Position numbers and translations under genes: made by a program | Notes under the pieces: model-generated | Seen by the model: the letters and a program-made list of their open reading frames with translations, nothing else | What the model was told of the DNA's origin: nothing | Databases searched by the model: none | Origin: a virus | UHGV virus genome: UHGV-0172791 | DNA: 43,851 bases | Strand: one strand, 5' to 3' | Shown: one piece after another, positions 1 to 43,851 of the stretch | Layout: the number at the start of each line of letters is the position of its first letter | Position numbering within the stretch: position 1 is the first letter of the stretch

Positions 1-1230
1 GTTGTCGATTCTGAAGTGTTGGGTGAAATTTACTTATCACTCAATGATGTGAATAACGTAGGGAAAGACGACACTGTTGTGTTAGGTACTTTTAAATTCA
101 CGGTACGCGACAGTCTTATCAATCAAATAGAAAGCGACATTAAAGTATCTTATATTCGCATGTTTGATGATTTGCGTTCGGAATTAGAAAAGAAAGTGCA
201 ACAACTTAAGCAAGATATAGGCGATACCCAAACGTTGATTGAATCTATTAAGCAAACAGCTGAAGAATACCTCATTAAAATAAACAAGGCTCAAGCAGAC
301 GCTCTTATTGCCATTACAGACGCATTATTGTCGTCTAACCAAAGCATTGACTTAGAGAGAGAAGAAGCTTTAAGACAAATTGATGCTAAACGTGACGCTA
401 TCAAAACGGATTATGATTTAGCTTCAGATACATTCAAAAAAACTTATGATAGCAATGTGGATGCTTTTAATTCAAATGTTAATCAAGCTAACACAACAAT
501 TGACGAAAAACTACAAACATTTAATGAAACACTTGAAAGAGATGGCTTTACTACCCCTGAATATGTAGAAAGTAAGTTTACAGAAAAGGATTGGCAAAAA
601 TTTAAATTAACAAATGATGATGGCACTAACTTTTATGATTCTAGCTTACAAATAGATTTCGATAATAATGAACAATTAACTGCTTTACCTATTGGCACAC
701 GATATGTTGCTTTAACACTAAACAACCCTCCTGAAACTAACAACAATGGTTGGTTAACGAAGTTAAAAAGAGGTGATGACGCAATACTAATACGTTATCA
801 ACCTTACAATTCAACCGTTATATACCAAAAAAGATTTTACAAAACGTGGAGTGGTTGGGAGCGTGTTGGTTCAGATGTTGTAGATACTGGTTGGATTGAT
901 TTGCAACTAGTAAATAGTGCATCCCCTCATAATGATTTAGTTTCTAAAGGTGGTTTTACTAGCGCGTACAGAACAATCACACAAAATGGAATTACTAAGA
1001 AAATGTTACGCATTAATGCCACAACTATCAAACATGGACAGACTATTGCACTTTTACCTAAAGAATTTGTAAAAAAACTAATGTTTTTCTCAATAAGTGC
1101 TCCTAGAAATAAAAACAACGGACGTATTTCGTTGAATACTTCAGGAACAGTAAATTTTGACGCTACTGTAGATCCATCAGCGTGGACTGATACAGATTAT
1201 ATTTACGGTCAATATGAATGGACGGAGTGA
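1..1230 (+). CDS. Tail fibre / upper baseplate protein, C-terminal ~405 aa (5' truncated by window; likely continues from ORF at 43549..43851)
   Basis: Frame open from nt 1; coiled-coil-rich N part and beta-rich C part; sits at the end of the tail module before the lysis genes. Confidence 0.65.
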   Translation, partial: VVDSEVLGEIYLSLNDVNNVGKDDTVVLGTFKFTVRDSLINQIESDIKVSYIRMFDDLRSELEKKVQQLKQDIGDTQTLIESIKQTAEEYLIKINKAQADALIAITDALLSSNQSIDLEREEALRQIDAKRDAIKTDYDLASDTFKKTYDSNVDAFNSNVNQANTTIDEKLQTFNETLERDGFTTPEYVESKFTEKDWQKFKLTNDDGTNFYDSSLQIDFDNNEQLTALPIGTRYVALTLNNPPETNNNGWLTKLKRGDDAILIRYQPYNSTVIYQKRFYKTWSGWERVGSDVVDTGWIDLQLVNSASPHNDLVSKGGFTSAYRTITQNGITKKMLRINATTIKHGQTIALLPKEFVKKLMFFSISAPRNKNNGRISLNTSGTVNFDATVDPSAWTDTDYIYGQYEWTE

Positions 1231-1574
1231 TAAAAGTGAAAGTAGTTTATTTATGGAAAAATGGACAAGCAATTATTGTTCACAAAAACGAAGAAGATGA
1301 ATATGTTTATCCTGATGAAAAATGGACTGAGAACAAACCTCCTCAAGGCATTATATTACCTTGCTATTATGACGGCAAACAATGGATTGGACAAACTCGA
1401 GATGAGCTAGAAAAGATGTTGCCTGAAGTAGAAATGCCTGTTGATGACAAAGATGTTGCTATAGCTAAATTGACGAGCTTAGTTGTCGATTTACAAGAAG
1501 AGGTTATGAGTTTAAAGCAGAACATCGCACTAATAACTGAAGAACAAGCAAATCAAAAATTGGGGGAAGCATAA
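1218..1574 (+). CDS. Hypothetical phage protein (118 aa)
   Basis: ORF with overlapping start to upstream gene, typical of the fibre-lysis junction in staphylococcal siphoviruses. Confidence 0.5.
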   Translation: MDGVIKVKVVYLWKNGQAIIVHKNEEDEYVYPDEKWTENKPPQGIILPCYYDGKQWIGQTRDELEKMLPEVEMPVDDKDVAIAKLTSLVVDLQEEVMSLKQNIALITEEQANQKLGEA

Positions 1575-1575
1575 T

Positions 1576-1716
1576 ATGGATAAAGTAGTAATCGATTTAT
1601 ACAAGAAAAAATTATACACTGACGAAACTTTCAAAAAGTTTGTTAGAGTTGGTTGGATTACTCCGGAACAATTTAAAGAAACTACAGGTAAAGATTACGA
1701 ACCACAAGTTAAATAG
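1576..1716 (+). CDS. XkdX-like small phage protein (46 aa)
   Basis: MDKVVIDLYKKKLYTDETFKKFVRVGWITPEQFKETTGKDY matches the XkdX family signature (GxITPEQ(F/Y)xxITG); RBS GGGGGAAGC; start overlaps upstream stop. Confidence 0.5.
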   Translation: MDKVVIDLYKKKLYTDETFKKFVRVGWITPEQFKETTGKDYEPQVK

Positions 1717-1719
1717 CTT

Positions 1720-2052
1720 GTGGTTTTTATTTTAAGTGAAGTAGGTGTTTATATGACAGAAAGTAGCCAAAGAGGAGATTACGAAAGACGTATAAAAAGA
1801 TTGGAAGATAACGACGAAAAAATCTTCAACTCTTTGGAACAGATAAAAGATGGACAACACAATCAAAATTTGATTAATCAAAAAATGAATTTCACTTTGG
1901 ACTCTATCAACAGAGAGAGAGAATTAGAATCTCAAAACAAAAAAGAAAATCAAAAAAACATCAAAGACATTAAAATGTGGGTTTTAGGATTGGTTGGCAC
2001 TATAGCTGGTTCTTTAATCGTAGCAGTATTAAGAATGTTTTTCGGTGTTTAA
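1720..2052 (+). CDS. Hypothetical coiled-coil protein with C-terminal transmembrane anchor (110 aa)
   Basis: Charged, heptad-rich N-terminus; C-terminal WVLGLVGTIAGSLIVAVLRMFFGV hydrophobic helix. Confidence 0.5.
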   Translation: MVFILSEVGVYMTESSQRGDYERRIKRLEDNDEKIFNSLEQIKDGQHNQNLINQKMNFTLDSINRERELESQNKKENQKNIKDIKMWVLGLVGTIAGSLIVAVLRMFFGV

Positions 2053-2068
2053 AGGAGGTGAGTTACCA

Positions 2069-2131
2069 TGTTCGGATTATTTTTAGGCGCAAGTTTTTGG
2101 GAATGTTTCTGGTTTGGTAAATGTAAATAAT
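2069..2131 (+). CDS. Very small hydrophobic peptide (20 aa), doubtful
   Basis: Strong RBS AAGGAGGTGA 7 nt before ATG; MFGLFLGASFWECFWFGKCK; followed by terminator. Confidence 0.2.
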
Positions 2132-2138
2132 TAGATTA

Positions 2139-2168
2139 TTAAGCCGGTTTTTTAGTCGGCTTTTTATT
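2139..2168 (+). terminator. Rho-independent terminator
   Basis: AAGCCGG-TTTTTTA-GTCGGCTT hairpin followed by TTTTATT. Confidence 0.5.
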
Positions 2169-2190
2169 ATCCCAGAAATGAGGTGGATAT

Positions 2191-4347
2191 ATGGGATTAC
2201 CTAGTCCTAAAAGAAGAAAACCTACTGCTTCGGAAGTTGCAGCATGGGCAAAAAGAATGATTGGCAGAAGAGTTGATGTAGATGGTTATTATGGCGCCCA
2301 GTGTTGAATCTAGCACCTTTGATGAGTAATCATCATAGCAAACTCCTCTAATTCATGGGAACCCTAAACAAGTTATGTTGTAGGCAATCATGAGCGAAGC
2401 CTATAAATAGGAACGTGCAACGACTAGTCGAAAGACGTACACTCAAGCGAGTGGAAACGGGGAGCAACCTAATAGGTTGATGATATAGTCTGAACATTCA
2501 TAGAAATATGAAGAAGGTGACAAGTGGCGATTGTCATCGTAACAAAATTGTGGGATTTACCAAACTACATTTTCAATAGATATTGGCATTTCAAAACAAC
2601 AGGAAATGCGATTGCTATGGCGTGGTATAGATATCCTAAAGGGTTCAAATTCTATAGGAATACTAGAAACTTTGTTCCGAAACCCGGAGATATGGCTGTA
2701 TGGGGTACAGGTTCTTTTAATAACGGTGTCGGACATACTGCTGTTGTAATAGGTCCATCTACAAAAAGTTACTTTACTAGCGTGGATCAAAATTGGATTG
2801 GTGCAAATGGTTATACAGGCTCGCCTGGTGCGAAAATTAAACATAGTTATAACGGTATAAGTGGGTTCGTCAGACCTCCTTATCATGCAGAAACTAAGAA
2901 ACCATCGAAACCAAGTAGTACACCGTCTAAACCCTCTAACGACAACACTCCTAAAAATACAAAAGAACAAACGAAACCTATAACTAAAGAAATTACCAAA
3001 GTTTCCTATACATCATTCGCATACGATTTAGACGATGATTTAGAATACATTTATCATTATATGGTTGAAGGTCAAAAGTTGATAGGGAAAGTAAAAGGTA
3101 TATATATCAAAGAGAGTACACATATGCGTTCTGTTGAAGAATTGTATTTACAACGTAATAAATATGTAAATGAAGATGAATATCCTCATGTATATATAGA
3201 CCGTGAGCGTGTATGGACGCCTAGACCTGATTCAGAAGAAGCACCAGAACATCCAGGTTGGCTTGTTATGGAAGTTTGTGGAGGACAAACAGAAAGCAAA
3301 CGGCAATTCATGCTCAATCAAATCAGAGCGTTAATCTACGGCGTTTGGTTGCTAAGTTGGAGTAAGGTAAAACTATCTGAATCATCAATCAAAGCAGACC
3401 CTAATATATGGCGTTCTATGAAAGATTTAATTAATTACGACTTAATCAAAAACGGTATTCCTGATGAAAGTAAATATAAAGAAGTTGAAAAGAAAATAAT
3501 AGGTTTATATTTAAAAAGAGATAAATTACTCACAGAAACGATTACCACAACAACTACAAAGACAACCATAAAGATTAAACCTAAAACTTCGGTCGATAAC
3601 CCTGAACAGAACGACAAACCGACAGACAAAAAAAGCAAAACAACAAACAGAACTTCGAATAAACCTCGTGTAGTTGTAGAGAAAAGTAAATATACTTTCC
3701 AACAAGCACTGAACGCTCAAATGGCATACGGTAAACCTCAAAAATCTTATAGTTGGGGTTGGGGAAATGCATCTAGGTCTCAAACGAGTAAGTATATGAA
3801 CCCTAACACTATATGGAATAGTTCAGTACAAAGGTATCAAATGTTAGATCTTGGTAAGTATCAAGGTATATCAGTAAGTAAGTTGAATAAGATACTTAAA
3901 GGTAAAGGTACTCTATCCGGACAAGGTAAAGCTTTCGCAGACGGCTGTAAAAAATACAACGTTAATGAAATATATTTAATTGCTCACGCTTTCTTAGAAA
4001 GTGGATATGGACGTAGTAACTACGCAAGTGGACGTTATGGTATATACAACTATTTTGGTATTGCAGCATACGACAATAACCCTAATGCTTCTATAGCATA
4101 CGCCAAACGACAAGGTTGGACGAGTCCACGTAACGGTATTATAGGTGGCGCTAAGTTCGTTAGAAAACAATTCTTTAATCAAGGAAAGAACACTTTATAC
4201 CGAATGCGTTGGAACCCTAAAAACCCAGGTCGCATGCAATATGCTACTGCGATTGAGTGGTGTAATTTCCAAGCAACAACAATAAACAGCTTATACAAAA
4301 AAGTAGGATTAAAAGGTATGTATTATATCAGAGATAAATATAGATAA
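2191..4347 (+). CDS. Tail-associated peptidoglycan hydrolase (CHAP domain + C-terminal glucosaminidase domain), split by an intron: exon 1 2191..2304, exon 2 2551..4347
   Basis: Exon 1 MGLPSPKRRKPTASEVAAWAKRMIGRRVDVDGYYGAQC ends at the CHAP catalytic Cys and is followed by TGA. Exon 2 resumes in frame with WDLPNYIFNRYW...GHTAVV (CHAP His). C-terminus NEIYLIAHAFLESGYGRSNYASG...YRMRWNP is glucosaminidase-like. The intact endolysin in this window has the same motif, YGYQCFDVANQYW. Confidence 0.7.
2305..2550 (+). ncRNA. Putative ORF-less group I intron (246 nt) in the tail hydrolase gene
   Basis: Upstream exon ends in U (..CAGUGU) and can pair with GCAC 8 nt inside the intron, giving P1 with the U.G wobble at the splice site; intron ends in G (..AAAAUUG) before exon 2 UGG; length is a multiple of 3; no ORF inside. 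Confidence 0.5.
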
Positions 4348-4399
4348 AAGGCTACTCACTGACGGTGGGTAGCCTTTAATAATTGAAAGGTGGTTTCTA

Positions 4400-5875
4400 A
4401 TGTTAATAAATGTACTTAATTTAAATGATTCACAAGACGGCAATCGCATTAAACAAGGTGACCTATCACATATGCGATACATCTTATCTGACACTAACAA
4501 AGACGACTTAAAACTAGACGGATTACCTGCAAAAGTTTTTCTCACTGACAATACAGGTGTCAAATATATCTACGACACTACAGTTAGGCAATATGACAAT
4601 GCCTATGTGTGCGATGTTGTAATCAATCAGATTATCCCTGCAAACACATATTCATTAGAAATATGGGTGGATAACAAGTATGTATTCCCGTCTGATAAGA
4701 AAACGAAAATCGAAGTAACTGAAAGTGTGATTGGTAGACAATTGATCAATACACAAAACCATGATTTGTGGCAAGAGATGATTGAATACGGCGTAAAAAA
4801 CGGATTGATTAAGAACCAAACTGAAACCGAAGTAAATTATTCTCCTCTCAAAAATTTAACAGGAGTGTTTATTGGTGATAGTATAACTGAAGTTAATTTT
4901 AGAACATCAAAGAATTACCATCAATTTATAGCAGAACGTACAGGCTTAAATGTAATTAATTTAGGTGTGAGTGGTACAGGATACGTAGACCGAATTAACG
5001 CAGTTGATTCTATCACAGAACAACCTGATTTCATCTCTGTATTTTTAGGAACGAATGATTATTCAGGAGTTACAGGTAGCAAATTATTAGGAGATGTGAC
5101 TGACACCGATGCTCCTACAGTCGCCAGTCATATATATGCATTATTGAATAACTTGATTAACAAGTTTCCTAACACACCTGTTCTAACTATCACACCTTTA
5201 CCAAGAATTGAAAGTAACCCTTACGATGAAAACAAAGGAGAAAATGGTTATTCATTGTATGAATTATCAAAAGTGATTAAAGGAGTATCTAAACGTTTAG
5301 GTGTTCCGTGTTTAGATTTATATCATTGTAGCCATTTAAGACCATGGATTGATGAAGTTAATCAACATTTCTTTTCATATCAAGAAGGACAAGCAGATGG
5401 TTTACACCCTAATTATAGAGGCCATGAATACATTTCATATCCAATACAATCATTTCTCGAACAACATGCTATTGTAGGAGAAATACAACCATTTGTATCA
5501 GACGAAGCACCAGTTATTAAGATTGTACCAAAAGCATCGTTTGAAACATTAGAAGATGGCTCAACACTTGCCACTATTCCTAGCGTTCAACCTACATGGA
5601 TAGAAGATCAAAGTTTCATGTTAAGAATACCAGTAGAAACATTGAATTTAAAAAGCAAAAAAATAGCAGAAGTTGATTATAACGGAAATAAGATTTTAAA
5701 ACCTAATGATATATTAAATAATAGTCCGTTTTGGTATGCCGTTTCAAGTTATCCTAAAGGTGAATTCAATCGCATAGATGAAATCAATGATTTTGTTCAA
5801 CACTTAAACTATGTAGGTGATACAGAATATGGTAAAACCTACGAACCGATTACAATAAAACTCAAATATAAATAA
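4400..5875 (+). CDS. Tail/baseplate-associated protein with SGNH/GDSL hydrolase domain (491 aa)
   Basis: GVFIGDSITE (block I GDS), ...GTNDY..., DGLHPN motifs typical of SGNH esterases; located between tail hydrolase and holin as in phi11-like phages. Confidence 0.6.
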   Translation: MLINVLNLNDSQDGNRIKQGDLSHMRYILSDTNKDDLKLDGLPAKVFLTDNTGVKYIYDTTVRQYDNAYVCDVVINQIIPANTYSLEIWVDNKYVFPSDKKTKIEVTESVIGRQLINTQNHDLWQEMIEYGVKNGLIKNQTETEVNYSPLKNLTGVFIGDSITEVNFRTSKNYHQFIAERTGLNVINLGVSGTGYVDRINAVDSITEQPDFISVFLGTNDYSGVTGSKLLGDVTDTDAPTVASHIYALLNNLINKFPNTPVLTITPLPRIESNPYDENKGENGYSLYELSKVIKGVSKRLGVPCLDLYHCSHLRPWIDEVNQHFFSYQEGQADGLHPNYRGHEYISYPIQSFLEQHAIVGEIQPFVSDEAPVIKIVPKASFETLEDGSTLATIPSVQPTWIEDQSFMLRIPVETLNLKSKKIAEVDYNGNKILKPNDILNNSPFWYAVSSYPKGEFNRIDEINDFVQHLNYVGDTEYGKTYEPITIKLKYK

Positions 5876-5921
5876 ACTCAAGTCAGCGCTTTGCGTTGGC
5901 TTTTTAATTTAACTAAAAGGA

Positions 5922-6200
5922 GTGTTATACATGAAAACAGATGTAGGTTCAATCGTTAGAACAATTGTGTTTATTTTAGCTTGGGTTAACCAATTTTTAG
6001 CTACGAAACATATTTCACCTATTCCGGTAGACGAAGTGACTATCAGTTCTATTATTACTGGTGCAATTTCTTTGTGGACTTGGTGGAAAAACAATAATTT
6101 CTCTCACGCAGCACAAAAAGGACAACAAAAATTGCATGAAGTTAAAGCAGGTACAGACTCAACGGGTGCTGCGCCTAGAATGAATGGAGATGATTTCTAA
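5922..6200 (+). CDS. Holin (dual-start motif MLYMKT)
   Basis: Two predicted TM helices (IVRTIVFILAWVNQFLA; ISSIITGAISLWTWW), charged C-terminus, immediately upstream of endolysin; two in-frame Met codons 3 codons apart (5922 and 5931) each with RBS. Confidence 0.7.
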   Translation: MLYMKTDVGSIVRTIVFILAWVNQFLATKHISPIPVDEVTISSIITGAISLWTWWKNNNFSHAAQKGQQKLHEVKAGTDSTGAAPRMNGDDF

Positions 6201-7603
6201 TGGTATCTGTTAGAACATACAAACAAGCTATAAGTTATCTAAAAAGTTTAGAGGGGAAAGCAGTAAATCCTGATGGTGCTTATGGATATCAATGTTTCGA
6301 TGTAGCCAACCAATATTGGTTATACCTATTCGGTCATACTTTAAAAGGTGTGGGTGCTGCAGACATTCCGACATGGAACAATTTTACAGGAGAAGCTACT
6401 GTTTATGAGAATACATTATCATTCTTAGCTAAGCCTGGAGATGTAGTGATATTCAACAGAAATTATGGCGGGGGGTATGGTCACGTAGGTATCGTTATTT
6501 CTGCCACTTCTAACTCTATAACGATACTTGAGCAAAATTGGGTTGGGGGTGCGTATTGGACACCACCTGAAGTCACTACAAGACGTACACATGGTTATGA
6601 CTTCCCTATGTGGTTTATCAGACCGTTCTACGCTAAAGAAACGACTAAGAACAAAGTTAAAAGCAAAACTAAGCCTGTTAAGAAAGCGAAAGCTAAGAAA
6701 GGTAAGAAAATCTTACTTGTTGCAGGTCATGGAAAAGGTGCTTATTCAAATGATCCTGGTACCGTAGCAAATGGATATAATGAGCGCGACTTTAACAGGA
6801 AAGAGATTATACCTAGAATAAAAAAACAACTCGAAAGTGTAGGAAATACAGTTGTTTTATACGGTGGAAAGTCAATGAATCAAGACTTGTATCAAGACAC
6901 ACTATACGGTCAACGTGTAGGTAACTATTCAGATTATGGTTTATATTGGGTTAAAAAGAATGTGAAACCTGATGTGATTGTAGAATTTCACTTAGACGCT
7001 GCTAGTCCACAAGCTAGTGGTGGTCATGTCATTGTAAGTGACAGGTATCCTGCAGACGATATAGACAAAGCGTTATCTAGCGCTCTAGGTAAGACAGTTG
7101 GTAAAATCAGAGGCGTGACACCTAGAAACGATTTGTTAAACGCTAACGTTACAGGACAACTCAATTTAAATTACAGATTGATTGAGTTAGGTTTTATCAC
7201 TAGTAAAAAAGACATGGACTATATCACTAAGAACATCAACAGTTTTACTAAACGACTTGCAGAGGCTATTAACGGTAGACAAATAAACGCACCAAAAAGC
7301 AAACCATCTAAAGCTAAAACAACGTGGGATTGGGCAGGTAAATTCACTGCTAACAGTACTATTAAAGTACGTAAGTCGCCTGGACTTAAAGGCACTGTAG
7401 TTGAAAGTGGTTCGTGGTTGTACAAAGGAAATTATGTTCCTTTCGACCAAGTAATCAAAAAAGATGGGTATTGGTGGATTAGATTTGAATATGTTCAGCC
7501 AGGCTCAAGTGACAAACATTTCTACTGCGCCGTTTGTAAAATCACAGACAAACAGCAAAAAATAAAAAATGAGAAATATTGGGGTAAAATAGACTGGAAA
7601 TGA
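6200..7603 (+). CDS. Endolysin: CHAP + amidase_3 (N-acetylmuramoyl-L-alanine amidase) + SH3b cell-wall binding domain
   Basis: YGYQCFDVANQYW / GHVGIV (CHAP Cys/His); ILLVAGHGKGAYSNDPGTVANGYNERDFN (amidase_3); C-terminal WDWAGKF...GYWWIRFEY SH3b-like; start overlaps holin stop (ATGA). Confidence 0.9.
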   Translation: MVSVRTYKQAISYLKSLEGKAVNPDGAYGYQCFDVANQYWLYLFGHTLKGVGAADIPTWNNFTGEATVYENTLSFLAKPGDVVIFNRNYGGGYGHVGIVISATSNSITILEQNWVGGAYWTPPEVTTRRTHGYDFPMWFIRPFYAKETTKNKVKSKTKPVKKAKAKKGKKILLVAGHGKGAYSNDPGTVANGYNERDFNRKEIIPRIKKQLESVGNTVVLYGGKSMNQDLYQDTLYGQRVGNYSDYGLYWVKKNVKPDVIVEFHLDAASPQASGGHVIVSDRYPADDIDKALSSALGKTVGKIRGVTPRNDLLNANVTGQLNLNYRLIELGFITSKKDMDYITKNINSFTKRLAEAINGRQINAPKSKPSKAKTTWDWAGKFTANSTIKVRKSPGLKGTVVESGSWLYKGNYVPFDQVIKKDGYWWIRFEYVQPGSSDKHFYCAVCKITDKQQKIKNEKYWGKIDWK

Positions 7604-7631
7604 TATAATTAACTTACCACGTCATTATACA

Positions 7632-7662
7632 AGGGTAGTCACTATGGCTACCCTCTTTTTTT
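7632..7662 (+). terminator. Rho-independent terminator after endolysin
   Basis: AGGGTAG-tcactatgg-CTACCCT perfect 7-bp stem followed by CTTTTTTTT. Confidence 0.6.
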
Positions 7663-7684
7663 ATGCAAAAAACTAAAAAAAGTA

Positions 7685-7713
7685 TAGACAAAAGGACAAT
7701 TGTCCTGTATAAT
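7685..7713 (+). promoter_or_regulatory. Sigma-A-type promoter with embedded perfect palindrome GGACAATTGTCC (candidate operator)
   Basis: TAGACA (7685-7690), 17-nt spacer, TATAAT (7708-7713) preceded by TG; the 12-bp palindrome at 7694-7705 lies in the spacer; RBS AAGGAGGTGA at 7726. Confidence 0.45.
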
Positions 7714-7739
7714 AAGAAGTGTAGTAAGGAGGTGACAAC

Positions 7740-7859
7740 ATGGATAGGTTAGAAAGAGAAGAAAAAAAGACAAATATCGCTAAAGCCAAAAGCGAAACTT
7801 TCCGAAATTATTGCATTGGCATTGCGACACTTGTCTCAGTGATAAAAATATTCTTCTAA
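7740..7859 (+). CDS. Small membrane peptide A (39 aa): charged N-terminus plus C-terminal hydrophobic helix
   Basis: MDRLEREEKKTNIAKAKSETFRNYCIGIATLVSVIKIFF; strong RBS; own promoter; paralogous to peptide at 7911. Confidence 0.4.
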   Translation: MDRLEREEKKTNIAKAKSETFRNYCIGIATLVSVIKIFF

Positions 7860-7864
7860 AATAG

Positions 7865-7896
7865 GGGGGAGGTTATCCCCTCCCTCATATTATATT
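7865..7896 (+). terminator. GC-rich hairpin / probable terminator between the two peptide genes
   Basis: GGGGGAGG-ttatcc-CCTCCCTC 8-bp stem (one G.U) followed by an A/T-rich tract. Confidence 0.4.
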
Positions 7897-7910
7897 ACGA
7901 GGTGATTAAT

Positions 7911-8009
7911 ATGACAAACTTAACTAAAGCAAAGATAAAAATATTTGCAAATTATACAATTGGAATTTTAGCATTAGCATTTGCTTTATATTTAATTATT
8001 TTTAAATAA
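7911..8009 (+). CDS. Small membrane peptide B (32 aa), paralogue of peptide A
   Basis: MTNLTKAKIKIFANYTIGILALAFALYLIIFK; RBS GAGGTGA; shares TN(I/L)xKAK....NYxIGIxxL.......IF pattern with peptide A. Confidence 0.4.
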   Translation: MTNLTKAKIKIFANYTIGILALAFALYLIIFK

Positions 8010-8026
8010 AACAATCTAACCTATCC

Positions 8027-8614
8027 ATGTTTAAGATGGAAATTCAAACAGTGAAGAAACTAATCAATTCAAACATTGACGCAACTACAATTGAGAGAAA
8101 CACAGGTGTTGACGCTTCTTCTATCAGACGTATTAGAAGAGAAGAGAGAACTGTCGAAAAATTATCTTTCGAAAAAGGTATCGCGCTTTTGCATTATCAA
8201 AAGGAGCTAACTAAAATGACTGAATTAAATGATAAAATCGTAGAAGTAGAAAATCCAAATAACATTGTAGAATTTGAAAACTTACAACAATTCTTTTCTG
8301 ATATTGAAGAAATGTCAAATGGTACATTTAAGGTTGATTTTGAAACTTTAGAAAAAGTAGAACATGATAACGGTAGTATATATTATATGGTCACTACGAA
8401 TTCGACCGAAGAAATTGAATTCAATGATAATGTTGACGATGAAAACATTGAAATTCTATATGATCGTTGGTTAGAAAAAGACCAGGGCGAAGAAACACAT
8501 ATCGAAAGTATATTCTTTGAAAATGAGCAAGATGCAAAAGACTATATCAAAGTTGTTTTAAAAGGTTATGACACATTTAAAGAATGTGCTAAAGCAATCG
8601 GCGTAATTGAATAA
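8027..8614 (+). CDS. Hypothetical protein with N-terminal HTH-like segment and very acidic C-terminal domain (195 aa; alternative start at 8216 with strong RBS gives a 133-aa acidic protein)
   Basis: NIDATTIERNTGVDASSIRRIRREER resembles an HTH; C-terminal 130 aa are D/E-rich; AAAAGGAGCTAACTAAAATG internal start context at 8216. Confidence 0.45.
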   Translation: MFKMEIQTVKKLINSNIDATTIERNTGVDASSIRRIRREERTVEKLSFEKGIALLHYQKELTKMTELNDKIVEVENPNNIVEFENLQQFFSDIEEMSNGTFKVDFETLEKVEHDNGSIYYMVTTNSTEEIEFNDNVDDENIEILYDRWLEKDQGEETHIESIFFENEQDAKDYIKVVLKGYDTFKECAKAIGVIE

Positions 8615-8623
8615 ACAAAAAGC

Positions 8624-8652
8624 AACCACGTTCTTATGAGCGTGGTTTTTTT
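8624..8652. terminator. Bidirectional rho-independent terminator between convergent ORF 8027..8614 and int
   Basis: AACCACG-ttcttatgag-CGTGGTT flanked by T-run on + strand and by A-run (T-run on minus strand) upstream. Confidence 0.6.
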
Positions 8653-8698
8653 ACGGAAGTATACACATTAAATATTAATCGAGTGTCTATACTTCCGT
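8653..8698. other. Candidate attP: 46-bp imperfect palindrome with perfect 11-bp inverted arms, abutting the 3' end of the serine integrase gene
   Basis: ACGGAAGTATA-cacattaaatat|taatcgagtgtc-TATACTTCCGT; symmetric about a central AT|TA; not followed by a U-tract on the minus strand so not a plain int terminator. Confidence 0.35.
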
Positions 8699-8705
8699 AC
8701 ATAAG

Positions 8706-10085
8706 TTAATAAAATTCTATATCGTTTATTTTAATAGAATGCCTGTTTTTAAGTTTTACATAATCTATGTCGATAGACTTAATAGCCATCTTAATAAAAT
8801 CTGCTTTATCTTCTAACGAGAATATCTTCCATGATTCCAACAATGCATTCTTGAATTTTTTTATCTTAGCTACATCTAGTGTTTTACTTGGAACTAATTC
8901 TTTTTGTTTTTCATATTCTGCGATTGTTTCGTCTGTTTCTTTAATCAATTCAAATAATTCTTCTTCTTGCATTAACCCTTTAGCATATAATTTATGATAC
9001 CTTTTACGTTGTTCCATAATTTTGTCTATATCAATAGTAACGACATCATCTTTTTGTTTTGTCTTTACCTCGTATTCTTCTAAGTCTAATTTAGATAGGT
9101 AATCGCGAAAAACTCTTAAAGCTTCATTTTCTGCAAAACCGAAACTTTCCTTTTTAACTTTACATGTGTTGCAATAATACGTTTTATAGGTAACATAACC
9201 TTTCTTTCTCTTTCTGGTTGCTGTGTTCATTGTTAATGTACCACCACATTTTGGGCAAATAAATTTACCTCTGAATACTGATACATGACTGACTATTTTA
9301 GTGTTGATTCTTTCTTCTAATCTTTCTTTTATTTGTTGATACATTTCTTCGGTAATAATAGGCTCGTGAGAGTTTTCTATAAATACATCTCCCCAAGTAT
9401 AATGACCTCTTGTAATAGGGCTTCTTAGCGCTCTCGTTATTGTTCTATCTTCCCACCTTTTGCCATTAGGAGGTGGTATATCTGAATCGTTTAATTTTCT
9501 AGCTATAGCTTTTGAACTATTACCTTTCATCACTTCGTCATATGCCCACAAAACTACTTTTTTATAATCATTAGGAATATAAGTGTTATCTACACGATCA
9601 TAATAAAAGGGTGGTGGTGTAAGTATCATGCCTTGTTTAATCGCTGCGCGTTTACCCATCATTACTCGTTCTCTAATCGTTTCACGTTCCCACTCTGCCA
9701 TAGCGCCAACTAATGTAACAAACAGTCTACCCATAGCTGTAGATGTATCATAAACTTCAGTAGCACTTCTGAATGCTACGTTATTCTGTTCAAATATCTC
9801 TAGTAAGTCCAATAAGTCACGTACATTACGTGTAAGCCTATCTAACTTGTACACTAAAACTAAATCAAACCGTTTAATATCGTTCATCATTCGTTGTAAT
9901 TCTGGTCGTTCACGTTTAGCACCAGAGAAACCAGCGTCGATAAATACGTCCGATACACTCCAGTCGTTTATCTCGCAAAATGATTTGAGCTTTCTTTCTT
10001 GTTCTTCAATAGAATAACCGTGCTCTTTTTGTTCTAATGTACTGACCTGACACGAACGTAAATAGCTACGTTCATAATTCATCAC
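8706..10085 (-). CDS. int: Large serine recombinase (phage integrase)
   Basis: N-terminal resolvase-type catalytic domain (..SCQVSTLEQ..DVFIDAGFSGAKRERPELQRM..DLVLVYKLDRLTRNVRDLLDL..), central recombinase domain, zinc ribbon CPKCGG...CNTC, C-terminal coiled coil; 459 aa. Confidence 0.9.
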   Translation of the reverse strand: MMNYERSYLRSCQVSTLEQKEHGYSIEEQERKLKSFCEINDWSVSDVFIDAGFSGAKRERPELQRMMNDIKRFDLVLVYKLDRLTRNVRDLLDLLEIFEQNNVAFRSATEVYDTSTAMGRLFVTLVGAMAEWERETIRERVMMGKRAAIKQGMILTPPPFYYDRVDNTYIPNDYKKVVLWAYDEVMKGNSSKAIARKLNDSDIPPPNGKRWEDRTITRALRSPITRGHYTWGDVFIENSHEPIITEEMYQQIKERLEERINTKIVSHVSVFRGKFICPKCGGTLTMNTATRKRKKGYVTYKTYYCNTCKVKKESFGFAENEALRVFRDYLSKLDLEEYEVKTKQKDDVVTIDIDKIMEQRKRYHKLYAKGLMQEEELFELIKETDETIAEYEKQKELVPSKTLDVAKIKKFKNALLESWKIFSLEDKADFIKMAIKSIDIDYVKLKNRHSIKINDIEFY

Positions 10086-10134
10086 TCCCTAAAAAAAGTA
10101 AAAAATAATAAGGGTAGGCGTGCTACCCATAAAA

Positions 10135-10719
10135 TTATTCTGCTGGTGTATTTTGTACTTCTTGTTGTCGTTTAGCCCAACTTTCATAACCTTCATTTTT
10201 TCCTACCCAATATGGACCACCTACATGTGCGTTTGGATTGTCCCAAACCTTTTCGCTTTCTTTACGTGCTTGTTCATAATCTGCGCGACCATATCCCATT
10301 TGCGACTCATCATGCGTAGTAGGTTTTGTTCTATTCCATTCATCGATTTCAGCTTGCGACATATAACCGTTATTATTTTGCGCTTGTTGGTTATTGCTTT
10401 GTTGTTGAGTCGTTTGTTTTCCTTGTATGCGTTCATTGTTGCCATTGTTATCTTGTGCTTTACCATTATCATTTTTAGATGTGCTTTCTGATTCGTTGTT
10501 AGTAGTGTCGTCACTATTATTTTTTGATTCAGATTGTTTCTCGTCTTTAGAATCAACTTTCTTATCATCTGATTTTTTATCTTTCTTTGTATCGTTAGAC
10601 TTTTTATTTGATTTACTTTCTGATTTGTTATTATCATCTTTATTTGGTTTGTGTTCGTCTTGTCCACATGCACCTAACACTAATAAACTTGCAAATATTA
10701 AAAATAAAACCTTTTTCAT
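10135..10719 (-). CDS. Lipoprotein with K/D/S/N/Q-rich low-complexity region (194 aa)
   Basis: Signal peptide MKKVLFLIFASLLVLGACG with lipobox LGAC; long charged low-complexity linker; C-terminal ~50 aa aromatic-rich domain (GGPYWVGKNEGYESWAKRQ). Confidence 0.7.
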   Translation of the reverse strand: MKKVLFLIFASLLVLGACGQDEHKPNKDDNNKSESKSNKKSNDTKKDKKSDDKKVDSKDEKQSESKNNSDDTTNNESESTSKNDNGKAQDNNGNNERIQGKQTTQQQSNNQQAQNNNGYMSQAEIDEWNRTKPTTHDESQMGYGRADYEQARKESEKVWDNPNAHVGGPYWVGKNEGYESWAKRQQEVQNTPAE

Positions 10720-10732
10720 TCTACATTTCTCC

Positions 10733-10876
10733 TTAAAATATTGATGTGAAAATCCATTTTAAAAGTTCCCAAATCATCATGATTGCAAAAATAAAACCTA
10801 AACAACCTATCCCCATTCCCGGAATAGCTAATAAACACGTATAAAAATTAGTGCAACCGTCGTTTTGTTTTGGCAA
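10733..10876 (-). CDS. Possible small membrane peptide (47 aa, TTG start), doubtful
   Basis: RBS AGGAGA 9 nt upstream of TTG; ..AIPGMGIGCLGFIFAIMMIWELLKWIF hydrophobic; stop overlaps lipoprotein RBS. Confidence 0.25.
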   Translation of the reverse strand: MPKQNDGCTNFYTCLLAIPGMGIGCLGFIFAIMMIWELLKWIFTSIF

Positions 10877-10894
10877 ATTTACATTTCTCCTTTT

Positions 10895-11356
10895 TTATAT
10901 TTCTTTATATTTAAAAACCCTCAACGGATCAAATGTAATTAGGTATTCTCCGTAATGAGTTCCAATACCATATTTATTTTTGTAATGATTCAATATTTCT
11001 GTTATATACTTTTCGCTTAATTGAACGTATTCAGCTAATTCATACAAGTTACTAACACCATAGTTATGCGCCTCCACAATAATGCGCAAAGGTAGGGCGG
11101 CTTCATATCCGTAACGCCTAGCATAGTTTTCAAATTTACGGTTTATATCTTTAGATTGATCTAAGATGTTTCCATATGTAAGTTTATGATGTGCTAGTTC
11201 TTCGTATAAAACTTCGGCTTTGCGTATTTCTGATAAGTTTTGTTTAATTAAAATTAAATCGCCTAACCATAGACCGTGTAGGTTGTTAGGCATAACATTT
11301 GTCTCTCTGATTTCTATATAATCATGTTCTATTAACATTTTTTCATATAACCCCAT
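10895..11356 (-). CDS. ImmA/IrrE-family metallopeptidase (anti-repressor protease partner of cI)
   Basis: HEXXH motif in YEELAHHKL; 153 aa; directly downstream of cI-like repressor in same orientation. Confidence 0.8.
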   Translation of the reverse strand: MGLYEKMLIEHDYIEIRETNVMPNNLHGLWLGDLILIKQNLSEIRKAEVLYEELAHHKLTYGNILDQSKDINRKFENYARRYGYEAALPLRIIVEAHNYGVSNLYELAEYVQLSEKYITEILNHYKNKYGIGTHYGEYLITFDPLRVFKYKEI

Positions 11357-11367
11357 AAAAACACCCT

Positions 11368-11694
11368 TTATTTGCGTTTACTTCTTATATAATCTGCATA
11401 ATCTAATACACGTTGCCATTCATCATCTGTTAATTCAGCTTCAAGATGAGCTGCACGATGTTGTACTTCGGTTTCTGGTTGTTTATTTTTTAGTAATAAA
11501 CTTTCTGGGGTAACATTCAATGCGTTTGCGATTTCAGCTATATCTTCCATAGGTATTTTTCTACTACCATTTTCATATCTTGATAATGTAGATTTATTAA
11601 CACCTATTTTAGTTGCAAAATCAGTTAAATTTATATTGTTCTCTTTACGTAGCTGTTTTATTAATTTACCTATTTCTGCTGAAGTTCTCATTTT
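11368..11694 (-). CDS. cI-like repressor, XRE-family HTH (start at MRTSAEIGK, 108 aa)
   Basis: LTDFATKIGVNKSTLSRYENGSRKIPMEDIAEIANAL HTH_XRE; RBS GGAGGT 9 nt before ATG at 11692; longer ORF-track N-terminus lacks RBS. Confidence 0.85.
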   Translation of the reverse strand, partial: KMRTSAEIGKLIKQLRKENNINLTDFATKIGVNKSTLSRYENGSRKIPMEDIAEIANALNVTPESLLLKNKQPETEVQHRAAHLEAELTDDEWQRVLDYADYIRSKRK

Positions 11695-11795
11695 AAATTT
11701 ACCTCCGTTTTGTCTATAACAGTATATTATCACTTTTCCATATAGGAAACAACAAGTATTTTAAGAAAATAAAAAATATTTTTTCAGGATTATTG

Positions 11796-11824
11796 TTGAC
11801 AATTAGGAAACTAGAGTTTAAGAT
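11796..11824 (+). promoter_or_regulatory. Early rightward promoter (cro) in divergent cI/cro intergenic region
   Basis: TTGACA (11796-11801), 17-nt spacer, TAAGAT (11819-11824); repeated TAGGAAAC motifs at 11741 and 11803 are candidate operators. Confidence 0.5.
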
Positions 11825-11854
11825 TGAGTTAACTTCAAAAAAGGAGGTGACAAA

Positions 11855-12103
11855 ATGTATGAGTTCAACATTAAAAGAATGAAGGCTGAACGCATTGCTA
11901 AAGGCATTTCTCTTTCGGAGATGGCAGAAAAATTAGAAATGACTCCAGGTACTTATTCAAAAAAAGAAAACGGACATATTAGAATTAACGTTGACGATTT
12001 AGCAAAAATTATCGAAGTATTAGAATTACCACAAGATAAGTGCGGTATTTTTTTTACACATGTAGTTTCCAAAACGTCAACAAAAGAACACCAAACAACT
12101 TAA
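11855..12103 (+). CDS. Cro-like HTH regulator
   Basis: ERIAKGISLSEMAEKLEMTPGTYSKKENG HTH_XRE; divergent from cI; RBS AAGGAGGTGA. Confidence 0.75.
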   Translation: MYEFNIKRMKAERIAKGISLSEMAEKLEMTPGTYSKKENGHIRINVDDLAKIIEVLELPQDKCGIFFTHVVSKTSTKEHQTT

Positions 12104-12119
12104 TAAGGAGGAATTCAAA

Positions 12120-12281
12120 TGCGAGATTTAAAAAAGATACATGAGATAGCAATCAAAATTATCGAATTAGCAGAAAAAGAAAAATGGAGTGAAGAGGAAT
12201 TACTAAAAACGATAGACCTCTTACATCTCCAAAATGAAAACACGTTATCTTTGACTGTTGATGGCCAAAAAATTATTTAGG
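12120..12281 (+). CDS. Small hypothetical protein (53 aa)
   Basis: RBS TAAGGAGG 7 nt before ATG; MRDLKKIHEIAIKIIELAEKEKWSEEELLKTIDLLHLQNENTLSLTVDGQKII. Confidence 0.35.
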
Positions 12282-12521
12282 GTTTTTGGTATTCATATCA
12301 ACATCAAAAGTTAAAGAGTTTTCATCAACCAAAATTAATCGGTGACTTGAACGCATATCAATATTATTGCCATCAACGTGGATTGTTACGATCAATCCGT
12401 TTTCGTAAGTTAATTGAACACCTTTGCTACCATCTTCAAATTTACCTGGTGTTTCTTCAAACTTACCGGCATTTCTAACATTGATACTAAGGTTGTAGTT
12501 ACTTTTCAATCTTACCTCCAC
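12273..12521 (-). CDS. Hypothetical protein (82 aa), opposite orientation to the early operon (moron-like)
   Basis: RBS GGAGGT; own extended -10 promoter (see 12547..12562); beta-rich sequence, no recognisable motif. Confidence 0.5.
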   Translation of the reverse strand: MEVRLKSNYNLSINVRNAGKFEETPGKFEDGSKGVQLTYENGLIVTIHVDGNNIDMRSSHRLILVDENSLTFDVDMNTKNPK

Positions 12522-12546
12522 CCACTATCGCAGTAGCGATAAATAA

Positions 12547-12562
12547 ATTATACACGAAAGGA
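12547..12562 (-). promoter_or_regulatory. Duplicated 16-mer ATTATACACGAAAGGA; reverse complement carries TGTATAAT (-10 hexamer TATAAT with adjacent TG) for the minus-strand gene, while AAAGGA serves as RBS for the plus-strand gene
   Basis: Identical 16-mer also at 13768..13783 in the same architectural context. Confidence 0.4.
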
Positions 12563-12573
12563 GCATAAACAAT

Positions 12574-13347
12574 ATGCAAGATTTACAAGTAGTAGAACAT
12601 AATAACGAGTTTTACGTAGATAGTCGAGAAGTAGCAGAAATGGTTGATAAACAACATAAAAATTTAATAAGGGATATAGATAATTACGAAAGTGTATTAT
12701 TACAAAGCTCAAAATTGAGCCCTGAAGATTACTTTGTAGAATCGAGATATTTAGGAGAAAACGGCAGGTATACAAAACATTATCTACTAACTAAAAAAGG
12801 TTGTGACATGGTAGCAAATAAAATGACTGGTTCAAAAGGTGTTTTATTTACAGCAATGTATGTAGACGCATTCCATAAAATGGACGAACACATCAAGCAA
12901 TCTCAACTGAATGTACCACAAACACCAATGCAAGCATTAGAAATGATGTTCAAAGTACAGAAAGACCAAGAACAATTTAATAAAGAAATGAAACGTGAAA
13001 TCACTGGAATTAGAAATATTGTAGGTATTGAAACTAAGAATTGGCGTAACGATACTAACAAAATGCTAGGTGCGATAGCACAACATTTGGGTGGTGGAGA
13101 GAAACATCAGAAAGTAAGAATTGAGGCTTACAAGTTACTTGAAGAAAAAGGACGTTGCAAGTTAGAGCAACGATTAAATAATCGCAAAGCAAAAATGCTT
13201 TCACAAGGTGCGACTAAGTCACAGATTAATAAACTTTCAAAATTAGATGTAATTACTGATGAACCAAGATTGATTGAAATTTATATTTCAGTGATTAAGA
13301 GTATGGCAATCAAATATGGCGTAGACGTAAGTCAATTTGAAATATAA
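12574..13347 (+). CDS. Phage antirepressor (Rha / pRha N-terminal domain, KilAC-like C-terminus)
   Basis: MQDLQVVEHNNEFYVDSREVAEMVDKQHKNLIRDI typical Phage_pRha N-terminus; 257 aa. Confidence 0.75.
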   Translation: MQDLQVVEHNNEFYVDSREVAEMVDKQHKNLIRDIDNYESVLLQSSKLSPEDYFVESRYLGENGRYTKHYLLTKKGCDMVANKMTGSKGVLFTAMYVDAFHKMDEHIKQSQLNVPQTPMQALEMMFKVQKDQEQFNKEMKREITGIRNIVGIETKNWRNDTNKMLGAIAQHLGGGEKHQKVRIEAYKLLEEKGRCKLEQRLNNRKAKMLSQGATKSQINKLSKLDVITDEPRLIEIYISVIKSMAIKYGVDVSQFEI

Positions 13348-13383
13348 CCCATAATCGAACAAACAAATTAAGGAGTGAACGGA

Positions 13384-13578
13384 ATGAACAAGCTATACAA
13401 AACAACCCTCCTCATCTCAATGGCAGTTGTGACGTGGAAGGTTACAAAAATCGAAAGCTATTTAAAACCAAAAATGATTGATATGTCTTTATCTAAATCG
13501 CGAGCTAATCAGTATCAACAGACAAGAAGGTTTTTAAACTCTCTTTCAAAAGTCGTTCAGAACGATATTGAGAATTAA
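13384..13578 (+). CDS. Hypothetical small protein (64 aa, ATG at 13384; GTG 13375 possible)
   Basis: RBS AAGGAG 9 nt upstream; hydrophobic N-terminal segment LLISMAVVTWKV; 3' end overlaps convergent minus-strand ORF. Confidence 0.35.
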   Translation: MNKLYKTTLLISMAVVTWKVTKIESYLKPKMIDMSLSKSRANQYQQTRRFLNSLSKVVQNDIEN

Positions 13579-13735
13579 GTAAATGATAGAAAACATCTTT
13601 TGTTTCTTCAGAATAACTAGAGTAATTTTCTTCGATGTGATTATTTAACTTATCTTGAAAATCTAAAGAATCGATCTCACTGTCAACTTTATTTTCAATT
13701 GCACGAAATTTGGTTTCAAACTCAGTTTTATCCAT
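13505..13735 (-). CDS. Hypothetical acidic protein (about 76 aa from MDKTEF), opposite orientation (moron-like)
   Basis: RBS GGGAGGTG; strongly D/E-rich; own -10 (reverse complement of 13768..13783). Confidence 0.45.
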   Translation of the reverse strand: MDKTEFETKFRAIENKVDSEIDSLDFQDKLNNHIEENYSSYSEETKDVFYHLLNSQYRSERLLKESLKTFLSVDTD

Positions 13736-13767
13736 ACCCATCACCTCCCTTCATTAAGGGATAACCA

Positions 13768-13783
13768 TATTATACACGAAAGG
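13768..13783 (-). promoter_or_regulatory. Second copy of the 16-mer ATTATACACGAAAGGA (minus-strand TGTATAAT promoter / plus-strand RBS)
   Basis: Exact repeat of 12547..12562; preceded by a small hairpin CCCTT-catt-AAGGG. Confidence 0.4.
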
Positions 13784-13885
13784 AATGGTTTTTATGCCAC
13801 CGCACATTCAACAAATGTTATTTGATTTCGCATTAGAAAGAGGATATATCGAAAAACTTTTAAAAATGAAAGAAGAGGATGTTAA

Positions 13886-14062
13886 ATGAAATATCTATTA
13901 AGTTATATGTCAATGTTCATCGCAATGATCATCACAACAGTTTTAGGAGGTGGTTTCTTTACGGTAATATCATTTTCAATGTTAACCCTTATCTTTAGCA
14001 CATTCTTCTGGGAGAAGTGGCTTGAGATAACAAAAAAGACTGAAACTTGCACCAACAAGTAA
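13886..14062 (+). CDS. Small membrane protein (58 aa)
   Basis: MKYLLSYMSMFIAMIITTVLGGGFFTVISFSMLTLIFSTFFW, two hydrophobic helices; start abuts stop of a 30-aa upstream ORF (13793..13885). Confidence 0.35.
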   Translation: MKYLLSYMSMFIAMIITTVLGGGFFTVISFSMLTLIFSTFFWEKWLEITKKTETCTNK

Positions 14063-14126
14063 CAGTCAAAGAATTTGCAAATAAATATGTACTTAAAATT
14101 TACAACTAAATAAGGAGGTCGTCAAG

Positions 14127-14381
14127 TTGAAACACAAGTTAATAAAAATTGCTAACGACTTAAATACATTAATTATGCACAGTAAAGAAAATGTTGAATG
14201 TTCTTTACAAACAGGTGTTTGTGAAGATGAAGTGATTTTATTCTTCCATCATTACTCAGATGAGTATAACGCAGAAGTTAAAAATATTTTATTCGCTGAA
14301 TATCATACATCAGAAGCACTTCATGACAAATTCGAACTAGCTAAAAAGGTAATTGCAGGGGAGTGTTTTATTGATGAGTAA
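14127..14381 (+). CDS. Hypothetical protein (84 aa, TTG start)
   Basis: RBS AAGGAGG 7 nt before TTG. Confidence 0.4.
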   Translation: MKHKLIKIANDLNTLIMHSKENVECSLQTGVCEDEVILFFHHYSDEYNAEVKNILFAEYHTSEALHDKFELAKKVIAGECFIDE

Positions 14382-14859
14382 TTTATTCGAATTAAAAAAT
14401 AGTTACCAACAAGTTTACGACCTTATTGCAGAACAAGAAGACGAACAAATTTTAAAAGATACTTTATCAAGTATTAATGACGCTATCGAAGATAAAGCAG
14501 ATGGATATGTAGCAGTCATTAAGTCTTTAGAAGCAGATAACAATGCTATAGACGAAGAAATAAAACGATTAAGACAACGTAAAACTTCTAACCAAAACGG
14601 TGTCAAACGTTTAAAAGAAAGTTTACAGGAAGTCATGGAACAAACTGGAAAAGAGAAGTTCAAAACTGCGCTTAATTCGTACAGCATTGCTAACAACCCA
14701 CCTAGCTTAGATGTCACAGATGAAAGTTTAATACCTAAACAATATTACGTCGAACAAGAACCTAAGCTAGATAAAAAAGAGTTGTTGAAAGCTGTTAAAG
14801 GTGGTTTAGAACTCAAAGGAGTAGAACTAAAACAAAATAGAAGTTTGAGGGTGAGATAG
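14353..14859 (+). CDS. Siphovirus Gp157-like protein
   Basis: Position at head of replication/recombination module; coiled-coil acidic protein of typical Gp157 length (168 aa). Confidence 0.5.
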   Translation: MQGSVLLMSNLFELKNSYQQVYDLIAEQEDEQILKDTLSSINDAIEDKADGYVAVIKSLEADNNAIDEEIKRLRQRKTSNQNGVKRLKESLQEVMEQTGKEKFKTALNSYSIANNPPSLDVTDESLIPKQYYVEQEPKLDKKELLKAVKGGLELKGVELKQNRSLRVR

Positions 14860-15636
14860 ATGAGTGAAGAAAAACAAGAACAGGATATCTTAAGCCAACT
14901 TGGTGTGAAAGACATCAGCAAGCAAAACGCTAATAAATTTTACAAATTTGCCATATACGGAAAATTCGGTACAGGTAAAACAACCTTTTTAACTAAAGAC
15001 AATAACGCACTTGTGCTCGACATTAATGAAGATGGAACAACAGTTACAGAAGATGGTGCAGTGGTACAAATTAAAAACTACAAACACTTTGCTTATGTAA
15101 TAAAAATGTTACCTCAAGTAATTGAGAAACTAAGAGAAAACGGAAAACAAATAGATGTAGTAGTGATTGAAACAATACAGAAACTACGCGATATCACTAT
15201 TGACGACATCATGAACGGTAAGACTAAGAAACCGACATTTAATGATTGGGGAGAATGTGCGACACGCATTGTGCATATGTACAGATATGTTTCTAAGTTA
15301 CAAGAACAATATCAATTTCATTTGGCAATAAGCGGTCATGAAGGTATCAACAAAGATAAAGACGATGAAGGCAGTACGATTAATCCCACTATCACGATTG
15401 AGGCACAAGATCAAATAAGAAAAGCAGTTGTAAGTCAATCAGATGTTTTAGCAAGAATGACTATCGAAGAACATGAGGAAAACGGACAAAAGTCATACGA
15501 GTATGTACTTAACGCTGAACCCTCTAACTTGTTTGAAACAAAAATCAGGCATGCAAGCAATATAACAATTAACAATAAGAAATTTGTAAACCCTAGCATT
15601 ACGGACGTAGTACAAGCAATCAGAAATGGAAATTAA
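14860..15636 (+). CDS. RecA-like AAA ATPase (Sak4-type recombination protein)
   Basis: Walker A GKFGTGKTT; Walker B VVVIET; 258 aa. Confidence 0.7.
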   Translation: MSEEKQEQDILSQLGVKDISKQNANKFYKFAIYGKFGTGKTTFLTKDNNALVLDINEDGTTVTEDGAVVQIKNYKHFAYVIKMLPQVIEKLRENGKQIDVVVIETIQKLRDITIDDIMNGKTKKPTFNDWGECATRIVHMYRYVSKLQEQYQFHLAISGHEGINKDKDDEGSTINPTITIEAQDQIRKAVVSQSDVLARMTIEEHEENGQKSYEYVLNAEPSNLFETKIRHASNITINNKKFVNPSITDVVQAIRNGN

Positions 15637-15664
15637 AAATAACTAATAAGGACGGTAATTAATT

Positions 15665-16189
15665 ATGAACTTTAATTTAAATTTACAAGGCGCACAAGAA
15701 TTAGGTAACTACATGCAACCAGGACAATACAGTGTGAAAGTTAAAAACTTCGAAAGCAAAGAGAGTAAGAATGGACACCCGCAATTAGCGATCACATTCG
15801 CACATAAAGAAGAAGGAGAATTCACTCACTACGCTAATGGCGATACTTCTAATGATTTCGCTAAAAACTGGTTATACACATTCTTAAAATCAATAGGAAT
15901 CCAAGATAATAACGGACAATTCAGCTTTACTGAAAGGGATGTAATTGGAAAACCAATCAATATTGAACTTGAACGTAAATATAATGACTACACAGAAAAA
16001 TGGAACACAGTTTTAAAACGTTTTTGGAAATTTGATGGAAATCCAGTATATGAAAAAGTTGGGATTAAAGAGAACGAGAAAAACGAAGGTAATGAGCAAT
16101 CAGTCAAACCAAGTGTTAATGACAATAGCAATCCTTTTGGTAATGCTAATGGACCTATTGATATACAAGATTCAGATCTCCCGTTCTGA
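15665..16189 (+). CDS. Hypothetical phage replication-module protein (174 aa; possibly ssDNA-binding)
   Basis: Conserved position after Sak4-like ATPase. Confidence 0.4.
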   Translation: MNFNLNLQGAQELGNYMQPGQYSVKVKNFESKESKNGHPQLAITFAHKEEGEFTHYANGDTSNDFAKNWLYTFLKSIGIQDNNGQFSFTERDVIGKPINIELERKYNDYTEKWNTVLKRFWKFDGNPVYEKVGIKENEKNEGNEQSVKPSVNDNSNPFGNANGPIDIQDSDLPF

Positions 16190-16203
16190 TTGGGTTGATA
16201 TAA

Positions 16204-16878
16204 GTGTCAAAGATTATCAAATATAACCAAAGAGAAGATGGTTTGTATGATGTTGTAATTACTGGTATAGAAGTGCCAGAACAAGCTATTGATTTATTAA
16301 ATATAGGCCAGCCTGTTGATGTTGATTGTTCAGTGATAGATCCAAACTCTATCACTGGCAAACAACGTAGGTTGATATTTGCATTATGTAACGACATAGA
16401 AGCGCATACAGGACAACCTAGAGATTATATGAGGCAAATGTTCCAAGATTATGTGAAGTTTTTATATGGATATGAACAGCGAATTTCATTAGCTGATTGT
16501 ACAAGAACGATTGCTAAACAAATTATAAATGTAATGTTCGAATGGATATTCACTAATGGAATACCACTTAATTACAAAACAAGCGAAATGATGAAAGAAG
16601 ATAAAAATTATCTCTATTGGGCAACTGTTACAAGACATTGTGTAATATGTGGTCAACCTAATTCAGACCTAGCACACTTAGAAGCAGTTGGTAGAGGAAT
16701 GAACAGGAATAAGATGAACCACTATGATAAACACGTTTTAGCGTTATGTCGTAAACATCATACAACGCAGCACCAAATGGGGATAGAAAGTTTTAATAAT
16801 TACTACCATTTACAAAACAGTTGGATCAAAGTTGATGAGCGCTTAAACAAAATGTTGAAAGGAGTAAAGAGTAAATGA
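16204..16878 (+). CDS. Phage protein with C-terminal Cys/His HNH-like zinc-binding motif (DUF968-like)
   Basis: CVICGQPNSDLAHLEAVGRGMNRNKMNHYDKHVLALCRKHHTTQH. Confidence 0.5.
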   Translation: MSKIIKYNQREDGLYDVVITGIEVPEQAIDLLNIGQPVDVDCSVIDPNSITGKQRRLIFALCNDIEAHTGQPRDYMRQMFQDYVKFLYGYEQRISLADCTRTIAKQIINVMFEWIFTNGIPLNYKTSEMMKEDKNYLYWATVTRHCVICGQPNSDLAHLEAVGRGMNRNKMNHYDKHVLALCRKHHTTQHQMGIESFNNYYHLQNSWIKVDERLNKMLKGVKSK

Positions 16879-17594
16879 GTAACAACTTAAAAAGTAGTGT
16901 TAGCGGCTATGGTCTTGTATTTAAGCGAGTTATGAAAGATACAGACATTGATATTGAAGCAAAAGCATTATACAGCTATTTATCAGCTTATGCTGGTTCA
17001 AGTGAAGTCGCATTTCCAAGCGTTAACTTGATATGTCACGAACTTAATATCAGTGATAAACGTTTTAAGAAATATAGGAAACAGCTTGAAGATAACGGTT
17101 ATCTAAGCGTCAAAAGACAAAGAACAGATAACGGTTTTAGTAAAAATATCTACACTATAGAACACAATCCCGTATCGGGTAGTTTCGTAACGGTACAAAA
17201 TGTAACGGGAAGAAACGTAACGGGACAAAACGACACCACTACAATTAATAGTATTACAAATAACAGTATTACAAGTAACAGTAAGACAATTAATAATAGC
17301 GCAACTGACGTTACGCGTGAGCAATTTGAAGAGTGGTGGCAACTCTATGATAAAAAGCTAGACAAAAAGAAAGCTGCATCACTATTCAAATCAGCATTAA
17401 AAAAACACGACTTCGAAACAATCATGAAAGGCACTAGAGAGTATCTAAAGACAATAACTAACAAACAATATCAAAAGTACCCTAAAACGTTTTTAGGCCA
17501 AGAAAGTTATCTGAACGACTTTACACAAGAAACTGTACCAAATGGATTGGATCAGTTAGAACGTATGAAGTACGACGAGAGTTATTGGGACTAG
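16875..17594 (+). CDS. Replication initiator / replisome organiser (DnaD-like C-terminal domain)
   Basis: N-terminal phage replisome-organiser-like region, low-complexity middle encoded by iterons, C-terminal DnaD-like EEWWQLYDKK...; followed by DnaC-like loader. Confidence 0.6.
   Translation: MSNNLKSSVSGYGLVFKRVMKDTDIDIEAKALYSYLSAYAGSSEVAFPSVNLICHELNISDKRFKKYRKQLEDNGYLSVKRQRTDNGFSKNIYTIEHNPVSGSFVTVQNVTGRNVTGQNDTTTINSITNNSITSNSKTINNSATDVTREQFEEWWQLYDKKLDKKKAASLFKSALKKHDFETIMKGTREYLKTITNKQYQKYPKTFLGQESYLNDFTQETVPNGLDQLERMKYDESYWD
17186..17281. repeat. Iteron cluster (candidate origin of replication) inside the initiator gene
   Basis: Three tandem 15-mers CGTAACGGTACAAAA / TGTAACGGGAAGAAA / CGTAACGGGACAAAA (17186-17230) and two tandem 15-mers ATTACAAATAACAGT / ATTACAAGTAACAGT (17252-17281). 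Confidence 0.5.
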
Positions 17595-17606
17595 GAGTGA
17601 TTATAA

Positions 17607-18377
17607 ATGCAATCAATGGAAAGTTTAGCTAGAAATATCAAACCTAGTAAAAATATCGTAGAAGAACAACACAACCTTAAATGTAGTAAATGTGGGAACA
17701 CATACGACTATTACAAGTTTAGTAACGGGCATGAATTTAGACATGGTTGTGACTGTTCAATGATACAAGCTGGTAAAGAAGCAGAGCGAAAGAGAAAGCA
17801 AAAATACATCAATAGTATTTTTAGTCAATCAACAGTTAATGGCTCATTAAAAGATGCGACTGTAAATAATTACAAACCCCAAAACGAAAAGCAAGTATAC
17901 GCTAAAAAAACGGCCATAGAATACGTTAAAACATTCTCGGTAGACAAACCTAAGTCTTTAATCTTACAAGGCTCATATGGTACCGGAAAAAGCCATATAG
18001 CGTATGCCATAGCTAAAGCAATTAAAAACAAAGGATATTCAGTAGCTTTTATGCACATTCCAATGTTAATGGAGCGTATTAAAGCGACATATAACAAGAA
18101 TGCTGCAGAAACAACAGATGAACTTGTACAACTACTAAGCAACATAGATTTACTGGTGCTTGATGATATAGGTGTAGAAAATACTGAACACACATTAAAT
18201 AAACTGTTTTCAATCGTAGATAACAGAGTAGGAAAGAATAACATCTTTACTACTAACTTTAGTGATAAAGAACTTAATCAAAATATGAATTGGCAAAGGA
18301 TCAATTCGAGAATGAAACATAACGCTAGGACTGTAAAGGTACTAGGCGATGACTACAGGGAGCGTGACGCATGGTAA
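17607..18377 (+). CDS. DnaC/IstB-like helicase loader ATPase
   Basis: Walker A GSYGTGKSHIAYAIA; Walker B LLVLDDIG; N-terminal zinc-binding CSKCGN...CDC. Confidence 0.8.
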   Translation: MQSMESLARNIKPSKNIVEEQHNLKCSKCGNTYDYYKFSNGHEFRHGCDCSMIQAGKEAERKRKQKYINSIFSQSTVNGSLKDATVNNYKPQNEKQVYAKKTAIEYVKTFSVDKPKSLILQGSYGTGKSHIAYAIAKAIKNKGYSVAFMHIPMLMERIKATYNKNAAETTDELVQLLSNIDLLVLDDIGVENTEHTLNKLFSIVDNRVGKNNIFTTNFSDKELNQNMNWQRINSRMKHNARTVKVLGDDYRERDAW

Positions 18378-18388
18378 AGGAAAACATT

Positions 18389-18529
18389 ATGCAAATACTT
18401 GAGTGTTCTGATGTGTATGCTCAAAAAATACTTGATTGGGCGAATGGTAATCAAGAGGAACTTATCAAGCTAATTAACGACAAGCTAGAAGAAAAAAGCA
18501 ACAGACAGGCGATAACGGAGGTGTCCTAA
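18389..18529 (+). CDS. Small hypothetical protein (46 aa)
   Basis: ORF between dnaC-like gene and next gene; AAGGAAAAC upstream. Confidence 0.3.
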   Translation: MQILECSDVYAQKILDWANGNQEELIKLINDKLEEKSNRQAITEVS

Positions 18530-18774
18530 TGGGGCTTATCGACGGACTTAAAAAGCAATACATGTTGTATCAAATTGACGGTTGGGAGATGTGTAGTGTG
18601 ACGCCGTTAGGAGAAGATACGTTCAAACTAGGTAACTATGCAGGCATGCACTTTAGAAATACATTTTCAGGAACGGTAACGAAAGATGAGCTAGAAAAAC
18701 TGAAACGCAAACACAAGTTGTTCAGAAAAGAAGAACTGCAACAGCAAATGACAATTAACGAATTATTATTTTGA
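18529..18774 (+). CDS. Hypothetical protein (81 aa)
   Basis: RBS GGAGGTG; start overlaps upstream stop. Confidence 0.45.
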   Translation: MGLIDGLKKQYMLYQIDGWEMCSVTPLGEDTFKLGNYAGMHFRNTFSGTVTKDELEKLKRKHKLFRKEELQQQMTINELLF

Positions 18775-18782
18775 GGTGAGTT

Positions 18783-19190
18783 ATGGAAATAGAGATTAAT
18801 TTTAATGATACGTATAAGGAACCTATCGGCTCTCCTCGTCCACGTTTTAGGAATGCAGGTAAATTTGTTCAAACATACATGCCAACGTCTTATACAAAGC
18901 ATAAGGCGTTCATACAGAGTCAATTACCTAAAAAGATGTTGAACAGTAGATTGAAAGTATCAATATATTTTTACTTCACTCCACCTAAGAGTTGGACTAA
19001 GAATCAAAAGTTAATATCGATAGGTCAATATAAGCGTACGAAACCAGATATAGATAATTTGATTAAAACAGTATTAGACGCTGCTAACGATCACTTATGG
19101 AAAGATGATAACCAAATTGCACACATTGAAAGCTTTAAACAATATGCAAAAGAACCAAAAATAATCATGAATGTAGAGGAAGTGGAGTGA
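18783..19190 (+). CDS. rusA: RusA-family Holliday junction resolvase
   Basis: Length 135 aa, EPIGSPRPRF..., IDNLIKTVLDAANDHLWKDDNQI typical RusA catalytic Asp cluster. Confidence 0.7.
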   Translation: MEIEINFNDTYKEPIGSPRPRFRNAGKFVQTYMPTSYTKHKAFIQSQLPKKMLNSRLKVSIYFYFTPPKSWTKNQKLISIGQYKRTKPDIDNLIKTVLDAANDHLWKDDNQIAHIESFKQYAKEPKIIMNVEEVE

Positions 19191-19388
19191 ATGTACAAAG
19201 GGACAATAGAAATCAAAGCGAAAGTTGATATGAAAGTGAAAGTTCCTGTTGAAGTCAACAGAGTAAGCGATATGTATGAGGAAGAAGAATTCTATAACAA
19301 GTTATACCACGATGATAAAGACAAGTTTTTGTCAGAAGCAGAAGTTGTGGGAGTAGATATAGATGAAACTGGATGGGAGTTGAATTAA
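19191..19388 (+). CDS. Hypothetical protein (65 aa)
   Basis: ATGA overlap with rusA stop. Confidence 0.4.
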   Translation: MYKGTIEIKAKVDMKVKVPVEVNRVSDMYEEEEFYNKLYHDDKDKFLSEAEVVGVDIDETGWELN

Positions 19389-19748
19389 ATGGAAATCGCA
19401 AAAATGAGAGTTAAAAATAAATATTTTAGTATCACACCTGATGTAGCAGAAAAAATGAAAGAAGCAGATATAAATTCAAGCATTTTAAGACAAAGATTAG
19501 CTTCTGGGTGGAAGTTTGAAGATGCAATAGAAGCACCTATTGGAGTAAGACGTAGTGAGTGGGAAAGTTTAAAACCTAAAGAGAACGACATAGCTAGTTA
19601 TAAAGAGAGAATGGAGCAACGAAGATTACAAGAGTTGAAACGTAAGAAACCACACTTATTTGAAGTGCCTCAAGTACATCCTAGAAGAGAATGGTGTGTA
19701 CACCTTATGAAGTACGATATTTTTCCAAAAAGGGTGGTTAGATCATGA
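19389..19748 (+). CDS. Hypothetical phage protein (119 aa)
   Basis: Translationally coupled ORF. Confidence 0.45.
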   Translation: MEIAKMRVKNKYFSITPDVAEKMKEADINSSILRQRLASGWKFEDAIEAPIGVRRSEWESLKPKENDIASYKERMEQRRLQELKRKKPHLFEVPQVHPRREWCVHLMKYDIFPKRVVRS

Positions 19749-20188
19749 GTGTTAGAGATTTGAATAGAGGCGATAGAATCAGAATCCAAGAGGTTAATGG
19801 TGTTGAAACTACAGTGCGAATAGGAAGTGTATATCGTTTAGTTCAGAAAAGTCTTGATATGGATAAATGGGTTGCTGATGTAGAAGCAATTGACGGAAGA
19901 ACTTGGACTATTGATGATAGTTACGATTTTTACTCATTGGCTAATGAAAATGAACCTGTGGAAATGACGTTAGATGACAAGGTTAACCACCCAACACATT
20001 ATACGTATGGAGATATAGAAATTATAGAATTCATAGAGCAGGTTACTAAAGATTATAAACCAGAGTTAGCATTTGCAATTGGTAATGCAATCAAGTATAT
20101 AAGTCGTGCTAATCGTAAGAACGGAAAAGAAGATTTAGATAAGGCACGTTGGTACCTGAATAGAGCATTTGAGAAGTGGGAGGGTTAA
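19745..20188 (+). CDS. DUF3310-like phage protein
   Basis: C-terminal NHPTHYTYGDIEIIEFIEQV...AFAIGNAIKYISRANRKNGKEDLDKARWYL matches the DUF3310 pattern. Confidence 0.5.
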   Translation: MSVRDLNRGDRIRIQEVNGVETTVRIGSVYRLVQKSLDMDKWVADVEAIDGRTWTIDDSYDFYSLANENEPVEMTLDDKVNHPTHYTYGDIEIIEFIEQVTKDYKPELAFAIGNAIKYISRANRKNGKEDLDKARWYLNRAFEKWEG

Positions 20189-20190
20189 TT

Positions 20191-20871
20191 ATGGTGTATA
20201 TGTACGAGCCTTTCACTCACACAGTGACTAAGACTGACTTGACTCATCTGCACAACATTACAGGTATTCCTCTCAACACGCTATGGTATCAAAAGGAACG
20301 TGGCACATATAACGATAAGTTAAAGTGCTTCTTTACCGACACAATGCCAAGAGTGAATAAGAAACAGGAGTTTAACGAAAGAGTTATAGCAAAAGATGAA
20401 ATTTGGAAGTATAGCGAGAAGTACGACCTATACGTAAGTAACTTAGGCAGAATGAAAAGACCTGATGGAAAATACAAGTTTGCGAATGGATGTAACGGTA
20501 TTTCCACAGTCATTTATAAGAATAAGAAGTATCGTGCAGCAGATATTGTATATGAAACATTTATCGGTAATTTGAGAACAGGGTATCACGCTTACCCTAA
20601 AGACAGTAGGTACAACAATCTTATGGCAGATAACCTATTCCAATCTACATTGCAAAAATATAGAGTGTATCGCAGAAATAAAGGCATATCTAAGCCAGTA
20701 TATCTTGTTGATAACAACAACCGGATTGTTGAAGAATTCGCAAGTACAGTAGAAGCTCAAAAATTATTATTCATAGACAGACGCAACATTGCTAGAAAGT
20801 GCAACCGTAAACATGTAAGTGACGGATTGATGTATATGTGGGCAGACGAATACGAGAAGATGAACGCATGA
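20191..20871 (+). CDS. Free-standing HNH homing endonuclease (NUMOD4 + HNH_3 + NUMOD1-like DNA-binding motifs)
   Basis: EIWKYSEKYDLYVSNLGRMKR (NUMOD4-like), GYHAYPKDSRYNNLMADNL (HNH_3-like), VYLVDNNNRIVEEFASTVEAQKLL (NUMOD1-like); RBS GGGAGGG. Confidence 0.65.
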   Translation: MVYMYEPFTHTVTKTDLTHLHNITGIPLNTLWYQKERGTYNDKLKCFFTDTMPRVNKKQEFNERVIAKDEIWKYSEKYDLYVSNLGRMKRPDGKYKFANGCNGISTVIYKNKKYRAADIVYETFIGNLRTGYHAYPKDSRYNNLMADNLFQSTLQKYRVYRRNKGISKPVYLVDNNNRIVEEFASTVEAQKLLFIDRRNIARKCNRKHVSDGLMYMWADEYEKMNA

Positions 20872-21053
20872 TACTATCCGACACAATCAACCAAAGATAC
20901 AGATACAACGCACAAGGCAAGACACCTACAGAAGTACAGCGTGAACTAAGACAGATGGGCGTTAAAGGTTTTGTGGTTAAGGTGGCAGGAAGCAGAGTGA
21001 CGATGAAAGTTGATGAGAACGATATTAAAAAGAATAGGGAGTGTTTGAGATAG
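20868..21053 (+). CDS. Hypothetical protein (61 aa)
   Basis: ATG overlaps HNH stop. Confidence 0.4.
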   Translation: MILSDTINQRYRYNAQGKTPTEVQRELRQMGVKGFVVKVAGSRVTMKVDENDIKKNRECLR

Positions 21054-21397
21054 ATATAAAAAATCATTTATATACTTTCCAAGCTATATGTACCAATGTA
21101 GTTGACGGTGACACGATAGATATTTTACTGGATTTAGGCTTCAAGACAACCGCAGAACGTAGAGTAAGGTTACTTAATGTAGATACACCTGAAAGAGGTC
21201 AAGAGAACTATAAAGAAGCTACCGACTTTACTAAAACGTGTGTAGAAGGCAAGAAGATATACGTACAGACCTACAAGAGCGATGTTTTCGGTAGGTATCT
21301 CGCTAATGTGTGGTACGAGGACGGGGAATATTGTTTAAATGATGAGTTAAGAAATGCAGGGTTATTGAAAGAAAATTCTAAATGGAACGAGGGATAG
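21041..21397 (+). CDS. Staphylococcal-nuclease (SNase/thermonuclease)-like protein
   Basis: VVDGDTIDI...RVRLLNVDTPE...GRYLANVW matches SNase catalytic motifs. Confidence 0.6.
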   Translation: MFEIDIKNHLYTFQAICTNVVDGDTIDILLDLGFKTTAERRVRLLNVDTPERGQENYKEATDFTKTCVEGKKIYVQTYKSDVFGRYLANVWYEDGEYCLNDELRNAGLLKENSKWNEG

Positions 21398-21708
21398 GAA
21401 TGGCAGAAGAATATGAAATGAGATATTTGCAATCTCCTCATTTAATGGAATATTATCCAAGATTTGATAACTGTAATCAATATATCTTCGATAGTACAAA
21501 TGATTATTTATTAAGTGTTGTTAATGAGCTAGATTTTCATGACTTATATTTTCATAAGACTGGTCTATATGAAATCGCAAAAGTGCATGGTGGAAAATTA
21601 ATAAGCGAACCTATAAGAAATTTAACGGTAGATGAAATACTAGATTTTGTTAATAAAGAAAATGAGTATGGGCCAGTAGAGACAAAAAGGTTACCGGAGG
21701 ACGAGTAA
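21382..21708 (+). CDS. Hypothetical protein (108 aa)
   Basis: ORF, coupled start. Confidence 0.4.
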   Translation: MERGIGMAEEYEMRYLQSPHLMEYYPRFDNCNQYIFDSTNDYLLSVVNELDFHDLYFHKTGLYEIAKVHGGKLISEPIRNLTVDEILDFVNKENEYGPVETKRLPEDE

Positions 21709-21981
21709 ATGGCGGAAGTCAAGTTATCACAAGAAAGTTATGATGAGTTGTTAGCAGATATAACAACACTGAGAGCGCAAGCAGGTGTTTACTTTGAAAA
21801 ATGGCAAGATGCGAAAAGGAAAGCAGAGGTGTTTGATGAGATAGTAAAAGTTTTAGCTAGTATCTCAAAAGAGATAGTGGAGTATCCAGGCGATAATGAT
21901 AAACAAAAAGAGGTTATCTACAAAAGATGGGATGAATTATTTGAACCCATGAAAATACTGGAGGTCGACCATGAAGGATAA
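21709..21981 (+). CDS. Hypothetical protein (90 aa)
   Basis: ORF, coupled start (TAAATG). Confidence 0.4.
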   Translation: MAEVKLSQESYDELLADITTLRAQAGVYFEKWQDAKRKAEVFDEIVKVLASISKEIVEYPGDNDKQKEVIYKRWDELFEPMKILEVDHEG

Positions 21982-22192
21982 AAAGTGGATAACGCTAAAA
22001 GAAGAATTGATGCAAAAGTATATTGAACTTCGTGGCAAAAGCAATAAAATTTCAAGCGATCTACCAACTGTTGAGATAGCAAACATATTAGTCGGTAGGA
22101 GAATTTTAAGACAACAATTACAACGCATGGACGAACTCGACGGAACACATGAGTTTCAAAATTTATTAAGTGATTTGGAGCGTGGGGAATAA
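21971..22192 (+). CDS. Hypothetical protein (73 aa)
   Basis: ORF, overlapping start. Confidence 0.4.
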   Translation: MKDKKWITLKEELMQKYIELRGKSNKISSDLPTVEIANILVGRRILRQQLQRMDELDGTHEFQNLLSDLERGE

Positions 22193-22353
22193 TGAAAAAA
22201 TTTAACGTTGAAATTGTATATACAGGTATGCTTAATGAAACCGTTGAGGCTGAAAGTGTAGAAGAAGCTGAATTTGAAGCTCGAGATATCGCGGCGATGG
22301 AACTGTCAGGGGATATTGATGAATACACTATATCAGTACAGGAGGACGAGTAA
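22192..22353 (+). CDS. Hypothetical acidic protein (53 aa)
   Basis: TAATG overlap upstream; stop abuts dut start. Confidence 0.35.
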   Translation: MKKFNVEIVYTGMLNETVEAESVEEAEFEARDIAAMELSGDIDEYTISVQEDE

Positions 22354-22878
22354 ATGACAAATACATTAGAAATTAAATTATTATCAGAAAATGCGACTAT
22401 GCCAAAGAGAGATAGGTTAGATGCTGGGTACGATATATATTCAGCAGAAACAGTAATACTGGAGCCACAGGAGAAAGCAGTAATCAAAACAGATGTTGCA
22501 GTAAACATTCCAGAGGGTTATGTAGGACTATTAACGTCAAGAAGTGGTGTGAGTAGTAAGACATATTTAGTGATTGAGACAGGCAAGATTGATGCGGGCT
22601 ATCAGGGGAATTTAGGCATTAATGTTAAAAATGATAACGAAACTTTAGAAAAATGGAGTGGATATAATTTCAGTAACTTTGTATTAAATATTAAAGAAGA
22701 AACTATTCCAGCGATTGGTGATAAAGAATCGATGATTGGAACTTATCAAATTAACAAAGGCGACAAGCTAGCTCAGCTTGTTATTGTACCTATTTGGACA
22801 CCAGAATTAAAACAAGTAAATGAGTTTAGTAGTGAGTCAGAAAGAGGGACAGACGGATTTGGATCAACAGGATTCTAA
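22354..22878 (+). CDS. dut: Trimeric dUTPase with staphylococcal-phage-type extra central region
   Basis: Motifs AGYDIYS, GLLTSRSGVS, IDAGYQGNLGINV, C-terminal RGTDGFGSTGF; ~40-aa insertion (ETLEKWSGYNFSNFVLNIKEETIPAIGDKES) between motifs III and IV. Confidence 0.9.
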   Translation: MTNTLEIKLLSENATMPKRDRLDAGYDIYSAETVILEPQEKAVIKTDVAVNIPEGYVGLLTSRSGVSSKTYLVIETGKIDAGYQGNLGINVKNDNETLEKWSGYNFSNFVLNIKEETIPAIGDKESMIGTYQINKGDKLAQLVIVPIWTPELKQVNEFSSESERGTDGFGSTGF

Positions 22879-22914
22879 AGACATATACGAAAGAGTAAAA
22901 GAGGTGTTGGGGAA

Positions 22915-23118
22915 GTGAAACAATTCCTAATCAGAGAATTCACAGATAGCACAGGCCATATACACAAGCACATCGAGCAAGCTAGATTTAACGAGAAAAT
23001 GACACTTGTAGAAGCAGAGGATAAGGAAGAAGCAGAAGAGAAAGCAAAGCGTATATTAAGTCAGCACGATAGATTACAACTTAGAAAACTATATCGTTTG
23101 CAAGAAAGATTGGGATAA
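22915..23118 (+). CDS. Hypothetical protein (67 aa, GTG start)
   Basis: RBS GAGGTG. Confidence 0.4.
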   Translation: MKQFLIREFTDSTGHIHKHIEQARFNEKMTLVEAEDKEEAEEKAKRILSQHDRLQLRKLYRLQERLG

Positions 23119-23130
23119 GGAGTGAACGGA

Positions 23131-23283
23131 ATGAAAAGTAGTGAAGAAGTAATTGGAAAATTAAAAAGTGTAATTAGCGATATTGAAGAATCAAAGCAGG
23201 AAGATTCAATAACACTTACTTATAAATCAGCGTTGGAACACGTTATAGAATATATCGAACATGGAGATGATTTAGATGATTAA
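23131..23283 (+). CDS. Hypothetical acidic protein (50 aa)
   Basis: RBS TAAGGAGTGAACGGAATG identical to that at 13366. Confidence 0.35.
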   Translation: MKSSEEVIGKLKSVISDIEESKQEDSITLTYKSALEHVIEYIEHGDDLDD

Positions 23284-23446
23284 ACGCATATTAAAGATAT
23301 GGTTCACTATCGCAATGTACGAGTTAGGTAAATGGATTGGTAGAGAGTTGTACTATAAGTTAACTGCAAATGATGAGGTGGAAGTGCCTAAGGATTTTGA
23401 CGAACACGACCACGCTCATTTAAATGGCGTATACGGAGGTTATTAA
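23276..23446 (+). CDS. Hypothetical protein (56 aa)
   Basis: Overlapping start. Confidence 0.35.
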   Translation: MIKRILKIWFTIAMYELGKWIGRELYYKLTANDEVEVPKDFDEHDHAHLNGVYGGY

Positions 23447-23447
23447 A

Positions 23448-23846
23448 GTGATTTGGATAAGTTTATTATCGGTAACAATTGTGTTAGTACTGTGTATTTT
23501 TGCTATATATAAGTGGATTAAAGCAGAGAAAAGAGTTAATGAGTTACAGGAAGATAAACATGGATTGCAATTAGATAAGTTACATTTAGAAAGAGAGGTA
23601 TCTTGGTTGAAAAATAAGGATAATAAAAACAACATAGGCAAATACGTGGTTGAGTTAAAAAAAGGAGTATATTTAGTGAAAAAATATATAGGTAGTTATG
23701 GAAACACATGCATAATCACTGACAATGTATTTGAAGCTTTATCTTACGACGATTTATATTCAGCTAAAGAAGATGCATGTAGTTTTAACGGACGTGTACT
23801 AGAACACAAACCTAATTTAGAGGTGGTCAAACAATGTGGGGCGTAA
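23448..23846 (+). CDS. Hypothetical membrane-anchored protein (GTG start; ATG 23424 alternative)
   Basis: RBS GGAGG 8 nt before GTG; N-terminal TM IWISLLSVTIVLVLCIFAIYKWI. Confidence 0.45.
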   Translation: MIWISLLSVTIVLVLCIFAIYKWIKAEKRVNELQEDKHGLQLDKLHLEREVSWLKNKDNKNNIGKYVVELKKGVYLVKKYIGSYGNTCIITDNVFEALSYDDLYSAKEDACSFNGRVLEHKPNLEVVKQCGA

Positions 23847-23974
23847 TAGCAATTATTATATTGGTATTGCTTCTATTCGGTTCACTACTTGAACAGAATG
23901 ATTTAAAACATCAGTTAGAAGTGAAAGATTATGAGATTAAGACATTGAAAGATAAGTTGGAGAATGGAGGGTAA
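23834..23974 (+). CDS. Small membrane protein (46 aa)
   Basis: MWGVIAIIILVLLLFGSLL TM helix then coiled-coil. Confidence 0.3.
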   Translation: MWGVIAIIILVLLLFGSLLEQNDLKHQLEVKDYEIKTLKDKLENGG

Positions 23975-23976
23975 GT

Positions 23977-24393
23977 ATGATAACGATTGAACGACACGAT
24001 ATAAAGAAGTTGGAAGATTATATCAAGAACATAGAACGCTACAGACGAGAACTAAAAGTTAGAGAGTATGAATTGTTAGAGAACCACGAACCCGAGAATG
24101 TAGGAGCAGGAAAAAGTAATATACCAGGTAATCCTATCGAGAGAGAATCAATTAAGAAGTTAAGTGACAATCGTTATAACAACTTACGTAATATTGTAAA
24201 AGGTGTAGATAAGCTCATTTATGAATCAGATGAAGATACACAAGACTTAATGCGTTTGAGATATTGGGAATGTCCTATAGGTTGTAGTGAGTGGGAAGAT
24301 ATAGCTGACTACTTCGGAACAAGTAAGACAAGCATATTAAGACGACGTGACGCAATGATAAATAGATTGGCAGAATTTATAGGTTATGTGTAA
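23977..24393 (+). CDS. rinA: RinA/ArpU-family late-gene transcriptional activator
   Basis: 138 aa; position immediately upstream of terS across a non-coding region; ArpU-like C-terminus WEDIADYFGTSKTSILRRRDAMINRL. Confidence 0.65.
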   Translation: MITIERHDIKKLEDYIKNIERYRRELKVREYELLENHEPENVGAGKSNIPGNPIERESIKKLSDNRYNNLRNIVKGVDKLIYESDEDTQDLMRLRYWECPIGCSEWEDIADYFGTSKTSILRRRDAMINRLAEFIGYV

Positions 24394-24771
24394 GGTGGAC
24401 TTTTGAAGTGTGTAAGTCCGTTTATAATCGGTGTATTATGATATTGTAAGAATTACCTCACAAGACATAGTGTTTATCCTTTCGCACTATGGTGGGGTAT
24501 TCAATATCGAAGTGATTGGACAAGTGTTTATCGTCTTTAATTAGACGTTGCACATCCGATTGCTTAACTATCCGTCAGGGTGGCGGGTAGTTTTATTGAA
24601 TCTTACAACACGGCTTCCGATAAGTTGGTATGAATACTTGACATTTAATTTTCCTCTCTTTTACATAGTTATCCGTGAGAACACACGGGTAACTTATTTT
24701 TATGTATTGATGTGACATAGAGGTGTGACATGAGTACATAAACTCAAATAAATAACAAAACATAATCATTA

Positions 24772-24798
24772 GGCACTGTTTATGCAGTGTCTTTTTTT
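24772..24798 (+). terminator. Rho-independent terminator inside the rinA-terS non-coding region
   Basis: GGCACTG-tttatg-CAGTGTC stem followed by TTTTTTT. Confidence 0.5.
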
Positions 24799-24846
24799 AT
24801 ACGTCAAATAAAGGTGCTTAACCGTGAGAGTAGGTGGTAATATACG

Positions 24847-25335
24847 ATGAACGAACTGAACAAACGACAAAAGACATTCGCTGAAGCCTACGCTATACCT
24901 GGAACGGAATATTATGGTAACGCCACTAAATCAGCTATTAGAGCAGGATATAGTGAAAAAACAGCATATTCACAAGGGCAAAGAATGTTGAAGAATGATG
25001 AAATACAAAGTTACATCAAGGGGGTAGAAGAAAAACTCTTTGATGAACAAATAATGAGTGGTAAAGAGGTTTTGTATCGTTTAACCAGAACAGCTAGAGC
25101 AGAAACGGTTGAAATTGAGCCAGTTGTAACGAAAAAGGGGATATATAAAATTAATCCTTCAACAGAAAAACATAATCTAGTTTACGATGAAAGTGTAGAG
25201 TTGGTTAAAAAGCCACCTAAGATAAGTGATCAAAATAAAGCGTTGGAATTGCTAGGTAAACATCATAAGTTATTTACAGATGTACAAGATGTAAATGCTA
25301 CGATAACACCAGACTTCATAGATTCCATTAAGTAG
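24847..25335 (+). CDS. terS: Terminase small subunit
   Basis: N-terminal MNELNKRQKTFAEAYAIPGTEYYGNATKSAIRAGYS (P27-family TerS HTH); position. Confidence 0.8.
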   Translation: MNELNKRQKTFAEAYAIPGTEYYGNATKSAIRAGYSEKTAYSQGQRMLKNDEIQSYIKGVEEKLFDEQIMSGKEVLYRLTRTARAETVEIEPVVTKKGIYKINPSTEKHNLVYDESVELVKKPPKISDQNKALELLGKHHKLFTDVQDVNATITPDFIDSIK

Positions 25336-25343
25336 GTGCAGAG

Positions 25344-26612
25344 ATGAGTAAATTAGTATTAGATTTAGCTGATTTAATCCCTAAACACTTTCATGGACTG
25401 TGGAAAGCTACTAAGGACAAAGAGAAACTTAACATAGTAGCTAAAGGTGGACGTGGTAGTGGTAAGTCCTCTGATATATCTATCATTATTACACAGTTAA
25501 TTATGCGCTATCCTATGAATGCAGTTGTAGTACGTAAGACGGATAATACATTAGCTACATCAGTATTCGAACAAATTAAGTGGGCGATAGAAGAACAAAA
25601 GGTGTCACACCTATTTAAAGTTAAAGTGTCGCCAATGGAAATCACATATGTACCTAGAGGGAATCGGATTATCTTTAGAGGGGCACAGAACCCTGAACGA
25701 TTAAAGTCGTTAAAAGATAGTCGGTTCCCTTTTTCTATCATGTGGATAGAGGAGTTAGCAGAATTTAAGACAGAGGATGAAGTTACGACAATTACTAACT
25801 CTATGTTACGTGGTGAATTAGATGACGGATTGTTCTATAAGTTTTTCTTTAGTTATAACCCGCCTAAGAGAAAACAATCTTGGGTTAACAAAAAATATGA
25901 AACCTCATTCCAACCAGATAACACATTCGTACATCATTCAACGTACTTAGATAATCCTTTTATCTCTAAGCAATTTATACAAGAGGCAGAGAGTGCGAAA
26001 GAACGTAACGAACAACGTTATCGTTGGGAATATATGGGCGAAGCGATTGGTAGTGGCGTTGTACCGTTTAACAATTTACAAATAGAGAAGATACCTGATG
26101 ACTTATACAAGACATTCGATAATATACGTAATGCAGTTGACTTTGGTTATGCTACTGATCCACTAGCATTTGTACGTTGGCACTATGATAAGAAGAAACG
26201 TATTATCTACGCAGTTGATGAACACTATGGTGTACAAATAAGCAATAGAGAGTTTGCTAACTGGTTAAAACGTAGAGGTTATCAATCTGATGAGATATAC
26301 GCAGATAGCGCTGAACCGAAATCAATCGCAGAGCTAAAACAAGAACATGGTATTAAGCGTGTTAAAGGTGTGAAGAAAGGACCTGACAGTGTAGAACACG
26401 GGGAACAATGGCTTGATGATTTAACTGCTATTGTGATAGATCCCAACAGAACACCTAACATAGCAAGAGAATTTGAAAACATCGACTATGAAACTGACAA
26501 AGACGGTAACGTTAAACCGAGATTAGAAGATAAAGACAACCATACGATAGACGCCACTAGATACGCCCTAGAGCGTGACATGAGGCAGAATAAACTTAGC
26601 ATACTTACGTAA
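25344..26612 (+). CDS. terL: Terminase large subunit
   Basis: Walker A VAKGGRGSGKS; nuclease-domain acidic residues in C-terminal half; 422 aa. Confidence 0.9.
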   Translation: MSKLVLDLADLIPKHFHGLWKATKDKEKLNIVAKGGRGSGKSSDISIIITQLIMRYPMNAVVVRKTDNTLATSVFEQIKWAIEEQKVSHLFKVKVSPMEITYVPRGNRIIFRGAQNPERLKSLKDSRFPFSIMWIEELAEFKTEDEVTTITNSMLRGELDDGLFYKFFFSYNPPKRKQSWVNKKYETSFQPDNTFVHHSTYLDNPFISKQFIQEAESAKERNEQRYRWEYMGEAIGSGVVPFNNLQIEKIPDDLYKTFDNIRNAVDFGYATDPLAFVRWHYDKKKRIIYAVDEHYGVQISNREFANWLKRRGYQSDEIYADSAEPKSIAELKQEHGIKRVKGVKKGPDSVEHGEQWLDDLTAIVIDPNRTPNIAREFENIDYETDKDGNVKPRLEDKDNHTIDATRYALERDMRQNKLSILT

Positions 26613-26617
26613 ACGAG

Positions 26618-28048
26618 GTGATTAGCATTAATTGGCCATGGGACAAACCATATCACGAACAAGTGGTAGAACAAATTAAACCGAAGTATGAAACGCAAGA
26701 AGAAATGATATTGCGCTTAGTTAGAGAACATAAAGAGAATATAGACAATATCACAATGGGCGAAAGATATTATAATCATCACCCAGATATACTAGACGCT
26801 CCTTTCAAAAGAGATGTGAACGGCGACTATGACGAAACTAAACCAGACTGGCGCATGTACACAAACTATCATCAAAACTTAGTAGACCAGAAAGTAGCTT
26901 ATGCAGTAGCTAATCCAGTGACATTTGGTGTAGATAACGACAAAGCATTAAAGCAAATACAACATACACTTAATCACAAGTGGGATGACAAGTTAGTAGA
27001 TATATTAACTGCTGCAAGTAATAAAGGTATCGAATGGGTTCAACCTTATGTAGATGAAGAGGGAGAATTTAAAACGTTTCGTGTGCCTGCAGAACAAGCT
27101 ATCCCTATTTGGACTAATAAAGAAAGAGATGAATTACAAGCATTTATCCGTGTGTATGAATTAGACGGAGCAGAACGTGTTGAGTATTGGACTAAAGATG
27201 ATGTGACATACTATGAGTTGAAAGAAGGACAACTTATTCCTGATTTCTATCGTAGCGATGACCACATTCAACCACATTACTATCAAGGTAATAAATTAAT
27301 GAGTTGGGGACGTGTACCGTTTATTCCGTTTAAGAATAACCCTCAAGAAGTATCAGACTTGTTTATGTATAAGACGATTATTGACGCATTAGACAGACGT
27401 TTATCTGATACTCAAAACACGTTTGATGAATCAGTTGAGTTAATTTATATCCTTAAAGGTTATGAAGGCGAAAACTTAAAGGACTTCATGCATAACCTTA
27501 AATACTATAAAGCAATTAATGTTGATGGTGAAGGCTCGGGAGTAGATACGATTAAAGTGGAAGTACCTGTCGATGCAGTTAAAGAATATGTAAAAATGCT
27601 ACGTGAATACATTATTGAGTTCGGTCAAGGTGTGGACTTCCAACAAGATAAATTCGGTAATAGTCCTAGTGGCATCGCACTCAAGTTTATGTACAGTAAT
27701 TTAGATTTAAAAGCGAACAAGTTGAAGAATAAAACACTTACTGCATTGCAAGAGTTGTTACAATACATCATTGATTTCTACAAGTTAGATGTCAAAGTGC
27801 AAGATATTGAGATTACATTCAACTTCAACATTATGGTAAATGAGTTAGAAAACTCTCAAATTGCTATGAATTCAACTGCTATCTTATCTAAAGAAACAGT
27901 TATTGCTAATCATGCATGGGTTGATGATCCAGTCGCAGAAATGGAAAGAATAGAGCAAGAAAACATTGAACTTAACCAACAACTTCCTGATATTGAGGAG
28001 GGTTTGAATGGCAGAAAACAACAGTCCGAAGATAACCAACCAACATGA
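26618..28048 (+). CDS. Portal protein (SPP1 gp6-like); exact start uncertain
   Basis: 476 aa following terL; portal-typical acidic C-terminus. Confidence 0.85.
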   Translation: MISINWPWDKPYHEQVVEQIKPKYETQEEMILRLVREHKENIDNITMGERYYNHHPDILDAPFKRDVNGDYDETKPDWRMYTNYHQNLVDQKVAYAVANPVTFGVDNDKALKQIQHTLNHKWDDKLVDILTAASNKGIEWVQPYVDEEGEFKTFRVPAEQAIPIWTNKERDELQAFIRVYELDGAERVEYWTKDDVTYYELKEGQLIPDFYRSDDHIQPHYYQGNKLMSWGRVPFIPFKNNPQEVSDLFMYKTIIDALDRRLSDTQNTFDESVELIYILKGYEGENLKDFMHNLKYYKAINVDGEGSGVDTIKVEVPVDAVKEYVKMLREYIIEFGQGVDFQQDKFGNSPSGIALKFMYSNLDLKANKLKNKTLTALQELLQYIIDFYKLDVKVQDIEITFNFNIMVNELENSQIAMNSTAILSKETVIANHAWVDDPVAEMERIEQENIELNQQLPDIEEGLNGRKQQSEDNQPT

Positions 28049-28958
28049 TATCGATGGTTACATTGATAGAAAGATAATGACAGCAGAAAAAGAGATAGAA
28101 ATACTGTTTGCTAACCGTCTGAAAGAAATCAAACAAGAATTAGCAGATATGTTTTCTAAATATCAATCTGATGACGTGTACGTTACGTGGACTGAATTTA
28201 ATAAGTATAACAGGCTCAATAAGGAACTAGAACGTATAGGACAGATGTTGACACAAGATTATAGAGAAGTCGCTAAGATTATCAAACAATCTCAACAGAA
28301 TGTCTATATTGAAAAGTATCTTATGAGCCTTTATTTGTATGAAATGGCTAGTCAAACATCAATGGACTTCGATGTACCAACTCAAGCCATTATACAGAAA
28401 GCCATAGAACAACCAGTTGACTTGATTAAGTTAGTACCAACGCTAGAACGTCATAGAAACAACGTACTTAAAAAGATACGCATAGAAATCACTAAAGGCA
28501 TCGTAAATGGCAAAGGGTACACACATATAGCTAAAGCCTTACGTGATGATTTAGGTATGTCTAAAGCGCAAGCACAACGTGTAGCACGTACAGAAACAGG
28601 ACGCGCACTATCACAAGCCGGTTTAGATAGTGCAATGGTAGCTAAAGATAACGGGCTTGATATGAAGAAACGTTGGTTTGCTACTAAAGACACACGCACA
28701 CGTGATACACACAGGCACTTAGACGGTACTTCAGTAGATATCGAAGATAACTTTCATTCTAGTGGTTGTGTAGGTCCTGCACCTAAGTTATTTGTTGGTG
28801 TAGCTAGTGCAAAAGAGAATATCAACTGTCGTTGTAAGTTACTTTATTACATAGATGAAGATGAATTACCTACAACTATGAGAACTAAAGAAGATGGCGT
28901 AATACCTTTCACTACCTATAGAGAGTGGGAGAAAGAGAAACGAAAAGGTGGTGCTTGA
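28008..28958 (+). CDS. Minor head protein (SPP1 gp7 / Mu F-like)
   Basis: 316 aa; Mu-F-like motifs AKALRDDLGMSKAQAQRVARTE; overlaps portal 3' end. Confidence 0.75.
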   Translation: MAENNSPKITNQHDIDGYIDRKIMTAEKEIEILFANRLKEIKQELADMFSKYQSDDVYVTWTEFNKYNRLNKELERIGQMLTQDYREVAKIIKQSQQNVYIEKYLMSLYLYEMASQTSMDFDVPTQAIIQKAIEQPVDLIKLVPTLERHRNNVLKKIRIEITKGIVNGKGYTHIAKALRDDLGMSKAQAQRVARTETGRALSQAGLDSAMVAKDNGLDMKKRWFATKDTRTRDTHRHLDGTSVDIEDNFHSSGCVGPAPKLFVGVASAKENINCRCKLLYYIDEDELPTTMRTKEDGVIPFTTYREWEKEKRKGGA

Positions 28959-28960
28959 TT

Positions 28961-29167
28961 ATGGAGTTTAATGTGAAGGTTAATGTTGATGCTGATGAAG
29001 CAATTGAGAAATTAGAACGTATCAAAAAACTATACGAAGAAATTAATCAATTAAAGAACGATAGACCTGTTGTAAAGGTAGGAATAAGCAACGAAGCTGA
29101 TACAGAAATAATTAGAAGTTATATTAATGAGAAAAATGCTGAAAATGCAAACTTTAACTTATTCTAG
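28961..29167 (+). CDS. Hypothetical small protein (68 aa)
   Basis: RBS AAAGGTGGTG; MEFNVKVNVDADEAIEKLERIKKLYEEINQL. Confidence 0.4.
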   Translation: MEFNVKVNVDADEAIEKLERIKKLYEEINQLKNDRPVVKVGISNEADTEIIRSYINEKNAENANFNLF

Positions 29168-29197
29168 CTAACACTTAATTGTGTTGGCTATTTTTTA
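29167..29197 (+). terminator. Rho-independent terminator
   Basis: GCTAACAC-ttaatt-GTGTTGGC then TATTTTTTA. Confidence 0.5.
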
Positions 29198-29282
29198 TGC
29201 CCAAATCATGCTCAAGGCGTTAAAAGGTGCAAACTCATGGTGGAAAAGACCACCGTAATAAAAAATGTGAGGAGTAATACAA

Positions 29283-29879
29283 ATGAAACGAGAATTTTTA
29301 CGTGGTTTAGGTTTGGAAGAGGAAACAGTTCAAAAGATTGTAGATGAACATCATGACACTTTGCGTGATTTTAAAAATAAAGCTGAGAAGACAGAATCAT
29401 TGCAAGAGCAACTTGATAAAGCAAACAAAGAACTGGATAATCGTGACAAACAAATCACTGACCTTCAAAAGGCTAAAGATGGGGATAATCAAGAACTTAA
29501 AGATAAGTTAGCAAACTATGAAAAAGAAAATGCCCAATATAAAGCTGATATGAAGGAGTTAAAACTTAATAACGCTGTTAAGTTGGCGGTTGCTAAAGAC
29601 GCAAACGACGCCGACGACATTCTAGCTTTCATCAACAAAGATGAGTTAGAACTACAAGATGACGGCAATGTTAAAGGTTTAGATAAAGCGATTGAATCGT
29701 TAAAAGAGTCTAAGCCTTATTTATTTGCTGAAAGTAAACCAAGTGGACGCACACCAGACGACGGTAAAAACGTAAATGGTGGGATTACACAAGAAGAATT
29801 TAACAATATGAGTGTCGCAGAGAGAACTAATCTATTCGTTAACGATAGAAAAACTTACGACACTCTAATAAACAATTAG
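29283..29879 (+). CDS. Scaffolding protein
   Basis: 198-aa highly charged coiled-coil protein directly upstream of capsid gene. Confidence 0.7.
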   Translation: MKREFLRGLGLEEETVQKIVDEHHDTLRDFKNKAEKTESLQEQLDKANKELDNRDKQITDLQKAKDGDNQELKDKLANYEKENAQYKADMKELKLNNAVKLAVAKDANDADDILAFINKDELELQDDGNVKGLDKAIESLKESKPYLFAESKPSGRTPDDGKNVNGGITQEEFNNMSVAERTNLFVNDRKTYDTLINN

Positions 29880-29895
29880 AAAAGAGGTATAAAAC

Positions 29896-30726
29896 ATGGC
29901 ACAAGGAACAACAACTAAAAGTACACAAATCGTTCCAGAAGTATTAAAACCTATGATGCAAGCAGAATTAGATAAGAAATTGAGATTTGCACAATTTGCA
30001 GACATTGACAGTACATTAGTAGGACAACCAGGCGACACTTTAACTTTCCCTGCATTTGTTTACAGTGGTGACGCTACAGTAGTACCTGAAGGACAAAAAA
30101 TTCCTGTAGACAAAATTGAAACTAACAGACGTGAAGCTAAAATTCATAAAATCGGTAAAGGTACTGATATTACTGATGAAGCTTTATTATCTGGTTATGG
30201 TGACCCTCAAGGCGAAGCAGTACGTCAACATGGCTTAGCTATTGCTAACAAAGTAGATAACGACGTATTAGAAGCTTTACGAGGTACAAAATTAACGGTT
30301 AGTGGAGATATTGGTACATTAGCAGGTTTAGAAGCTGCAATTGACACATTCGATGATGAAGATTTAGAACCAATGGTATTATTCATTAATCCTAAAGACG
30401 CTGGTAAATTACGTTCTAGCGCTTCAGATAACTTCACTCGCGCTACTGAATTAGGCGATAACATTATCGTTAAAGGTGCATTTGGCGAAGCGTTAGGTGC
30501 TATCATTGTACGTTCTAAGAAATTAGATGAGGGCGAAGCTATTTTAGCTAAACGTGGTGCAGTTAAATTAATCACTAAACGTGATTTCTTCTTAGAAACT
30601 GACCGTGATCCTTCAACTAAAACAACTGCTTTATACAGTGATAAACACTATGTAGCGTACTTATATGACGAATCTAAAGCAGTTAAGGTTACTAAAGGCG
30701 CAGGAACTACAGACTCAGGCGCATAA
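29896..30726 (+). CDS. Major capsid protein
   Basis: 276 aa, follows scaffold, strong RBS AAAGAGGT. Confidence 0.7.
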   Translation: MAQGTTTKSTQIVPEVLKPMMQAELDKKLRFAQFADIDSTLVGQPGDTLTFPAFVYSGDATVVPEGQKIPVDKIETNRREAKIHKIGKGTDITDEALLSGYGDPQGEAVRQHGLAIANKVDNDVLEALRGTKLTVSGDIGTLAGLEAAIDTFDDEDLEPMVLFINPKDAGKLRSSASDNFTRATELGDNIIVKGAFGEALGAIIVRSKKLDEGEAILAKRGAVKLITKRDFFLETDRDPSTKTTALYSDKHYVAYLYDESKAVKVTKGAGTTDSGA

Positions 30727-30742
30727 AAGGAGGTAGTGACGT

Positions 30743-31033
30743 ATGTATAAAGTAATCGAATACTTCACAGACTTACAAGATGACAACTACGAATATAACG
30801 TTGGAGATACGTTCCCTCGTAAAGGTTTAAATGTAAGTGATGAACGATTAACTGAACTATCCACAAAAGAAAACCGTCAAAACAAGCCCTTTATTGAACG
30901 TGTAGATAGCGATAAAGACTTAAAAGGTATGAAAGTATCAGAATTAAGAGAACTCGCTAAAGAACGTGAAATAGAGGGTTTTTCTAGTATGAAAAAAGAT
31001 GAACTCGTTGAAGCGTTAGGAAGTGTTAAGTAA
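30743..31033 (+). CDS. Rho-termination-factor N-terminal-domain-like protein (head-module accessory)
   Basis: C-terminal MKVSELRELAKEREIEGFSSMKKDELVEAL matches Rho_N/SAP-like motif. Confidence 0.5.
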   Translation: MYKVIEYFTDLQDDNYEYNVGDTFPRKGLNVSDERLTELSTKENRQNKPFIERVDSDKDLKGMKVSELRELAKEREIEGFSSMKKDELVEALGSVK

Positions 31034-31347
31034 TGAACGCACAAGACGTTAAATTATTAAATAATCTTTCACTCGATGATACTTCTAACGATGAAACAAT
31101 AGAATTACTTATTGAAAAGTATCTGAATGTAGCAGAAGAATATTGCAATCAAACATTCAACAGACAGTCATTACCTAGTAACGTAGAGAAATTTATTGCT
31201 AATTGTATTAAACAAGGTACGACTAGCAATGTTTCTTCCCGTACTATGGGAACTGTAAGCTACACATTCGTTACCGATCTACCTAAGGAAACATACAGTT
31301 ACCTAAAACCATTTAGACGTTTACGTTGGACTGGTTATCATGTTTAA
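31033..31347 (+). CDS. Head-tail connector (gp6-like)
   Basis: 104 aa, N-terminal LDDTSNDETIELLIEKYLNVAEEYCNQ typical of phage gp6 head-tail connector family. Confidence 0.55.
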   Translation: MNAQDVKLLNNLSLDDTSNDETIELLIEKYLNVAEEYCNQTFNRQSLPSNVEKFIANCIKQGTTSNVSSRTMGTVSYTFVTDLPKETYSYLKPFRRLRWTGYHV

Positions 31348-31669
31348 TCCATTAGACGAGTTTCCTCATACAATCGAATTAGGCTCAAGAGAAGTTGTAG
31401 GAGAGTATCCACGTGAACAAGAGCGCTTTAAAAGCGAAAAAACAATACAAGGATTTATGGATACGCCTACTTCATCTGAACAACTCAAGTTTCATCAAAT
31501 GAACCAATCATATGACAGGAACCTATATACGCCGTACAGCCTGCCAATCACTAACACAAACTTATTTAAATACAACGGTAAAACTTACGAGGTAGTAGGA
31601 GAACCTGTCGACCAAGGCGGGCAACAAGAAATCAACTTAACAAGATTGAGAGAATGTCCTATTGGCTAA
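31340..31669 (+). CDS. Head closure / head-tail adaptor protein
   Basis: 109 aa, position and overlap pattern. Confidence 0.5.
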   Translation: MFNPLDEFPHTIELGSREVVGEYPREQERFKSEKTIQGFMDTPTSSEQLKFHQMNQSYDRNLYTPYSLPITNTNLFKYNGKTYEVVGEPVDQGGQQEINLTRLRECPIG

Positions 31670-33043
31670 GGTTAAATACGGAAATTGGGATTTAGTTAAG
31701 GAACTTGAGGAGTTTGAAAAAGAAACGATTAGATGGGCTAAAAAAGGTATAGCCAAGACAACAACAATTATTCACAATTCAATAGTTAGTAACATGCCCG
31801 TTGATACCGGTTATCTTAGAGAAAGTGTTTCTATGGACTTTAAGAAGGACGGATTAACAGGCGTTATTAATATCGGCAGTGAGTACGCGATAAAACGTAT
31901 GTCGCAATTACTGGTAACAGTAATTTAAAAATCGAGCAAAATCGGTGAAAGTCTTTAAATATAAAGTTGTATGTTAATTACGGTACAGGTATAATGTATA
32001 TGAGGTGATTATATTTGGAACGTAATGATAAAGGGCAATTTGTAAAAGGTATGAACATCAAGGATAAAACGAATGAGAGATTTGGAAGATTAACAGTCAT
32101 TGGAATGTCGGATAAAAAATCTGGCAGAAAAACCTATTGGAATTGTCTGTGTGACTGTGGGAATAAAGTAACTGTGAGAAGTGATTCTTTAGGTACCACT
32201 AAATCATGTGGCTGTTTAAAAAAAGCGAAAGCGCCACTTAATCTAGGAAAAACTAATTTACATGGTTTAACTAAGCATCCATTATACGGAAGATGGAACG
32301 CTATGATAAATAGGTGTGAAAATCCTAACACATTAGCCTATAAAAATTACGGCGAACGTGGTATTAAAGTATGCGACGAATGGCACAATCTGAAAGAGTT
32401 TATTCGTTGGAGCGAAGAAAATGGTTTTAGTGATAAATTAACTTTAGAAAGAATAGATGTTAATGGCAACTATGAACCAAAAAATTGTAAATGGATACCT
32501 ATGGAAGAACAACATTATAATAAACGTACTTCTGTTTATCACACGTATAATGGAGTTACAAAAACTACAATGCAATGGGCTCATGAATTAAATATCCCCT
32601 TGTACAAAGTGTCGAAATATAAGAAAAATAACATACCTTTTGTAGATTTGATTAAAGAGTATAAAGATAACACCGAGGTAACTTAATAGATTGCGAAAGG
32701 CTATTAAGCACTGTAGAGCGTAGGAAGTGAATAAATATAATCTTCCCAAGAGTGTTCGACAACCAATAAAGGTTGTCTTTTTTATTGGTTGAAAATGTAC
32801 GCCGAACTTACAGGTGACTGTAAGAAGTAGAGGATAAAAAGCCTTTACGATAACAAATGATACGTAAACTACGGCACAGGCATATATTCAGTTGGTCCTG
32901 GTGGTAGTCGTGCTAAAAGTATTCCATGGCGTTATAAAGACGCAGACGGACATTGGCACACAACAAAAGGTCAACGTGCACAACCTTTTTGGGAACCTGC
33001 TATTGACGAAGGTAGAGCGTTTTTCAATAAGTATTTTTCATAA
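31662..33043 (+). CDS. HK97 gp10-like head-tail joining protein, split by an intron: exon 1 31662..31891, exon 2 32881..33043
   Basis: Exon 1 ORF runs into a stop after 88 aa. Some 990 nt downstream, a C-terminus with no start codon is read in a different frame: IYSVGPGGSRAKSIPWRYKDADGHWHTTKGQRAQPFWEPAIDEGRAFFNKYFS. Its PFWEPAIDE matches the gp10 family motif pF(l/w)rPA. Spliced product ..IGSEYAIIYSVGPGG.. Confidence 0.6.
31892..32880 (+). ncRNA. Putative group I intron (989 nt) carrying an HNH homing endonuclease ORF
   Basis: Upstream exon ends in U (..GCGAU) and pairs with GUCGC 9 nt into the intron (5-bp P1 with U.G wobble at the splice site); last intron nt is G; length 989 = 2 mod 3, which restores the frame exactly. 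Confidence 0.5.
32015..32686 (+). CDS. Intron-encoded HNH homing endonuclease (zinc-finger + AP2/HNH_3-like)
   Basis: CLCDCGNKV...CGC zinc motif; HPLYGRWNAMINRCENPNTLAYKNYGERGIKVCDEW and LTLERIDVNGNYEPKNCKWI HNH_3/AP2-like; TTG start with RBS GAGGTGA. Confidence 0.7.
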   Translation: MERNDKGQFVKGMNIKDKTNERFGRLTVIGMSDKKSGRKTYWNCLCDCGNKVTVRSDSLGTTKSCGCLKKAKAPLNLGKTNLHGLTKHPLYGRWNAMINRCENPNTLAYKNYGERGIKVCDEWHNLKEFIRWSEENGFSDKLTLERIDVNGNYEPKNCKWIPMEEQHYNKRTSVYHTYNGVTKTTMQWAHELNIPLYKVSKYKKNNIPFVDLIKEYKDNTEVT

Positions 33044-33055
33044 GGTGGTTAAGAT

Positions 33056-33493
33056 ATGTGGGTATCAGTAGAACGGTATCTGTTTAACAAGATATATAAC
33101 AAATTAAAAAGCAACCCTATCATCAAAAAACAGCTTGGTGGTAGGGTTTTTGATTGCGTTCAAAAAGACGCTGTTTACCCATATATCGTTGTGGGTGAAA
33201 CAAACGTCACTAATAAAGAAACGACAACGAGTATGTTTGAAGATGTAGGCGTAACCTTACACGTGTATAGTCAAGCGAGAAATCGTGATGAAGTAGCACA
33301 AATCATTCAGTTTTTAGGTCATGTACTTAATACTGAATTTGAAATCGAACATTACTCATTCATTAAAAGTCGGATTGATACACAAGAAGTGATAACTGAC
33401 ATAGATCAGTACACGAAACACGGTATCATCCGGCTTGTTTTTAAATACAGACACAATACTTTACAAAGGAGTGTAACGAATGGCGCAGAATAA
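33056..33493 (+). CDS. Tail completion protein (DUF3168-like)
   Basis: 145 aa between head-tail joining gene and major tail gene. Confidence 0.45.
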   Translation: MWVSVERYLFNKIYNKLKSNPIIKKQLGGRVFDCVQKDAVYPYIVVGETNVTNKETTTSMFEDVGVTLHVYSQARNRDEVAQIIQFLGHVLNTEFEIEHYSFIKSRIDTQEVITDIDQYTKHGIIRLVFKYRHNTLQRSVTNGAE

Positions 33494-34019
33494 ATACATT
33501 GCAGCGTTACAAATTGCTGACAAAGTTTTAGCAAGTCAGTTAAAAGAAGAAGATGCTATTCTGTTAGCTAGTTTAGCTGAAGGTGGACACACAATCAGTA
33601 ATGACTTAGCTGAAATGATTACAGGTGGCAAAAAAGACTATGGTCGTAACTCTGTAGAAGAAGAAATCAAGTTAACTATTGACCGTGTACCTGGCGACAA
33701 AGGTCAAGAAGCTTTAAAAGAGTCAGTTAAAAACTTCAAGCAGTTACGTTTATGGATTTGGGAAGTTAAAAAACGTGATGGTAAACATCACGGTACTTTC
33801 GCTTATGTAATTGTAGAAGAGCACGAATGGTCATTTGATGATGAGGATGACAAAATCGAAATCACTGCAAAAGTTAAATTTAACAGTGCAGACGGTTCTG
33901 TTGATTCATTACCACCAGAATGGCTTAATCCTAGTGCTGCTGCTCCTACAGTTGAATGGGAAGATATGGGAGCTTATACAGACTCATACGAAAACCGTAC
34001 ACCTAGTGCTGGTGCATAA
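33480..34019 (+). CDS. Major tail protein
   Basis: 179 aa, followed by strong terminator and by the G/GT chaperone pair and tape measure. Confidence 0.65.
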   Translation: MAQNKYIAALQIADKVLASQLKEEDAILLASLAEGGHTISNDLAEMITGGKKDYGRNSVEEEIKLTIDRVPGDKGQEALKESVKNFKQLRLWIWEVKKRDGKHHGTFAYVIVEEHEWSFDDEDDKIEITAKVKFNSADGSVDSLPPEWLNPSAAAPTVEWEDMGAYTDSYENRTPSAGA

Positions 34020-34023
34020 TTAC

Positions 34024-34049
34024 GAGGGCATTAAGCCCTCTATTTTTTT
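34024..34049 (+). terminator. Rho-independent terminator after major tail gene
   Basis: GAGGGC-attaa-GCCCTC perfect stem then TATTTTTTT. Confidence 0.6.
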
Positions 34050-34077
34050 GTAAAAAATAACAGAAAGAGGTTAAAGA

Positions 34078-34572
34078 ATGACTGAAAATACAATCAATCC
34101 TATTACTACATTAGAATTCAACGGAGAAGAAGTAGAAGCAAAAGCTACTTTCTTATTTGATAAAACTGCTAAAAAGTTTGCTAAAGATGAGCAAGATGAA
34201 AACGGTAAAACTACTAAAGTATCTGGTTTCAATGCTATCTATAACAGTATTTTAGAACGTGACACTAATGCAATCGCAGATTTTTGGGAATGTGCTACTG
34301 CTTATTTAAACAAGAAGGCACCTACACGAGAGCAAATTGAAACTGCTTTAATGGAGTTTATTAATAAAAACGGCGACACGCTTGAATTATTACAAGGTGC
34401 TTTAGATGTAATGAATAATAGCGGTTTTTTCAAGCAAAAATCACGTCAATTCTGGTCGCAAATGAACCAAGCACCAACAATGGTAAAAGAGGAAGAGAAA
34501 GAGTCTACGAAGAACGGTATCGAGTACATGAAGAACAACTACAAAGAAATCATGGGCGAGCTACCTTACTAG
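34078..34572 (+). CDS. Tail assembly chaperone (gpG-like)
   Basis: 164 aa acidic protein upstream of tape measure; contains slippery site near 3' end. Confidence 0.6.
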   Translation: MTENTINPITTLEFNGEEVEAKATFLFDKTAKKFAKDEQDENGKTTKVSGFNAIYNSILERDTNAIADFWECATAYLNKKAPTREQIETALMEFINKNGDTLELLQGALDVMNNSGFFKQKSRQFWSQMNQAPTMVKEEEKESTKNGIEYMKNNYKEIMGELPY

Positions 34573-34937
34573 ATTATTCAGAAATACGGCAGATAACCAG
34601 TCAATACATAGGCTATCTTCCTTATGATGAATTAATGAGTTTAACGCCTAATGAATGGAAAGACTGGGTTATCGGTCGCAGATTGGCGTTACTTGATGAA
34701 CAAGAAACTTTATTGTTTGGTGCTCAAGCTAACGGTCTTGTACAAGCTGGTAAGTCGTTAAAACGACTACAAAAACAGTTAGAACGTGCAAGATATGAAG
34801 TTCGTGGACAATCAGAAGAATACGAACGTATGAAAGAACGTAAGTTAGCACAGAACAAACGAAACAGAGCAGTTCAGAAACAAGGTACACGACGGTTTAT
34901 GAATTCATTACGTAATACTAGTCAAAGAGGAGGTTAG
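34078..34937 (+). CDS. Tail assembly chaperone fusion (gpGT-like) via programmed -1 frameshift at 34425..34431
   Basis: Slippery heptamer U UUU UUC in G-frame at 34425-34431; the -1 frame opens at 34422 immediately after an upstream stop and runs to 34937 (ORF-track 34635..34937 is its 3' part). Confidence 0.5.
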
Positions 34938-34939
34938 CC

Positions 34940-37900
34940 ATGAACAAAAACTTTATGGCTCGTATATCGGCGATTATTACAGATTTCCAACGGAATATCA
35001 GAAAAGCTCAACGTATGGCAAAAACTGAAATACCCGATGAAATCGAAACACAAGTCGATGCTAACATAAGCAAATTTAAACGAGCCTTAAATACTGCTAA
35101 AGCAATGGCTCAGCGTTGGAGAGAACACACCGTTGATATAGACGGAAATGCCAACCCTGTTAAGCGAGCGATTGCAGTAGTTAGAGAAAAACTACAACAG
35201 TTAAGAGATAAAGAAGTAGACATCAAGGGGAATAATAATCCCTTAAAACGTTCTGTACTAGGTGCTAAAGCTATGCTTGCAACCTTACACGATAAAACAG
35301 TACACGTTAACTTTGACACAAGAGGTATGACAAGAGCACAAGTGCTGACAAGAGCGTTAGGTCAATCATTAGATGAATACGGCGATAAAATGGACGCCTT
35401 AGCAACTAAGATAAGAACATTCGGTACTGTATTCGGACAACAAATTAAAGGTATGTTAATCGCGAGTTTTCAAGGACTTATTCCTATCATAGCTGGATTA
35501 GTACCTGCAATCATGGCAGTAGCTAACGCATTAGGTGTAGTTGCTGGTGGTGCATTAGGAGTAGCTGGTGCATTTGGTATTGCTGCAAGTGGTGCATTTG
35601 CATTTGGTGCTATGGCAGTAAGTGCAATTAAAATGTTGAATGACGGAACATTACAAGCTACTGCGCAAACAAGAAGATACCAAGCGTCTTTAGAACAAGT
35701 TAAATCAACATGGGAAGGCATTATCAAACAAAATCAAGCTCAAATATTCAATACGTTATCTAACGCTTTAGATACTGTTAACGTAGCTTTAGGACGTATG
35801 AAACCATTCTTAGCAGGTATCTCTAAAGGAATGGAACAAGCGTCACAGAGCGTCTTAAAATGGGCTCAAAACAGTCAAACTGCGAGTAAGTTCTTTAACA
35901 TGATGAATACAACAGGCGTTAAGACATTCAACACATTATTAAGTGCTGCAGGACGTTTTGGTGACGGACTTATTAATGTGTTCACGCAGTTAGGTCCACT
36001 ATTCTTATGGACTGCTAAAGGTTTAGATAATTTAGGTAAGAAGTTCCAAAACTGGGCTAACAGCGTAGCAGGTCAGAACGCTATTAAATCATTTATTGAA
36101 TACACTAAAACTAATTTACCTAAAATAGGTCAAATATTTGGCAATGTATTCATGGGTATTGGTAACTTGATGAAAGCATTTGCTCAAAACAGTTCTAATA
36201 TCTTTGATTGGCTAGTTAAAATGACTGCTAAGTTTAGAGAATGGTCTGAACAAGTTGGTAAATCTGAAGGGTTTAAAAAGTTTGTTCAGTATGTACAAGA
36301 GAATGGACCGGTTATTATGGATCTAATCGGTAATATCGTAAGAGTGTTGGTTGCGTTCGGTACTGCAATGGCACCAATAGCAAGTGTGATATTAAAAGTA
36401 GTAACGGCGTTAGCTGGTTTCATCGCTAAGTTGTTCGAAACACACCCTGCTATAGCACGTATGGTCGGAATATCCATGATACTTGGTGGTATGTTGTGGG
36501 CTTTATTAGCACCAATTATTGCGGTAGGTACATTGTTAGAAACGTTCTTTAGTAGTAGTTTATTCAAAGCTATGACTAAAATGTTAGCTTTTGCTAGAAA
36601 CACTCAAATACTTAGAAGTGCATTAAACTTAGTGAAAATAGCTTTCAGACTCCTCATGAGCCCTATAAGTACAATTATGCGTATCTTACCTATGTTAAGT
36701 GGTGCTTTCCAAGCATTAGGTGTAGCTATAGGTGCGATTTCATGGCCTGTATTAGCTATCATAGGCGTTATTGTTGCTTTAATAGGAATTATTGTTTGGT
36801 TATGGAAAACAAACGAGAATTTCAGAAAAACTTGCATTGAAGCTTGGAACACGATTAAAGATACGATAATGAACGCTGTAAAATCAGTGATTAACTGGTT
36901 TAATCAGTTCAGAGCGTCTATACAACAAACATTGCAACCTATTATTCCTATCTTACAAATGTTAGGTCAAGTAGCTAACCAAGTTTTAGGCTTCTTATTC
37001 ATCAGTCTTATTAACGGTGTAGTAATGGCGTTCCAATATCTATGGACTATCGTTTCAGTAGTATTCACTGCGATAGGTGGAATTCTACAAGCTGCGTCAC
37101 AATTATTCATTGGATTAGCTACAGCATGGATACAACTTTTATCAGGCGACATACCTGGAGCGTGGCAGACATTACAAACTATGACGCAAAACGTGATGAA
37201 TACCATTTGGAATACCATATTGTCAATCTGGAACCAAATTTCTAACTTCATATTCAACGTTTTAAACAGAATACTTGGTACTAATATTACAAGTTGGAAC
37301 CAAATTTGGTCTGTGATTTCGGGTGCTGTTATTAGAATTTGGAACACTGTAGCAAGTTGGTTTTCACGTGTAGTTTCAACTGTTGCTCAAAAAATGATGC
37401 AAGCACTCAGTCGTGTGATTTCTGGCGGTGCGCAATGGGTTTCAAGCATCATTTCTGCAATGAGTAGATTTTTACAAGCAGTAGTTAGTGGTTTCTTCAG
37501 AGTGGTCGGCGCTGTTGGAAATGGCATGAGAAACGCATTAAATCGAGCGCGCAGTTTTATTGGTCATTTCTATCAAGTAGGCGTTGATATGATAGCTGGA
37601 ATGATAAGAGGTATCGTTCAAAAAGCTAAAGATTTAGCAGCAGCTGCATGGAACGCTGCAAAAGGTGCATTGAACGCTGCGAAAAGCGCTTTAGATAGTC
37701 ATTCTCCTTCTCGTAAATTCATACAACTAGGTAATGATAGTATGACTGGATTAGGTATGGGTATCTCTGAATATGCAGGAAAAGCTGCAAGAGAAAGTAA
37801 ATTAGCGGCATTAAAAGTTATGGATGCCTTCAACGCAGACTTAAAACCGGACTTTTTAGAAGAAGGATTGGCTGGTTTAGGAAATTCTTTCGATGCACAT

Positions 37901-38044
37901 ATGAGTAAAGACGTACGCCATAGCATGCAAGAGAACAATAAACCTATCGTCAACGTGACTGTTCGCAATGAGTCAGATATACCAGCTATTAAATCATACA
38001 TTGAAGATTCCAACTCAAAAGACGCAAGTTTCGGATTATTTTAA
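34940..38044 (+). CDS. Tail tape measure protein
   Basis: 1034 aa, N-terminal coiled coil, long hydrophobic Gly/Ala-rich central segments. Confidence 0.9.
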   Translation: MNKNFMARISAIITDFQRNIRKAQRMAKTEIPDEIETQVDANISKFKRALNTAKAMAQRWREHTVDIDGNANPVKRAIAVVREKLQQLRDKEVDIKGNNNPLKRSVLGAKAMLATLHDKTVHVNFDTRGMTRAQVLTRALGQSLDEYGDKMDALATKIRTFGTVFGQQIKGMLIASFQGLIPIIAGLVPAIMAVANALGVVAGGALGVAGAFGIAASGAFAFGAMAVSAIKMLNDGTLQATAQTRRYQASLEQVKSTWEGIIKQNQAQIFNTLSNALDTVNVALGRMKPFLAGISKGMEQASQSVLKWAQNSQTASKFFNMMNTTGVKTFNTLLSAAGRFGDGLINVFTQLGPLFLWTAKGLDNLGKKFQNWANSVAGQNAIKSFIEYTKTNLPKIGQIFGNVFMGIGNLMKAFAQNSSNIFDWLVKMTAKFREWSEQVGKSEGFKKFVQYVQENGPVIMDLIGNIVRVLVAFGTAMAPIASVILKVVTALAGFIAKLFETHPAIARMVGISMILGGMLWALLAPIIAVGTLLETFFSSSLFKAMTKMLAFARNTQILRSALNLVKIAFRLLMSPISTIMRILPMLSGAFQALGVAIGAISWPVLAIIGVIVALIGIIVWLWKTNENFRKTCIEAWNTIKDTIMNAVKSVINWFNQFRASIQQTLQPIIPILQMLGQVANQVLGFLFISLINGVVMAFQYLWTIVSVVFTAIGGILQAASQLFIGLATAWIQLLSGDIPGAWQTLQTMTQNVMNTIWNTILSIWNQISNFIFNVLNRILGTNITSWNQIWSVISGAVIRIWNTVASWFSRVVSTVAQKMMQALSRVISGGAQWVSSIISAMSRFLQAVVSGFFRVVGAVGNGMRNALNRARSFIGHFYQVGVDMIAGMIRGIVQKAKDLAAAAWNAAKGALNAAKSALDSHSPSRKFIQLGNDSMTGLGMGISEYAGKAARESKLAALKVMDAFNADLKPDFLEEGLAGLGNSFDAHMSKDVRHSMQENNKPIVNVTVRNESDIPAIKSYIEDSNSKDASFGLF

Positions 38045-38059
38045 AGGAGTGATTGTTAA

Positions 38060-38998
38060 TTGATATTACATGATGTTGAGGTATACAAAAATAAAGAACG
38101 TTTGCGTATTAGTAACAATCGCTTTACTGGTACTGCGTTGAGAGTTGTTTCTTACGATGTTAAAGGTGCAGGCTATGACCGAAAGTTTGATGAAATTGAT
38201 CGTGTTAACGGTAGATTTCATAATGCTACTAAAGAAGAAAAGAAAAGTATATCTATGACGGTTAGGTACGATGTAGAAAAGATAGCTTACGCTTCTCATT
38301 TAAAAGCGAACATACAAGCTATGCTAAGAGGTCATTTTTATCTTAGAGAATTAGCAACGTCCGAAAGTGAAATTAAATTTGAAAATATATTCGAGCCTAA
38401 AAACCAATCTTTCGAATTGGAATATGTTGATGGTAGGCAAATATTCGTCGGTTTAGTTAACGAAGTGTCATTCGATACTACTAAAACGTCAGGTGAATTC
38501 ACACTAGATTTCGAAACGATTGAATTACCATACTTTGAGAGTATTGGGTATAGTACAGATTTAGAAAAAGAGAGTGGTAATTTGAATAAATGGGGTATTC
38601 CAGACAAAAATCCGTTCAACACATCTCATAAAGAACGTAGATACACATTTTATGACACTAAAGTGGGCGATGTATATTATGGTGGTACAGCTGAAATAAA
38701 CCAATTCAACCAAGACAGTGTTGTAGAAATGGTTCTAGGAGAAAACGTTAGCAAAAAAGATAGTGACGGTTTCAACTTCTACATGACACATAGCGACATT
38801 ATGAAAATAAGCGGTTTAGAGTTGAAAGCAGGAGATGTTATAAAATTTGACGGTATCCATGTATATCGTAATAACTTACGTATTGATGATTACAACAAGA
38901 CAAAACAACAACCTGTGTTAATGCCTGGTTGGAATACTTTCCATACTACTAAGAAACTTCAAAAAATCACGTTTAAACACAAAAGATATTACTTGTAA
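38060..38998 (+). CDS. Distal tail protein (Dit)
   Basis: 312 aa directly after tape measure. Confidence 0.6.
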   Translation: MILHDVEVYKNKERLRISNNRFTGTALRVVSYDVKGAGYDRKFDEIDRVNGRFHNATKEEKKSISMTVRYDVEKIAYASHLKANIQAMLRGHFYLRELATSESEIKFENIFEPKNQSFELEYVDGRQIFVGLVNEVSFDTTKTSGEFTLDFETIELPYFESIGYSTDLEKESGNLNKWGIPDKNPFNTSHKERRYTFYDTKVGDVYYGGTAEINQFNQDSVVEMVLGENVSKKDSDGFNFYMTHSDIMKISGLELKAGDVIKFDGIHVYRNNLRIDDYNKTKQQPVLMPGWNTFHTTKKLQKITFKHKRYYL

Positions 38999-39011
38999 GG
39001 AGGTTGCTTAA

Positions 39012-40868
39012 TTGCCAATATTATTAAAAACATTACAGGGCATTGGGCAATCCCTACCTGTAGAAACAAAATTAAACGAGAAATTAAATGAAGATGGCTC
39101 CTTAGAAATAGAAATGGTAGAAAACAAAGCTACATTTGACGCTATAGGGGCTATTACTAAAATGTGGACGATTACAGGTGTTGGTGGTGCTGATGATTTA
39201 AACGAATACCGTATCGTTATGTTAGACAAAACAACTGTAGGTCAAAAGGAAAAGTTAACAATCAAAGCGCGACCTGTTGAATTAGATGACCTAAACAATT
39301 TAAGGGTGTATGAAGTATATAACGGTAGTTTTACAGGAAAAAGCTACTTTGACTTAGTTTTTAAAGATACTGGATATAAGTACGAATTACACGCTAAGGT
39401 TTCATCTTCTAGGTTTGAAAATCTAGGTAACCACGACACTAATTTAGAATTATTCAAAAAAGGTTTGGAAAGATATAACTTAGAATATGAATATAACGCC
39501 AAAACAAAGACGTTTCATTTATATGATATTGTTCAAAGAAAAGCTAACTATTACATTAAAGCAGGTGTCAATGCTAATAATGTAAAAGTTCAAGAAGATG
39601 CTTCTAAATGTTACACATACATTAGAGGATATGGTGGCTTTGATGAGCAACAAACTTTTAACGAAGCTAGTTTGCAATATGAATACACAGACCCTTTAGC
39701 TGACCTTATAGGTAAACGACATGCGCCACCCGTTGTAGATGGACGCATAACTAAAGGGGATACACTCAAAAAAGCTATGGAGTTAGTTATACAAGAGAGT
39801 TTAAAAACGTCTGTAACACTAGATTTCATTTCTTTACAAAAACATTTTAAAGAAGCAATTCCTAAAGTCGGAGATATAGTTAATGTCATTGACGACCTAA
39901 TAGGATTGAATAAATATGTAAGAATTATAGAAATCACTACACATCGAGATATTAACAACAAGATTATCAAACAAGACGTAGTACTTGGGGAATTTAGATT
40001 ACAAGATAGATACATGAAAGCAGTAAATACTGCTGCGAATTATGTTAAAGCTATCAAATCTAACAAATCTGATCCAGCTAAAGATTTAAGGATGATTCAA
40101 GCGCAAAACAATGCAAATACTAAGACCGCACAAGATTTGCAGAAGAAAACCGATGATATAAAAAGAAAATTAGAAAGTGCACATGCAAAGAGTGTTACAA
40201 CTGCAAATGGTACTATCGTTCACGACTTTACACCTAAGTCTAAGATTAGAAAAGTCAAAACAATAGGTACTATTGGAGATTCTGTTGCTAAAGGTTCAGG
40301 TGCTAAAACCAACTTTACGCAAATGTTAGCTAAGAAGATTAAGGCTAAGTCAACTAACTTAGCTGTTAGTGGTGCGACAATGAGCACAAACAAAGAGAAT
40401 AGTATTTATGATCAAGCAACTAAAATTAAAGCTGATTTAATCATTGTTCAAGGTACAGATGATGATTGGACTAATGATATTAATATAGGCACTGATAAAA
40501 CGGATACTAAAACGTTTTACGGTGCCTTTTATAGTGCTATCTCTAAAATCAAGAGTAATAACCCTAAATCTAAAATAATCGTTATGACACCTACTAAACA
40601 GTGTTATATAAAAGACGGTAAAACCATAAGAAAAGACACTACTAAGAATGGTTTGGGTCACACTTTAGCTGATTATGTAGATGTTCAAATAGACGCTTGT
40701 AACGAACTAGATATACCTGTGTATGATGCTTATCATTCAACGCAATTTAAACCTAATATACCTTCGTACAGAAAATCGAGTATGCCTGACGGAGTCCACC
40801 CTAATGAAAAAGGGCACGAGGTCATTATGTATGAATTGATTAAAAACTTTTATGGTTTTTATGGCTAA
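39012..40868 (+). CDS. Tail-associated (Tal-like) protein with C-terminal SGNH/GDSL hydrolase domain
   Basis: 618 aa; C-terminal GTIGDSVAKGSG...VQGTDDDW...DGVHPNEKGH SGNH blocks. Confidence 0.6.
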   Translation: MPILLKTLQGIGQSLPVETKLNEKLNEDGSLEIEMVENKATFDAIGAITKMWTITGVGGADDLNEYRIVMLDKTTVGQKEKLTIKARPVELDDLNNLRVYEVYNGSFTGKSYFDLVFKDTGYKYELHAKVSSSRFENLGNHDTNLELFKKGLERYNLEYEYNAKTKTFHLYDIVQRKANYYIKAGVNANNVKVQEDASKCYTYIRGYGGFDEQQTFNEASLQYEYTDPLADLIGKRHAPPVVDGRITKGDTLKKAMELVIQESLKTSVTLDFISLQKHFKEAIPKVGDIVNVIDDLIGLNKYVRIIEITTHRDINNKIIKQDVVLGEFRLQDRYMKAVNTAANYVKAIKSNKSDPAKDLRMIQAQNNANTKTAQDLQKKTDDIKRKLESAHAKSVTTANGTIVHDFTPKSKIRKVKTIGTIGDSVAKGSGAKTNFTQMLAKKIKAKSTNLAVSGATMSTNKENSIYDQATKIKADLIIVQGTDDDWTNDINIGTDKTDTKTFYGAFYSAISKIKSNNPKSKIIVMTPTKQCYIKDGKTIRKDTTKNGLGHTLADYVDVQIDACNELDIPVYDAYHSTQFKPNIPSYRKSSMPDGVHPNEKGHEVIMYELIKNFYGFYG

Positions 40869-40882
40869 GGAGGTCAAAAAAT

Positions 40883-43549
40883 TTGAAATTAGATAATTTA
40901 ATCACGAAACTTCACTCGTACTTTAGTCAAAAGTTCGTGAGTCAACTAGAAGATAACTTCGAACAAATAAAATACTGGACTAATAAAAGTGATGATACAT
41001 TTAACGAACATTTAACCACTCAAAAAAACGCACACACTACTGATCAAATCAAACACAAAACTACAAAAGGCGAAGATGTTGTCTTATCCAATCACGAAAA
41101 TTATCAAGACGAACTCATTGAACATCTTGTGTTAGGTCATAATGGTGATGGCAATAATGAATTAAAGGCTAGTCACACATCAATGGACGCTCAAAGTTTC
41201 GATTCATTACATCAACGTCTATATCATGACTTTTTAAGAGAAAGCAACGCTAGAGAAGAACTAAGAGCAGATTTAACTAAGAAAATACAACGTATTGTTA
41301 ACGTTGATGATTTCGGAGGAGATCCAACAGGACAAAAAGACAGTACAAAGGCATTTCAAGACGCATTAGGCAACGGGAATGTACAGGTAACTATGAGTGG
41401 TGGTACTTACCTTACAACAGGAATTAAAATGCCTAACAACTCACGTTTGGTTGGGCAAGGGAAAGACATAACTACAATTAAGTTTATGGACGAAACACCG
41501 GCAGAAAATATCGGTATCACTAACTTGAAAATGAGTGGTGGAGCTAAAAATATTTCATTAGAAAGCTTTTCGTTCAACGGGAATAAGTTCAGACAAAATA
41601 AAACACTTAAAGCTACCGGTGGCTCTCGTTCATCTAACATTAGATTTGCAGGTGTGACAAACGGTTACATCTATAACGTTAAGTCATATGACGCTTTACT
41701 ACATTGTATCGATGTAACGTATGCAAATGACAATTATTACTACGAGGGTGATGGTAATCGCGTCCCTTATTCATTAGAAAGTAAACATATATTCATCGAT
41801 AATTGCGAGGTATATGGTTGCGGAGATGACGGTATTACTACTCATCACTCTCGTTACATTACGATTTCTAATTGTTATGCACATACACCAACAGGTGGAA
41901 GTAATAACAACGGTATAGAAATTGACGATGGTTCACAATATGTTTTCTTATCGAATAATAGAACTAAAGGTAACTTCGGTGGTTTAGAAATCAAAGCGCA
42001 CTCAAATGCAAATGCAGCAAGTGGAGTATTTGTAAACGGGCACATTTCTATCGAAGATACAAGGGCGTACAACATTCGACACATCGGTCATCATAGGGCT
42101 AAAACGGACAATAAAAGTTTGACTGCTTATGACGTGGTGCTAAATAATTGCTTAGCTTTAAATCCTAAATACAATGGTGTGTATCCGGGCTCAACACCTA
42201 GAGCATTATTAATCAGTGCTTATAAAAATGTATCGGTCAATAATTTCACTGCAATTGGTGATGATGATTTCGGAAAATTAGAAGGTGGAAAACTAGATAC
42301 GAAGCAACCGGCAATCGCTATTCAGTTTATGTCTGAAAATATTTTACTTAATAACATTAATGTACGTAACTTTAAAAATGCCGAAGTCGATATCAGGTTA
42401 TTCGGCGGAGATAATAGACCGTCTAGAGTATCACTAAATAACATAAATATTTGGAATTCATCTAACAATATTGGTATCGGTGTTGGAAGTAAAATATACG
42501 ACACTAAAATAACTAATTGTAACTTACACGGCAATGGTTCAGGTATAGGATTACGTTTGACAAATAACCACGCTATGATTAGCGGCGTCACAGCTGATAA
42601 TTATTCAACTTCTGCATGGATAGCAGGAGAAAAGTACGACACACCACCTACAGTAGGAAAAGGCGGCGCTAGTATAGCGTCTACAGGAAGTGCTGGTGTA
42701 GCAAACGCTAGTGCAGTTATTGCGTCAACAGGAGGTTCGAAAGCATACAGTAATCGTAGCTTTGTATTAGGTTCTGGTGCTAACTCCAAATCTTATGGAT
42801 CACGTAGTGGTATTATCAACTCGTTGAATTCAGAAACAGACAAGTCAGGACACACACAATTAATTCTTAATAGTAATCGTGTTAAGTCACCTGGTAACTA
42901 TCACGTTGTTGCTGGATATGGTTCTAGTGGTAATGCTTCTACATCTAACATTAAATTTGATTTAAGCACTTATTCAGGGAACTTAACTTTAGCCGGTCAA
43001 CTTAAACAAGATAGTGCCGATATTGCAGAGTTATTTGAGTCGCAGAGTGGATTAGCGATTGAGTTAGGAACTATCGTTACATTAGACGGTGACAAGATAA
43101 GAAAAGCGCAACCTAATGACACACCAATAGGTGTTATATCTGGAACTGCTGCATTGGTAGCGAACGAAAAAACATTCCACCACAAAGATAGATTTCTTAA
43201 AAACGAATACGGGGTAACTATCACGAATAGAAAGCAAGTTGAATTTGTAGATGATGAGGGCAACGTTTCGTTCGAGTGGCGTGATGTACCAGTAGAAAAC
43301 CCTGATTATGACGATAGCATTAGTTACGAATCTCGTTCAGAAAGACCTGAATGGAATGTAGTCGGATTATTAGGTCAAATCTACACAAACATTGAAAAAG
43401 ACGTTATACCAGGTGACTATATCAACGGTAGAGCAGGTGTAGGTTACAAAGATAATGTAAATGGTAAAGGTAGAGTCATGAAGATAACTTCTGAATATAC
43501 TGAAGAACGTGGTTGTGCAATAGCATTAGTATTGTGGGGTGCTAAATAA
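40883..43549 (+). CDS. Receptor-binding / tail spike-like protein with right-handed beta-helix and possible C-terminal chaperone-like region
   Basis: 888 aa; pectate-lyase-like repeats (NNGIEIDDGSQYVFLSNN, GIGVGS..ITNCNLHGNGSGIGL); Ser/Gly-rich linker. C-terminal block DSADIAELFES...RGCAIALVLWGAK is only suggestive of an intramolecular-chaperone domain. Confidence 0.55.
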   Translation: MKLDNLITKLHSYFSQKFVSQLEDNFEQIKYWTNKSDDTFNEHLTTQKNAHTTDQIKHKTTKGEDVVLSNHENYQDELIEHLVLGHNGDGNNELKASHTSMDAQSFDSLHQRLYHDFLRESNAREELRADLTKKIQRIVNVDDFGGDPTGQKDSTKAFQDALGNGNVQVTMSGGTYLTTGIKMPNNSRLVGQGKDITTIKFMDETPAENIGITNLKMSGGAKNISLESFSFNGNKFRQNKTLKATGGSRSSNIRFAGVTNGYIYNVKSYDALLHCIDVTYANDNYYYEGDGNRVPYSLESKHIFIDNCEVYGCGDDGITTHHSRYITISNCYAHTPTGGSNNNGIEIDDGSQYVFLSNNRTKGNFGGLEIKAHSNANAASGVFVNGHISIEDTRAYNIRHIGHHRAKTDNKSLTAYDVVLNNCLALNPKYNGVYPGSTPRALLISAYKNVSVNNFTAIGDDDFGKLEGGKLDTKQPAIAIQFMSENILLNNINVRNFKNAEVDIRLFGGDNRPSRVSLNNINIWNSSNNIGIGVGSKIYDTKITNCNLHGNGSGIGLRLTNNHAMISGVTADNYSTSAWIAGEKYDTPPTVGKGGASIASTGSAGVANASAVIASTGGSKAYSNRSFVLGSGANSKSYGSRSGIINSLNSETDKSGHTQLILNSNRVKSPGNYHVVAGYGSSGNASTSNIKFDLSTYSGNLTLAGQLKQDSADIAELFESQSGLAIELGTIVTLDGDKIRKAQPNDTPIGVISGTAALVANEKTFHHKDRFLKNEYGVTITNRKQVEFVDDEGNVSFEWRDVPVENPDYDDSISYESRSERPEWNVVGLLGQIYTNIEKDVIPGDYINGRAGVGYKDNVNGKGRVMKITSEYTEERGCAIALVLWGAK

Positions 43550-43851
43550 TGGAATTAGAAAAAGTAGGTAAACTCGATTTAAATGAAGAACCATATTTAC
43601 AACCGATATCTAATAGAGGTATCGGTTTTTATAATCTCGATAAAAACACTGCTAAATTTCAATTTGTAGTACAAAAAGATAACAAACCTTTGTTAATCAG
43701 TGACAAAAACGTTAAGGGTTATGCTTTCTTTAAAGCTGCGAATGGAACAGAAGAAAAACGACCTAGTACATCAGGTGTATTAGACGTAGAATTCATTGAT
43801 CCAATGAAAGGGTTAATAGGTGTTACGGTACCGCAATGGTTTTTAAAAAAC
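43549..43851 (+). CDS. Tail fibre N-terminal (BppU-like) 101 aa, 3' truncated by window; in frame with ORF at 1..1230
   Basis: ATG overlaps upstream stop (TAATGG); MELEKVGKLDLNEEPYLQ...; window ends on a codon boundary. Confidence 0.55.
   Translation, partial: MELEKVGKLDLNEEPYLQPISNRGIGFYNLDKNTAKFQFVVQKDNKPLLISDKNVKGYAFFKAANGTEEKRPSTSGVLDVEFIDPMKGLIGVTVPQWFLKN

Follow-up and report, generated by a model that had tools for sequence, protein, structure and literature searches.

What interrupts the tail hydrolase gene (hyd) of this staphylococcal phage, in which a stop codon falls directly after the predicted catalytic cysteine codon and the conserved protein sequence resumes in the same frame 246 nt further on? 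The window, i.e., the whole stretch of 43,851 nucleotides that was analyzed, belongs to a Rockefellervirus-like temperate siphovirus of Staphylococcus epidermidis, for which the phage collection holds no near-identical genome, the best relatives covering ~50% of 25 kb at ~92% identity. Altogether, our analysis argues very strongly that positions 2305 to 2550 constitute a self-splicing, ORF-less group I intron of the phage IA type, inserted in hyd directly after the catalytic Cys codon. On sequence grounds this intron is almost certainly functional, and it is already known from other phages.

Exons, splice boundaries and the predicted hydrolase

A previous sequence-only reading of this locus had described an exon ending in GAQC, followed by TGA and a 246-nt insert, after which WDLPNY is resumed in frame. 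The sequence and the ORF list agree with this description to the base. The features of the gene are as follows, all on the + strand.

2180-2186, + strand: Shine-Dalgarno-like motif GAGGTGG, 4 nt 5' of the hyd ATG at 2191, read from the sequence and graded strong on that reading.
2191-2304, + strand: hyd exon 1, 38 codons (MGLPS...DVDGYYGAQC), the last of which, TGT at 2302-2304, encodes the catalytic Cys.
2305-2550, + strand: very probable ORF-less group I intron of predicted IA type, 246 nt, identified through Rfam family RF00028, our covariance model R1, covariation and identical copies.
2305-2307, + strand: in-frame stop TGA, the first three intron bases.
2550, + strand: omega-G, the G with which the intron terminates, kept in 32/32 copies at the QC/WD site.
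2551-4347, + strand: hyd exon 2 (WDLPNY...), which encodes the remainder of CHAP with His101 (within GHTAVV), then a linker and the glucosaminidase domain; stop codon at 4345-4347.

In the window sequence and its ORF list, the conserved protein sequence WDLPNYIF... begins at 2551, and a join of 2304 to 2551 stays in frame and yields a Hyd product of 636 aa from exons free of frameshifts and stops. This spliced product is colinear with the 636-aa gp24 of phage CNPx, labeled "tail associated cell-wall hydrolase" in its record and encoded by an uninterrupted gene, and the two match residue for residue across GAQC/WDLPNY, which bears out the seamless junction predicted from the sequence. Pfam places a CHAP domain at residues 31 to 119 of the spliced Hyd, spanning the exon junction (PF05257, 35.7 bits against a cutoff of 26), and a Glucosaminidase domain at residues 498 to 619. 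In the alignment with the CHAPK domain of LysK, Cys38 of Hyd aligns with Cys54 and His101 with His117; mutation of either LysK residue abolishes activity, Cys54 being the catalytic one (PMC4126393). Thus, the insert directly follows the catalytic Cys codon, as had been proposed, and by this alignment Hyd appears to carry the Cys-His catalytic pair of CHAP peptidoglycan hydrolases, whose fold is papain-like. The intact CHAP motif of the phage's own endolysin, which had served as the term of comparison, is present as YGYQCFDVANQYW in the ORF at 6200-7603.

The only other boundary that preserves the frame, 2307-2552, was rejected; it would leave a 5' exon ending in G, so that 2305-2550 is the canonical choice. 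With the latter, the 5' exon ends in U2304, which pairs with G2313, and the insert ends in G2550, both as previously noted; the GCAC of the pairing strand starts at the ninth intron base, so that its earlier placement 8 nt into the insert was right. Every homologue opens with an in-frame TAA or TGA, and other phage introns are also known to have a stop in frame soon past the 5' splice site. Translation of the unspliced RNA would hence halt at the splice site after 38 aa.

The insert had also been said to hold no ORF. This is true of the + strand, on which the ORF list gives none of at least 30 aa between 2305 and 2523, the exon-2 frame opening at GTG 2524. It does not extend to the minus strand, where an ORF of 49 aa (2348-2497) lies within the ribozyme; the record of phage BE21 calls it a hypothetical protein, and it is probably spurious. 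The 246-nt hyd intron encodes no homing endonuclease, and any mobility would therefore have to rely on recombination or on an enzyme provided in trans.

Ribozyme structure, covariation and proposed splicing

RF00028 matches positions 2294-2513 with 93.8 bits (gathering score, 50; E = 5e-23) over model positions 1 to 253 of 253, and is the sole Rfam family above threshold in the whole window. The covariance-model check suggested for this locus thus came out in favor of a group I intron, and the P3-P7 core pairings were found. The unconstrained minimum free energy (MFE) fold recovers P1 to P9.1 with z = -3.1; the Rfam score and this fold together exclude chance. The structure below was derived from the Rfam alignment and the unconstrained MFE fold, with the pairings read from the sequence indicated as such.

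P1, 2301-2316, + strand: GUGU/UG (2301-2306) with the guide UAGCAC (2311-2316), 6 bp, with the wobble U2304·G2313 at the 5' splice site.
P2, 2320-2335, + strand: hairpin UGAUGA-GUAA-UCAUCA, with compensatory changes in 4/6 pairs.
P3 5' strand, 2343-2348, + strand: CUCCUC, paired with 2459-2464, with covariation in 6/6 pairs and pairing in 100% of cells.
P4 and P5, 2353-2393, + strand: P4 (2353-2358 with 2388-2393) around P5 (2363-2384), from the Rfam alignment, fold and covariation.
P6 and P6a, 2394-2418, + strand: P6 (2394-2396 with 2416-2418), its third pair weak, and the P6a hairpin (2400-2411), with 4/4 pairs covarying.
P7 5' strand, 2422-2426, + strand: GACUA, paired with UAGUC at 2486-2490 and forming a pseudoknot with P3; read from the sequence.
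P7.1 and P7.2, 2427-2453, + strand: GUC-GAAA-GAC (2427-2436) and CACUC-AAGC-GAGUG (2440-2453), from the MFE fold; 8/8 pairs covary.
P3 3' strand, 2459-2464, + strand: GGGGAG, from the Rfam alignment, MFE fold and covariation.
P8, 2465-2479, + strand: hairpin CAACCU-AAU-AGGUUG, from the Rfam alignment, fold and covariation.
P7 3' strand, 2486-2490, + strand: UAGUC, read from the sequence and the homologue alignment.
P9 and P9.1, 2497-2538, + strand: UUCAUA-GAAA-UAUGAA (2497-2512) and P9.1 (2516-2538), with 4 and 6 covarying pairs, respectively.
P10, + strand: the first exon-2 bases UGGG with UCUA at 2309-2312, read from the sequence; 4 bp, two of them G·U, partially conserved (71% paired among homologues).

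The pairings were compared with slid controls, in which the 3' partner was moved by 1 to 3 columns. Among six hyd-gene copies of the intron, pairing extends to 97% of cells and double changes occur at 13 pairs, against 0 to 1 in the slid controls. The covariance model R1, built from these six copies, scores the hyd intron at 317.8 bits and recovered remoter relatives in Kayvirus, Silviavirus, Baoshanvirus and other Twortvirinae phages. In a set of 14 distinct sequences, to which the relatives from Kayvirus, Silviavirus and Baoshanvirus belong, pairing extends to 96% of cells and compensatory changes occur at 49/73 pairs, with 6 to 13 compensatory pairs and 37 to 43% pairing in the slid controls; fitting of alignments A2 and A3 to the model structure inflates the percentage paired, but the slid controls, which are still far lower, argue that this inflation is not the whole effect. 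None of 500 shuffles of the 14-sequence set attained the observed pairing and covariation values. Moreover, each of the 11 homologues with letters at the splice site retains the U·G wobble, and the flanking P1 pairs covary with the differing host exons.

P7 is the guanosine-binding helix of group I introns, and by analogy P7 of the hyd intron may be expected to bind guanosine. Across 13 homologues it does not change and pairs in 100% of cells, and for want of variation covariation speaks neither for nor against it. Helices P7.1 and P7.2 between the P7 5' strand and the P3 3' strand are typical of subgroup IA in the Michel and Westhof classification, and judged by this single criterion the hyd intron would be of IA type (IA2-like).

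Group I chemistry in general leads us to propose the following sequence of events. P1 would arise through pairing of the guide UAGCAC (2311-2316) with GUGU, which closes the 5' exon, the U2304·G2313 wobble marking the 5' splice site, and an exogenous guanosine docked at P7 (GACUA/UAGUC) would attack after U2304. G2550 would then take over the guanosine site, while the 3' exon UGGG would be aligned on the guide via P10, and the exons would be ligated. The junction in the ligated mRNA would read ...GCCCAGTGT/TGGGATTTA..., giving the intact 636-aa enzyme; the unspliced RNA would give the 38-aa peptide only, because the intron opens with UGA.

The same DNA could be read as two genuine genes and a spacer, i.e., a 38-aa peptide followed by a 607-aa hydrolase starting at GTG 2524. 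An ORF finder indeed gives 2524-4347 with a GTG start, an AAGGTG motif upstream and a product whose N terminus is MAIVIVTKLWDL, and the records of phages phiIPLA5, BE01 and BE21 are annotated in this way. However, the "spacer" is a high-scoring ribozyme, the gene is single and continuous in intron-less relatives, and the SD-like motif that would serve GTG 2524 is buried in the P9.1 stem. Moreover, this GTG reads GTA in 5/6 aligned copies, and the 607-aa product would be devoid of the CHAP nucleophile; for these two reasons we also rejected GTG 2524 as the start of a truncated enzyme. Altogether, the existence of two separate genes appears extremely improbable, and a single hyd gene interrupted by a group I intron is retained in what follows.

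Known copies, distribution and possible spread of the intron

The sequence-only reading had implied that an intron in the virion-associated hydrolase would be a novelty. This does not hold, since the GenBank record of phage PH15 already gives its hydrolase gene ph24 as a two-piece join. Its second joined gene is the large terminase, with a SegB-like endonuclease. In PMC7235722, which cites the PH15 genome paper, PH15 is described as having two introns, for both of which splicing was demonstrated in vivo. The records of phages E72 and E72m5 likewise give the hyd CDS as a join, with the same 2157-nt span as in the window, and a non-coding intron in the E72 hyd gene has been described (PMC8125051). 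The documented copies share sequence, site and host gene with that of the window: directly after the QC codons, the same 246 nt are 100% identical in E72, E72m5, BE01, phiIPLA5 and BE21, as they are, junctions included, in ten IMG/VR contigs, and 98% identical in PH15 and PG-2021_89. None of the five differences in the PH15 copy breaks a pair in the window's version. The genome of the window is nevertheless a different mosaic from the PH15/E72-type phages, its exon 2 being ~88% identical to theirs beyond positions +71 to +173. Thus, the intron of the window is an ordinary documented feature and brings no new biology in itself, and the support for its splicing in vivo comes from the report by others on the 98%-identical PH15 copy.

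These copies also bear on whether the insert could be a decayed, splicing-dead relic, leaving hyd a pseudogene or the source of a truncated product only. Introns without an ORF, having lost their endonuclease, can decay. Against such a decay, all core helices of the hyd intron are intact, and its peripheral helices are kept paired by compensatory changes, which points to ongoing selection for folding. Copies that are 100% identical occur in plaque-forming or inducible phages (E72, phiIPLA5, BE01), only 5 positions, none breaking a pair of the window, distinguish it from the PH15 copy that is reported to splice, and the exons contain neither frameshifts nor stops. We therefore consider a dead relic very improbable and a functional intron the better account.

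The main value of recognizing this intron lies in annotation. Gene callers make two products of the hydrolase, a "hypothetical protein" of 38 aa and a "glucosaminidase" of 607 aa devoid of the Cys, and the intron is accordingly missing from the records of phiIPLA5, BE01, BE21, IME1323_01, IME1318_01 and StB12, in which the gene appears as an ORF of ~38 aa and a Cys-less hydrolase. Such a split misrepresents an enzyme that is of interest as a virion-associated lysin or enzybiotic and whose active CHAP domain would exist only after splicing.

All 32 copies collected from the window, IMG/VR and one S. petrasii genome sit at QC/WD. A scan of genome contigs with a 23-nt core word matched S. petrasii as the single species, in a collection that holds one genome per species and thus says little on prevalence. 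About half of the related phages are intron-less, including CNPx, CNPH82, phiIPLA7, 456, 48, 27, 459 and IME1348_01. At QC/WD, copies with 87 to 90% identity are carried by phages that belong to S. caprae, S. haemolyticus and S. hominis, as well as by a further S. epidermidis phage.

The intron and its exons have not diverged in step. Compared with E72 or phiIPLA5, the intron is 100% identical, whereas exon 2 positions 151 to 600 are ~88% identical; for the phages of other Staphylococcus species, identity is ~90% in the intron and 63 to 74% in the exons. The intron-less CNPx allele is closer to exon 2 of the window (94%) than the alleles carrying the identical intron. The identical tract spans exon 1, the intron and exon 2 up to +71 (E72 type) or +173 (BE21). 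An intron far better conserved than its exons, with short identical flanks, fits horizontal exchange with co-conversion of the flanks. These comparisons suggest that the hyd intron is mobile, and selection on the ribozyme could contribute to its conservation. It is a polymorphic, selfish element that probably spreads horizontally, and the analysis gave no sign of a benefit or other role for the phage. In phiIPLA5, an ORF labeled "exonuclease" directly precedes hyd; we considered it as a free-standing homing endonuclease and rejected this, Pfam giving only weak coiled-coil-type matches.

The intron could instead splice and be retained to regulate hyd, e.g., by tying the active tail hydrolase to the late-infection GTP level or to translation status. 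In line with such a role, it lies at the catalytic Cys and opens with a stop in frame, such that no active enzyme would come from unspliced RNA, and it is maintained in many lineages. However, about half of the close relatives do without it while their hyd is otherwise similar, which is the pattern of a dispensable mobile element, and conserved DNA that encodes a catalytic site is what homing phage group I introns usually target. A regulatory role thus seems unlikely, and we favor a selfish, mobile intron.

The same stretch of hyd is targeted in phage BE28 by a different insertion of 983 nt, which separates the codons for Ala and Gln at a point 6 bp further upstream and which by match length PG-2021_93 probably shares. 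It has a partial match to the group I core, and its ORF is labeled "HNH endonuclease" in the record, while Pfam detects an AP2 domain only. With the two sites 6 bp apart, two different introns target the same catalytic-site DNA. One tentative hypothesis, to which we give limited credence, could be that the ORF-less hyd intron spreads actively among divergent staphylococcal siphoviruses, by recombination in coinfection or prophage encounters or with a nuclease acting in trans, and competes with the BE28-type HNH/AP2 intron for the Cys site, each destroying the target of the other. Intron identities of 87 to 100% against exon identities of 63 to 92%, together with the identical tract of exon 1, intron and 71 to 173 nt of exon 2, leave room for such a scenario. 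More broadly, this family of compact, well-sampled, ORF-less introns, which are fixed at a single catalytic-site codon in phages of several Staphylococcus species, could serve for studies of the spread of introns that lack an endonuclease.

Related introns and other insertions

In other staphylococci, close relatives are the hyd introns found in phages of the Azeredovirinae type (IME1323_01, IME1318_01, StB12, HOB 14.1.R1 and an S. petrasii prophage). They lie at the same QC/WD site, measure 243 to 246 nt, are 87 to 90% identical to the hyd intron of the window and have the same helices with compensatory changes, although their exons are only 63 to 74% identical. StB12-type hyd genes differ in having a second, related intron further downstream; a literature search on the StB12 introns returned nothing relevant. 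The ORF-less introns of Twortvirinae (Kayvirus tmpA/tail-tube region, Silviavirus, Baoshanvirus and Twort orf142) are also small, with cores ~70 to 78% identical and P1 to P9.1 including P7.1/P7.2, but they occupy other host genes and have other guide sequences, P1 covarying with the exon.

Further away, the introns of T4 nrdB/td and SPbeta bnrdE/F, which we take to be phage IA2 introns, show core similarity detectable by BLAST at query positions ~105 to 220 and have P7.1/P7.2. Introns of this type usually contain homing-endonuclease ORFs and reside in nucleotide-metabolism genes. The lysK intron of phage K carries an endonuclease ORF as well. Like the hyd intron, the staphylococcal endolysin introns, of which that of lysK is one, are group I introns in a peptidoglycan-hydrolase gene, in their case the endolysin and here the virion-associated hydrolase. 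Endolysin introns were found in 20 of 205 staphylococcal phages (PMC6507118).

The terminase intron of PH15 has no counterpart in the window, where the large terminase ORF (25344-26612) is uninterrupted. A second intron had been suspected in a structural gene of the window. An insertion is indeed present there, in a gene of the HK97-gp10-like tail-completion type; no group I core was detected in it, since RF00028 gave no second core in the whole window at E ≤ 1 nor within 31850-33100 at E ≤ 10, and the R1 scan of the window matched the hyd intron only, leaving this 968-nt insertion unmatched. Compared with the intact gene of phiIPLA7, exon 1 would correspond to 31662-31891 and exon 2 to 32860-33043, separated by the insert at 31892-32859, which follows a T and ends in G. 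The insert contains an ORF of 223 aa (32015-32686), labeled "HNH endonuclease" in the BE28 record and giving a Pfam match to CapR homology here. It is a plausible candidate intron, also present in PG-2021_93 (98.8% identical) and BE28 (91%).

Two introns near the catalytic-cysteine codon of the hydrolase gene

The tail-associated cell-wall hydrolase gene (hyd) of phage BE28 was found to carry an insertion that is distinct from the ORF-less group I intron of the window:

L004 (BE28 locus) 1100-2082: 983-nt insertion in hyd

This insertion, which partly matches the group I core, is flanked by Ala (GCT) and Gln (CAA) codons, and its site precedes that of the window's intron by 6 bp. Its ORF is entered in the BE28 record as an "HNH endonuclease"; Pfam finds only an AP2 domain in it. 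The catalytic-Cys DNA is therefore the target of two distinct introns.

Moreover, comparison of window positions 2191-2720 with five loci of related phages (L014, L016, L017, L003, and L002) revealed a sharp mosaic boundary in hyd. Between the start of this comparison in exon 1 and +71 of exon 2, the intron included, the window shows no difference from E72 and phiIPLA5; with BE21 the identical tract reaches +173. Beyond it, identity to the intron-bearing alleles falls to ~88%, and the closest allele for the rest of exon 2 is that of the intron-less CNPx (94-96%).

Related introns in other phages and positions

Relatives of the window's intron were found further downstream in hyd and in another gene region:

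L008 (phage StB12) 1963-2271, also in L028, L031, and L048: second related group I intron in StB12-type hyd
L010 (Kayvirus PM36) 1447-2060, also in L012 and L013: tandem intron relatives

The StB12-type intron (~295 nt) lies further downstream within the CHAP domain, near ...FTSV/DQNW, holds a large insertion in P7.1, and scores 173-182 bits against R1, our covariance model built from six hyd-gene intron copies. In Twortvirinae, the tail-tube/tmpA region harbors two or three tandem ORF-less relatives, ~70-78% identical to the window's intron and annotated as Intron_gpI in the PM36 record.

A candidate intron in the gp10-like gene

The window's HK97-gp10-like tail-completion gene is also interrupted:

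31662-31891 and 32860-33043: flanking exons
31892-32859: 968-nt insertion
32015-32686: 223-aa endonuclease-like ORF within it (CapR-homology Pfam match)

The insertion is preceded by T and ends in G, and the BE28 counterpart of its ORF is annotated "HNH endonuclease." It is common to PG-2021_93 (98.8% identity) and BE28 (91%); phiIPLA7, E72, and PH15 are without it. As searching the window with both RF00028 (the Rfam group I intron model) and R1 gave no match to this insertion, we consider it only a candidate intron with a putative ribozyme.

Surroundings and inner ORF of the hyd intron

2348-2497, minus strand: 49-aa ORF entirely within the ribozyme

This ORF is probably an artefact of gene calling; the BE21 record lists its counterpart as a hypothetical protein. 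A terminator-like hairpin (AAGCCGG...TCGGCTT, then a T-run; 2141-2162) lies directly 5' of the hyd ribosome-binding site, between hyd and a small ORF ending at 2120.

Follow-up and report, generated by a model that had tools for sequence, protein, structure and literature searches.

Anti-CRISPR proteins of the AcrIIA13 family inhibit Cas9, and their HTH domain binds an inverted repeat in the promoter (PMC7104187). Watters et al. in 2020 treated AcrIIA13 and a neighbouring 'gene 1' as a single operon with promoter-proximal inverted repeats (PMC7104187). [quoted passage not shown] PAM mimicry has been described for the family, and the protein of phage IME1318_01 (locus L003 in our comparison) was listed as AcrIIA13 (PMC13147308). 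The combination of a block of Cas9 PAM recognition with self-repression via the promoter inverted repeat is published for the AcrIIA13 family (PMC7104187, PMC10901769, PMC13147308).

The locus described here lies in the virus genome UHGV-0172791 (43,851 nucleotides, the whole of which is referred to as the window). It occupies the moron slot of this temperate Staphylococcus epidermidis siphovirus, with the lysis genes on one side and attP on the other (Table 1). The locus belongs to the known AcrIIA13 operon type, with two conserved mini-proteins encoded ahead of the anti-CRISPR gene; what is new in it is a conserved long-range stem. Taking the sequence comparisons and the structural model together, the locus is most probably an AcrIIA13-type anti-CRISPR operon with HTH autorepression, two leader peptides, and a long-range mRNA helix. 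The first-pass annotation had described its anatomy accurately: the endolysin terminator followed by a near-consensus promoter with a palindrome in the spacer, the strong ribosome-binding site and 39-aa peptide, the GC-rich hairpin, the 32-aa paralogue, and the 195-aa protein with an HTH-like N-terminus, a very acidic C-terminus and a terminator behind it are all present, and the proposed bounds of 7664-8620 coincide with the points where similarity to related phages ends. Its view of the locus as an undescribed module for defence, abortive infection or exclusion did not hold, since the AcrIIA13 identity of the last gene product points to counter-defence (anti-CRISPR) instead and the operon type had already been treated by Watters et al. 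in 2020 (PMC7104187).

Table 1. Features of the anti-CRISPR cassette and its neighbours, in positions of the window.
Feature	Position	Strand	Remarks
Holin ORF of the phage	5922-6200		Immediately upstream of the endolysin
Endolysin gene	6200-7603		
Intrinsic terminator of the endolysin gene	7632-7654	+	With its T-tract (to ~7664), left edge of the cassette
Sigma-A type promoter TAGACA-17-TATAAT	7685-7713	+	11/12 consensus positions
Operator palindrome AGGACAATTGTCCT	7693-7706	.	Between -35 and -10; predicted HTH binding site
pepA Shine-Dalgarno AAGGAGGTGA	7727-7736	+	Anti-SD duplex -17.4 kcal/mol; -13 to -17 in all related loci
Helix, 5' arm	7737-7753	+	Over the pepA start codon; perfect 17-nt complement of 8015-8031
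pepA, 39 aa, first cistron	7740-7859	+	Charged N-terminus, hydrophobic C-terminus; from the ORF list
GC-rich stem-loop	7863-7885	+	Directly after the pepA stop; weakly terminator-like, no clean U-tract
Antisense promoter-like element TTGTCA-17-TATAAT	7889-7917	-	11/12 matches
pepB, 32 aa	7911-8009	+	Short basic N-terminus, ~20-residue hydrophobic C-terminal helix; start ATG 7911
Helix, 3' arm	8015-8031	+	Over ATG 8027; stops 4 nt short of ATG 8036
AcrIIA13-family bifunctional anti-CRISPR gene	8027-8614	+	phmmer against PDB, AlphaFold2 and Foldseek
HTH autorepressor domain (predicted)	~residues 1-63 of the 195-aa protein		N-terminal
Internal in-frame Shine-Dalgarno (AAAGGAG) and ATG (Met64)	8200-8218	+	At the domain junction
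Acidic Cas9 PAM-mimic domain (predicted)	residues 64-195 of the 195-aa protein		
Operon terminator	8624-8647	+	Right edge of the cassette
Serine-integrase gene	8706-10085	-	Convergent with the operon; integrase domains found

The 195-aa protein is currently annotated only as hypothetical. A phmmer search against the PDB matched its residues 69-194 to 7ENI_C, 'AcrIIA13 protein' (E=1.7e-40, 54% identity), its C-terminal domain to AcrIIA13b (8K4M; E=1.1e-24, 41% identity), and its HTH part to the N-terminal domain of AcrIIA15 (E=5e-4). The AlphaFold2 model (pLDDT 91.6, pTM 0.81) was compared with known structures by Foldseek, which returned 7eni_C at E=7.6e-13 with a target-normalised TM of 0.93, an rmsd of 1.3 A, and 54% identity; 8k4m at a target-normalised TM of 0.88; and 8jfr, the AcrIIA15 N-terminal domain on DNA, at 0.89-0.90 with an rmsd of 0.7 A. 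The C-terminal domain model contains the AcrIIA13 fold of a beta-sheet and three helices, while the HTH domain also resembles Aca11 structurally. Residues 1-63 are basic (pI 9.8), and residues 64-195 are very acidic (pI 4.06, net charge -25). When the phmmer alignment was mapped onto the contact residues that had been proposed or mutated (PMC13147308), Q25, E31, E39, Q87, and E94 of AcrIIA13b corresponded to Q88, E94, D104, Q153, and E160, four of them identical and one (D104) conservative. All 64 homologues are staphylococcal. The protein in the window represents a diverged allele from an S. epidermidis-type phage, with 64% identity over its whole length to the nearest S. schleiferi/coagulans-like form (P0003). 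Among the PADLOC defence models, a single partial match to the locus was obtained, of the Acr C-terminal domain to HamC (14 bits, E=0.011). The 195-aa protein is an AcrIIA13 homologue, predicted to combine in one chain a DNA mimic that blocks Cas9 and the repressor of its own operon; the two roles that had been offered for it as alternatives, regulator and DNA mimic, would both apply, judging by its homology to AcrIIA13 and AcrIIA15. About 60 staphylococcal 'hypothetical' proteins can be named as AcrIIA13-family anti-CRISPRs. With 54% identity to the AcrIIA13 of PDB 7ENI in the C-terminal domain, the Acr is a candidate Cas9 off-switch, possibly of different specificity.

The operon promoter is found at the identical place in all related loci, and a promoter of this type is also published for the AcrIIA13-15 operons (PMC7104187). 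Inside its spacer lies the perfect palindrome GGACAATTGTCC (7694-7705), which extends to the operator sequence given in Table 1. Taken alone, the palindrome is statistically unremarkable, as chance would give ~0.97 matches with two or fewer mismatches over the window; the exact sequence occurs there just once. At the operator position, AGGACA-NN-TGTCCT variants are found in loci that share this HTH type, and different palindromes in loci with other HTH types, namely ACGTATACGT, TATCTCgtatGAGATA, CTATGCcataatGCATAG, and ACGTTAgaaaaaTAACGT. The palindrome sequence therefore tracks the HTH recognition region over five HTH types, in each of which the palindrome lies between -35 and -10. This conserved position and HTH-dependent sequence agree with the earlier suggestion of an operator, and the palindrome is the predicted operator for the HTH of the last gene product. 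The promoter has one inverted repeat only, compared to two for AcrIIA15; no second operator copy was found, either upstream of -35 as IR1 in AcrIIA15 or elsewhere in the phage.

Regarding the borders of the cassette, similarity to other S. epidermidis phages stops at ~7664, and the motif TTTTTTTATGCAAAAAA recurs at the left junction behind unrelated endolysins. On the other side, loci with identical cassettes part right after the T-tract of the operon terminator. The identical cassette follows endolysins of at least four domain types, as classed by their Pfam composition, and adjoins serine integrases, tyrosine integrases, or different host junctions; related loci have a Holin_SPP1-type gene in the same position as ORF 5922-6200. 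A scan of genome contigs, with one genome per species, yielded four loci. The slot itself is variable, as had been anticipated for a moron position: at this place the related phage CNPx has a 386-aa ORF, and another cassette is found in BE20. These comparisons mark the cassette as mobile and horizontally shuffled. Loci of types 1, 2, and 3 all have the peptide pair, which accompanies the HTH also when the C-terminal domain is another one or is encoded separately. Across these loci, the promoter, pepA, the hairpin, pepB, and the HTH can be read as a conserved chassis carrying varied Acr C-terminal domains or separate acr genes. The peptide pair together with the HTH is a marker for new Acr C-terminal domains; the 2020 guilt-by-association search followed the same idea, to which a defined anatomy is now added.

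Both peptides show the features of translated genes. They are paralogous, with 12 of 21 residues identical (pairwise BLASTP, E=2e-7); the pepB reading frame of the mechanical ORF list starts at GTG 7902. The dN/dS values were 0.13-0.45 for pepA (against four orthologues) and 0.08-0.48 for pepB, an in-frame 3-nt indel separates pepB orthologues, and the peptide ORFs have a third-position excess. A basic N-terminus and a hydrophobic C-terminus within 27-46 aa are kept across the three types, which lack nucleotide similarity. These observations support pepA and pepB as real protein-coding genes under purifying selection, and pepB at least, with a maximum Kyte-Doolittle hydropathy of 2.38 (17-residue window), is predicted to be membrane-inserted. 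Homology searches with the peptides, which are shorter than 40 aa, used alignments headed by a longer sequence. The pepA family is confined to Staphylococcus and Mammaliicoccus, and we call it narrow because an exhaustive HMMER run gave only eight representatives; pepB had 13 matches, all staphylococcal, and every member of both families is annotated as hypothetical. By tblastn against phage genomes, the two peptides were found in StauST398-3 alone, and read-through and fusion variants of pepA occur in S. aureus and S. argenteus. Profile searches with both peptides against Pfam, NCBIfam, PADLOC, and PHROGs yielded no usable hit and no match to type I toxins, holins or PSMs; bar scattered noise, Pfam had no match at E<=1 for nine pepA and ten pepB homologues, and NCBIfam none at E<=1 for the pepB homologue set. 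The first-pass annotation had recognised neither family: this no longer applies to the 195-aa protein, matched to AcrIIA13 by phmmer, but stands for the peptides, which matched no family in these libraries, holins and PSMs included.

The new element of the locus is the helix that pairs the pepA start with the region of the acr start. Compensatory changes were found at 7 of its 17 pairs, a score matched by none of 500 shuffles, while slid controls gave 0-1. RNAalifold found the helix independently, together with further covarying stems within pepA, and the helix belongs to the minimum-free-energy fold, with z = -5.4 for the whole pepA-pepB region. The 13 curated peptide-bearing loci fall into three sequence types, all with the helix, and in 13 of 13 the complement of the pepA start stops 4-8 nt before a downstream ORF start. 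A DNA inversion site or transposon ends, as readings of the 17-nt inverted repeat, were rejected because all loci have one orientation, because the arms differ between lineages yet stay complementary, and because the arms always hold a start codon. Covariation thus supports a conserved long-range helix joining the pepA start to the acr start region.

The ORF after the 3' arm is the one without a Shine-Dalgarno wherever its strength was computed (locus L001 was judged by eye). This ORF is the HTH/acr gene in types 1 and 3 and pepB in type 2, and its anti-SD energy is at least -3 kcal/mol, compared to -9 to -17 for the others; in the window, the acr start region has +1.8 kcal/mol. Homologues of acr that have no upstream peptides carry their own Shine-Dalgarno. 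The Shine-Dalgarno of pepA possibly serves the downstream acr start as well, since with the helix closed the bridged distance between it and the acr AUG would be 8 nt in the window and in locus L019. The other loci have a long spacing of 11-15 nt, for which reason the split Shine-Dalgarno geometry was rejected as a universal rule and is kept as the preferred but unproven reading. With respect to the acr start itself, ATG 8036 (M4) is probably the functional one, because it lines up with the starts of the orthologues. Additionally, Met64 at the domain junction is invariant (21/21 sequences), and its Shine-Dalgarno has an anti-SD energy of -5.7 to -9.3 kcal/mol in all loci; 'truncated' homologues are started at Met64 by gene callers, yet their full ORF is intact. 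A second start at Met64, giving the Acr domain without the repressor domain, is possible, and the Shine-Dalgarno could also simply reflect conservation of the amino acids Q-K-G/E.

The preferred mechanism would run as follows. The near-consensus promoter would fire upon DNA entry and in the lysogen, and the HTH dimer would bind the -35/-10 palindrome and switch the operon off again, both of which have been shown for the family and are predicted here. From one mRNA, pepA and pepB would be translated ahead of the Acr, whose acidic C-terminal domain would fill the PAM-duplex pocket (WED/PI domains) of type II-A Cas9 and stop the binding of target DNA; the internal start at Met64 may add free Acr domain lacking the repressor. 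Translation of pepA would take place only during ongoing mRNA synthesis. As soon as transcription has passed the 3' arm, the helix would close and hide the pepA AUG, and the single strong Shine-Dalgarno would now adjoin the acr AUG at the bridged spacing of the window, forming a split ribosome-binding site such as those of phage T4 genes 38 and 25.

A possible, if on balance doubtful, alternative is that the helix is purely inhibitory and masks the pepA and acr starts, the rest of the locus being unchanged. It is modelled on the MS2 coat-replicase (Min Jou) interaction or on hok-type mRNA fold-back: both products would be made only as long as ribosomes on pepA hold the 5' arm open, and acr would be translated by reinitiation after pepB. 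Such a helix would account for the strong covariation equally well, and it covers both AUGs (7740 and 8027). The pepB stop lies just 17-26 nt upstream of the acr start, and in type 2 the acr start directly follows it; the irregular bridged spacings (8-15 nt) also fit. Against this, an unmasked site would need its own Shine-Dalgarno, yet in all three types the ORF after the 3' arm has none, whereas the peptide-less acr homologues do have one. Moreover, type 2 pepB lies ~60 nt and a stable hairpin past the pepA stop, which makes reinitiation there unlikely.

Less likely is that the peptide ORFs matter in cis only: as leader ORFs they would bring ribosomes onto the mRNA and shape the RNA switch, and their products would have no function. 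The pepA start is integral to the helix, the pepA-pepB region is unusually structured, as the z-score and the covarying stems inside pepA indicate, and acr homologues in other loci work without the peptides. Likewise, 'gene 1' of Watters et al. had no Acr activity, giving no SauCas9 inhibition in a cell-free assay (PMC7104187). However, dN/dS is well below 1 in both ORFs, though an RNA constraint should depress synonymous change; the physico-chemical design persists in three types without nucleotide similarity; and the paralogous pair is kept everywhere, and pepB is outside the helix in types 1 and 3.

The space between the two peptide genes bears on another alternative. Every related locus has a GC-rich stem, of differing sequence, 0-6 nt after the pepA stop or overlapping it; in the window, the segment 7857-7913, comprising this hairpin and a small stem at the pepB Shine-Dalgarno, folds at -19.6 kcal/mol. 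The hairpin was rejected as a canonical terminator because most loci have no U-tract on either strand. On the opposite strand, the promoter-like element has a -35 that overlaps the start codon of pepB and a -10 directly beside the hairpin. An Rfam search of the whole window and a relaxed search of 7500-8800 returned no relevant family and no antitoxin RNA. The only Rfam match in the window was a group I intron, which lies outside this locus.

We consider it distinctly unlikely that the peptides are type I-toxin-like or abortive-infection/exclusion products held in check by the operator, mRNA structure, and antisense RNA, with acr as a passenger. They are small, hydrophobic, duplicated, and conserved, the long-range helix sequesters the pepA start much as in hok or aapA1-type toxin mRNAs, and 8 of 12 loci, drawn from three sequence types, have an antisense promoter-like element with at least 10/12 matches at a corresponding position. 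The hairpin would nevertheless contain the predicted antisense start, and the search for an antisense terminator conserved across loci found none. The peptides show no similarity to type I toxin, holin, PSM or defence families, and Rfam gave no antitoxin RNA. In the Firmicutes toxins Fst, TxpA, SprA1, and SprG, the polarity is the reverse of a charged N-terminus and a hydrophobic C-terminus, so the orientation in pepA and pepB is opposite to theirs. The toxin-like character first proposed for the peptides, which has no homology support, also fits poorly with the expression signals of pepA, namely a promoter close to consensus, a leader of just ~20 nt (judging by the -10, if the TSS is at ~7720), and a perfect, exposed Shine-Dalgarno; because these signals are so strong and exposed, a true toxin at pepA would be lethal to a phage establishing lysogeny. 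The read-through and fusion variants of pepA in S. aureus and S. argenteus argue in the same direction.

Finally, it is very unlikely that the peptides are precursors of exported hydrophobic signals of the SHP, ComS or PrgQ kind (a basic N-terminus and a hydrophobic C-terminus, encoded upstream of a hairpin attenuator) through which phages or lysogens would sense one another and tune the acr operon: their length and distribution of charge match, there are C-termini like ...IKYWWGI and ...ILIKGGL, and the layout recalls the promoter-peptide-hairpin arrangement of prgQ-IRS1 in pCF10, but no receptor domain exists, the HTH partner being ~60 aa or fused to a Cas9-binding domain of known fold, no RRNPP-type gene lies nearby, and no sequence similarity to such families was found.

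Expression of acr must be fast and then tightly limited. To our knowledge, all described acr control is transcriptional, through Aca repressors, or, for Aca2, involves RNA binding by the repressor; a helix that connects the starts of acr and of a leader peptide would add a new layer of acr control. The peptides are the sole conserved members of these operons without an assigned role. We put forward only tentatively that the chassis combines an unrecognised post-transcriptional control of acr, in which the Shine-Dalgarno is passed from a peptide to the Acr/repressor, with new membrane-acting early phage peptides. Such a passing-on would itself set the order of expression in time and the dosage, in addition to Aca-type repression, and the peptides, made in a short co-transcriptional pulse, would act in exclusion or anti-defence.

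When compared to known systems, the locus is closest to AcrIIA13, AcrIIA13a, and AcrIIA13b (PMC7104187, PMC13147308; PDB 7ENI, 8K4M), with which it shares the C-terminal fold, the acidic surface, and the Cas9-contact residues, as well as the HTH of the AcrIIA13-15 type, the promoter inverted repeat, and an upstream neighbour gene in the operon. AcrIIA13 is likewise found in staphylococcal prophages at the end adjoining the host junction, whereas the window has a diverged allele and one visible promoter palindrome. AcrIIA15 (PMC10901769; PDB 8JFR/8JFO/8JFU) follows the same logic, in that an HTH dimer on a -35/-10 inverted repeat represses the acr promoter and the C-terminal domain is a DNA mimic that blocks PAM recognition; its N-terminal domain is homologous to ours. 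It differs in its unrelated C-terminal domain, its other operator sequence, and its two inverted repeats. The likeness to AcrIIA1 of Listeria phages is looser and lies in the bifunctional logic; the Listeria acrIIA1 locus is also downstream of the endolysin. The Aca-controlled acr operons (Aca1, Aca2, Aca11; PMC12658196) have a strong early promoter that is switched off by a small HTH dimer on a palindrome overlapping it, as is predicted here. In contrast to them, the repressor in the window is fused to the Acr, two small peptide genes come first, and the mRNA contains a covarying helix; for Aca operons, the literature searched held no description of leading small peptide genes or of a covarying long-range helix. 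The peptides of type I toxin-antitoxin systems (Fst, TxpA, SprA1/PepA1, SprG) are short, hydrophobic, and borne on mobile elements, like pepA and pepB, and the likeness extends to a start sequestered by mRNA structure and a possible antisense promoter, but the lack of homology, the opposite polarity, the strong exposed signals, and the anti-CRISPR operon setting set our locus apart. In the phage T4 genes 38 and 25, a helix between the Shine-Dalgarno and the AUG brings both to working distance, while in the MS2 coat-replicase long-distance interaction, a masked start becomes accessible through translation upstream of it. As in these cases, RNA pairing would decide the access of ribosomes to a downstream start codon; unlike them, the 'hairpin' here would enclose ~260 nt with two translated ORFs, and, because the 5' arm itself holds a start codon, two cistrons would take turns in using one Shine-Dalgarno.

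The locus lies in a temperate Staphylococcus epidermidis siphovirus of the CNPx / vB_SepS_48 type, with approximately 92% identity over half of the first 25 kb. The features that the first-pass annotation had described downstream of the endolysin, namely the promoter, palindrome, Shine-Dalgarno (SD) sequence, two small peptides, hairpin, 195-aa ORF, and terminator, were all found at the locus in every detail. The two peptides, here called pepA and pepB, share 12 of 21 aligned residues (pairwise E = 2e-7) and are paralogous, as had been proposed. The 195-aa protein combines a basic part (residues 1-63, pI 9.8) with a very acidic one (residues 64-195, pI 4.06, net charge -25). Elsewhere in the phage, a group I catalytic intron (Rfam RF00028, 93.8 bits, E = 5e-23) was identified on the plus strand of the tail/late region at 2294-2513, between the ORFs 1720-2052 and 2524-4347, where it presumably interrupts a gene for a structural protein or a cell-wall hydrolase. 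Additionally, a 194-aa ORF beside the integrase (10135-10719, minus strand) shows a lipoprotein-type signal (…LLVLGACGQ) together with an extended low-complexity region rich in Lys, Asp, Ser, and Asn; it may be a lysogeny-module gene for a prophage surface or exclusion protein.

Organization of the peptide-acr locus and its flanks
Feature	Position	Strand	Detail
Endolysin	6200-7603		CHAP + Amidase_3 + SH3b domains
Endolysin terminator	7632-7654		
Promoter TAGACA-17-TATAAT	7685-7713		11/12 consensus matches
Perfect palindrome GGACAATTGTCC, longer form AGGACAATTGTCCT	7693-7706		within the promoter spacer
pepA	7740-7859		39-aa ORF, preceded by a strong SD
GC-rich stem-loop	7863-7885		
Antisense promoter-like element TTGTCA-17-TATAAT	7889-7917	-	-35 over the pepB start codon, -10 beside the hairpin
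pepB	7911-8009		32-aa ORF, start ATG
195-aa ORF	8027-8614		
Operon terminator	8624-8647		
Large serine recombinase gene	8706-10085	-	convergent

When compared to profile databases, the 195-aa protein had no match in Pfam, only sub-threshold noise in NCBIfam and PADLOC, and a match to a single unannotated PHROG, while the 64 homologues retrieved by protein search were all staphylococcal and all labelled 'hypothetical'. The AlphaFold2 model built from the homologue alignment was confident (pLDDT 91.6, pTM 0.81), and Foldseek matched it in the PDB to 7ENI chain C (E = 7.6e-13, target-normalised TM 0.93, rmsd 1.3 A, 54% identity) and to 8K4M (AcrIIA13b). The N-terminal helices matched the AcrIIA15 N-terminal domain on palindromic DNA (8JFR, target-normalised TM approximately 0.9) and Aca11. 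The sequence matches alone agree with this structural assignment to the AcrIIA13 family, with E-values of 1.7e-40 for 7ENI_C ('AcrIIA13 protein'), 1.1e-24 for AcrIIA13b, and 5e-4 for the N-terminal domain of AcrIIA15. AcrIIA13-15 were discovered as SauCas9 inhibitors by Watters and collaborators in 2020, who reported a common N-terminal helix-turn-helix (HTH) domain that is not needed for inhibition and binds inverted repeats beside the promoter of AcrIIA13-15 operons (PMC7104187). The residues named for AcrIIA13b (Q25, E31, E39, Q87, E94; PMC13147308) map onto Q88, E94, D104, Q153, and E160 of our protein, four of them identical and one conservative. The protein of phage IME1318_01, classed as AcrIIA13 (PMC13147308), corresponds to our related locus L003. 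By homology to AcrIIA13 and AcrIIA15 and by the published functions of the family, the two roles suggested earlier for the protein, regulator or DNA mimic, both apply; the family, which had gone unrecognised, is already known, and the module belongs to counter-defence instead of defence. Among anti-CRISPR operons, the locus represents a diverged new example of a kind already described.

[quoted passage not shown] Proteins of HTH type TGVDASSIRRIRRGER (the window, L019/21, L027, L028, and L001) occur with the palindrome AGGACA-NN-TGTCCT, and those of type TGVSRAKIGRLRNGKN with a ACGTATACGT-like one, while the HTH of IME1318_01 is accompanied by TATCTCgtatGAGATA, that of S. petrasii by CTATGCcataatGCATAG, and that of S. 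simiae by ACGTTAgaaaaaTAACGT. The palindrome occurs once in the window, and on its own a palindrome of 12 nt has no significance in a stretch of about 1 kb; it is the conserved position together with the co-variation with the protein that makes the predicted operator convincing. For AcrIIA15, one inverted repeat between -35 and -10 is bound by a dimer of the N-terminal domain, and promoter repression has been observed in vivo (PMC10901769).

The operon is a mobile cassette. Counted by Pfam composition, at least four domain types of endolysin precede copies of an identical 195-aa gene with identical peptides, and these copies adjoin integrases of the serine or tyrosine class or differing junctions with the host. 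Similarity to sister phages ends at approximately 7664 and at the terminator (8624-8652), and prophage copies of the cassette depart from the window directly after the terminator T-tract, at about 8652. The peptide pairs fall into three sequence types (the window carries type 1), all of 27-46 aa, with the N-terminus basic and the C-terminus hydrophobic. The pair is kept with the HTH where the C-terminal domain differs or is separately encoded, as in StauST398-3 and S. argenteus (a 64-aa HTH and a 66-aa ORF) and in S. xylosus (a 61-aa HTH and a 270-aa membrane protein). The homologue P0002 represents the converse case, with a near-identical C-terminal domain on a different HTH and a Gp111-like gene where the peptides would be. 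Because of these two patterns, we read the promoter/operator, pepA, hairpin, pepB, and HTH as a conserved chassis and the Acr domain as exchangeable cargo, which agrees with the use of the neighbouring 'GF5 gene 1' as guilt-by-association seed for AcrIIA14 and AcrIIA15 (Watters et al., PMC7104187).

Other loci showed further arrangements. A Phage_Gp111-like gene replaces the two peptides in L017/L018 (2516-3576), where the Acr C-terminal domain is almost the same but is joined to another HTH, and in the IMG/VR loci L034, L038, and L039, where the acr homologues are more distant; across these loci this gene encodes 157-161 aa and acr always has its own SD. In CNPx (L030 1105-2265), the slot between endolysin and serine integrase is taken up by a hypothetical ORF of 386 aa. 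BE20 (L031 1183-2469) has another version of the cassette in this slot, in which a type 2 peptide pair is accompanied by several tiny ORFs and by an HTH protein of 108 aa whose acidic tail is short; these differing contents mark the slot as a hot spot for cargo exchange. At the left cassette edge (7654-7676), the motif TTTTTTTATGCAAAAAA, composed of the terminator T-tract, ATGC, and an A-tract, is kept behind unrelated endolysins in L001, L003-L005, L007, L019, and L028, and may serve in cassette exchange as the joint for recombination or act as an UP-like element. A candidate attP core lies between the operon terminator and the stop codon of the serine integrase, at 8647-8704: an imperfect inverted repeat of 21 nt (TTTTTTACGGAAGTATACACA / TGTCTATACTTCCGTACATAA) with 86% complementarity.

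Within the operon, a repeat search revealed a perfect 17-nt inverted repeat, with one arm over the pepA AUG (AACATGGATAGGTTAGA, 7737-7753) and the other over the ATG at 8027 (TCTAACCTATCCATGTT, 8015-8031). Covariation was evaluated in an alignment of six type 1 loci with 500 shuffles, using a 3' partner slid by 1-3 columns as control. Two-sided changes were found in 7 of the 17 helix pairs, the 12 core pairs were unbroken in all six sequences, none of the 500 shuffles reached the observed covariation, and slid partners gave 0-1 such pairs. Compensation is clear in S. xylosus, in which ATGGATAGGTTA is changed to GTGAACCGTTTA and the partner to TAAACGGTTCAC. RNAalifold recovered the same helix unprompted, and RNA 7720-8060 (-81.4 kcal/mol, z = -5.4) contains it in both the minimum-free-energy and the centroid structures. 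In an alignment-free search of 13 loci covering all three types, the longest stretch of the pepA start region with a complement (9-17 nt) included the start codon, and its partner stopped 4-8 nt upstream of the start of a downstream ORF in every locus; S. schweitzeri (L006) also fits the pattern by eye. The ORF behind the 3' arm is the one that lacks an SD, namely HTH/acr in types 1 and 3 (anti-SD energy +1.9 to -2.9 kcal/mol) and pepB in type 2 (-0.3 to -0.5, with acr at -11), while pepA reaches -13 to -17 in all loci. Homologues of acr without upstream peptides, in L017 and many IMG/VR loci, carry their own SD. The functional start of acr is likely ATG 8036 (M4), since it aligns with the orthologue starts MLIETVKK / MIIETVKK, 4 nt past the helix. 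The pepA-pepB RNA as a whole is unusually structured; further stems with compensatory changes (e.g., GC to AU in three of six sequences) lie within the pepA coding region at 7771-7839, and a small stem pairs UCCCUC, 3' of the hairpin, with the pepB SD. In the literature searched, we found no description of this peptide-pair anatomy or of the covarying helix from the leader peptide start to the SD-less Acr/repressor start.

From what has been established for the family, the strong promoter would drive the operon, and the HTH-Acr fusion would block Cas9 through PAM-duplex mimicry and then shut its own promoter at the palindrome. Covariation supports a predicted pairing in the mRNA of the pepA start with the initiation region of acr, or of pepB in type 2. 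We prefer a hand-over (split-SD) model because the ORF that follows the 3' arm invariably lacks an SD: pepA would be translated during ongoing RNA synthesis, the helix would close and hide the pepA AUG once the 3' arm appears, and the pepA SD would then face the downstream AUG across the helix base. The geometry in the window (GGAGG, 4 nt, helix, 4 nt, AUG 8036) gives a bridged spacing of 8 nt; at other loci we counted 11-15 nt, the weak point of this model. The main rival of this model is a mask in the manner of MS2 that would only inhibit, leaving acr to be translated by ribosomes that reinitiate after pepB.

The peptides themselves are most likely genes, because their dN/dS is low (0.13-0.45 for pepA and 0.08-0.48 for pepB in five type 1 orthologues) and the orthologues show an excess of third-codon-position changes and an in-frame 3-nt indel. 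Both families are unannotated and confined to Staphylococcus and Mammaliicoccus, and pepA had eight representatives among 1.84 billion in an exhaustive HMMER scan. PepB has a clear hydrophobic stretch of transmembrane length; membrane insertion of pepA is uncertain, since its stretch is shorter (16-17 residues), holds an internal Lys, and in type 2 includes Glu residues. Neither peptide matched holin, PSM, type I toxin, or defence families. The earlier suggestion that they resemble type I toxins is weak, given this lack of toxin homology, a charged/hydrophobic polarity opposite to that of the known Firmicute toxins, and strong, exposed expression signals, although the antisense promoter-like element, which runs from 7917 to 7889 and scores at least 10/12 in the corresponding place in 8 of 12 loci from three sequence types, speaks in its favour. 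Our favoured guess is that the peptides act at the membrane, early or in lysogeny, in a dose limited by the switch. Some pepA variants lack a stop codon and read through the hairpin (P0081, P0105, P0107, P0109, and P0113, from S. aureus, S. argenteus, or S. schweitzeri), and in a number of them the reading frame continues into pepB; such variants are either copies in decay or naturally occurring fusions.

The acr gene also contains an invariant Met64 with an in-frame SD 9 nt upstream (8200-8218), an internal start that could give a free Acr domain. The 132-aa 'truncated AcrIIA13b-like' protein P0051 is such an internal start called on an intact 198-aa ORF (L032 1303-1899), which indicates that some 'N-terminally truncated' homologues may be annotation choices and not real truncations.

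The locus is not a new class of system, but its analysis identified two orphan conserved peptides and a candidate case of post-transcriptional control of anti-CRISPR expression. In its proposed hand-over, it would resemble the split ribosome-binding sites of T4 genes 38 and 25.

Follow-up and report, generated by a model that had tools for sequence, protein, structure and literature searches.

Genes and features at the integrase locus

The stretch of DNA analysed here (the window) is 43,851 nucleotides of the viral genome UHGV-0172791. The phage is a temperate Staphylococcus epidermidis siphovirus of the CNPH82/PH15/IPLA7/48/456 group, with relatives found in GenBank under Rockefellervirus. 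Any one deposited phage covers at most about 50% of the first 25 kb, with ~92% identity; thus the phage itself is a new mosaic, but its att/int module is not a new one.

Holin and endolysin genes (CHAP, Amidase_3 and SH3b) are found at positions 6200–7603. To the right of these lysis genes is a variable accessory region with two small open reading frames and a 195 aa open reading frame, which matches phrog_1529 and has no known function. A PHROGs search of the open reading frames neighbouring the element described below assigned no known function. The gene order is holin/endolysin, accessory region, terminator, palindrome, and the integrase gene (int) on the opposite strand. The features are as follows.

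8624–8652, plus strand: intrinsic terminator of the accessory gene at 8027–8614, a hairpin that abuts the probable attP; relatives have different hairpins here
8652–8699, no strand: probable attP of the large serine integrase, assigned from its arms, symmetry axis, the onset of conservation at 8652 and the hybrid attL/attR sites in lysogens
8652–8663, no strand: outer left arm (P), TACGGAAGTATA, half of a perfect 12-nt inverted repeat
8672–8679, no strand: 8-bp overlap (common core), ATATTAAT, common to attP and attB and annotated in KY653120
8675–8676, no strand: probable crossover dinucleotide TT (AA on the int/merA strand), on the attP symmetry axis
8680–8682, no strand: variable triplet directly beside the core on its right, CGA in this phage and AGA, CAA, TGA, CAG or GGA in relatives
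8688–8699, no strand: outer right arm (P′), TATACTTCCGTA, kept beside int in every attL
8706–10085, minus strand: large serine recombinase (integrase), annotated as a 459-codon open reading frame, assigned from Pfam, PHROGs and PDB matches
10042–10051, minus strand: duplication of 5 nt in tandem, GTCAG|GTCAG, at the codon for the catalytic Ser of int; it breaks the canonical reading frame

The int product matches PF00239 (Resolvase, E-value = 4.5e-41) and PF07508 (Recombinase, E-value = 1.4e-21), and it also matches the phrog_95 integrase family (8.5e-142). The zinc ribbon match (PF13408, Zn_ribbon_recom) is weak, with 23 bits, just under the cut-off of 25.3. In comparisons with PDB entries, the catalytic domain of the TP901-1 integrase (3BVP) is found with E = 2.6e-35, and the C-terminal domains of the A118 integrase (4KIS) are found over residues 138–441 with E = 2.3e-08. 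The protein shares 97% sequence identity with the integrase of IME1348_01 and with that of phage 48. Thus the gene adjoining the element encodes a large serine recombinase, which is one of the features by which an attP of this type is recognized. The int open reading frame, stop codon included, ends at position 8706, as an earlier note on this DNA had placed it, and the palindrome lies 6 nt from the stop codon.

The earlier note also described positions 8624–8652 as a bona fide bidirectional terminator. This is borne out on the plus strand, where positions 8624–8647 and the T-run that follows form a terminator-like hairpin with a 10-bp stem. The minus strand is weaker as a terminator; the stem carries one C-A mismatch, still folds, and is followed by UUGCUUUUUG.

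The palindrome and the att junctions

Positions 8652–8699 of the window form a 48-bp imperfect palindrome with perfect 12-nt arms. The element had first been described as 46 bp (8653–8698) reading ACGGAAGTATA-CACATTAAATAT|TAATCGAGTGTC-TATACTTCCGT, with perfect 11-nt arms ACGGAAGTATA at 8653–8663 and TATACTTCCGT at 8688–8698. The arms are indeed perfect, but their true length is 12 nt (8652–8663 and 8688–8699). The partly symmetric interior centred on AT|TA, also described then, is recovered: the axis falls at 8675|8676 and 17 of the 23 position pairs in the 46-bp element are symmetric. An axis scan with a 24-nt half-window gives 8675|8676 (T|T) as the best dyad axis with 18/24 symmetric pairs, and the runner-up axis scores 11. 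The central four bases, ATTA, are asymmetric and not self-complementary. The element is therefore a short imperfect inverted repeat around a non-palindromic central dinucleotide, with a length in the range of about 40–50 bp by which an attP of a serine integrase is recognized. The attP of a tyrosine integrase is roughly 240 bp in length and has extended arm-type sites.

The palindrome alone is not statistically compelling and is not beyond chance. In a window of this size and composition, 0.55 perfect 11-nt inverted repeats with a loop of 30 nt or less are expected by chance, and 36% of Markov-1 simulations contain at least one. The case for attP is made by the position of the palindrome, its conservation and the junctions found in lysogens.

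The sequence entry KY653120 (IME1348_01), which is prophage-derived and given in prophage order, starts with ATATTAAT|CGAGTGTCTATACTTCCGT followed by int. Its other end reads ...ACGGAAGTATACACATTAAATATTAAT, and the annotation names the two octamers attP-L and attP-R. These ends place the junction at positions 8672–8679 of the window. A scan of genome contigs for the integrase gave two staphylococcal loci only, and the survey of junctions was therefore made with DNA-pattern scans. Metagenome contigs were scanned for the left side of attB plus the core, and viral contigs for the left side of attP plus the core and for the right arm. The metagenome scan gave 23 matches, of which 21 are staphylococcal; the other two (L025 and L031, both marine) are chance matches to the 20-mer and were excluded. 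All four att forms are seen in public sequences: phage-form contigs carry attP, S. epidermidis DNA carries the empty attB, and lysogens carry attL and attR.

attB (empty), n = 9, metagenome scan: ..TTTTAGTNGGTATACATCCG-ATATTAAT-GCATGTACCRCCATACATC..
attL, n = 12 in metagenomes and more in viral contigs: left side of attB, core, [C/A]GAGTGTCTATACTTCCGT, int
attR, n = 2 (L045 and L039), viral-contig scan: left side of attP, core, GCATGTACCACC
attP, n of at least 10, public contigs: intact palindrome

In its short form the empty attB reads ..GGTATACATCCG ATATTAAT GCATGTACC.., and the attB stretch of roughly 40–50 bp in the target gene, merA, is TTTTAGTCGGTATACATCCGATATTAATGCATGTACCACCATACATC. The same attL is seen in a genome contig with a 95%-identical integrase, where unrelated DNA coding for an oxidoreductase comes after the right arm and the core. 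The only sequence common to attP and attB is the 8-bp core ATATTAAT (8672–8679), which lies at the center of the palindrome. The bases that flank ATATTAAT are different in the two sites, on the left and on the right, which limits the overlap to exactly 8 bp. attL and attR are reciprocal hybrids of attP and attB joined in this core, which is the relation by which an attP is recognized. Thus the four att forms, the extent of the overlap, the position of the junction and the identity of the target gene can each be read from sequence comparison.

Every related phage that shares the integrase has the element in nearly invariant form, and the DNA to the left of it is unrelated. The left flanks of these relatives are of at least four unrelated kinds, with a different hairpin at the end of each, and in the alignment invariance begins at window position 8652. 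An onset of conservation exactly at 8652 is expected if the end of the palindrome is the left edge of the functional site, and it argues that nothing to the left of 8652 would be needed. The right side of the palindrome runs into int, so conservation marks the left boundary only. The 46-bp attP is identical to that of PH15 and CNPx.

These sites have been described for the integrase lineage before. Fišarová et al. 2021 (mSphere, PMC8125051) lysogenised S. epidermidis strains with phages 27, 48, 456, 459 and E72, and all five integrated into one FAD-dependent oxidoreductase gene (PMC8125051). The sequence ATATTAAT was named the overlap region there, flanked by imperfect inverted repeats, and the sequenced attL of phage 48 is TAGTAGGTATACATCCGATATTAATAGAGTGTCTATACTTCCGT (PMC8125051); it matches the attL class found here. 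The five phages, with PH15, CNPx and IME1348_01, have the same 8-bp overlap ATATTAAT and the same target gene as the present phage, but differ from it in the accessory-gene region and in the terminator left of attP. In phage 48 the first core base is G, and the triplet beside the core is AGA where the present phage has CGA. A text search of the papers available found no attP or attB strings, and it seems that a figure alone shows the published sites. The att site, attB, overlap and target gene are thus already known, and the site is annotated in GenBank KY653120. What is added here is that public contigs independently confirm each of the four att forms, together with the placement of attB within the target gene and the outer geometry of attP in more distant integrases, both described below.

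From the lysogen junctions, the conservation, and the published attL of laboratory lysogens of sister phages, positions 8652–8699 are very probably the phage attP of the adjacent large serine integrase (probability about 0.95), which is what the earlier note had proposed. The interval between the lysin gene and int holds other inverted repeats and terminator-like hairpins, and a different stretch, e.g. 7610–8030, could be imagined as the true attP, with the palindrome serving as an operator or other protein-binding site. This is refuted by the junction data and has a negligible chance of being correct: every junction observed falls at 8672–8679, the center of the palindrome, and none in 7610–8030, where the earlier note had suggested that junctions might map instead. 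In addition, most of the relatives that integrate at this attB either lack the region 7550–8620 or have other DNA in its place.

It is also very unlikely that the palindrome works mainly at the RNA level, as a 3′-terminal hairpin of the int transcript that serves as a stabiliser or part of a terminator, and lies near the integration site by coincidence. The RNA of the palindrome does fold on both strands as a 12-bp stem with further inner pairs, the 113-nt region gives folding z-scores of −5.1 and −6.4, and the element sits just past the int stop and just before the terminator hairpin. However, no U-tract follows the palindrome on the int strand, where AAAAAAA is found instead, in agreement with the earlier note. 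Integration splits the palindrome at its exact center, so that the hairpin is absent in the prophage, where int is needed for excision. The arms persist in attL and attR as conserved half-sites at the DNA level. The region has no Rfam match; the search gave only a sub-threshold chance match (MicC, with 27.5 bits where the gathering score is 90).

Large serine recombinases bind attP and attB as dimers, which synapse; a 2-nt staggered cut is made at the central dinucleotide, and subunit rotation is followed by religation. For attP at 8652–8699, an integrase dimer would bind two half-sites of roughly 24 bp and a second dimer would bind attB inside merA, and the two complexes would then synapse. 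All four strands would be cut at the central dinucleotide, probably TT at 8675–8676, within ATATTAAT. Subunit rotation and religation would produce attL, consisting of the 3′ part of merA, the core, the right arm and int, and by the same religation attR, consisting of the lysis/accessory end, the left arm, the core and the 5′ part of merA. The left arm TACGGAAGTATA is a putative binding motif of the zinc-ribbon domain, by analogy with PDB 4KIS. The cleavage dinucleotide, the assignment of domains to motifs and the rotation mechanism are taken over from established knowledge of large serine recombinases, and would hold here by analogy.

The sequence comparison places the cleavage within the eight shared base pairs, and the assignment of the crossover to TT (8675–8676) is an indirect one. 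Only two non-palindromic dinucleotides occur within ATATTAAT, TT at 8675–8676 and AA at 8677–8678. TT is favoured as the probable crossover because it lies on the attP dyad and is non-palindromic, as polarity requires. Phage 48 has G at the first core position, yet its attL carries the host A; the exchange is thus to the right of 8672, within 8673–8679, which is consistent with TT. An exchange at AA within the same attP is improbable, though phage 48 restricts the crossover only to 8673–8679, AA is the one other non-palindromic dinucleotide in the overlap, and attB is not symmetric about TT. The symmetry of attP has a sharp center at 8675|8676 (18/24, with 11 for the runner-up axis), characterised serine integrases exchange strands at the dyad center, and a crossover at AA would make the attP half-sites differ in length by 4 bp. 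attB itself shows little dyad symmetry about TT (6/26 between its halves) and gives no independent check of the crossover position.

The merA target and comparable systems

The attB is in the merA gene of S. epidermidis and integration splits the gene. The product matches NCBIfam NF041853, 'hypothiocyanous acid reductase MerA', with 761.6 bits against a cut-off of 650, and displays the Pyr_redox_2 and Pyr_redox_dim domains. The CxxxxC motif of MerA, a class I pyridine nucleotide-disulfide oxidoreductase, is present as GGTC43INIGC48IPTK. Thus the host gene of attB is predicted to encode the MerA hypothiocyanous acid reductase.

The overlap encodes I44-N45-I46, between the redox cysteines of GGTC43-INIG-C48IPTK, and the prophage therefore separates Cys43 from Cys48. 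With the two cysteines of the redox motif parted, the gene would be inactivated. On the merA strand, attR encodes GGTCINI and then a stop codon that comes from the phage arm. In attL the reading frame of merA is open back across the phage arm and the last codons of int, out of frame with int, over the at least 43 nt checked. That attB falls on the codons separating the catalytic cysteine pair of MerA is an addition of this analysis; PMC10715087 makes no mention of the MerA cysteines. On becoming a lysogen, this skin commensal and pathogen should thus lose a defence against oxidants.

It is conceivable, if unlikely, that attP and merA form a reversible genetic switch ('active lysogeny') in which excision would rebuild the reductase upon exposure to neutrophil or mucosal oxidants. 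Regulated excision would possibly act via the conserved sigmaH-type region upstream of int. The evidence for such a switch extends to the splitting of the gene and to a reversibility that would be precise in principle.

The SPbeta (spsM) and skin (sigK) elements of Bacillus subtilis use a large serine recombinase and an attB in coding sequence, and excision can rebuild the gene. The gene-splitting attB of the present phage is similar; the likeness is one of arrangement. The S. aureus prophage phiST88-1 is found in merA, with a predicted loss of HOSCN/HOCl defence and a suggested reduction in oxidant tolerance (PMC11651095). As with the present phage, this is a staphylococcal prophage that interrupts merA, and the likeness rests on the target gene. 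In an S. borealis prophage whose integrase is 68% identical, the homologous CxxxxC position (..N-H-G-C-I-P-S-K) of a merA-like gene is used.

The attP of phage HSA84, whose integrase is 51% identical, reads TTGGAAGT-N30-ACTTCCAA, spans 46 bp and directly follows the int stop. GGAAGT is found at the same outer attP position in HSA84, in StB12/StB27 and in the S. borealis prophage (L005). Thus the GGAAGT-N30-ACTTCC geometry is kept in more distant integrases, which is also reported here. The closest S. aureus phage integrases found (HSA84 and L-m44, 51% identity) have a different attP interior. The att pair is a candidate for use as a compact recombination tool.

Listeria phage A118 integrates into comK; its attB is inside the gene, and the gene is split. 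In the model for the A118/LI integrase, the motif of the zinc-ribbon domain lies ~5 bp nearer to the center in attB than in attP. This integrase (PDB 4KIS) has the same architecture as that of the present phage (recombinase, zinc-ribbon and coiled-coil C-terminal regions), though the similarity is remote and the att sequences and target are different. With an inward shift of 5 nt, 14/21 and 13/21 positions agree between the outer half-sites of attP and the right half of attB. For the left half, 8/21 agree at a shift of 5, and shifts of 0 and 2 score better. An offset of 5 bp resembling the A118/LI zinc-ribbon-motif model may thus be present in the right half of attB only, and is given here as a lead only. 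The TP901-1 integrase, from a Firmicutes siphovirus, is a small (under 500 aa) large serine recombinase with a short attP. The catalytic domain of this lactococcal phage integrase is the closest solved structure (3BVP); the att sites and the host target are different from those of the present phage.

The 5′ end of int

Most integrase genes of the lineage, the present one among them, have a 5-nt tandem duplication (GTCAGGTCAG). At the 5′ end the int strand reads AGGGAGTGATGAATTATGAACGTAGCTATTTACGTTCGTGTCAG|GTCAG|TACATTAGAACAA. An ATG located 9 nt after the GGAG corresponds by homology to the start codon of int in StB12, StB27 and HSA84, and the frame from this ATG reads MNVAIYVRV-RSVH-stop. The annotated 459-codon open reading frame instead starts 2 nt after the Shine-Dalgarno sequence as MNYERSYLRSCQ-VSTLEQ. 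Its N-terminus lacks the usual beta-1 strand (VAIY) and has Q for the conserved Arg of the YxRVS motif. When one GTCAG copy is removed, the canonical sequence MNVAIYVRVSTLEQ results, as is found in StB20 and in three of the surveyed loci (L044, L056 and L088). The duplication is not mentioned in Fišarová et al. 2021 (PMC8125051).

The two-copy allele is found in 37 IMG/VR contigs and the one-copy allele in 3. The two-copy allele is also present in 15 integrated prophages, in 9 phage-form loci, and in phage 48, which lysogenises in the laboratory. The duplication counts against the site functioning as the attP of its own integrase, yet phages with two copies do integrate, as seen from the 15 prophages. 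Possible explanations are an active integrase with an odd N-terminus, a +5 ribosome hop from GUC to GUC, or some other form of recoding. The AGG codon that follows the first GTC is uncommon, at 3.6 per 1000 compared with 17.9 for AGA. Approximately 60 nt around the duplication are almost invariant, whereas synonymous sites downstream vary.

Insertion of the phage in merA

The gene holding attB is merA, with a score above the cut-off for the NCBIfam family hypothiocyanous acid reductase MerA. A copy of the gene with an empty attB is found in the comparison contig L014:

L014 1640-2971: merA with empty attB
L014 1769-1776: attB within this merA, counterpart of window 8672-8679

The 8-bp overlap common to attP and attB encodes I44-N45-I46 of MerA. 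As the overlap is situated between the codons of the redox cysteines C43 and C48, the active site is split by lysogeny. In addition, attR brings an immediate stop codon to the split merA.

In S. borealis 51-48 (L005 4280-4340), a diverged merA-like gene contains a prophage whose serine integrase is 68% identical to that of the window. The insertion point is the homologous CxxxxC position (..NHGCIPSKV..), and the att site displays the outer arm ATGGAAGT. Together, these suggest that the same active-site codons are tracked across species by this integrase lineage.

S. aureus phage HSA84, whose integrase is just 51% identical to that of the window, shows a 46-bp palindrome, TTGGAAGT-N30-ACTTCCAA, directly past the integrase stop codon (L068 2566-2611). 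This palindrome is equal in size to the attP of the window and has the same outer GGAAGT motif, but the interior differs; thus the HSA84 attB is presumably different from the merA attB.

A prophage related to the phage of the window is also present in NZ_JBHLXP010000009.1 (L004), a 79.7-kb contig from a gammaproteobacterial assembly labelled Rheinheimera tilapiae KCTC 23315. The prophage is staphylococcal, has an int 95% identical to that of the window and is integrated in a staphylococcal merA. The contig is most likely Staphylococcus contamination of the assembly.

The 5′ end of the integrase gene

At the catalytic Ser codon of int there is a 5-nt tandem duplication, GTCAGGTCAG (minus strand of the window). 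Features of this region are as follows:

10034-10085, minus: region with the duplication and alternative starts
10075-10073, minus: canonical int ATG
10051-10047 and 10046-10042, minus: the two GTCAG copies
10036-10034, minus: stop TAG of the frame from the canonical ATG

The frame from the well-spaced, homologous start codon reads MNVAIYVRVRSVH and then a stop. The annotated int open reading frame starts with an ATG or GTG situated just 0-2 nt past the SD, and its N-terminal sequence is the non-canonical MNYERSYLRSCQVST, without the conserved Arg. A hairpin, GAACGTA-GCTATT-TACGTTC, overlaps the canonical start.

Alleles with one GTCAG copy show the canonical MNVAIYVRVSTLEQ and are rare (4 loci). 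Alleles with two copies are found at no fewer than 50 loci, among them 15 integrated prophages as well as phage 48, which lysogenises in the laboratory. There is no mention of the duplication in Fišarová et al., 2021 (PMC8125051). Recoding could be involved, e.g. a +5 hop that takes the ribosome from one GUC to the next, past the rare AGG codon; alternatively, the N-terminus could be unusually tolerant.

L056 (IMGVR_UViG_3300013870_000013) displays, around 3228-3300, an attP variant with the usual right half and an altered left interior, ACGGAAGTATGCTCAATCAACATTAAT|AGAGTGTC... The int allele that goes with this variant is of the one-copy (canonical) type.

Upstream of int, window 10086-10134 (minus) contains the GGGTAGCACGCCTACCC hairpin, a T-rich stretch and the SD. 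This segment is part of the conserved staphylococcal prophage int-upstream region, for which a sigmaH-dependent promoter has been reported, with CNPH82 and PH15 named (PMC2869324).

Other features of the window

Apart from attP, just one short-looped inverted repeat of the window has perfect 11-nt arms. It lies at 32760-32791 and consists of CAACCAATAAA, 10 nt and TTTATTGGTTG.

Two small open reading frames of the accessory region are found between the endolysin gene and attP:

7740-7859, plus: 39 aa
7911-8009, plus: 32 aa, hydrophobic

A search for family matches gave none for either; downstream of each lies a terminator-like hairpin. StauST398-3 of S. aureus has approximately 400 bp of the accessory region in common with the window, with 82% identity.
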